Positions 1-32,000 of a stretch of 32,000 bases of DNA are shown one piece after another; the first letter of the stretch is position 1; each line of letters opens with the position of its first letter. This DNA comes from Acaryochloris marina MBIC11017 (GTDB taxonomy: Bacteria; Cyanobacteriota; Cyanobacteriia; Thermosynechococcales; Thermosynechococcaceae), in the NCBI RefSeq assembly GCF_000018105.1, contig NC_009925.1, positions 5,670,001 to 5,702,000 of the forward strand, in the 5' to 3' direction. The notes beneath the pieces are model-generated. The model searched no databases. It saw only the letters and a list, made by a program, of their open reading frames with translations, and was not told the DNA's origin. Made by a program: the position numbers and the translations under genes.

Positions 1-345
1 AGCGCACCAAGGTTGACCTTCTGCAGGAAATAAGACCACCACAACGGTCGTTCCCATGTCAGCCCGTTCTGGGAAGTCTTTTTGATTCTGAATAATATCT
101 TGATTCGCTTTCAGTAGTGCCTTTTTCAATAAATCCGGTGGATTAAGCTGGGCTTGCCAATTTTCCACCAAAAACTTCTGAATGGTTTCAGCGGCAATCC
201 GGCTCGCTTCTTCGCCACCTGCATGGCCCCCCATTCCATCCGCCACGATAAAAAATCGGCCTTCGGGTTCATCAATCCGGTAAGAGTCCTGGTTCGCCTT
301 ACGGACTAACCCTTGATCACTAAGGCCTGCAAACAGACGTTTCAT
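1..345 (-). CDS. PP2C-family Ser/Thr protein phosphatase; only the N-terminal 115 aa are present and the 3' end lies beyond the window edge
   Basis: Hand translation of the reverse strand from the ATG at 345-343 gives MKRLFAGLSDQGLVRKANQDSYRIDEPEGRFFIVADGMGGHAGGEEASRIAAETIQKF.... The DQG..R..NQD and ADGMGGH motifs are PP2C signatures. The frame stays open to position 1. It is absent from the ORF track because the window truncates it. Confidence 0.8.
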   Translation of the reverse strand, partial: MKRLFAGLSDQGLVRKANQDSYRIDEPEGRFFIVADGMGGHAGGEEASRIAAETIQKFLVENWQAQLNPPDLLKKALLKANQDIIQNQKDFPERADMGTTVVVVLFPAEGQPWCA

Positions 346-476
346 ATTAGTTTCAACGATTCTATAATTCCTCTACTGTGATTACCATCTGCGTCAATTT
401 AGGAAGATGATATAAAGCCTCAGACATTCAAATAGTGTAGCGAAAAAAGCACCTTTCCTGATTTGCCTCTAAAATG

Positions 477-2207
477 CTACAACATTCGTTCAAAACTGTC
501 ATAACGTTTCATTCTTAATAACAGCCGCAAGAAGACAATAGCAGCGACACTGGCAGCTAGAGCTGCAATCGCAGCCAGCCACACATACTTATTAACCAGC
601 AGAATCGTTGCAGAGAGTGTAAAAGCACCAATCAGCAAAGCATAGTTGGTTCCCATATGGGTTAAATTAAGCCGCCGCAAAATCCGGTCTGTTTCCACTG
701 AGCGCACTCGCATTCGGAGATCACCCTGCTCTAGCTTGTCCAGGGTATCTTCCATCCGTCGGGGTAGGCCCAAGGCAGTATTACTAACCTGGGCAGCCTG
801 CCGCCCCAACTCTCCCAACAGATCACCATTTTGATTATTTGAAAATCCACCGTTGGTCATAAGTTCTGCTGCAAAGGGTTCTGCAACCTCCATAAAGTTA
901 AACGTAGGATCTAAACCTCGCCCCACCCCTTCTAAAGTGGAAAAGGCCCGCATGACAAATGTAAACGTTGCGGGGAAACGAAAGGGTTGATCATAAGCAA
1001 TCTCAAATAGATCATCGCCAATTTGAGCAACAGACTGTTTATCAAACGGCTGCCCCATAAAATTATCCAACATATATTGGATCGAGCGTCGGATCGGACC
1101 CATATCATCTACAGGTAATAGTGCCCCTAAATCGATCAAAGAAGCAATCACTTTATTGGCATCTTTTTGAGCAAACCCGAAAAACGTCTTTAGCAGCTTC
1201 TCTCGGGTCAGCGTCGTAATCTGGCCCATCATGCCAAAATCATAGAAGATCAGCTTTCCATCCGAACTCACAGCTAAGTTGCCAGGATGTGGATCCGCAT
1301 GGAAAAAACCATCCGTCAATAACTGATAAAGATAGGCTTTAGCACTCAGTTGGGCAATTCGCTTCCGATCGATACCAGCTGCATCAATGGCATCATAATT
1401 ACTAATTTTGAGACCTGGAACATACTCTAGGGTCAGCACTCGGGGCGTTGCATATCGCCAAAAGACTCGGGGCACATACACCCATTCTTGTTCCCGGAAA
1501 TTGCGCCGAAACTGATCGGCATTGCGGCCTTCATTTAAATAGTCAATTTCTTCATAGAGGATTTTGCAGCATTCTTCGTAGATGCCCAGCCAGTCTCTCC
1601 CAGGCCCCCACTTGGGGTGGTTTTGAAAATAATGGGCAATGCCTTTTAAAATTCTCAAGTCAATATCAAACAGCTTTTTGAGACCCGGACGCTGAATTTT
1701 GACAACAACTTCTTCCCCAGACTGCAGTTGAGCACGGTGAACTTGACCTAAGCTCGCCGCAGCTAGAGGAACGGGATCAAAACTGCAAAATAACTCTGGA
1801 ATAGTGCGGCCAAAGTCCTTCTCAATAATTCGTTCTACAATCTCATAGCTAAAGGCAGGCACACGATCCTGGAGCTTGGACAGCTCTTCGACATACTCCG
1901 CTGGGAATAAATCCGCACGGGTTGAGAACAATTGTCCAACTTTAATAAAGGTGGGTCCTAGATCGAGTAAGGTCTCTCGGATCCAGACGGCTTGCTTGCG
2001 TCGTCGGGTCGCTCGCTTGTCTTCCGTCATCCCTCCGGCATAACTCCAAGACTTACTCAACCACCACCTAGAGCTAAGCAGCTGCAGCACAAAGGCCCAA
2101 ATATCCAGGAAACGACGTTGCCGAGAATAGCTTTCTCGATTCCAGCGATAGGCTTTGCGATTTTGTTTTGGGAAGGTCAACTCAGAGGATGAAACTGACA
2201 CAGGCAC
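477..2207 (-). CDS. ABC1/UbiB (AarF) family atypical protein kinase with C-terminal transmembrane helices
   Basis: 576-aa ORF. It contains LGPTFIKVGQLFSTRADLFP, AAASLGQVHRA, VVVKIQRPG and FHADPHPGNL motifs typical of ABC1 kinases, plus a hydrophobic C-terminus. The start is a GTG that overlaps the upstream stop codon by 1 nt. Confidence 0.9.
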   Translation of the reverse strand: MPVSVSSSELTFPKQNRKAYRWNRESYSRQRRFLDIWAFVLQLLSSRWWLSKSWSYAGGMTEDKRATRRRKQAVWIRETLLDLGPTFIKVGQLFSTRADLFPAEYVEELSKLQDRVPAFSYEIVERIIEKDFGRTIPELFCSFDPVPLAAASLGQVHRAQLQSGEEVVVKIQRPGLKKLFDIDLRILKGIAHYFQNHPKWGPGRDWLGIYEECCKILYEEIDYLNEGRNADQFRRNFREQEWVYVPRVFWRYATPRVLTLEYVPGLKISNYDAIDAAGIDRKRIAQLSAKAYLYQLLTDGFFHADPHPGNLAVSSDGKLIFYDFGMMGQITTLTREKLLKTFFGFAQKDANKVIASLIDLGALLPVDDMGPIRRSIQYMLDNFMGQPFDKQSVAQIGDDLFEIAYDQPFRFPATFTFVMRAFSTLEGVGRGLDPTFNFMEVAEPFAAELMTNGGFSNNQNGDLLGELGRQAAQVSNTALGLPRRMEDTLDKLEQGDLRMRVRSVETDRILRRLNLTHMGTNYALLIGAFTLSATILLVNKYVWLAAIAALAASVAAIVFLRLLLRMKRYDSFERML

Positions 2208-2524
2208 TAACCAGAATGGCTGCGGTAGTTTTGCAGAGCTGAACGGAGCTGGGCAATTTCTGCCCGCAACTCATCAATGGTCTCTTGTAAATCACCAGAA
2301 TTAGCAGAACCGGAAGCCGACGAGTAGCTTTGAGGATTGCGAGCTGCTTCTGAGTCAGCTCTTTCCCTGACCTGATCGGTGAAATGACGGATTTTTTCCC
2401 GTTGTTCAGCATCAAACTTTCCCACATTGCTGAGGGTATCTGTTAGTTGATGCTCTAGCTCTTCATATAAAACTTCAGCAGTAGCTCTACCCAAGAAAAA
2501 TGCGCGGATTAAAGGGTTGGTCAT
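2207..2524 (-). CDS. Conserved hypothetical helical protein, 105 aa, translationally coupled to the ABC1 kinase
   Basis: Complete ORF with an ATG start. It is predicted to be amphipathic and helical (EELEHQLTDTLSNVGKFDAEQREKIRHFTDQVRE). Its TAG stop shares one nucleotide with the GTG start of the kinase gene (TAGTG on the coding strand). I recognise no family. Confidence 0.6.
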   Translation of the reverse strand: MTNPLIRAFFLGRATAEVLYEELEHQLTDTLSNVGKFDAEQREKIRHFTDQVRERADSEAARNPQSYSSASGSANSGDLQETIDELRAEIAQLRSALQNYRSHSG

Positions 2525-2864
2525 GGGATAGTTACATTACGATGGCTTCGCAAAAATTATAACTTGCCTCTTTGCACTCCTGCTCTAACTTGAACCCATA
2601 GAATCATCCTGCTATAGATGAATTCAGGCTAACGCTAGGGAGGTACACCCTCAACCGTCAAGACTATCCGAAAGAAAAAATATGGAAAACCTTTTGAATT
2701 GATGACAAGGTAGGGGTTACTCCTAATAGGTTTCAAAGTTAAAATAAAGTTGTAAATCAATACCTTGTCGAATACCATGCAGATTCAAGCGAACACTGCA
2801 GAATTCCTGCAGATGTTTTAAAATTCTGCTGTTGTTATTCAATCCCTACTTGAGCTAAACGACA

Positions 2865-3146
2865 ATGTCTGTTGAAACACTTGAAAAACGCTCTACAAGC
2901 CGAAAACTGGCACCAAAGTACCGTGTTTTGCTCCATAACGACGATTTCAACTCGATGGAACATGTCGTCCAAGTGCTTATACAAACCGTCCCCAATTTAA
3001 CCCAGCCCCAAGCGGTCAGCGTGATGATGGAAGCTCATACCAATGGCATTGCCCTCGTGATTACCTGCGCTTTTGAACATGCGGAGTTCTACTGTGAAAC
3101 GCTTAAAATGCATGGTTTAACGAGCACTATAGAACCGGACGAGTAA
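2865..3146 (+). CDS. clpS: ATP-dependent Clp protease adaptor ClpS
   Basis: 93 aa. YRVLLHNDDFNSMEHVVQVL...MMEAHTNGIALVITCAFEHAEFYCETL matches the ClpS core pattern. Confidence 0.92.
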   Translation: MSVETLEKRSTSRKLAPKYRVLLHNDDFNSMEHVVQVLIQTVPNLTQPQAVSVMMEAHTNGIALVITCAFEHAEFYCETLKMHGLTSTIEPDE

Positions 3147-3162
3147 GCAAATTTTAGGACGG

Positions 3163-3197
3163 TAACTAGGGCAAAGCTGATGTCTCAGCCCTAGTTA
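3163..3197. terminator. Perfect 10-bp hairpin between convergent clpS and a lipoprotein gene; possible bidirectional terminator
   Basis: TAACTAGGGC (3163-3172) pairs perfectly with GCCCTAGTTA (3188-3197) around a 15-nt loop. The stem extends by G-C and G-T pairs at 3161/3199. There is no clear U-tract. Confidence 0.4.
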
Positions 3198-3296
3198 TCA
3201 TCGCAACACAAAATTTTCTATCCCGGCCAATGGAGTGCTGTCTTCATCCGTGGTGCAACATCCAATTAGAAGGTGACATTTGTTGGTATTACCAGT

Positions 3297-3674
3297 CTAT
3301 TCACCACTAACCAAATACCAACGCCCCTCTTTCCTAACGAGAAAAACTTTCCCATCCTCTTTGCCGTCTTCGTTGTTAAGACTCACCGTTGCTTTGTCGC
3401 CATTGATTTGCGACTGAGCCAAGCTTCCTTTAGAAATATCTGCTGAAAAGCGCTCCTGTGCTTCCTTTTCTGCATCCGCTAGATCGCATATTTTTTGGAT
3501 TCCTTGGTCGGCCTCTGGAGCACATAACCCTCTTAATTCTTCATAGTTTTTGGAGGTTGCAACATCAAAAACTTTTTGAACAACCCTTTCAGGGGTTGAG
3601 TGCACCCCATGATCTGCACAGGCCGTTATCAGTAAAACTCCCAATAGCGAACCTAGACGCTGCATAGCCACCAT
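3297..3674 (-). CDS. Small lipoprotein, 125 aa (paralog A)
   Basis: Signal peptide ending in the lipobox ITAC. It shares STP..V.Q..FD.A..K......LCAP and a C-terminal G.WYL motif with the adjacent ORF. Confidence 0.65.
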   Translation of the reverse strand: MVAMQRLGSLLGVLLITACADHGVHSTPERVVQKVFDVATSKNYEELRGLCAPEADQGIQKICDLADAEKEAQERFSADISKGSLAQSQINGDKATVSLNNEDGKEDGKVFLVRKEGRWYLVSGE

Positions 3675-3773
3675 CCCTCATACGTCATCGATCTCCAGCC
3701 CATCAGTTTCAAATCTGGTTCCACTAATATTCCGGGCAGAACTCAAACTTAATCCGTCCAACAAGGCTCAATA

Positions 3774-4151
3774 CTACTCTTGGAAACGCTGCAAATACCA
3801 ATTGCCATTTTCCTGAATGAGTTCGAATTTAAGGGAGTTTTGTTGGTTAGGACTCATTACGGCTTTTACAGTTGCTGTATAACCGCTAAATTCTGTACTT
3901 CCTCTTATTTGTGCAGTCAAGAAGCGATCAACAAACTTTTCTTTTTGGTCAGGCTGAGCTTCAGAAATTTCGCAGATAATGTTAGCCGTGGTTTCTGCCT
4001 GGGGGGCACACAAACGACTCAATTGGCTTAGGTCTTTCGTTTTCGCTGAATCAAAAATTCTTTGAATCACACCTTTAGGTGTGGATTGAGTACTACCTTG
4101 ACATGCGGTAATACTCAGTAGTGAAGCGAATAAGATGAGCTTTCTCAGCAT
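3774..4151 (-). CDS. Small lipoprotein, 125 aa (paralog B)
   Basis: Signal peptide with the lipobox ITAC. It has the same length and the same conserved blocks as the ORF at 3297-3674 (STPKGVIQRIFDSAKTK...LCAP...NGNWYL). Confidence 0.65.
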   Translation of the reverse strand: MLRKLILFASLLSITACQGSTQSTPKGVIQRIFDSAKTKDLSQLSRLCAPQAETTANIICEISEAQPDQKEKFVDRFLTAQIRGSTEFSGYTATVKAVMSPNQQNSLKFELIQENGNWYLQRFQE

Positions 4152-4297
4152 GAGATAGAGGCTCGAAAAAGGGGCAAAAGTGGCTTATGTGGCAGATTAT
4201 ACACAAAATCAGATTTCGAGACCTAAACGTAAAACCTAGTTTTATGAAGTACTAATAATTATTATCAAACTGGGTATCGTTCATAGGTTCACTGGCC

Positions 4298-5629
4298 CTA
4301 TCCCTGGCGCAAAATAGCCATGAAAAATCCATCCATGTTTTGCTGATGAGGCAATATCTTGACGCTGCTTTGTGGGCCTGAAGTGGGCACCCATTCTGCT
4401 ATAGGCTGTTGGGTTTGCCATTGAGGCATCTGTGCCAGAAATTGGTCAATAATATTCTCATTCTCTAGAGGATGGAGCGTGCAGGTGGAATAGAGGAGTA
4501 TCCCCCCAGGTTTTACTCTACGGGCACTATTCAGGAGTAGATCGAGCTGAAGGGTTGATAAGTCTTGAATATTGTCTGGAGTTTGCTGCCAACGGGCATC
4601 GGCGTGACGATGTAAGGTCCCTAAGCCAGAACAGGGGGCGTCTACCAATACATAGTCAGCCAGAGGAATATGGTTGGAGAGTTGCCGACTATCCCCAGTC
4701 CAGATGGTGACGGTATCGATCCCTAAACGTTGGGTGTTTTGATTCAACTTGCGTAAGCGAGACGGGGTGCGATCGCACGCCCAAACCTCCCCCTGATTCT
4801 CCATTAGCTCCGCTATATGAGTGGTTTTCCCGCCCGGTGCGGCACAGACATCCAGGGCAATGGCTCCGGGTTGAGGATTCAGCAAATGTCCGACAAGCTG
4901 GGCGCTCGCCTCTTGCACAGTCCACAATCCCTCCTGAAAACCAGGCAACTGGGGAATGGGACCGGATTTACCTTCGATTCTGAGGGCTTGGGGTAAATGG
5001 GGGAGGGGCGTTGTGGTGACTCCTGCTGATGCAAGTTGCGATCGCACCGACTCCCGATCCGTCTTTAAGGAATTAATTCGTAAATCGATATGGGGAGGCT
5101 GGTTGCAGTAATCACATAGTTTTTCCGTCTCTTCCGAGCCAAGTTGATCATGCCAGACTTGAACAATCCAATCTGGATAACTATACAGAATCCCTAGGTG
5201 CTGAATCGGATCAGGGGGTAACTCTAGGGGGTCATTCAAGTTGGCGGCTGCCCGTGCATATTGCCGAAGCAATCCGTTGACGAACCCCGACAAACCCGAC
5301 AGTTGATTCTGTTTCGCTAGCTCCACGGTGGTGAAAATAGCGGCAGCATCAGGAATATGGTCTAGGAAGCGCAGTTGATAAAGTCCCAAATGCAATAAGG
5401 TGCGTAAATCAGGCGGCTGCTGATGGGCAGGCTTTTTGGCAAATTGGTCAATCAGCGCATCCAGAGTCCTTTGGCGACGAACACTGCCGTAAAGTAGCTC
5501 AGTTAATAGGCGGCGATCGGCATCGGCTATCGTTTTTGGCATCACCCGACTAAGGGCAACGTCTGCATAGGCTCCTCGATGGACTGCTTTGAGGCCCCGA
5601 TAAGCCAGTTGTCGAGGATTGGGGGTCAT
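4298..5629 (-). CDS. rsmB: 16S rRNA (cytosine967-C5)-methyltransferase RsmB/Sun
   Basis: 443 aa. It has a NusB-like N-terminus, a SAM-binding motif (LDVCAAPGGKT), and the catalytic motifs VDAPCSGLGT and LLYSTCTL. Confidence 0.9.
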   Translation of the reverse strand: MTPNPRQLAYRGLKAVHRGAYADVALSRVMPKTIADADRRLLTELLYGSVRRQRTLDALIDQFAKKPAHQQPPDLRTLLHLGLYQLRFLDHIPDAAAIFTTVELAKQNQLSGLSGFVNGLLRQYARAAANLNDPLELPPDPIQHLGILYSYPDWIVQVWHDQLGSEETEKLCDYCNQPPHIDLRINSLKTDRESVRSQLASAGVTTTPLPHLPQALRIEGKSGPIPQLPGFQEGLWTVQEASAQLVGHLLNPQPGAIALDVCAAPGGKTTHIAELMENQGEVWACDRTPSRLRKLNQNTQRLGIDTVTIWTGDSRQLSNHIPLADYVLVDAPCSGLGTLHRHADARWQQTPDNIQDLSTLQLDLLLNSARRVKPGGILLYSTCTLHPLENENIIDQFLAQMPQWQTQQPIAEWVPTSGPQSSVKILPHQQNMDGFFMAILRQG

Positions 5630-5781
5630 TCAGTACTGGTTCAGCAACTGGCCTCATTGTATAAGGACTCAGGTTCATGCACGGCTAGACCGTTAATCCC
5701 CCCATGTTCTGAAGCATATCTGCGACTCAACCATTTCAACGTCCTTGCTGGAGGCAATGAGCTATCAGGAGCCTAGAGACG

Positions 5782-6069
5782 ATGAAAACTCAGCTATCTG
5801 TAACAGAAACTACCCAGACTAGTCCCATTGAACAGCACCTTACGCTGCGTAACGGTTCTTGGGAGACTTATGAGGAATTACTGGATGCTTTTGGCGAACA
5901 TCGAGCCGTTCGGCTTCATTATGACAAAGGAGTTCTTGACTTCATGGTTAAGAGCTATCTATTGCAGCTCAAGGGATGGCAAACAGCAACACCACATTGT
6001 GAAATGAATATTGCAAGAGGTCTAGTGAATACCGGATCAACTGGGGGCCAGGATACCGTATCTACCTGA
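5782..6069 (+). pseudogene. Chimeric ORF: N-terminal roughly 55 aa of a Uma2-family (DUF820) endonuclease, followed by unrelated read-through
   Basis: LTLRNGSWETYEELLDAFGEHRAVRLHYDKGVLDFM matches the N-terminal pattern of cyanobacterial Uma2 proteins, which are normally about 190 aa. Similarity stops near 5946. The remainder reads into a toxin remnant in another frame. Confidence 0.5.
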
Positions 6070-6194
6070 TCCAAGATGGCAAGGAATTGATTGTTTTATT
6101 GGGGGGAGGAACGAAGAAGGATCAACAGTCGGATATCACCAAGGCTAAGGAGTTTCTCAAGAATATAAAAATCGGAAGAAGCAAGCGAATATAG
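6003..6194 (+). pseudogene. 5'-truncated addiction-module killer protein (HI1419/HigB-like, RelE superfamily) without a start codon
   Basis: Hand translation of the frame starting at 6003 gives NEYCKRSSEYRINWGPGYRIYLIQDGKELIVLLGGGTKKDQQSDITKAKEFLKNIKIGRSKRI*. GPGYRIY...LLGGG.K..Q..DI..A is the C-terminal signature of this toxin family. An in-frame TGA sits at 6000-6002. There is no ATG/GTG/TTG start, and roughly 35-40 N-terminal residues are missing. Confidence 0.6.
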
Positions 6195-6243
6195 ATTCTC
6201 AAAAGAAGAAACAACGGCGAAAGCGTAAAAAGAAGTAAACATC

Positions 6244-6570
6244 ATGGCATTGACGAGAGATTTCAAAGAGACCATCCACTCCCGAGTGCAGTCGGATCCT
6301 GAGTTTGCAACTGCTTTATTGGATGAAGCTGCATACCTCATGCTTAATGGTGAGCCGGAAACAGCCCGATTAATATTGAGGGATTTAGTCAATGCAACGG
6401 TTGGCTTTGAACAACTCGCTGTTGAAGCGAATAAGCCCAGTAAGAGTCTTCATCGAATGCTATCTGCGAAAGGGAATCCAACGATGGATAGTCTGAACGC
6501 AATTTTTAGTGCACTGCGTAAGAAGTTAAATGTGGATATTCAAGTTCATGCAGTTTCTACTTCAGGATAG
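6244..6570 (+). CDS. Addiction-module antidote protein (HI1420/HigA-like HTH antitoxin)
   Basis: 108 aa. DPEFATALLDEA......GEPETARLILRDLVNA...SLHRMLSAKGNPTMDSLNAIFSAL matches the pattern of the antitoxins that follow HI1419-type toxins. It lies 50 nt downstream of the toxin remnant. Confidence 0.8.
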   Translation: MALTRDFKETIHSRVQSDPEFATALLDEAAYLMLNGEPETARLILRDLVNATVGFEQLAVEANKPSKSLHRMLSAKGNPTMDSLNAIFSALRKKLNVDIQVHAVSTSG

Positions 6571-6741
6571 ATTTTCAGTTGAAACCAAAGTGGAAGTTTT
6601 CAGAGGACTCCACATTAAACATCGATTGGCCAAATCGTATTGTCTGAAAGGATTACTCTTAACTTAATAAAAAGGTGTGATCCTTAATACAAATGTGCTA
6701 GGGAATAGGATAAGTTTCTAGTTTTTCCAGAATTGTCATCC

Positions 6742-7866
6742 ATGAAATTTATCCATCCACTCGCTCCGATTATTGTCACTGCAATGATTGCTGCTCCCTT
6801 TCAGAGTGCCCAGGCATTGAGTTCAGCGGAAGTGAGTGAGATCGCAGAAGCCATCACCGTCCGGATCGATGGTCAAAATTCTGGTTCGGGAGTGATTATC
6901 AAGCGCCAGAATGACGTTTATACAGTGCTGACTGCGGCCCATGTGGTAGCTACAGCGGATGAATATGATGTGGTGACAGCTGACGACTTACGATATCCAT
7001 TGACCTATAGCAAGGTTAAAAAATTTCCTGGGATTGATTTGGCATTGGTTGAATTTACCAGTTCAAAATCCTATCAGGTGGCAAAACTGGGTGACTCGTC
7101 GAATGTACGAGCCGGAGAGTCCATTTATGTCTCTGGATTCCCCATGCCCACAGCTGCTATCACTGAGCCCATTTGGAATTTTTCTGAGGGGAAAGTGACG
7201 GCGAATGCCAAGCGCCCTTTGGCCGATGGCTATGGATTGGTTTATAGCAATAACACCTTGCCGGGGATGAGTGGTGGATCTGTTTTAGATCGCCAAGGCC
7301 AACTGATTGGGATTCATGGTCGGGCAGACGGGGAAAGGCAAGTTAAACGAACGGAAACGGTGTATGTGAAGACCGGCTTTAATTTGGGCATTCCCATCAA
7401 TACTTTTTTAAGTTCGGTGGGCACGGTTCATCCGGCTTTGGGATTCTCTGGAACAGTGGCAACAGGTGGCGCTGAATTGACCCCGGATGATCTTTATGTG
7501 CAGGGGACCGATAAATTCCAGCGGGGAAACTACCAGGGTGCGATCGCAGATCTAAACCAATCCATTGATCTCAATCCCCAGAACGCCTTTGCCTACAACA
7601 GTCGCGGCAATGCCTACTACGAATTGCAGCAATACGAAGATGCGATCGCTCAGTACGACCAAGCCATTGCTCTTAACCCTGACTATGCCGAAGCTTATTT
7701 CAATCGAGGGCTTGCCCATCAGCTCATGGGGAATAACGCTCAAGCCCAGCAAGATCATCTGAAATCAAAGCAGCTCTTAGGGGGGCAGGTCGACTCACTG
7801 CAAAATAAAGCCGATCGCATTCAGCAATTGTTAGATCAGAAACTCAAACCCTTTGAGCGGCGATAG
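6742..7866 (+). CDS. Secreted trypsin-like (S1) serine protease with C-terminal TPR repeats
   Basis: Signal peptide MKFIHPLAPIIVTAMIAAPFQSAQA. The catalytic triad contexts are LTAAHVV, IDLALVEF and GMSGGSV. Three TPR units are present (AFAYNSRGNAYYELQQYEDAIAQYDQAIALNPDYAEAYFNRG...). The ORF track starts at a TTG at 6733; I prefer the ATG at 6742. Confidence 0.85.
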   Translation: MKFIHPLAPIIVTAMIAAPFQSAQALSSAEVSEIAEAITVRIDGQNSGSGVIIKRQNDVYTVLTAAHVVATADEYDVVTADDLRYPLTYSKVKKFPGIDLALVEFTSSKSYQVAKLGDSSNVRAGESIYVSGFPMPTAAITEPIWNFSEGKVTANAKRPLADGYGLVYSNNTLPGMSGGSVLDRQGQLIGIHGRADGERQVKRTETVYVKTGFNLGIPINTFLSSVGTVHPALGFSGTVATGGAELTPDDLYVQGTDKFQRGNYQGAIADLNQSIDLNPQNAFAYNSRGNAYYELQQYEDAIAQYDQAIALNPDYAEAYFNRGLAHQLMGNNAQAQQDHLKSKQLLGGQVDSLQNKADRIQQLLDQKLKPFERR

Positions 7867-7996
7867 TTTTTGCAAGTTGCTTCCTATTCATAAAGAAACA
7901 GAGGGTCTTTAAAACCAGGGGCTATCCTAGAAAAGATAATCAAGTGAATTCAAAAGTTCACGCTATCCACCCCTAAAACTGGGGGTACCCTAAGCT

Positions 7997-8326
7997 ATGG
8001 CAGACCAAATTGCAACTGTAGACGTAGAATCCCTCGCCGCAGATATTGGCGAAAAAATCTACATTGATGTGGCCAAATGGCACCTCTTTTTGAGTGATGC
8101 CCATCTGCATCAGTCTTTGGCAGAGCAATTTTGTAACCTTTTAGAAAACGGATTATTGGAGGAACCTCAGATCCTGCAAGTGTTGTCAGATGTTTCTGTG
8201 CCCCTGGGGGGTGGTAAACGGAAATTACCATTGATTGATCTAGTGCCTGCTGTAGGTCAACAAGATCTGATGGATATTCTGACGAACTTCCGTCATCGTC
8301 TTGAAGAGTCTGGATATAGTTTTTAA
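7997..8326 (+). CDS. Conserved cyanobacterial hypothetical protein, 109 aa (possibly DUF3181-like; family name from memory only)
   Basis: Complete ORF with an ATG start. It is followed 8 nt later by the next gene. An antisense ORF of similar length (7995-8342) is judged to be the shadow frame. Confidence 0.55.
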   Translation: MADQIATVDVESLAADIGEKIYIDVAKWHLFLSDAHLHQSLAEQFCNLLENGLLEEPQILQVLSDVSVPLGGGKRKLPLIDLVPAVGQQDLMDILTNFRHRLEESGYSF

Positions 8327-8334
8327 CGTCTGAA

Positions 8335-10050
8335 GTGAGCACTAATCAAAAATTTTCTCGCCAGGTGCGGAACGGCAAAGTCGTTTACGTGCCTGCAACT
8401 CCGCGTACTCATACACAATCTGCTCATTCTCAAACCTCTCGACCGCTACTTAAACTCCGGTCTAGTCTGAATTTGCTGCTGTTGGTGGGTATCGCTACCA
8501 CAGTAGTGGGCTTGGCTTGGTTAAGTTACCAAGTCATTACGGATCCAGATGTGGCGTTTTGGTTGAATCAGTATTTGCCAACCACAAAAGGGAAACAAAC
8601 CGCTGCCCATCAACCCCGTACCTTGCAGCAAATTTTGAAGCGTCTCCAGGATCAGAAACAGTCGCCCGGAAAGCCAATTGTGTTAGCGGCGAATGGCAAT
8701 ACCAATCTTTCCCGACCCGTCACTAAAGATATTTTGGTCCCTATCTATGGCAAGAAGTGTTCTCGGCCTCCTTGCCAGAACATCCAATCTTTGCAGGTAT
8801 ACCGTTCATTAAAACTGCCCTCTCTCCTGAGACTGTTCCAGGGCAAACGCTATTATCGTTTGTTGGATCGGATGACGGTGCGTGGTCCCACGGAAGAACA
8901 GCTAGTGAGCTTAGCCCGTAATCCACGTTTGGTGACAGGGTCCACCCGGCCTTTAAATTTATCTCGGGTCGAAGTTTATAATCCTGCCCCTAAGCCAGGG
9001 GCTTGGTTACGGTTAACAGGGCTGAGGACAGAAGGGAGTGCAACGGCTACCTATGGCCAAGTTTTATATTTCCATCCTGATGAAGCTCGGTTGGTCTTGA
9101 TGTTGAATTGGGCTAGCCCCTCGGGGGAATATCCTCAATGGCGTCAAGTGACGGGGGATCCGCAGCCAGAATTGGTCGTCAAACAAACAGTGGGTCTAGA
9201 GCCACAATATGCAGTCTATTGGCTGCGTCCTGCGCCAACAGGTGACTTGCAGGTAGAACATATCTCCCTAGCCAAGCCCGCCTTCGCCGATCCAGGCTAT
9301 ACCCAAAGCTTGTTGCTGGCTCGAAGTGGTTTATGGTCTCCAGCTCAAAAGCGGTTGTTGGCGGTCAAAAAAAGGCAGTTGCGTCGGTGGTCGCCTAAGG
9401 CTCAAGCCCAATTGGACTATATCAATCTCCATGCGGCTGTAGCCAAGTCTCAAGCCCAGCAAATTTCGGCGAGTCGAGTGCAAACGATTGTGGCTCGGCT
9501 GGTGAATGGAGAATGGAGTGCGGCCCTGAAGCTCTTTCAAGCCCCCCAAACGGATCCAGTAGAAGTGAGGGCCATGCTGGCTACCGATCCAGGGCGCTTA
9601 TTTGCACGAATAGAAGCTTCATTAAAGGTCAATCCCAAGAATCAAGATGCGATCGCATGGGGTACCCTTATCCGTCATGTACAGGATGATCCGAAGACAG
9701 CCCTGGTTTGGGCCCAGCAGCGGACGGGAAAAAATAAGACTTCACTTGAGACCATCAAGAAACTGTTGAAACGTCTGGATCAGCCGCGCTATACCCCGAA
9801 AGAAACCCCCACTAAGCCCAAGCCCCCCGTTTCCCAAGAAAAGCCTCCCGCCCAGTCTTCTCCAAAAGTCAAGCCTTCCCCCAAGGCTCCGCCTCCCCAG
9901 CCCCAGTCATCCGGGGCTCAACTTTCTTCGCCGGGGTCTTCGCCAGCGCCCCCTAAACCTGCCCCCGTCCCCGAGCAGACTGCACAGCCTGAACCTTCAC
10001 CGCCACCAGAGGTTGCTCCTGTTCCGGTTGAGGAGACGCCAAGGGAATAG
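8335..10050 (+). CDS. Membrane-anchored hypothetical protein, 571 aa, with a proline-rich C-terminal tail
   Basis: GTG start with no in-frame ATG before the single TM helix (LNLLLLVGIATTVVGLAWLSY). The last roughly 90 aa are P/K/S/Q-rich (KPKPPVSQEKPPAQSSPKVKPSPKAPPPQPQ...PAPPKPAPVPEQ). I recognise no catalytic motif. Confidence 0.7.
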   Translation: MSTNQKFSRQVRNGKVVYVPATPRTHTQSAHSQTSRPLLKLRSSLNLLLLVGIATTVVGLAWLSYQVITDPDVAFWLNQYLPTTKGKQTAAHQPRTLQQILKRLQDQKQSPGKPIVLAANGNTNLSRPVTKDILVPIYGKKCSRPPCQNIQSLQVYRSLKLPSLLRLFQGKRYYRLLDRMTVRGPTEEQLVSLARNPRLVTGSTRPLNLSRVEVYNPAPKPGAWLRLTGLRTEGSATATYGQVLYFHPDEARLVLMLNWASPSGEYPQWRQVTGDPQPELVVKQTVGLEPQYAVYWLRPAPTGDLQVEHISLAKPAFADPGYTQSLLLARSGLWSPAQKRLLAVKKRQLRRWSPKAQAQLDYINLHAAVAKSQAQQISASRVQTIVARLVNGEWSAALKLFQAPQTDPVEVRAMLATDPGRLFARIEASLKVNPKNQDAIAWGTLIRHVQDDPKTALVWAQQRTGKNKTSLETIKKLLKRLDQPRYTPKETPTKPKPPVSQEKPPAQSSPKVKPSPKAPPPQPQSSGAQLSSPGSSPAPPKPAPVPEQTAQPEPSPPPEVAPVPVEETPRE

Positions 10051-10051
10051 C

Positions 10052-10096
10052 TGGAAAGACAGGGCTGACTTGAATAAGGTATTCTGGATCTTTCCA
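10052..10096 (+). terminator. Possible terminator hairpin after the 571-aa gene
   Basis: TGGAAAGA (10052-10059) pairs with TCTTTCCA (10089-10096) and is followed by CTATTTTGG. The 29-nt loop is large, so support is weak. Confidence 0.25.
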
Positions 10097-10146
10097 CTAT
10101 TTTGGTGCCTTAGCTGTTGTAGTTCCCCAAGCCTGATCTAGAGTCT

Positions 10147-11085
10147 ATGTCTACTGATACTGCAAGTCTAAAAGGAAGAGATCTGCTAAGTTTAGCAGAC
10201 TTAACAAGCCCAGAAATTGATGGTTTGTTGGAACTGGCGGCTCAAATCAAGGTGGGACAGGTCAAGCCCCATTGTCCCAAGGTCCTGGGGTTGCTATTTA
10301 CCAAGGCTTCTACCCGCACAAGGGTTAGTTTCTCCGTGGGCATGTACCGTTTAGGAGGACAGGTGATTGATTTGAGGCCGGATGCCACCCAGGTGGGTCG
10401 AGGAGAGCCGTTAGAAGATACGGCTAGGGTCTTAGATCGATACTTAGATGTTTTGGCGATTCGCACCTATGAACAGCAGGATTTAAACATCTTTGCTCAA
10501 TACGCTTCAATACCTGTGATTAATGCCCTGACAGATTTAGAACATCCCTGTCAGATCTTTGCGGATTTGTTGACCCTACGAGAAGCCTTTGGACAGCTAG
10601 AAGGCTTGACTCTTACCTATTTAGGGGATGGCAACAATGTCGCCCATTCCTTGCTGTTGGGGTGTGCCCTAGTCGGAGTAAATATTCGAGTCGCGACTCC
10701 CCTGGACTATCAGCCTCTCCCTGATTTTGTTGAGAAAGCCAAGATACTGGCGGGCGATCGCAGTTCTGTACTGATCACCACCGATCCCCAAAAAGCCGTC
10801 GATGGGGCTCATGCCCTCTATACCGATGTCTGGGCCAGTATGGGCCAAGAAGAGTTGGCCAGTAATCGGATTCCTATCTTTCAGCCCTATCAAGTGAACG
10901 AATCCCTTTTGACGAAAGCGGATCCTAATGCCATTGTCCTCCATTGCTTGCCTGCCCATCGCGGAGAAGAAATTACAGCAGACGTGATGGAAGGGGCACA
11001 GTCCCGCGTGTGGGATCAGGCCGAGAATCGCTTACACACCCAGCAGGCCCTGCTAGCTAGCGTGTTAGGCGCTAAGATCGACTGA
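10147..11085 (+). CDS. argF: Ornithine carbamoyltransferase
   Basis: 312 aa with the STRTR carbamoyl-phosphate motif, HPCQ, DVWASMG and HCLPAHRGEE motifs. Confidence 0.95.
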   Translation: MSTDTASLKGRDLLSLADLTSPEIDGLLELAAQIKVGQVKPHCPKVLGLLFTKASTRTRVSFSVGMYRLGGQVIDLRPDATQVGRGEPLEDTARVLDRYLDVLAIRTYEQQDLNIFAQYASIPVINALTDLEHPCQIFADLLTLREAFGQLEGLTLTYLGDGNNVAHSLLLGCALVGVNIRVATPLDYQPLPDFVEKAKILAGDRSSVLITTDPQKAVDGAHALYTDVWASMGQEELASNRIPIFQPYQVNESLLTKADPNAIVLHCLPAHRGEEITADVMEGAQSRVWDQAENRLHTQQALLASVLGAKID

Positions 11086-11117
11086 GCGTTTGGCGATTAA
11101 GCCCCATCAATCCGTGA

Positions 11118-12464
11118 ATGAGTAAGTCTTCGATTCAGCCAGCTTTAATTTCAGGGGTGGTCCCCGATTCGATTGCAGCAGAAGTCGGATTTGAGCCGGG
11201 CGATCGTTTGGTATCGATCAATGGCGAAGTGCCCCGAGATCTGATTGACTATCGGTTTCTCTGTGCAGATGAGGTTCTGACCCTTGAGGTCTTGGATGCG
11301 GCAGGCCGACCCCATCAGGTGGAAATCGAAAAAGATTTTGATTCTGAACTGGGACTGGAGTTTGAGACGGCCCTGTTTGATGGACTGATTCAGTGTAATA
11401 ATCACTGTCCCTTTTGTTTTATCGATCAAAAGCCGCCAGGGCTGCGATCCAGCCTTTATCTCAAGGACGACGATTATCGCCTCAGCTTTTTGTATGGCAG
11501 TTATTTAACCCTAACCAATATCCCCCCCCATGAATGGGACCGTATTGAGGCGATGCGTTTATCTCCTCTCTACGTGTCTGTCCATGCGACCCATCCAGAC
11601 GTGCGCATACGGCTGCTGAAAAATCTTCGAGCTGGCCAAATTCTGGACCAATTACAGTGGTTTCAGCAGCGACGACTCCAGATTCATGCCCAGGTTGTGG
11701 TTTGCCCTGGCATCAATGATGGGGAGATTCTGCAGCAAACCATTCTGGATCTGGCTCAATTTCACCAGTCGGAGGTGCCTGCAGTGGCGTCTGTTGCGGT
11801 TGTCCCCGTGGGATTAACCCGATTTCGCCCGCCAGAGGATGAACTGAATCCAGCCGAATCGACGGATGCCATCGCCGTGATTCAGCAAGTTCAGCAGCTT
11901 CAGACCCAGTTTCAAAATCAGTTTGGGACAACATTTGCTTGGTTAGCGGACGAGTGGTTTTTAATTGCTGGACAAGATCTGCCGCCTGAGAACCACTACG
12001 AAGACTATCCGCAAATTGATAATGGTGTGGGGTCAATTCGGCAATTTCTGTCACAGTTTGATCGAGCGGCTAACGCTTTGCCCTCCCAAATTCCTGTTGC
12101 GAAGCGCTTGACTTGGATCGTGGGAAATACGGTGGAAAACGCTTTTCAACCCATTGTGCAGCGTTTAAATCAAGTCAAAGGCCTGACGATCACTCTGGCC
12201 CCACTTCGAAGTGATTATTGGGGGCAAACGATGACCGTGACGGGACTTCTAACCGGACAAGATATTTTATCGGGTTTACGCCATCAACCTTTAGGGGATG
12301 GATTACTCTTGCCGACCTTAATGCTGAAGTATGGAACCACTCAATTCCTGGATGATATGACTGTCGCGGAGTTATCTGATGAATTGAATGTTCCGATCGG
12401 CCTTATTCAAGGAGGGGCTGAAGATGTTATCCGAGCTTGCCTACAGGACTGTGTAGTCCCATAA
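11118..12464 (+). CDS. PDZ domain / radical SAM / DUF512 protein
   Basis: 448 aa. The N-terminal PDZ-like segment is GVVPDSIAAEVGFEPGDRLVSING. The CX3CX2C cluster CNNHCPFC lies at 11394-11417. The C-terminal region is typical of DUF512 proteins. Confidence 0.85.
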   Translation: MSKSSIQPALISGVVPDSIAAEVGFEPGDRLVSINGEVPRDLIDYRFLCADEVLTLEVLDAAGRPHQVEIEKDFDSELGLEFETALFDGLIQCNNHCPFCFIDQKPPGLRSSLYLKDDDYRLSFLYGSYLTLTNIPPHEWDRIEAMRLSPLYVSVHATHPDVRIRLLKNLRAGQILDQLQWFQQRRLQIHAQVVVCPGINDGEILQQTILDLAQFHQSEVPAVASVAVVPVGLTRFRPPEDELNPAESTDAIAVIQQVQQLQTQFQNQFGTTFAWLADEWFLIAGQDLPPENHYEDYPQIDNGVGSIRQFLSQFDRAANALPSQIPVAKRLTWIVGNTVENAFQPIVQRLNQVKGLTITLAPLRSDYWGQTMTVTGLLTGQDILSGLRHQPLGDGLLLPTLMLKYGTTQFLDDMTVAELSDELNVPIGLIQGGAEDVIRACLQDCVVP

Positions 12465-12852
12465 AATTCCCTTTTTATCATGAATAAATTTGGGAGTTTT
12501 AGTTTAGAGCTGCAAAAGGGGCAATATGATTGGGTGGATTCAAACGGACCTTGGATGTAGCCCTTTTGAAGAGAAATTTGGTTGAGTTGGGATTCCACCT
12601 AATCAAGGAGGTATAACGCTGAATTCTCTTCAAAATCCGGCCTCACAATTTACTATTAAGCGTAACAATTTCTTAATAAACTAGAGTATGAGCTGGTTAT
12701 TGGGAAAAATCTAGAGGTACTGAGGCAAAAAGACAAAATTTTAGCTAAGGTTTATTTGAAATTTTTAGATCGACCACAGGGTTATCTTGTTTGGATTGGC
12801 TTGTCGATTGATATTCAGTTGTGAAATGTGATGGCAACATCGGGGGGTTGGT

Positions 12853-14637
12853 ATGCAGGCTAGTGCGCAAATCTTGATGATAGAGGATGATGATCAAGAT
12901 GCGGAGCTTGTACGCAGATACTTGACAGTCAAGCAGGCTTTCCCGATTCAGATTGAGCACAGCAAGACCTTGTCTGATGGCATTAATCTTCTCAATCACA
13001 GAGAGGGAATTGACTTAATCCTGTTGGATTTATGTTTATCAGATGCTCAAGGATTAGAGACGTTTTATCAAGTCCACCAAGCTTTTCCTGCCAAGCCTTT
13101 AATTATTTTAAGCGGCAATACCGATCAATCTTTGGTGGAAGAGGCTCTCCAAAAAGGAGCATTGGATTTTCTAGTGAAAGGGCAGTTTGATAGCACTTCC
13201 CTTTGCCGTTCGATTCAATATGCCCTAAAACAGCAGCATCAATCTGTTGAAATTGGATATCGAGATCTCACCCTTGATGCCCTCACCCGGCAGCTCAAAA
13301 TTGCTCAACAGGAGCTAGAACGATTAGCGGAGGTGGACAAGGTTACCCGCGTCTTTAACCGCTGTCGGTTTGATGAAGTGTACCTGTCGGAATGGAATCG
13401 CTTGACGCGAGAAGGCTCCCATTTATCCTTAGTCTTGTGTGAAATTGATAATCTACAAGCCTACCAAGAGAAATATGGGGCTGAAGTCTGCGATTACTGT
13501 TTGCAGCGGGTTGCTGAAGAGATCGTAAAAGTTGCCAGACGCCCTGCTGATTGCGTGGCTCGTTATAGTGGGCGAACCTTTATGATTCTGTTGCCCAATA
13601 CCGATTTGGCCGGTGCCACTTATCTTGCAGAAGCGATTCGCACGGGGGTCAGGTCGGTGCCGTTCCCCCCTGAAAGTTTAGGGGTAACGAATTCCCCGAT
13701 CACCCTGAGTTTAGGGGTGGCTTGTCAAATTCCACGGGCAAAAGTTGCGCCGTCTTTGCTGATTGAAGCGGTGCATCAAGCCCTCCATTTTGCGCGAGAA
13801 CAAGGGAAAGATCGAGTCCAGATTCATCATACGGGGTGTGCAGACCCAGACCTCCACTCAAACCAGACCCTGCATTGGGTGAGTCGACTATTAAAGGCTT
13901 TAGATAAGGACCAATTTAAGCTTTATGCTCAGCCCATTTACCCCCTGAGCCGGGGGCAAAAGTCCTGCAGTTATGAGATTTTATTGCGGTTACAGGATCA
14001 GCCTGGTATTGTTTGTTCCCCCAGTTTGTTTTTACCCATGGTGGAACAGTATGACTTTATGACTCGAATTGATCGGTGGGTGATTAACAACTTGCTGGCT
14101 AATTTGGAAACTATGCCTGCTTTGGATGAACTGGATGCCCGGTTCTTTATTCACTTGTCAAGCGCGACCTGCCGCAATGGAGAACTGTTTGAGTTTTTGG
14201 ATAAACAATTTTCTCACTCCAATCGTCATGTGCAGCGATTCTGCTTTGAGGTGACTGAAAATGTGGCTCTGAGTCATTTGACGTCTACAGTGGAATTGAG
14301 CCGTTTTCTCAAATCTATGGGATGCCAGATTGCGCTAGATAATTTTGGTAGTGATATGTCTGCCTTTATGAATTTGAAACATCTGCCCGTCGATTTTGTG
14401 AAAATCGATGGGTTGTTGGTCCGGGATATTGCCCAAGATCAAATTTCTCGGGGCATTGTTGAGTCGATTCATAATGTGGCCAAGGTGATGGGCATGCAGA
14501 CGATTGCTGAGCATGTGGAGTCGGATGTCGTGCTGGATGCGATCGCAAATGTGGGTATTGATTATGCTCAAGGGCATTACTATGATCGCGCCAAGCCTTT
14601 ACTCGACGTAGTGTCAGCGACTCGCCGATCTCGCTAG
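12853..14637 (+). CDS. Response regulator with REC, degenerate GGDEF and variant EAL domains
   Basis: 594 aa. The REC domain is canonical (EDDD, LILLDL, ILSG, LVKG). The GGDEF A-site reads SGRTF (13567-13581) with RxxD retained as RPAD (13540-13551). The EAL domain has EIL (13975-13983), EVTE and KID, but HLS replaces N.S and DNFG replaces DDFG. Confidence 0.9.
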   Translation: MQASAQILMIEDDDQDAELVRRYLTVKQAFPIQIEHSKTLSDGINLLNHREGIDLILLDLCLSDAQGLETFYQVHQAFPAKPLIILSGNTDQSLVEEALQKGALDFLVKGQFDSTSLCRSIQYALKQQHQSVEIGYRDLTLDALTRQLKIAQQELERLAEVDKVTRVFNRCRFDEVYLSEWNRLTREGSHLSLVLCEIDNLQAYQEKYGAEVCDYCLQRVAEEIVKVARRPADCVARYSGRTFMILLPNTDLAGATYLAEAIRTGVRSVPFPPESLGVTNSPITLSLGVACQIPRAKVAPSLLIEAVHQALHFAREQGKDRVQIHHTGCADPDLHSNQTLHWVSRLLKALDKDQFKLYAQPIYPLSRGQKSCSYEILLRLQDQPGIVCSPSLFLPMVEQYDFMTRIDRWVINNLLANLETMPALDELDARFFIHLSSATCRNGELFEFLDKQFSHSNRHVQRFCFEVTENVALSHLTSTVELSRFLKSMGCQIALDNFGSDMSAFMNLKHLPVDFVKIDGLLVRDIAQDQISRGIVESIHNVAKVMGMQTIAEHVESDVVLDAIANVGIDYAQGHYYDRAKPLLDVVSATRRSR

Positions 14638-14803
14638 AGCCGAGCGTATTGTTCAGACTTGTTCGATAGCTTCCCTTTAGCCCTTGAGTCTCGAACCCGA
14701 TTTCTAAGATTTTCTGGGATTTAAGGTTGTAGGCTAAGGGGGGACCTATAGGGATGGTTGTCCTGAACGGAAAGTCTATCGAACGTACGCACGACATCAA
14801 TTT

Positions 14804-15835
14804 ATGATCAGAAAATTTTCTTCTCTTTGTGCAGCTCTTCTGGTCGCATTGACCTTGGGGAGCTGTAGTAGTTCTGAAGCTGCTGGAGGCCGGTTGCAGC
14901 AGGTGCTAGCTCAGAAGAAGGTGCGCTGTGGTATCAGCGGCGAGTTGCCGGGCTTTAGCTTTGTGGATGAAAAAGGCAACTATTCGGGATTAGATGTGGA
15001 TATCTGTCGTGCGATCGCAGCTGCGTTATTTGATGATCCTGATGCGGTGGAGTATCGTCCCTTAAATGCAAAAGAGCGATTTGCTGCAGTTCAGACTGGG
15101 GAGGTGGATGTTCTCAGCCGGAATACAACTTGGACTCTTGATCGAGACAGTTCGGTGCGGATGGCGTTTGCACCTGTGGTGTTTTATGACGGTCAGGGGG
15201 TAATGGTCAAAGCAGATAGCGGTATCAAGACCCTCAAGGATTTCAAAAATCGGACGGTTTGTACTCAGACTGGCACCACCAACGAGAAGAATTTAAAGGA
15301 TCAAATGCGGAAGCGTAAGGTGGACTATAAGCTTGTGGTTTATGAAGATATTAACTCTGCCTATGCTGCCTATGCGGAAGGCCGCTGTGACGGGGTGACC
15401 TCTGATCGATCGCAGCTGATCTCCCGTCGAACGGCTCTACCCAAGCCTGAAAGCCATACCATTCTAGATGAGGTTCTATCCAAAGAACCCCTAGCCCCTG
15501 CGGTTGCAGATGGAGATGTGGAATGGGCCGATGTGGTCCGTTGGGTGGTCAATGCCACGGTTGAAGCGGAAGAGCTGGGAATTCAACAAGATAATTTAGC
15601 GTCTTTTGCTAAAAGTGAGGATCCCGTCGTTAAGCGCTTTTTGGGCACGGAAGAGGAATTGGGGAAAAGTTTGGGCCTCAGCCCAGACTTCGCTGCCAGA
15701 ATCGTCAAGCATGTGGGCAACTATGGCGAAATTTACGATCGCAATTTGGGGCCAAACACTAAACTGAATTTACCCAGGGGCCAAAACCAACTGTGGAGTA
15801 AAGGTGGATTGATGTATTCTCCCCCATTTCGCTAG
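14804..15835 (+). CDS. Amino-acid ABC transporter substrate-binding lipoprotein (AapJ/BztA-like general amino-acid binding protein)
   Basis: 343 aa. It has a signal peptide with the lipobox LGSC and family-3 solute-binding motifs (GFSFVDEKGNYSGLDVDICRAIAAAL, DVLSRNTTWT). No permease or ATPase genes are adjacent. Confidence 0.88.
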   Translation: MIRKFSSLCAALLVALTLGSCSSSEAAGGRLQQVLAQKKVRCGISGELPGFSFVDEKGNYSGLDVDICRAIAAALFDDPDAVEYRPLNAKERFAAVQTGEVDVLSRNTTWTLDRDSSVRMAFAPVVFYDGQGVMVKADSGIKTLKDFKNRTVCTQTGTTNEKNLKDQMRKRKVDYKLVVYEDINSAYAAYAEGRCDGVTSDRSQLISRRTALPKPESHTILDEVLSKEPLAPAVADGDVEWADVVRWVVNATVEAEELGIQQDNLASFAKSEDPVVKRFLGTEEELGKSLGLSPDFAARIVKHVGNYGEIYDRNLGPNTKLNLPRGQNQLWSKGGLMYSPPFR

Positions 15836-15890
15836 TTGGAGAGTTGAGGATTTTTAGGACGATAAGCAGAAAATCCCGTTCGGAGTTTTC

Positions 15891-16541
15891 CTAGGATCCT
15901 CTGGTGAAAGCCTGAGTTTCTAGGAGTAAAGTTCTTGAATCGTTGAGCTGGCCGACTAAGCAGAGCTTGACATAGGAATTATCTTGGACAAAGACTTTGA
16001 GGCCTTTGCTGGTTGGAGGGCTGTTCCCGCTGCCAGTGCAGTTTGGATTGACACTTGAAATTGCATCCACCAACGCATATGTGGAAGGTCCAGCAAGTGC
16101 TGGCGCAATTTGCTGGCGATAAACAGTTCTTGGTCCTCTCCAAATGGCACTCGCGCTTTTCGGAGCCGTATAATAGGCAAATTCAAATTCTTGCCTCGCA
16201 GCTCCTTCACCTTCAACTTTTGTTAGCTTAAACACTCCCAGATAATTGGCCCTCGCAGGGATATCACTAACTGATACCGACGTAGCAGTTTTAATATCAT
16301 CGACGATAAAGTCTAAAGCTCTATTCAGTTCTGACTGCCGTTCTGCTTCAACTGTATTGCGTTCGTTGGCTCTCAAGATCTGAATCAAACCCAAACCCGC
16401 TAGGGTAATCACCAAGCTCAGAATTAGTGATGCAACTAACAATTCTGGTAGCGTAAAACCATTAGAACGGCCTCGAACAGGGAAAGTATTTCTCGATAAA
16501 AGCAAGATAAGTCTGACTTGCGGAGTTAGGGTCTTACACAT
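15891..16541 (-). CDS. Prepilin-type N-terminal cleavage/methylation domain protein (minor pilin, PilW-like)
   Basis: The G|FTLPELLVASLILSLVITLAG motif is followed by a non-conserved globular part. The long ORF overlaps the upstream gene by 16 nt, so the true start may be an internal TTG. Confidence 0.75.
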   Translation of the reverse strand: MCKTLTPQVRLILLLSRNTFPVRGRSNGFTLPELLVASLILSLVITLAGLGLIQILRANERNTVEAERQSELNRALDFIVDDIKTATSVSVSDIPARANYLGVFKLTKVEGEGAARQEFEFAYYTAPKSASAIWRGPRTVYRQQIAPALAGPSTYALVDAISSVNPNCTGSGNSPPTSKGLKVFVQDNSYVKLCLVGQLNDSRTLLLETQAFTRGS

Positions 16542-17038
16542 TTATCTATTCCCAAATCGTAGTTGCCGGTACGCATAAGGCCAATTCCTGTGGAGATTGC
16601 GAGACATTTGGGTGTAACAGAACTATTAGGAATAGAAACCCATAGTGTAGTCCCTGGAGGGGTATATAGCCCTTTAAAGTTGAAGGATATATCGTGTGGA
16701 GCGGAATGATTGTAGAAGATGGTTACATCTTCAATTTTGCGACTTCCTGTAACTAGGCAATTTCCGGTAATGCTTTGGTTGATTCCTTTGGGAACAGAGA
16801 TAGTACAATCCTGACTTCGTTTGATAGCTTCCCTTTGGGTTTCCTTAATGGCCCCCTCTATTTTGGCGAGGGCATCATCCACTTTTTTTTGATTGAGCCA
16901 ACCCAAAAAGCTGGGAGTAGATAGGGTCGCGAAGATACCAAAAATGACGACTAGGGCAATCGTTTCAGTTAGTGTGAAACCCACTGAGGTCTGTTTGCGT
17001 CTTGGAGTGAAGGAATAATAGCGGTGTTTCAATTTCAA
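16526..17038 (-). CDS. GspH/FimT-family pseudopilin (minor pilin)
   Basis: 170 aa. It has a leader ending in G|FTLTETIALVVIFGIFATLSTPSF, followed by WLNQKKVDDALAKIEGAI, which is typical of FimT/GspH. Confidence 0.75.
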   Translation of the reverse strand: MKLKHRYYSFTPRRKQTSVGFTLTETIALVVIFGIFATLSTPSFLGWLNQKKVDDALAKIEGAIKETQREAIKRSQDCTISVPKGINQSITGNCLVTGSRKIEDVTIFYNHSAPHDISFNFKGLYTPPGTTLWVSIPNSSVTPKCLAISTGIGLMRTGNYDLGIDKCVRP

Positions 17039-17329
17039 TGATATTGAGTGGAAATTTGAGAAGAATTTTAGAATCCTGCACTCATTTGTGGCGCTAAAAA
17101 ACTATATCTTGAGAGATGGTTTTCTAGGATTATATTTTGTCTCTTATCTTGTCTGAACTACAACAAACTTTATTTGACTTAATAATTTTGCCTAAAAAAC
17201 AAAAGTTTTTGTGGACGGTTACAAGGTGTAGCGTAGGCTCAATCGATATTGAAATGAATGTTGTTAAGCGTTAGTGAGGTCAAACTCAGAATTCAGGACT
17301 GACTGGATCGACCTGCTGGCAAATCCCTT

Positions 17330-19252
17330 GTGAACTCTATGGTGCGAACTATCGTAAATATGACTGGAAATTTGGCTCAGCCGTTCCCCTCTCTACTCGG
17401 AAGCTTTAGACGTCGTTGGTGGGTGCCCATATTGGCAAGTGCTAGTGTGTGTTTGGTTTTCGATGGGGCCGTATTAGAGCTATTTTCGATATCTTCTGGT
17501 TGGAATAGCTCGGGTCAAGTATGGGCTCAAGCCGTTAATACACAACCCCTTAATCCTCGCATCAAAGTCAGTATTAAGCAGCGTTTTGGTCGCAAACCTA
17601 CGGATAAACTGACGGTTGAAGCGCTTCCAGGGGACCAACTGACCCTTCAATTTACGACGGGTAAACGGCTACAGACCCTCACTACAAATAAAGTTGAGTT
17701 TGCGATTACGCCCATTCCCTTAAAGCAGCCTAGATGGGAAGAACGGGTGGTTTTGAGTGTTCATCGGAGTTTTGAAACAGCAGAAACCAAGGCGAATGAA
17801 TTGAAGACTTTGGGAATTCCGGTGGAAATTGCCCAGCCCAAACAGTGGCAGGTGTGGGCAAAGCGCGATCAATATCCCACTTCAGCCGATCGGATTCTCT
17901 TAATCGACACCCTGAAGCAACAAGGCTATGACAATGTGTTTCTCCATCGGCGACGGTTGCGTGACAAGCCACAGCTCAGTTTTGTCACCAATGGTACTCA
18001 ATTCAAACGCAGTATTGTCAGTATCACCAGTAAGAAACAGCAGTTTCAGGTGGGCGACGAGCTGCATTATGGCAGTTTAAGATTTCAGCCCAATACCTAT
18101 GGGACTTATACCTTGGTGAATAGGGTGCCAACGGAAACCTATCTTCGAGGGGTTGTTCCCTATGAAATTGGCTTTAATGCGCCCACGACGGCCATTGAGG
18201 CGCAAACCATTATTGCCCGCACCTATGCTTTGCGTAATCTGAGACGTTTTCAGATAGATGGATATGAGTTATGTGCGGATACCCAATGCCAAGTTTATAA
18301 AGGAATTGCTAAAACCGATCCCATTGTGGATCGCGCCATTAAAGCGACAACGGGACAGGTGCTAACCCATAACGATGAGCTAGTGGATGCCCTTTATTCT
18401 TCCACCACGGGTGGAGTGACGGCTGCTTTTCAGGAGGTTTGGGAAGGAACCCCTCGCCCTTATCTAACGGCAAAAATTGATGCCTTACCCAGGGGCACGT
18501 GGGATTTGACCACCCGCAGCTTGGCAGAAGAGTCGAATTTGAAAGCCTTTATTAACCTGAAACAAGGGTTTAATGAAGCGTCTTGGAAGACCTTTCGTTG
18601 GCAGACAGAAACCCCTATTGCTGAACTAAATGGGTTCTTGCGGAAATTTCTGCGTCAGACTAAGCATCCCTTGGCTAATTTCAAAACCATTCAAAAGCTG
18701 GAAGTGGTGGAGAGATCCCACGGTGGCAGAGTCCAGAAATTGCAGGTCACCACGGATATAGGTACTTTGGTCTTAGCCAAGGATGATATTTTACGGGGAT
18801 TTGAAGCGCCCAATAGCTTGCTCTTTTATGTTGAACCTAGGTATCGAACCGTAAAGCCTAAGCCAGCGGACACGACTCAATCCAACCCGGAATCGGTGCA
18901 GTTGACTAGTTCAACGCCAGTTGCTAAACCTCAGAAAATTCTTAAGGGATACGCTTTTATTGGTGGAGGCTTTGGTCATGGTGTTGGACTAAGCCAGACG
19001 GGATCGTATCACCTCAGTAATTTAGGCTGGTCAGCGACTAAAATCCTCAATTTTTATTATCCTGGGACAACAGTTCAACCCTTGAATGAAAGCATTGTAT
19101 TTTGGCAGCAGCCTTCTATTCCTGTGGTTCCTAGCCAAACAGTTCCCAATGAACTCAAGCCACAGAGCAATCAAAGTAACCGGCTGATTAGCCATAAGAT
19201 GCCGTTCCTGAAATCCTTCCAATGGGTATGGGATTGGATACCGTTTTTGTAG
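17330..19252 (+). CDS. SpoIID/LytB domain protein (peptidoglycan-remodelling family)
   Basis: 640 aa. It has an N-terminal TM segment, ETYLRGVVPYEIGFNAPTTAIEAQTIIARTYALRN, CADTQCQVYKG and LYSSTTGGVTA motifs. The start is a GTG at 17330, with an alternative ATG at 17339. Confidence 0.85.
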   Translation: MNSMVRTIVNMTGNLAQPFPSLLGSFRRRWWVPILASASVCLVFDGAVLELFSISSGWNSSGQVWAQAVNTQPLNPRIKVSIKQRFGRKPTDKLTVEALPGDQLTLQFTTGKRLQTLTTNKVEFAITPIPLKQPRWEERVVLSVHRSFETAETKANELKTLGIPVEIAQPKQWQVWAKRDQYPTSADRILLIDTLKQQGYDNVFLHRRRLRDKPQLSFVTNGTQFKRSIVSITSKKQQFQVGDELHYGSLRFQPNTYGTYTLVNRVPTETYLRGVVPYEIGFNAPTTAIEAQTIIARTYALRNLRRFQIDGYELCADTQCQVYKGIAKTDPIVDRAIKATTGQVLTHNDELVDALYSSTTGGVTAAFQEVWEGTPRPYLTAKIDALPRGTWDLTTRSLAEESNLKAFINLKQGFNEASWKTFRWQTETPIAELNGFLRKFLRQTKHPLANFKTIQKLEVVERSHGGRVQKLQVTTDIGTLVLAKDDILRGFEAPNSLLFYVEPRYRTVKPKPADTTQSNPESVQLTSSTPVAKPQKILKGYAFIGGGFGHGVGLSQTGSYHLSNLGWSATKILNFYYPGTTVQPLNESIVFWQQPSIPVVPSQTVPNELKPQSNQSNRLISHKMPFLKSFQWVWDWIPFL

Positions 19253-19289
19253 AGAGAGTTCAGAACGGTTCGAAAAAAAGATCTGAGGT

Positions 19290-20447
19290 TTAAGAGATAC
19301 GGGATACTGGCTGGGCTTTGGTTTCTGATTCTACGGAGACCACAGGAATATCTGGGGTGGCTGCTGAATCGGGTGATACCATCCGCAATCGCAAACTGAT
19401 CAACGCCGTTTTAATTACTACAGCCGTAGGGACAGCAATCACAACCCCGATCAGCCCGCCGGCCTTAGCCCCGATCAGAATTGAAATAAATACCCATGCT
19501 GGATTGAGCCCCGTCATGGTGCCTAGAATTCTGGGGGCAACTAAGTTGTCTAAAATTTGCTGAACCACTACAGCTGCAGCTAATAGTTTGAGGCCCAGCC
19601 AAATATTTTGTAGGGTGACCAAGCACGTTACCAGAATAATACCGACAGTCCCGCCAAACGGGATAAGCGCCATTGTACCAATAGTGAGGCCGAACAGTAG
19701 GCCAAAGGGTACTTTCAGGATTAAAAAGGTGGGTACGAGAACAGAAGTCATGCAGATACCAAACAGCAGCTGACCAATAAAGTAATTCTGGAAGCTAGAT
19801 CGAAGGGTTTCGGACACAGGCTGTTGACTTTCTTCTGGCAGCCAATCAATCAAACTGTCCCAGAGTTCATCCCCATGTTGGAGGAGATAAAAGGTCAGAA
19901 TTATCGTTACAAGGACATCGATCAGAATATCTAAAACACTGCTAACCGTTCCCAATGCGATATTGAGCAGACTTTTGGTTAAAGCTTGGAGTTGACCCTG
20001 GAGCCGATCAAAGGCTTGAACTGCCAAGACATCCAGATTGAGGGAGACCCCTCGTTCCTCTACCTGCTGACTGAGAAGGATTAGCTGCTGTCGGCCTGAT
20101 TCCAACCAGTCGGGTAAGCGGTTGGCCAATTGTTGGGCCTGATTAAATGCGATCGGAATCAGAATAATGCCGATGCCAAACAGAATGGAAATGGCTAATA
20201 GCGCCACAATAATCGATGCAGGCTCTCGTCGCAGTCCTCGCTGGACACACCAACTCACTGGATAGTTAAGGAGAAATGCCAGAAGTGACGCTATCACAAT
20301 AATTCCGATCAACACCCCAAAGTAATTGGAAATCGAAGCTAAGGTCCAAAAATTGAGGGCTAAAATTGGTGCGGCTAAGCCGATCATCAGTAGGCGAGAG
20401 GGAACAGATAACTTCTGCCACCAATGAAAGTAATTGGGTTTATCCAT
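19290..20447 (-). CDS. AI-2E family transporter (PerM/UPF0118)
   Basis: Polytopic membrane protein with the characteristic C-terminal VAPRILG...NP block. The ORF track extends to 20543, but the first 32 codons look non-native. I prefer the ATG at 20447 (MDKPNYFHWW...). Confidence 0.82.
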   Translation of the reverse strand: MDKPNYFHWWQKLSVPSRLLMIGLAAPILALNFWTLASISNYFGVLIGIIVIASLLAFLLNYPVSWCVQRGLRREPASIIVALLAISILFGIGIILIPIAFNQAQQLANRLPDWLESGRQQLILLSQQVEERGVSLNLDVLAVQAFDRLQGQLQALTKSLLNIALGTVSSVLDILIDVLVTIILTFYLLQHGDELWDSLIDWLPEESQQPVSETLRSSFQNYFIGQLLFGICMTSVLVPTFLILKVPFGLLFGLTIGTMALIPFGGTVGIILVTCLVTLQNIWLGLKLLAAAVVVQQILDNLVAPRILGTMTGLNPAWVFISILIGAKAGGLIGVVIAVPTAVVIKTALISLRLRMVSPDSAATPDIPVVSVESETKAQPVSRIS

Positions 20448-20558
20448 GCCTACTCTCCTGCACAGAGGAATACTTACAGCAAGGGAAGAATAATCTAAGC
20501 CAACCTTCCAGGTGATTGTCAACCACGAGGTCCCTGTCGTCAAGCTGTTGTTGCATGG

Positions 20559-21335
20559 TTAGCTTGGTACTGAAGAAGAAAGCGGGACTTCGATTCGGTC
20601 GCCAGGAGAAGGATTCAGCACTTGGGTGTCACAGCCGTTCTCTTGCAGGCGTTGACGAAATCCATCAATGGTTCCTTCCATACTCAACAATTTGTCCAAC
20701 ATGCCGCTGTATTCAACTTCGCCTCCCGATGCGGTGGGCAGAATAAATTGGGGTTGGAGTTTTTTCACCACCTCTAGGGCAAAGTCACCTCCCTGGATAA
20801 AGGGTCCCAAGAGGGGGAGTACTAAATCCTGGATGGGAGCAATAATTATATCCGCCGCTTCTAGCTGGTCAATGGCTGCAGAATGAAAACCATGGGGTTC
20901 ATAGTAGATACGACTTTGGGAGGCTTGGTCCATGAGCACTAAGGCATTCTCGACCAGGAATGGTCCAATCGGTGAACCGGGCAATGCCTGGACTTGGAGT
21001 CGGTCTGCCCAAGTAAAGGTTTCGCCATGGGCCAGGGTAGTGACATCGGTATAGCCCAATTCTTCCACGACCTTAGTGGCATTCTCGGAGGCCACGACCG
21101 GGATTGATCGGTCTAACTGCTTCAACGTGGGGACATGAGCGTGGTCGGGAAGTCCCTGAGAGAGCAGAATCAGATCAATCGATTCAGGAATATCAATTGT
21201 TTTGGCCCGCTCACCCTTGAAGAACCAAGGCTGATTCCCAAACACCAACGGCCCAACCAACCAAGGATCTAAAAGGATTCGCTGTCCGGCCATTTCGATA
21301 AGCCAACTGTTGGAATCCATCCAGGTTAAAAACAT
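20559..21335 (-). CDS. MBL-fold metallo-hydrolase
   Basis: 258 aa. SWLIEMAGQRILLDPW and LLSQGLPDHAH resemble the UlaG-like and UPF0173-like beta-lactamase-fold families. Confidence 0.78.
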   Translation of the reverse strand: MFLTWMDSNSWLIEMAGQRILLDPWLVGPLVFGNQPWFFKGERAKTIDIPESIDLILLSQGLPDHAHVPTLKQLDRSIPVVASENATKVVEELGYTDVTTLAHGETFTWADRLQVQALPGSPIGPFLVENALVLMDQASQSRIYYEPHGFHSAAIDQLEAADIIIAPIQDLVLPLLGPFIQGGDFALEVVKKLQPQFILPTASGGEVEYSGMLDKLLSMEGTIDGFRQRLQENGCDTQVLNPSPGDRIEVPLSSSVPS

Positions 21336-21630
21336 TGTTACTTTAGGGAACTTAGTACATCTTCTATGTTACGAAATTCCAGCTATCTCTTCACCTCTGG
21401 CTTAGAATCGGCTGTGAAGGATAAAAGACGTTCTTCTCTCCAGCAGGCAAGACGAACTAGCCTAAGACGGTCGCTAGGTCTAAAGATCCCTGACTCCATC
21501 AGCAAGATGTTTCCTATTCTCCTCAGTTAGCCCCACCTATTGAGTTAAATAGATTAGAGTAATGTAAAGAGAGGTTAAGCTGCTTAGCCCAATTTAGTGT
21601 GTTGATGCCCAAAGCGATTGTAAGTAACCC

Positions 21631-22815
21631 ATGCGCGTAATCTTAATGACTGGCAAAGGTGGGGTTGGTAAGACCTCTGTTGCTGCTGCTACTGGACTCC
21701 GCTGTGCCGAGCTGGGTTACAAGACCCTTGTTCTCAGTACCGATCCCGCCCATTCTTTAGCCGATAGCTTTGATATGGAGCTGGGCCATGAAGCCCTGGA
21801 GGTTAAACCTAATTTGTGGGGGGCTGAGTTAGATGCCCTGCTTGAATTAGAAGGGAATTGGGGCGCGGTTAAACGCTACATTACCCAGGTGCTGCAAGCC
21901 AGAGGACTTGAAGGGGTGCAGGCGGAAGAGCTAGCTATTCTCCCTGGCATGGATGAAATATTTAGCTTGGTGCGGATGAAGCGTCACTACGATGAGGGCA
22001 CCTATGATGTCCTCGTGATTGACTCAGCACCGACCGGGACGGCTCTTCGTCTCCTGAGCTTGCCAGAAGTGGGCGGCTGGTATATGCGTCGGTTTTATAA
22101 GCCTTTCCAGCGCATGTCTGTGACCCTCAGACCTCTGGTAGAGCCCTTCTTTAAGCCTATTGTCGGTTTCTCACTGCCTGATGAAGAAGTGATGGATGCT
22201 CCCTATGAGTTTTACGAGCAGATTGAAGCCCTAGAGAAAGTATTAACAGACAATACCCAAACCTCCGTTCGCCTGGTCACCAACCCAGAAAAGATGGTGA
22301 TCAAAGAATCCTTAAGAGCCCATGCCTATTTGAGTCTGTACAATGTCTCCACAGATATGGTGGTGGCCAACCGGATTATTCCTGACCATGTCTCTGATCC
22401 GTTCTTTATGCATTGGAAACAGAACCAGAACCAATATCGCCAGGAAATCCACGATAACTTTCAACCCTTGCCTGTTAAAGAAGTGCCTCTCTTTCAGGAA
22501 GAAATGTGTGGGTTAGAAGCCCTGGAGCGTTTGAAAGAAACCCTATATGACCAAGAAGATCCGACTCAGGTCTATCACAAGGAAACTACTTTAAGGGTGA
22601 TTCAGGAGCAGGGACAGTACAGCCTAGAAGTGTATCTCCCCGGAATCCCTAAGAACCAGGTGGAGTTGAGTAAAACGGCGGATGAGCTGAATATCAGAAT
22701 TGGTAATCACCGTCGTAATTTGGTTCTCCCCCAAGCGCTTGCTGCAATGCAGCCTGCCGGGGCCAAGATGGAAGAGGACTACCTCAAAATTAAGTTTAGT
22801 GGGGCTGCGGCATAG
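21631..22815 (+). CDS. ArsA/Get3-family ATPase with a C-terminal HSP20-like domain
   Basis: 394 aa. It has the P-loop GKGGVGKT and the [12 protein letters not shown] motif. The C-terminal roughly 70 aa ([38 protein letters not shown]...YLKIKF) have a beta-sandwich alpha-crystallin-like pattern. Confidence 0.88.
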
Positions 22816-22883
22816 CCCACCGATACATCGGCCCCCGCAATGTCATAAGATAGTTGAGCAGATTTTTTGGCTCAGAACCGTTC

Positions 22884-23627
22884 ATGAATTCATTGCAAGA
22901 TAAGGTCGCAATCGTTACGGGTGCCTCTCGAGGGATTGGACGGGCTACCGCTTTAGCCTTAGCAGGTGAAGGGGCCAAAGTCGCTATTAACTACGCCAAT
23001 TCTAGTGGTGCAGCGGATGCTGTCGTCGCCGAAATTACGGGTCAGGGGGGAGAAGCATTAGCCCTCCAGGCCAATGTGGCAGAAGCCGATCAGGTGGATA
23101 CCCTATTTAAGACCGTGCTCGATAAATGGGGGCGGGCTGATGTATTGGTCAATAATGCAGGCATTACCCGAGATACTTTGCTGTTGCGGATGAAGCCGGA
23201 AGACTGGCAAGCCGTGATTAATCTCAATCTCACTGGAGTTTATCTCTGTACTCGGGCCGTCAGTAAGGTGATGCTCAAACAGCGCTCCGGTCGAATTATC
23301 AATATTGCTTCGGTCGCAGGACAAATGGGGAACCCAGGACAGGCCAACTACAGTGCTGCTAAGGCAGGGGTCATTGGTTTTACCAAGACGGTGGCCAAGG
23401 AGATGGCGTCTCGGGGAGTGACGGTGAATGCAGTGGCCCCTGGATTTATCGCCACGGATATGACGGAGGGGCTAGGGTCCGAAGAGATTATCAAATTTAT
23501 CCCCTTGGGTCGATATGGCCAGCCTGAGGAAGTGGCCGGTATGATTCGGTTTTTAGCGGCTGATCCGGCGAGTGCTTATATTACCGGTCAGGTCTTTAAT
23601 GTGGATGGTGGCATGGTGATGGCTTAG
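22884..23627 (+). CDS. fabG: 3-oxoacyl-[acyl-carrier-protein] reductase
   Basis: [13 protein letters not shown] and YSAAKAG motifs, with overall FabG-like sequence. The ATG at 22884 gives the usual 247 aa. The ORF track starts 30 nt upstream at 22854. Confidence 0.92.
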   Translation: MNSLQDKVAIVTGASRGIGRATALALAGEGAKVAINYANSSGAADAVVAEITGQGGEALALQANVAEADQVDTLFKTVLDKWGRADVLVNNAGITRDTLLLRMKPEDWQAVINLNLTGVYLCTRAVSKVMLKQRSGRIINIASVAGQMGNPGQANYSAAKAGVIGFTKTVAKEMASRGVTVNAVAPGFIATDMTEGLGSEEIIKFIPLGRYGQPEEVAGMIRFLAADPASAYITGQVFNVDGGMVMA

Positions 23628-23658
23628 GCGATTTTCCTATCCCTAGAGATAGGATCGC
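23628..23658 (+). terminator. Hairpin immediately after the fabG stop; possible terminator
   Basis: GCGA-TTT-TCCTATC / loop CCTAGA / GATAGGA-TCGC. The stem is 7+4 bp with a 3-nt bulge. No U-tract follows. Confidence 0.3.
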
Positions 23659-23841
23659 TGTGGCGTCCCCCTTTATTGTGTAGTATTTTAAAGTGTTCTT
23701 AATGAAGTTGAGTTTGTTATCAAGCCAGCTTGAGGGTATTTGTTGCCCAGGGCACCCTTGCTAGGATCGATTAATTGTCTTTGGCACTATTAATCAGGAC
23801 AACAAGGCTGAATTGTTTATCTTTTGACTAGGTATCTGCGA

Positions 23842-24819
23842 ATGGCTGTTTCCGATCGCAAACTCCAACTGCTTGACTTTGAAAAACCCTTAGCTGAATT
23901 AGAGGATCGGATTGAGCAGATCCGTAGCCTCTCTGAGCAGAATGGGGTGGATGTTACGGATCAAATTGCCCAGCTAGAAGGTCGGGCTGAACAGCTTCGT
24001 CAAGAAATCTTTAGCAGTTTAACTCCGATGCAAGAGCTTCAGCTGGCTCGGCATCCTCGGCGTCCGAGTACCTTGGACTATATCCATGCCATTAGTGATG
24101 AATGGATGGAATTGCATGGTGATCGTCGGGGGTATGATGATCCAGCGATTGTTGGGGGTGTGGGTCGGATTGGTGGCCAGCCCGTGTTGATGTTAGGCCA
24201 TCAAAAAGGACGCGATACCAAGGATAATGTGGCCCGCAACTTTGGTATGCCTTTTCCGAGTGGGTATCGGAAAGCAATGCGATTAATGGATCATGCGGAT
24301 CGGTTTGGCTTGCCTATCATTTCTTTTATTGATACGCCTGCAGCCTGGGCCGGATTAGAAGCTGAACAATTTGGGCAGGGCGAAGCGATTGCCCTCAACC
24401 TCCGGGAAATGTTCCGACTCGATGTACCCATTATCTGTACAGTGATTGGAGAAGGTGGATCTGGGGGGGCCTTGGGAATCGGTGTGGGTGATCGGCTATT
24501 GATGTTTGAACATTCGATCTATAGCGTTGCGCCACCGGAAGCCTGTGCGGCGATCCTTTGGCGGGATGCCCAAGAAGGCCCTCAAGCTGCGGAAGCCCTC
24601 AAAATTACGGCGACGGATTTGCAAGAACTGGGGATAATCGACCAAATTTTGCCTGAGCCCCCTGGAGGAGCGCATGTTAATCCTATTAAGGCTGCAAATA
24701 TTATTAAAACTGCGATTTTAAGTAATTTAGAAGAATTATGGCGTCTTAGCCCCCAAGAGCGTCGCCAACAGCGCTATCATAAGTTTCGGAATATGGGGAT
24801 TTTTTCCCAGCTTCCTTGA
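23842..24819 (+). CDS. accA: Acetyl-CoA carboxylase carboxyltransferase subunit alpha
   Basis: [33 protein letters not shown] and [10 protein letters not shown] motifs. I prefer the ATG at 23842 over the TTG at 23824 used by the ORF track. Confidence 0.93.
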
Positions 24820-25037
24820 GTATGCGCTCCATCTTGAACCAGTGGTATGATTACAGGGGCGCAACATTTGTTTACAATTAGCGTAAGCTCACGCGCTTTG
24901 ACTGCCTCTCATCTGCGCTGATAGCTTCAAGGAGTCTACACCCGTCTTTTAAGTCCCTCAATGATTTGCTCGTTCATCTCGCAGAAGCGTTTGTTGTTGG
25001 GCAAGTTTTTACCGAGTATTGATTTTAGGAATTTTGC

Positions 25038-25763
25038 ATGACTGCTCAACGGAAACTGCGAGCTCTGATTACAGGAGCGAGCAGGGGTATTGGTCGGGCC
25101 ACGGCCGAAGCATTTGCTGCGTCCAATATTGATTTGGTTTTAGTCAGCCGCTCTCAAGCTCAGCTGGATGAATTAGCGCAGACTCTTCAAGAACAAGGGG
25201 TCGAAGTCCGTGGGGTTGCGATTAACTTGTCTGAAGTTGGCCAGGTAAAGTCTCAGATCAGTCAACTTTTAGATCAGGTCGGCTCCATTGATATTTTGAT
25301 TAATAATGCTGGGATGGGGTATACCGGTGAGCTGATTGATATGCCTTTGGCTGATTGGCAAAGGGTGCTGGGTCTGAACGTGACCAGTGTATTTGAATGT
25401 GTGCAAGCGGTGTTGCCAGGGATGCGATCTCAACAGCAAGGCACCATCATAAATATCGTTTCCATTGCGGGGCAACAGGCGTTTCCCCAGTGGGGGGCCT
25501 ATTGTGCTAGTAAGTTTGCCTTAATGGGCTTTACTAAGTCCCTCGCGCAGGAAGAGCGTCCCCACGGGATTCGGGTGACGGCTGTTTGCCCAGGTGCTGT
25601 GAATACGCCTTTGTGGGACACAGACACCGTAGATGCCGATTTTGACCGTAGCGCTATGCTCAGACCTGAGAATGTGGCTCAGTCGATTTTACATATTGTC
25701 CAGATGCCTCAAAATGCGGTGATTGAGGAGCTTGTCTTGATGCCGAACGCGGGGACATTCTAA
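25038..25763 (+). CDS. SDR-family oxidoreductase
   Basis: 241 aa with [12 protein letters not shown] and YCASKFA (Y..xK) motifs. Confidence 0.85.
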
Positions 25764-25824
25764 ATCTCCTTGTTGTCATCAACCCCCAACTCTTCTGTCA
25801 AATTTCCTACAATTAACTGAAACA

Positions 25825-26523
25825 ATGACTACTTTTTCTCCTAAACCTTCTGATCAAGCCAATTCTTCTATGAACTCAACTTCTAATAACGCTCAGCTTC
25901 GTCCCGATCGCAGCTTATCTCAACGGGCCAAGGAGAAAGAGACCCATCGTCAAGCCAGCAAAGAAGAGATGATGGGAGCGGTAGAAACGATGCTGCTAGG
26001 GGTTGGTGAAGATCCAGAGCGGGAAGGTTTACTGAAAACACCGAAGCGGGTGGCTGAAGCCATGCGGTTTCTCACGAGTGGCTATCAGCAGTCCTTAGAA
26101 GATTTGGTGAACAATGCCATTTTTGATGAAGGCCATGATGAAATGGTCCTCGTTCGAGATATTGATGCCTTTAGTTTGTGTGAGCATCATATGTTGCCCT
26201 TTATCGGCAAAGCCCACGTGGCATATATCCCTAATCAAAAGGTGATTGGTCTGAGTAAGCTGGCCCGTATCGTAGAAATGTATTCTCGCCGGCTGCAGGT
26301 GCAAGAAAGATTGACTCGCCAAATTGCAGAAGCAGTACAAACGGCTTTAGAACCGAAGGGTGTGGCTGTGGTTATGGAAGCCAGCCATATGTGTATGGTG
26401 ATGCGGGGCGTACAAAAACCAGGTTCCTGGACGGTGACGAGTTCTATGATCGGGGTCTTTCAGGACGATCATAAAACCCGAGAAGAGTTCTTAAATCTGA
26501 TTCGGCATCCCCATAATTTCTAA
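25825..26523 (+). CDS. folE: GTP cyclohydrolase I
   Basis: [34 protein letters not shown] and SHMCMVMRG motifs. It has a roughly 45-aa Ser/Asn-rich N-terminal extension. Confidence 0.93.
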
Positions 26524-26629
26524 GTTGGACTGGTAGGAAAATGCAAATCTGTTCTCTCTTCGGGGCATACTCAGGGTTGATACGCTTTTGTTGAGGGGGG
26601 ATTCCTCCCATCTGTTGGAGTTATAGAAC

Positions 26630-27085
26630 ATGGGCAACCGTCGGCTCAAAAAAATAGGTCGCAAAGTTGCGATTTCTTTCTTGATTGGGAGTCTTGCTAC
26701 ATTCTTAGCACCATCAGTCAGAGCTGAGAAACCTGAACATTTGCAAAGGATTAAACAAACTCGAACCTGCTTTAACTGTGATCTCAAGAAGGCAGACTTA
26801 GCTAACATCTCTTTAAAGGGTGCTTTTCTGAGAGAGACCAATCTGCAAGAGGCTAATCTTGAAGGGGCTGATTTGCGGTTTGCTGTTCTGAAAAAGGTGA
26901 ACTTCAAAAAAGCTAATCTTAAAAATGCCGATTTCACTGGGGCAATTTTGCATGATGTTAATTTGGATGATGCAGATCTAAAAGGGGCCACCTTACCCCC
27001 TAGATATCGGAGAAAATCCAATTCAAATTCTAAGATTCGTGCCCAAGAATTAATTATAGATGTCTTAAAACTGCAGCGCCGTTGA
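26630..27085 (+). CDS. Secreted pentapeptide-repeat protein
   Basis: 151 aa. It has a signal peptide (...LAPSVRA|EK) followed by about 17 consecutive A(D/N)LxX pentapeptides (CDLKKADLANISLKGAFLRETNLQEANLEGADLRFAVLKKVNFKKANLKNADFTGAILHDVNLDDADLKGATL). Confidence 0.85.
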   Translation: MGNRRLKKIGRKVAISFLIGSLATFLAPSVRAEKPEHLQRIKQTRTCFNCDLKKADLANISLKGAFLRETNLQEANLEGADLRFAVLKKVNFKKANLKNADFTGAILHDVNLDDADLKGATLPPRYRRKSNSNSKIRAQELIIDVLKLQRR

Positions 27086-27100
27086 TATTGCAAGCAAGAC

Positions 27101-28378
27101 TTAAGTGAATACGCAACTGCCGCCATTGTTCCTTGCTTGCTGTAGGTTGCGATCACCGGCTTCTATGAATGCCTCAATGCCTATATCTGATGTGGGCTGG
27201 ATGGAGGCGAGGCCAATACTAAAAGAAAAGGTCTCCTCTCCTTCCTTGACTTGCTTTGATAACTCTTGAGCAATTGCCTCAGCTTGGGCAGAAGTCTGTT
27301 GGGGTAAAACGATGGCAAAGGTGAAGGTGCCATATCGACAAACTAGATCATTCGGACCATGTACAGTTTGCTTGATAGTTTGAGCAATGCGATACAAATA
27401 CTGGTCTCCTTTTTGGGAATTTCCACCTGAACCATAGAAATTGAAATGATCAAGTTGGCAGAGCATTAACGTCAAAGAGTGTTGGTCTTGAATGGCTTCA
27501 TGCCAGGATGTCAAAAGGTAGGCGTCAAAGCGGCGGCGGTTGGCGACCTGGGTGACATCATCCAGGGCAGCTAGACGCTGCAGTTCTAAATTTGCTTGGT
27601 GGAGTTGTGCGTTTTGAGTCTTAAGCGCTTGCTGGAGTTGTTGAATTTTTAGTTGATTTTGTACTCGGGCTAAGACCTCTACGACCTTAAAGGGTTTGGT
27701 GATGTAATCTACTCCTCCCACAGAAAAGGCTTTGACCTTATCCCAAGATTCATCCAGAGCGCTAACGAAGACTACGGGAATGTCTTGGGTGGATGGATCA
27801 GCTTTAAGCTTTTGACAAACAGTGTAACCATCCATTTCTGGCATTTGAATATCTAAGAGAATCAACTGAGGTTGATCGAGAGACACGGCCTGGAGAGCAA
27901 CATTGCCGTTGAGAGCTTGGAGAACTTCATAGCCCTGTTCTTCTAATACGTCTGTGAGCAACCGTAGATTTTGGGGTTGGTCATCCACCAGTAAGATTTT
28001 GACTTTTCCAGTGGGGACAGTGGGTTCAGGGGGTGGAGGTGCCTCGATAGAGGCGTTAGAGGATGGGTTATGCGCACTGCTGGTTTGAGTCGTGTTGCGC
28101 ATCTCCTGAGTGAGGATGATTCGCACATTAGATTTTGAAACTTTTTTATCTAGGGCTTGGGACAGCAAATGCCAGAGTTTAGGGGCAACATCCTGTTTGA
28201 CATATTTAGGGGAATAGCCACATTCATCTGCGAGCTGATCGTAGGTTTTGCGTTCTCCTTGCAAGGCCGTACTGAGGATACGCCGTTGAAGTTCACTGCA
28301 GTAGGTGTCCGTTTTTTGCAGGATTAAGTTTTCTGCAAATTCTAAGATGGGTTCACTGGAATGATCGATGTCGCTCAT
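27101..28378 (-). CDS. Response regulator with an N-terminal sigma70-region4/LuxR-like HTH module, a REC domain and a degenerate GGDEF domain
   Basis: 425 aa. The N-terminus L.ELQRRIL....QGERKTYDQLADECGYSPKYVKQDVAPKLWHLLSQALDKKVSKSNVR resembles an HTH module. REC motifs are VDDQ, LILLDIQMPEMDG, FVSA and ITKPF. The GGDEF fold has an A-site reading GTFTF (27317-27331), with GPND in place of RxxD. It lies 11 nt downstream of the kinase gene. Confidence 0.88.
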   Translation of the reverse strand: MSDIDHSSEPILEFAENLILQKTDTYCSELQRRILSTALQGERKTYDQLADECGYSPKYVKQDVAPKLWHLLSQALDKKVSKSNVRIILTQEMRNTTQTSSAHNPSSNASIEAPPPPEPTVPTGKVKILLVDDQPQNLRLLTDVLEEQGYEVLQALNGNVALQAVSLDQPQLILLDIQMPEMDGYTVCQKLKADPSTQDIPVVFVSALDESWDKVKAFSVGGVDYITKPFKVVEVLARVQNQLKIQQLQQALKTQNAQLHQANLELQRLAALDDVTQVANRRRFDAYLLTSWHEAIQDQHSLTLMLCQLDHFNFYGSGGNSQKGDQYLYRIAQTIKQTVHGPNDLVCRYGTFTFAIVLPQQTSAQAEAIAQELSKQVKEGEETFSFSIGLASIQPTSDIGIEAFIEAGDRNLQQARNNGGSCVFT

Positions 28379-28389
28379 AGAAACGGACC

Positions 28390-30807
28390 TTAAGGTTTGT
28401 CTTGCGTTAATTTGGTCGTAACTTCAGTAATATGAGCATATTCATAGTTCTCGGCTAGCTCAATCAAATATTGGGAGGCTGATTCATATTCCGGTGGCAT
28501 TTCGGATAAAAGCTGGATCACTTGTTTGCCCTTGAGTCGGAGGGCAGCATGGTGCAGTTCATCTAACCAGTTGGCGGACATCGATCCTAAGGCTTGATCA
28601 ATGATCTCTGAACTAATGACGGCTGAGGGGAGTGCTTCTGGTTCAACCCTATCATTTGGTGGTGGGGGGGGAGCCACCCCGTCTGCAATATTTTGTAAAC
28701 TGGCGTCACTGTCGGACTCTGCGATGGTGACTTGGGCCGTAAAGGTGAAGGTTGTCCCTTGCCCGACTTGGCTGGATACCTTGATATCCCCACCCATTAG
28801 CTGAGCGAATTGTTGACTAATGGGTAAACCAAGTCCTGTGCCAGCTTTCGATTTCTCTCCACTTTCAGTTTGTTCAAAAGGAACAAACAATTTGTGCAGT
28901 TCAGAAGCGGCAATTCCTTCGCCTGTGTCTTCAATTTCAAACCGTAATGTCAAACCTGCTGGTGTGGGTATGCTCCCTATGCGGAGAAAGATGTGTCCGG
29001 CCGGGGTGAATTTAAGGGCATTGCTCAACAAGTTGATGAGGACTTGTCGGAGTTTCTGGGCATCTCCGAATAAATAGGGTGGGAGATCGGGGGTGGCTTT
29101 AACCCGAAAGGCTAATCCTTTTTGTTCGATTCGAAGTCGAAAGATGCCTTCTACGGTCTCCAGTAAGGTACTGAGTTGGAAGGGACCTTCTCGCAGTTCT
29201 TGTTTTCCTGACTCTAGTTTGGCTAGAGATAAAATGTCGTTGATCAGTCCTAATAAGTGTTCGCCACTTTGGTTAATTAAGCGATTGCGTTTGTGATTGG
29301 CTTCAGAGAGAGTGGTGTCTTGGGCCATCATTTGGCTAAACCCCAGAATGGCATTGAGGGGCGTGCGTAATTCATGGCTCATTTTGGCGAGAAATTTTCC
29401 CTTGGCCCGACTGGCCATTTCGGCCGCTTCTTTGGCTTGGCTGAGCTCTAGATTTGATTGCTGAAGTTCGGAGGTTCGTTGGGCAACCTGAATTTCCAGA
29501 TCGGTTTTGGCCTGTTCCAGGATGCGAAGGGTCTGTTGTTGGGCTTTGACCTTGGTTTGGATGAAGCGATCGTACTGATAGAAGGCATCTAGACTGAGGC
29601 TGATTAGCAGAAAGCTGGCTAGGGTTGGGACCACGGGTAGCCACCATCCCCAAAGTAGTGCTAGATAGCTGATGCCGGATACCAGTAATGCGGAGAGTGC
29701 GATCGCAAGTATCGTATACCGAGGTGAGTGAATATAGGCGGCAACAATGATGCCCACTAGACCGCCGCCCAAAATACAGAGGTACTCTATCCAATCTGGC
29801 CAAGTACTGATCAGCGGTCGTTGATCTAAAGTTGCACTCAGAATTTGACTAATGGCATGAGCATGTATCTCAATGCCATAGACCCAGTTTGCTTTCGGAG
29901 AGATGATGGAGGGAATGGCAGCGGGAGAATAGTCCTGGAAGCTAGGGGTGGTGATGCCAATCAGGACGATACGATTTCTGACTGAATCCGGTGAAACATT
30001 GCCTGATAGTAATTTATGAAATGAGACAGTCTCAAATGCTTTGGGATGGTTGCGAAAATTGAGCAGCATTTGGACATCTGCATTCCCAGTATTGGTGCGA
30101 ATATAGCCCCCAAAATTAGGTCGAATTCGAGGAATCTCCGCAGACTTAAATCTCATGGCTACGGGATCATTGATGCCATTATCTAGATGGATATTTTGGG
30201 CAATTAGAAATTTCTCGGCTAGGAGTAATGCTAGGGAGTATCGGAAGACTTGTTTTTTCGTTTGAGTTCCCAGCATGACCCGACGTTGGCTACCGTCCAG
30301 ATCGACAGGGGCATCAGCAAATCCAACTCGGTCTAGGGGTAAGCCGGGGGGAGGATTCACTCGTTCCGATTGGTTCTCATCCAGTTCTTTCTTATTCTCA
30401 TCCAGAATTTTATCGATACCAAATAGATTTTCCATCTCCTGAAAGGCGGTGGCCAAGTCTGCTGAACCCGGTTCTACGGGGATATCTCGGAATAAATCCA
30501 GACCAATTGCTCTAGGCTCATGCTCTTGAAGAATGTTGAGCGACTGGGCGAGGTATTGATCGGGAATGGGATAGCGGCCAATCGAGCGAATACTATCCTC
30601 ATCAATCGTGACCAACAGAATGCGTTTGTCTTGGGTTTCTGTCGGTTGATATTTCAGAAAGAGATCTAAGACTTGCAATTCCCAGGATTGGAAGGTTCCT
30701 GCCCATCGTCCACCGAGGATTAGGCCCAGTATAAGTAAGCTGGGGAGCGCCACAAGCTTCAGTGGGGCTAATGGTTGACGAAGTTTATGCCAAATCTCAG
30801 ACTTCAA
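28390..30807 (-). CDS. CHASE2-domain sensor histidine kinase
   Basis: 805 aa. An N-terminal TM helix is followed by a CHASE2-type extracytoplasmic domain (LLVTIDEDSIRSIGRYPIPDQYLAQSL...IGLDLFRD) and 3 TM helices. A coiled coil, HisKA (MSHELRTPLNAILGF) and HATPase (DTGEGI, GTGLGL) follow. The protein ends in a Pro5 linker and a 109-aa helical tail. The only possible start is a TTG at 30807, preceded by AAGGGG with a 7-nt spacer. Confidence 0.9.
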   Translation of the reverse strand: MKSEIWHKLRQPLAPLKLVALPSLLILGLILGGRWAGTFQSWELQVLDLFLKYQPTETQDKRILLVTIDEDSIRSIGRYPIPDQYLAQSLNILQEHEPRAIGLDLFRDIPVEPGSADLATAFQEMENLFGIDKILDENKKELDENQSERVNPPPGLPLDRVGFADAPVDLDGSQRRVMLGTQTKKQVFRYSLALLLAEKFLIAQNIHLDNGINDPVAMRFKSAEIPRIRPNFGGYIRTNTGNADVQMLLNFRNHPKAFETVSFHKLLSGNVSPDSVRNRIVLIGITTPSFQDYSPAAIPSIISPKANWVYGIEIHAHAISQILSATLDQRPLISTWPDWIEYLCILGGGLVGIIVAAYIHSPRYTILAIALSALLVSGISYLALLWGWWLPVVPTLASFLLISLSLDAFYQYDRFIQTKVKAQQQTLRILEQAKTDLEIQVAQRTSELQQSNLELSQAKEAAEMASRAKGKFLAKMSHELRTPLNAILGFSQMMAQDTTLSEANHKRNRLINQSGEHLLGLINDILSLAKLESGKQELREGPFQLSTLLETVEGIFRLRIEQKGLAFRVKATPDLPPYLFGDAQKLRQVLINLLSNALKFTPAGHIFLRIGSIPTPAGLTLRFEIEDTGEGIAASELHKLFVPFEQTESGEKSKAGTGLGLPISQQFAQLMGGDIKVSSQVGQGTTFTFTAQVTIAESDSDASLQNIADGVAPPPPPNDRVEPEALPSAVISSEIIDQALGSMSANWLDELHHAALRLKGKQVIQLLSEMPPEYESASQYLIELAENYEYAHITEVTTKLTQDKP

Positions 30808-30825
30808 TCCTTATCCCCTTAATTC

Positions 30826-30839
30826 GTGATATGTGATAT
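30826..30839. repeat. Tandem heptamer GTGATAT x2 just upstream of the kinase start
   Basis: GTGATAT occurs at 30826-30832 and is repeated exactly at 30833-39. This is 19-33 nt upstream of the TTG start on the kinase strand. Confidence 0.6.
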
Positions 30840-30895
30840 GAACCCATTCCCCCTGCAATCCTCGAATTCTGGTCTAGATTTCGTTTTGAAGATCA

Positions 30896-30947
30896 ACCTG
30901 AACGCTCTGATTATCAATACCTGAACTTTGGCTGAAGTTTCCTGATG
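30896..30947. promoter_or_regulatory. Cluster of phased CTGA-containing direct repeats in the divergent control region
   Basis: ACCTGAAC occurs at 30896-30903 and again at 30919-30926. CTGA cores start at 30898, 30907, 30921, 30932 and 30942, giving five in about 50 bp where about 0.2 are expected. The last three are spaced 10-11 bp apart. Confidence 0.35.
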
Positions 30948-31018
30948 ATAACGGGATTTTTTCTGCCAACAAGCTCAATTAAGGTAATTTCAATAACCGA
31001 ATTACGGGGAGATCTGAT

Positions 31019-31201
31019 ATGCCTTCTGACTTTAGGTATGGAGAACCGATACACATTACACTGCCATCATTGTCATCAATGATGGCAGTGATAAAGGAGC
31101 AATTTCAGGAATGGGTCCGTCGAGAAATTATTGATTTTGACCCCTATGACGACGAAGGGGGATTAAGCAATTTTCCAGAAGAATTGAGAATAGATAAATA
31201 A
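31019..31201 (+). CDS. Hypothetical micro-ORF, 60 aa; coding status uncertain
   Basis: The ATG is preceded by GGGGAG with an 8-nt spacer. The stop is followed 13 nt later by the next ORF. However, the ORF contains a perfect 14-bp palindrome, which is unusual for coding sequence. I recognise no family. Confidence 0.3.
   Translation: MPSDFRYGEPIHITLPSLSSMMAVIKEQFQEWVRREIIDFDPYDDEGGLSNFPEELRIDK
31059..31090. repeat. Perfect 14-bp inverted repeat with a 4-nt spacer
   Basis: CACTGCCATCATTG (31059-31072), TCAT, CAATGATGGCAGTG (31077-31090). The arms are exact reverse complements, checked base by base. Confidence 0.9.
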
Positions 31202-31214
31202 AGGAGGTATTACT

Positions 31215-31409
31215 ATGTTTTTAGAGAAAACCCGCCACTACTTCCGTTCCGCTACCCAACGATTACGAGTGTCATTAGAACCTTGGCAGGAGGCCGCTTT
31301 GGGATGGATCGATCAGAACTTACAGATCATTGCTGATCGAGATGATTGTTCTACTCAGGGGCAAACAGAACAGATTGCGATCGCATTTTGTACCGTCAGT
31401 GCTAAGTGA
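31215..31409 (+). CDS. Hypothetical micro-ORF, 64 aa
   Basis: A perfect Shine-Dalgarno sequence AAGGAGGT lies 6 nt upstream of the ATG. A HIP1 site at 31377-31384 falls in the usual Ala-Ile-Ala reading frame. The stop is 11 nt before the DUF928 start. I recognise no family. Confidence 0.45.
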   Translation: MFLEKTRHYFRSATQRLRVSLEPWQEAALGWIDQNLQIIADRDDCSTQGQTEQIAIAFCTVSAK

Positions 31410-31420
31410 GGTATGCACCT

Positions 31421-32000
31421 ATGGTTATGGCTCATCTCAATCCAATTCATCTGCTGAAAAGGCGCCGGGGAGAAAGACAGAACGGCTTCAGCTATCGTTT
31501 CGGGCTAGGTCTATTGCTCGTGTCCCTGTCGATATTGCCTTCCCCCGCTTGGGCAAGACGATATCAGCCGCCCAAGGGTGATCCGCCGAAAGGTAAGTTT
31601 GGGTCCAATGGTTCTCGGGGTTGTAGTTCTGCCCCATCCAAGTCATCGGCTTTGAGTCGTCCAACGGTGCCAGAGCAAAATCATGCCCAGACGGCAGCGG
31701 CTCAGCCCAGCAGCATTCCCGTTACCCTGTTAGCTCCCAGTACTCATGTGGGGAGAACCAGTGTGGTGGCACCTACGCTGGCTTGGTTTGTAACGGCAAC
31801 GGATCCCTATCGCGTCAGAATTTCTCTATTTATTCTGGATGCGGATCAAAGTTCTGAACTGATCCATGAGTTGGAATATATCGAAACGTCTTCTGGACTG
31901 GTTCAATACACTGTGCCAGCGGACCAGACCACCCTTGAGGATGGCCAACGGTTTTTTGTGGAGTTGAGTATTGCCTGTAAACCGGATGACGATCGATTTA
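31421..32000 (+). CDS. DUF928 domain protein, secreted; N-terminal 193 aa only, continuing beyond the window
   Basis: Hand translation gives MVMAHLNPIHLLKRRRGERQNGFSYRFGLGLLLVSLSILPSPAWARRYQPPKGDPPKGKFGSNGSRGCSS...TLLAPSTHVGRTSVVAPTLAWFV...LEDGQRFFVELSIACKPDD. It has a signal peptide and the Y.PP..G.P....G..GSRGC, LLAP....G.T and P.L.W.V blocks, then a C-terminal L..G..Y/F...L...C block. All match my recollection of the DUF928 family. GAGG lies 9 nt upstream of the ATG. It is absent from the ORF track because the frame is open-ended. Confidence 0.78.
   Translation, partial: MVMAHLNPIHLLKRRRGERQNGFSYRFGLGLLLVSLSILPSPAWARRYQPPKGDPPKGKFGSNGSRGCSSAPSKSSALSRPTVPEQNHAQTAAAQPSSIPVTLLAPSTHVGRTSVVAPTLAWFVTATDPYRVRISLFILDADQSSELIHELEYIETSSGLVQYTVPADQTTLEDGQRFFVELSIACKPDDDRF

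Follow-up and report, generated by a model that had tools for sequence, protein, structure and literature searches.

DUF928 genes are near-constant neighbours of cyanobacterial CHASE2 genes, whatever output domain the latter carry, and a CHASE2 protein, an exported DUF928 protein and a CHAT protein together make up a widespread cyanobacterial envelope module that had been annotated before but was unstudied. It is moderately probable, when the explanation is judged as a whole, that the divergent locus at the end of the window (the whole 32,000-nucleotide stretch of Acaryochloris marina MBIC11017 DNA here analysed) is the A. marina version of this conserved module, and that its DUF928 protein acts as the periplasmic partner of the CHASE2 sensor. 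Direct observation covers the genes present and their domains, together with conservation, statistics of adjacency and co-divergence. In the literature searched DUF928 figures in a single paper, which took its adjacency to CHASE2 as a trait of one species, and no mention of AM1_5637 to AM1_5642 was found in that literature.

Gene Organization of the Locus

Re-analysis of the locus returned the same gene coordinates, gaps and domain calls as the initial annotation. On the minus strand, a CHASE2 sensor histidine kinase of 805 aa with a TTG start (28390..30807) is followed, after a gap of 11 nt, by a response regulator of 425 aa (27101..28378). On the plus strand, 211 nt away from the kinase start, three ORFs are packed with gaps of 13 and 11 nt, namely microORF1 (31019..31201, 60 aa), microORF2 (31215..31409, 64 aa, AM1_5640) and the DUF928 gene (31421..32000), of whose predicted exported product the first 193 of 301 aa fall within the window. 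Each of the three carries its own SD-like element 7-9 nt 5' of its start (GGGGAG, AAGGAGG and GTGAGG, in order). The starts of the kinase and DUF928 genes are 613 nt apart, inside the distance of ~1.5 kb taken to define a neighbourhood.

Three Acaryochloris MAG loci keep the four genes in synteny, their proteins being 49-80% identical. A scan of genome contigs with an alignment of close DUF928 orthologues returned four Acaryochloris MAG loci only, too narrow a set for statistics, and plasmids and metagenomes were therefore used in its place. PADLOC gave no defence-system assignment for the kinase, DUF928, the giant protein encoded further downstream or the fused microORF protein described below.

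CHASE2 Kinase and Response Regulator

The two domain assignments on which the initial annotation relied, CHASE2 and DUF928, both score well above their Pfam cut-offs. For the kinase, CHASE2 (PF05226) was matched with an E-value of 6.8e-61 and a score of 206 bits (cut-off 26.3), HisKA with 8.7e-19 and HATPase_c with 1e-27, and the H-box MSHELRTPLN is present in the translation. The architecture consists of a TM segment, a periplasmic CHASE2 domain of ~300 aa, three TM segments, HisKA, HATPase_c and a C-terminal tail of ~100 aa that found no match in Pfam and NCBIfam. An AF2 model of residues 1-413 (pLDDT 90.9) displays an alpha/beta CHASE2 domain with one helix ahead (14-36) and three behind (338-358, 362-385 and 393-412). 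Foldseek found no solved structural analogue of the CHASE2 model (pLDDT 91), its best E-value being 0.42, while the best NCBIfam matches of the kinase core were the TorS and LuxQ models, far under their membership cut-offs. Kinase orthologues in loci L007, L008 and L010 show 73-78% identity.

The regulator, which corresponds to A. marina WP_041660515.1, begins 11 nt past the kinase stop, in one operon with it, and is its putative receiver partner. It combines an N-terminal HTH of the HTH_VMAP-M9 type (PF26355, as precomputed for the identical L001 gene) with REC (E 1e-27) and GGDEF (E 6e-27) domains, and the REC domain has the characteristic DD, D, S/T and K residues. Its GGDEF domain is degenerate, with the signature RYGTFTF in which GTFTF replaces the active-site GG(D/E)EF, and this degeneracy is kept in the L007 and L010 orthologues as RYGTFTF or RYGTISF. 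The RxxD I-site expected five residues upstream is absent, the stretch reading GPNDLVCRYG without the Arg. PleD is the best NCBIfam match, far under its cut-off; the order of REC then GGDEF fold is common to the regulator and to diguanylate cyclases of the PleD type, whereas the GTFTF motif, the lack of an I-site and the extra N-terminal HTH set the former apart. A PleD-like diguanylate cyclase is ruled out by the RYGTFTF motif together with the missing RxxD and, on these sequence grounds, the regulator is not a cyclase. Since it carries an HTH, it may bind DNA.

DUF928 Protein and its N-Terminal Motif

The third divergent ORF, initially described as a DUF928 protein bearing a signal peptide, was upheld by Pfam (PF06051, cut-off 26), the 193 aa within the window scoring 46.5 bits (E 4.5e-12) and the full protein of 301 aa (P0001) 83.3 bits (E 2.4e-23). 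Its signal-peptide-like N-terminus, read by eye from the sequence, ends at AWA, before RRY. In the AF2 model a disordered N-terminal Pro-rich motif is followed by an Ig-like sandwich and then by a helical bundle. The motif, Y-x-PP...G-S-R-G-C, spans residues 48-68, and Y48, P50, P56, R66 and C68, together with C186, the second invariant Cys, which sits in the sandwich, fall on nearly invariant columns among 55 diverse members of a family that is otherwise ~28% identical. The unit is tandemly duplicated in seven DUF928 representatives, with Tyr or Phe at the start and Arg at the end, mostly as G-x-R, and among the loci examined the motif is confined to DUF928 proteins.

These features bear on a reading that we hold to be quite doubtful, in which an exported Arg-specific CHAT protease would cut DUF928 past the conserved Arg and free a Tyr/Pro-rich peptide of ~20 residues, the freed peptide or the new DUF928 N-terminus being the CHASE2 ligand and serving as an autocrine or kin-recognition signal. 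Cleavage specificity varies among CHAT proteases, however, and a preference for Arg is not universal; type III-E Craspase cleaves after Leu or Met. The motif also occurs in DUF928 proteins without a nearby CHAT gene, such as that of L027, and the Cys right after the Arg may merely tether the segment to C186 by a disulfide. Speaking for the peptide signal are the near invariance of a disordered segment in so divergent a family, the boundaries of the duplicated units, the confinement of the motif to DUF928 and the fact that the sole characterised cyanobacterial CHAT protease cleaves after Arg (PMC9457339).

Exoprotein Gene Past the Window

As the initial annotation had anticipated, the operon contains further components beyond position 32000, where it runs on into a giant gene for a TPS-beta-helix-TPR-CHAT exoprotein. 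In L001, whose DNA is that of the window, DUF928 ends 52 nt ahead of this gene, and the ORF 3' of DUF928, itself outside the window, holds a TPS domain (E 4e-49). The copy that matches the window stops at the contig end just where CHAT begins, and the intact His/Cys dyad (HLATHA and LSAC motifs) is read from the L010 orthologue, in which CHAT scores an E-value of 8.7e-59. Where TPR-CHAT proteins are split from the exoprotein they bear N-terminal hydrophobic leaders, and the fused form bears the TPS export domain. No TpsB gene (ShlB/FhaC) adjoins the giant ORF in L010, where an amidohydrolase gene follows on the other strand, and none turned up in the ten largest ORFs of the upstream part of the window. 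ShlB occurs within 8 kb in 4/21 well-flanked metagenome loci.

Neighbourhood Statistics and Co-Divergence

The initial annotation had proposed that DUF928 recurs beside CHASE2, and two independent samples, of plasmids and of metagenome contigs rather than a full genome census, both show strong enrichment of the pair. Among cyanobacterial plasmids, 12 of the 14 CHASE2 genes inspected directly adjoin DUF928, the two exceptions being Pseudanabaena genes with no DUF928 in the retrieved flanks; conversely, all six DUF928-matching plasmids with CHASE2 hold exactly one CHASE2 gene, directly beside DUF928. The metagenome sample comprised 80 loci, reduced to 60 non-redundant DUF928 clusters, 21 of which had at least 3 kb on both flanks. 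Within 1.5 kb of DUF928, CHASE2 was found in 13 of these 21 well-flanked loci, CHAT likewise in 13, and either of them in 18. Expressed per 10 kb, the density of CHASE2 genes is 2.29 in the 1.5 kb next to DUF928 and 0.10 at 1.5-10 kb, a ~22-fold enrichment. The presence of CHAT and two-partner-secretion genes, likewise proposed in the initial annotation, holds as well, CHAT and TPS/FHA usually accompanying the DUF928-CHASE2 pair.

Close CHASE2-DUF928 pairs lie on the same strand in 31/31 cases of the metagenome sample, while the window pair lies on opposite strands, and the reading frames of many pairs overlap or nearly touch. The outputs of the paired CHASE2 proteins are diverse, including HATPase kinases with LuxR-type regulators, a CHAT-CHASE2 fusion, TIR-CHASE2, CHASE2-GGDEF and CHASE2-SpoIIE. 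Distance matrices of DUF928 and of the adjacent CHASE2 domain correlate with r=0.79 (45 pairs) and, in 21 three-gene loci, with r=0.86 for DUF928-CHASE2, 0.64 for DUF928-CHAT and 0.55 for CHASE2-CHAT, all such mirror-tree values being inflated by the common ancestry of co-inherited genes.

These figures bear first on the absence of any functional link, that is, a fortuitous divergence beside a kinase-regulator pair that would be an ordinary two-component system. This explanation was already disfavoured and we regard it as extremely improbable: the two units do lie on opposite strands, separated by 211 nt and, before DUF928, by two small genes missing in other clades, but the four-gene synteny across Acaryochloris loci, the enrichment of CHASE2 beside DUF928 and the adjacency of DUF928 to most plasmid CHASE2 genes speak against it. 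So does the fact that the nearest plasmid CHASE2 relatives of the window kinase (35-42% identity) include 5/5 plasmid CHASE2 kinases adjoining DUF928.

A different role for DUF928, which we consider unlikely, would be to serve the CHAT/TPS exoprotein as a periplasmic inhibitor or immunity protein, as a chaperone or as a substrate, with the CHASE2 kinase regulating or monitoring secretion; that CHASE2 would then sense something else, be it envelope stress, a small molecule or secretion jamming, is equally unlikely. In its favour, DUF928 shares one operon with the TPS-TPR-CHAT gene and is divergent from the kinase; DUF928-CHAT occurs without a nearby CHASE2 in the A. marina plasmid pREC3, in L009 and in 5/21 well-flanked loci (L039, L041, L054, L095 and L103); and CHAT is as frequent as CHASE2 in the close neighbourhood of DUF928. 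On the contrary, CHASE2-DUF928 pairs with no CHAT nearby are present in Nostoc NIES-3756, in Kovacikia pB (TIR-CHASE2), at the P0164 locus and in L056, DUF928 tracks CHASE2 more closely than CHAT across the same 21 three-gene loci, and many CHASE2-DUF928 frames overlap or are nearly contiguous.

Two of these observations, the co-operonic position of DUF928 with TPS-CHAT, divergent from the kinase at the window locus, and the existence of DUF928-CHAT pairs with no CHASE2 nearby, also count against DUF928 being the CHASE2 partner. So do the strand arrangement, which departs from that of all 31 close metagenome pairs, the two Pseudanabaena CHASE2 genes with no DUF928 in their flanks, the inflation of the mirror-tree values and the restriction of the samples to plasmids and metagenome contigs.

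Proposed Mechanism

The initial annotation had put forward DUF928, or else a peptide derived from the N-terminus of this protein, as the partner of CHASE2, and this proposal is compatible with the adjacency, the co-divergence and the N-terminal motif, all of which speak of association only. From there we infer physical contact between the two proteins, the kind of signal, the cleavage of DUF928 and the target of the regulator. Three parts of the module would be extracytoplasmic: the periplasmic CHASE2 domain, the exported DUF928 protein and the TPR-CHAT protease, here fused to a TpsA-type exoprotein. DUF928 would be the dedicated periplasmic partner of CHASE2, either as a docking co-receptor or as the carrier of a ligand, the latter being its disordered N-terminal Pro-rich motif, whose closing Arg-Gly-x-Cys is nearly invariant. 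Modulation of DUF928 probably falls to the CHAT protease, or depends on the state of secretion of this protease; one possibility is cleavage past the conserved Arg. The CHASE2 kinase would then phosphorylate the neighbouring HTH-REC regulator, whose dead GGDEF may be a regulatory or interaction domain rather than a cyclase. The probable target of the regulator is the divergent microORF1-microORF2-DUF928-TPS/CHAT operon, with the ACCTGAAC repeats and the invariant leader described below as the mediating elements.

Comparison with Known Systems

The same four families as in the window, namely a CHASE2 kinase, DUF928, TPR-CHAT and a TPS/FHA exoprotein, are clustered in Nostocales, as exemplified by Nostoc flagelliforme pNFSY04, Calothrix PCC 7716 p2 and p4 and Aulosira laxa plasmid2, and the window kinase finds its nearest plasmid relatives in the CHASE2 domains of these clusters (35-42% identity). 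In Nostocales the CHASE2 and DUF928 genes share one strand, often side by side and with the response regulator upstream, whereas the window units are divergent. The Nostocales kinase has ~630 aa and a LuxR-type regulator, in contrast to the 805-aa HisKA type with an HTH-REC-dead GGDEF regulator, and TPR-CHAT and FHA are encoded there by separate genes, while in the window CHAT is fused to TpsA and two extra small genes are present.

The proposed logic is that of LuxP-LuxQ and TorT-TorS, two systems of proven interaction in which the gene of a soluble periplasmic protein adjoins that of a membrane kinase, and the signal reaches the kinase by way of this protein, which presents or relays it. LuxP and TorT are periplasmic-binding-protein folds that bind small molecules. 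In the window system, where the interaction is a proposal, DUF928 combines an Ig-like sandwich, a helical bundle and a disordered peptide, and the sensor domains of LuxQ and TorS are unrelated to CHASE2.

A sequence search of the PDB with the DUF928 profile returned no relative of solved structure. Among solved structures, MtxA of magnetotactic bacteria matched the two domains of the DUF928 model best, with a modest target-normalised TM of 0.51-0.54. MtxA is a secreted periplasmic protein made up of an Ig-like and a helical domain, and its gene lies beside that of a CHASE2 adenylate cyclase (PDB 4z29; PMC4439547). The likeness to DUF928 consists in the two-domain fold and the CHASE2 neighbour gene; there is no detectable sequence similarity, and MtxA lacks CHAT or TPS partners. 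This likeness being modest and without sequence support counts against the main explanation.

CHASE2 sensors likewise go together with an extracytoplasmic accessory protein in the Burkholderia BiofilmReg operon, composed of a response regulator, a LysM/FecR periplasmic protein and a CHASE2 kinase (PMC5192318), and in Sinorhizobium meliloti, where the CHASE2 cyclases CyaD1, CyaD2 and CyaK sense a protein signal via the outer-membrane NsrA (PMC13001267). The latter report makes slightly outdated the statement of the initial annotation that CHASE2 has no identified ligand. These accessory proteins come from unrelated families (FecR/LysM and beta-barrel), and CHAT/TPS are absent. With regard to the protease, the TPR-CHAT protein HetF of Anabaena makes an Arg-specific cut in its small partner in the HetF-PatU3 switch (PMC9457339). 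HetF, however, is a cytoplasmic CHAT that governs cell division and heterocysts, with neither CHASE2 nor DUF928, and cleavage of DUF928 by analogy with HetF-PatU3 is only a hypothesis. As precedents, MtxA, the Burkholderia operon, the S. meliloti cyclases and HetF speak for the main explanation, as do the intact CHAT dyad of the L010 orthologue and the conserved non-coding block described below.

CHASE2 is among the commonest bacterial extracytoplasmic sensor domains, being found on kinases, cyclases, GGDEF proteins, phosphatases, TIR proteins and caspases. What was previously available about its signal was limited to one indirect protein cue in Sinorhizobium, and DUF928 now provides a testable candidate partner; its adjacency to and co-divergence with CHASE2 make the question of what CHASE2 senses experimentally addressable. 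The link to secreted caspase-like proteases may also be relevant to filamentous and symbiotic cyanobacteria, in their cell-cell recognition or cell death. A bolder generalization, which we rate as improbable, is that cyanobacterial CHASE2 domains are receptors for a genetically encoded ligand, either peptide or protein, DUF928 being a pro-ligand whose N-terminal Tyr/Pro-rich unit of ~20 residues would be freed or unmasked by a TPS-delivered Arg-specific CHAT protease. Were it true, one signal would feed kinase, c-di-GMP, PP2C, TIR and caspase-like outputs, and multicellular cyanobacteria would possess protease-gated signalling for self/kin recognition or programmed cell death.

Divergent Intergenic Region and MicroORFs

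The intergenic region between the divergent units (30808..31018, 211 nt) has a poorly conserved kinase-proximal half, while its microORF1-proximal half is a conserved non-coding block, which the initial annotation had missed. This block of ~140 nt 5' of microORF1 shows 86% mean column identity in four loci (window, L007, L008 and L010), above the level of the neighbouring coding sequence. Two elements had been proposed for the shared control region, phased repeats and a perfect 14-nt palindrome; the former persist as two ACCTGAAC direct repeats, whereas the latter lies inside microORF1. The repeats (30896..30926, plus strand) start at 30896 and 30919, with a spacing of 23 nt; the first copy is invariant in 4/4 loci and the second is identical in 3/4, being ATCTGAAT in L010. 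Their conservation and position suggest candidate binding sites for the regulator. Across the whole window ACCTGAAC is found four times versus ~1 expected, the two extra copies, inside genes, being probably due to chance.

An invariant 28-mer, TTTCCTGATGATAACGGGATTTTTTCTG (30938..30965, plus strand), identical in the window, L007, L008 and L010, has a weak hairpin of 5 bp ahead of a T6 run and was flagged as terminator-like. A promoter/terminator scan gave a site count no higher than in shuffled sequence, and Rfam, applied to the intergenic and microORF region, returned only a chance miRNA-like match on the hairpin. RNAalifold found no covariation in the conserved leader, because its paired columns are invariant, and the leader could act either as RNA or as a DNA element.

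The perfect inverted repeat (31059..31090, plus strand; arms 31059-31072 and 31077-31090, loop of 4 nt) overlaps the internal ATGATG of microORF1. Its hairpin has a predicted energy of -24 kcal/mol in the window, compared with -12 to -13 in three orthologous loci, and was rejected as a general regulatory element because the orthologues do not keep it.

The two microORFs are real and, in the DUF928 context, specific to the Acaryochloris clade. MicroORF1, corresponding to WP_148215827.1, encodes a cytoplasmic protein with the motif WVRREIIDFDPYD and is conserved in L007, L008 and L010; microORF2 displays dN/dS values of 0.2-0.47 among four loci, and both are fused in L010 (P0158). A place for them among the core components of the module was rejected, as their HMMs match 0 of ~95 other DUF928 loci. 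Neither microORF, nor the microORF1-like proteins, found a match in Pfam and NCBIfam. These microORF1-like proteins, of 82-84 aa and with the same motif, occur in unrelated neighbourhoods.

Organization of the locus and its continuation beyond the window

The CHASE2 histidine kinase (28390-30807, minus strand; 805 aa, TTG start) matches CHASE2 (E 6.8e-61), HisKA and HATPase_c in Pfam, and it is followed after 11 nt by a regulator of 425 aa (27101-28378, minus strand) with Pfam REC and GGDEF domains. On the plus strand, a divergent unit starts 211 nt from the kinase start and comprises microORF1 (31019-31201, 60 aa), microORF2 (31215-31409, 64 aa; AM1_5640, located on the 6.5-Mb chromosome) and the DUF928 gene (from 31421), packed with gaps of 13 and 11 nt and each preceded by an SD-like element. 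ORF listing and translation reproduced the coordinates that the initial annotation had proposed, together with the tight packing of the three plus-strand ORFs, and its DUF928 and CHASE2 assignments hold in Pfam, the DUF928 cut-off being exceeded even by the truncated 193 residues.

For the N-terminus of the regulator, a public contig with the identical gene has a precomputed annotation as HTH_VMAP-M9, and the same region gave a weak HTH_24 match and nothing more against local Pfam. Its GGDEF signature reads RYGTFTF and the RxxD site is missing, in line with the degenerate domain initially described, and this motif is retained by orthologues of ~79% identity, which argues for a GGDEF domain that is conserved yet, judging from its motifs, cannot be a cyclase. 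The protein corresponds to WP_041660515.1, and an older record labels it a 333-aa 'diguanylate cyclase'. Regarding the sensor, whose periplasmic domain is placed at kinase residues ~40-335, the predicted structure of the CHASE2 domain (pLDDT 90.9) is flanked by one transmembrane helix before and three after it, and a PDB fold search with this model returned no analogue.

Beyond position 32000, where further components had been anticipated, the public contig with the same DNA shows an ORF exceeding 1859 aa that starts 52 nt after DUF928 and runs off the contig end. It combines a TPS domain for secretion (E 4e-49) with beta-helix repeats and TPR, and a CHAT domain begins at the contig end. Its complete orthologue in an Acaryochloris MAG has 1818 aa, with a CHAT domain (E 8.7e-59) whose HLATHA...LSAC dyad is intact, and no TpsB gene follows it. 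The gene order regulator, kinase, then microORF1, microORF2, DUF928 and TPS-CHAT is kept in three Acaryochloris MAG loci. Split TPR-CHAT proteins at other loci carry hydrophobic N-terminal leaders; thus, the CHASE2 domain, DUF928 and TPR-CHAT are all plausibly extracytoplasmic.

Several other features of the region were also recorded. The kinase extends ~100 residues past HATPase_c (residues ~700-805, window 28390-28700), and this extension lacks a Pfam match and holds LDELHHAALRLKGKQ, loosely like the HPt H-x-x-K-G box. One Acaryochloris MAG has, directly downstream of the regulator gene, a further HTH-REC paralogue with 52% identity and no GGDEF (L007, 458-1297, minus strand). A convergent gene (26630-27085) for a pentapeptide-repeat protein of 151 aa, whose N-terminus looks like a signal peptide, is found 15 nt past the regulator stop, its neighbourhood being kept in another orthologous MAG locus (L010). 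Elsewhere in the window are encoded a REC-GGDEF-EAL protein (12853-14637), a trypsin-like protease with fused TPR repeats (6733-7866) and a 571-aa ORF (8335-10050) with no Pfam match.

Pairing of DUF928 with CHASE2 across cyanobacteria

A tblastn search with DUF928 retrieved eight cyanobacterial plasmids, seven of them annotated, and on six of these seven a CHASE2 gene directly adjoins DUF928 (Pfam CHASE2 E 1e-61 to 1e-67), being the single CHASE2 gene that tblastn with the CHASE2 domain detects in the 82-395 kb of each plasmid. Among eight further plasmid CHASE2 matches inspected, six adjoin an annotated DUF928 too divergent for the first search. DUF928 is therefore adjacent to 12 of the 14 inspected plasmid CHASE2 genes, both exceptions belonging to Pseudanabaena. 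Metagenome contigs were collected using a profile built from 55 diverse DUF928 proteins and then scanned with purpose-built HMMs, giving 60 non-redundant DUF928 clusters, of which 21, flanked on either side by at least 3 kb, were used for counts. CHASE2 lies within 1.5 kb of DUF928 at 13 of these 21 loci, as does CHAT (13/21); either of them is present at 18 and both at 8, and TPS occurs within 6.5 kb at 14. Around DUF928 in this sample, CHASE2 reaches a density of 2.29 per 10 kb over the first 1.5 kb versus 0.10 at 1.5-10 kb. The neighbourhood of both families, proposed in the initial annotation, is thereby borne out in both samples.

The pairing is independent of the CHASE2 output domain, since DUF928 is paired with short kinases that have LuxR-type regulators, with a Nostoc punctiforme CHAT-CHASE2 fusion, and with TIR-CHASE2, CHASE2-GGDEF and CHASE2-SpoIIE proteins.

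Distance matrices of DUF928 and the neighbouring CHASE2 correlate with r=0.79 (45 pairs). At 21 loci with all three genes, r is 0.86 for DUF928-CHASE2, 0.64 for DUF928-CHAT and 0.55 for CHASE2-CHAT, shared inheritance inflating all three values and CHAT, from the same locus, providing the internal control. This stronger co-divergence with CHASE2 than with CHAT, together with the existence of CHASE2-DUF928 pairs without CHAT, speaks against the main rival explanation, namely that DUF928 works for the CHAT/TPS protein, be it as its inhibitor, its chaperone or its substrate, and that CHASE2 senses something else. Such a role is nonetheless favoured by the operon structure in the window and by DUF928-CHAT pairs without CHASE2, a paralogous pair of this kind being present in an Acaryochloris MAG that also carries the orthologous locus, as well as on A. 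marina plasmid pREC3.

On pREC3 (L011, 18537-24358), the DUF928-CHAT pair precedes two lysine-acyltransferase genes of the toxin-activating type and a gene for a large, RTX-like calcium-binding protein. CHASE2 with fused or paired CHAT, TIR, GGDEF and SpoIIE outputs also occurs among neighbours that include WD40, trypco2, NB-ARC and RsbW/STAS (Nostoc punctiforme pNPUN01, Kovacikia pB and the context of protein P0164), which suggests that the CHASE2-DUF928 pair is wired into effectors of cell-death or conflict type besides ordinary signalling. In several Nostocales loci (L026, L028, L031) a DUF1822 gene is found with the pair as a further recurrent neighbour, joined in Nostoc PCC 7120, whose CHASE2-DUF928 pair is on plasmid pCC7120alpha, by a sigma-70-family gene.

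DUF928 as a putative periplasmic partner of CHASE2

The full DUF928 protein (P0001), found on public contigs with the same DNA, has 301 aa, the mature form being taken as residues 47-301. Its AlphaFold model consists of a disordered region (1-96), an Ig-like sandwich (97-205) and a helical bundle (208-279). Conservation among 55 diverse members (~28% mean identity) is concentrated in nearly invariant positions of the post-signal-peptide segment Y-x-P...P...R-G-x-C and in a second Cys within the sandwich, and the Tyr...Arg unit is tandemly duplicated in seven representatives. Foldseek returned generic Ig-like domains, the best match over both domains being MtxA (4z29; target-normalised TM 0.51-0.54). 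MtxA is secreted and periplasmic, and a conserved gene encoding a CHASE2 cyclase comes after its own (PMC4439547). The two-domain structural match is of modest TM, and a sequence relationship between MtxA and DUF928 is not detectable.

The best-supported reading, all steps of which we infer, is that DUF928 would be a periplasmic partner dedicated to CHASE2, serving as its co-receptor or else bearing a peptide ligand that is tethered or released. The CHAT protease, exported at this locus as a TpsA fusion, would act on or with DUF928; the kinase would transfer the signal to the HTH-REC regulator, the dead GGDEF serving as a regulatory domain; and the regulator would probably control the divergent operon via the conserved repeats. 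Considering that (i) S. meliloti CHASE2 cyclases sense a protein signal via an outer-membrane protein (PMC13001267), (ii) a periplasmic LysM/FecR protein is co-encoded with Burkholderia CHASE2 kinases (PMC5192318), and (iii) HetF, a CHAT protease, cleaves its substrate after Arg (PMC9457339), the logic of this mechanism appears reasonable by analogy.

That a sensor can have a periplasmic partner encoded alongside it is already known as a general principle. The literature searched does not describe the families involved, the three-way link that brings in a secreted caspase-like protease, or how generally the pairing holds across CHASE2 outputs; its sole mention of DUF928 concerns one N. punctiforme cluster, there called species-specific. 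Searches combining CHAT, FHA/two-partner secretion and CHASE2 found nothing, those for locus tags AM1_5637 to AM1_5642 gave no mention, and Kaur et al. name CHASE2 only as one sensor domain among several that caspase proteins carry (PMC8195603). The pairing with DUF928 opens the CHASE2 ligand question to experiment.

Conserved non-coding block and microORFs

Immediately upstream of microORF1, a non-coding block of ~140 nt shows 86% column identity across four loci, versus just 48-70% identity for the flanking small proteins at the same loci. It comprises, in this order, two ACCTGAAC repeats spaced by 23 nt (the second copy being ATCTGAAT in L010), an invariant 28-mer, a GTAATT/AATTAC hairpin and the SD. 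The non-coding 28-mer, TTTCCTGATGATAACGGGATTTTTTCTG (30938-30965), is identical in the four loci; its weak hairpin with T6 behind it is reminiscent of a weak terminator or attenuator. Neither an Rfam family nor covariation was found for the block, 28-mer included, which may be an operator, an attenuator or a leader. The 'perfect 14-bp palindrome' initially placed in the shared control region proved to be an inverted repeat (31059-31072/31077-31090) within microORF1. It is not kept in orthologous loci, the predicted hairpin having -24 kcal/mol in the window versus -12 to -13 elsewhere.

Both microORFs are probably translated and act together, as argued by their occurrence as a single 145-aa fusion in one of the three Acaryochloris MAG loci and by a dN/dS of 0.2-0.47 for microORF2. 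Their role as core parts of the module was considered and rejected, because neither was found at ~95 other DUF928 loci and the microORF1 motif occurs in unrelated neighbourhoods; they are thus a clade-specific addition. This invariant 13-residue motif, WVRREIIDFDPYD, also appears in proteins of 82-84 aa from other cyanobacteria, Cyanothece PCC 7425 among them (L018-L023); these proteins are covered by no Pfam family and look like an unrecognised small-protein family, their genes lying between ispE-like and sigma-factor or AhpC/2OG-oxygenase genes.
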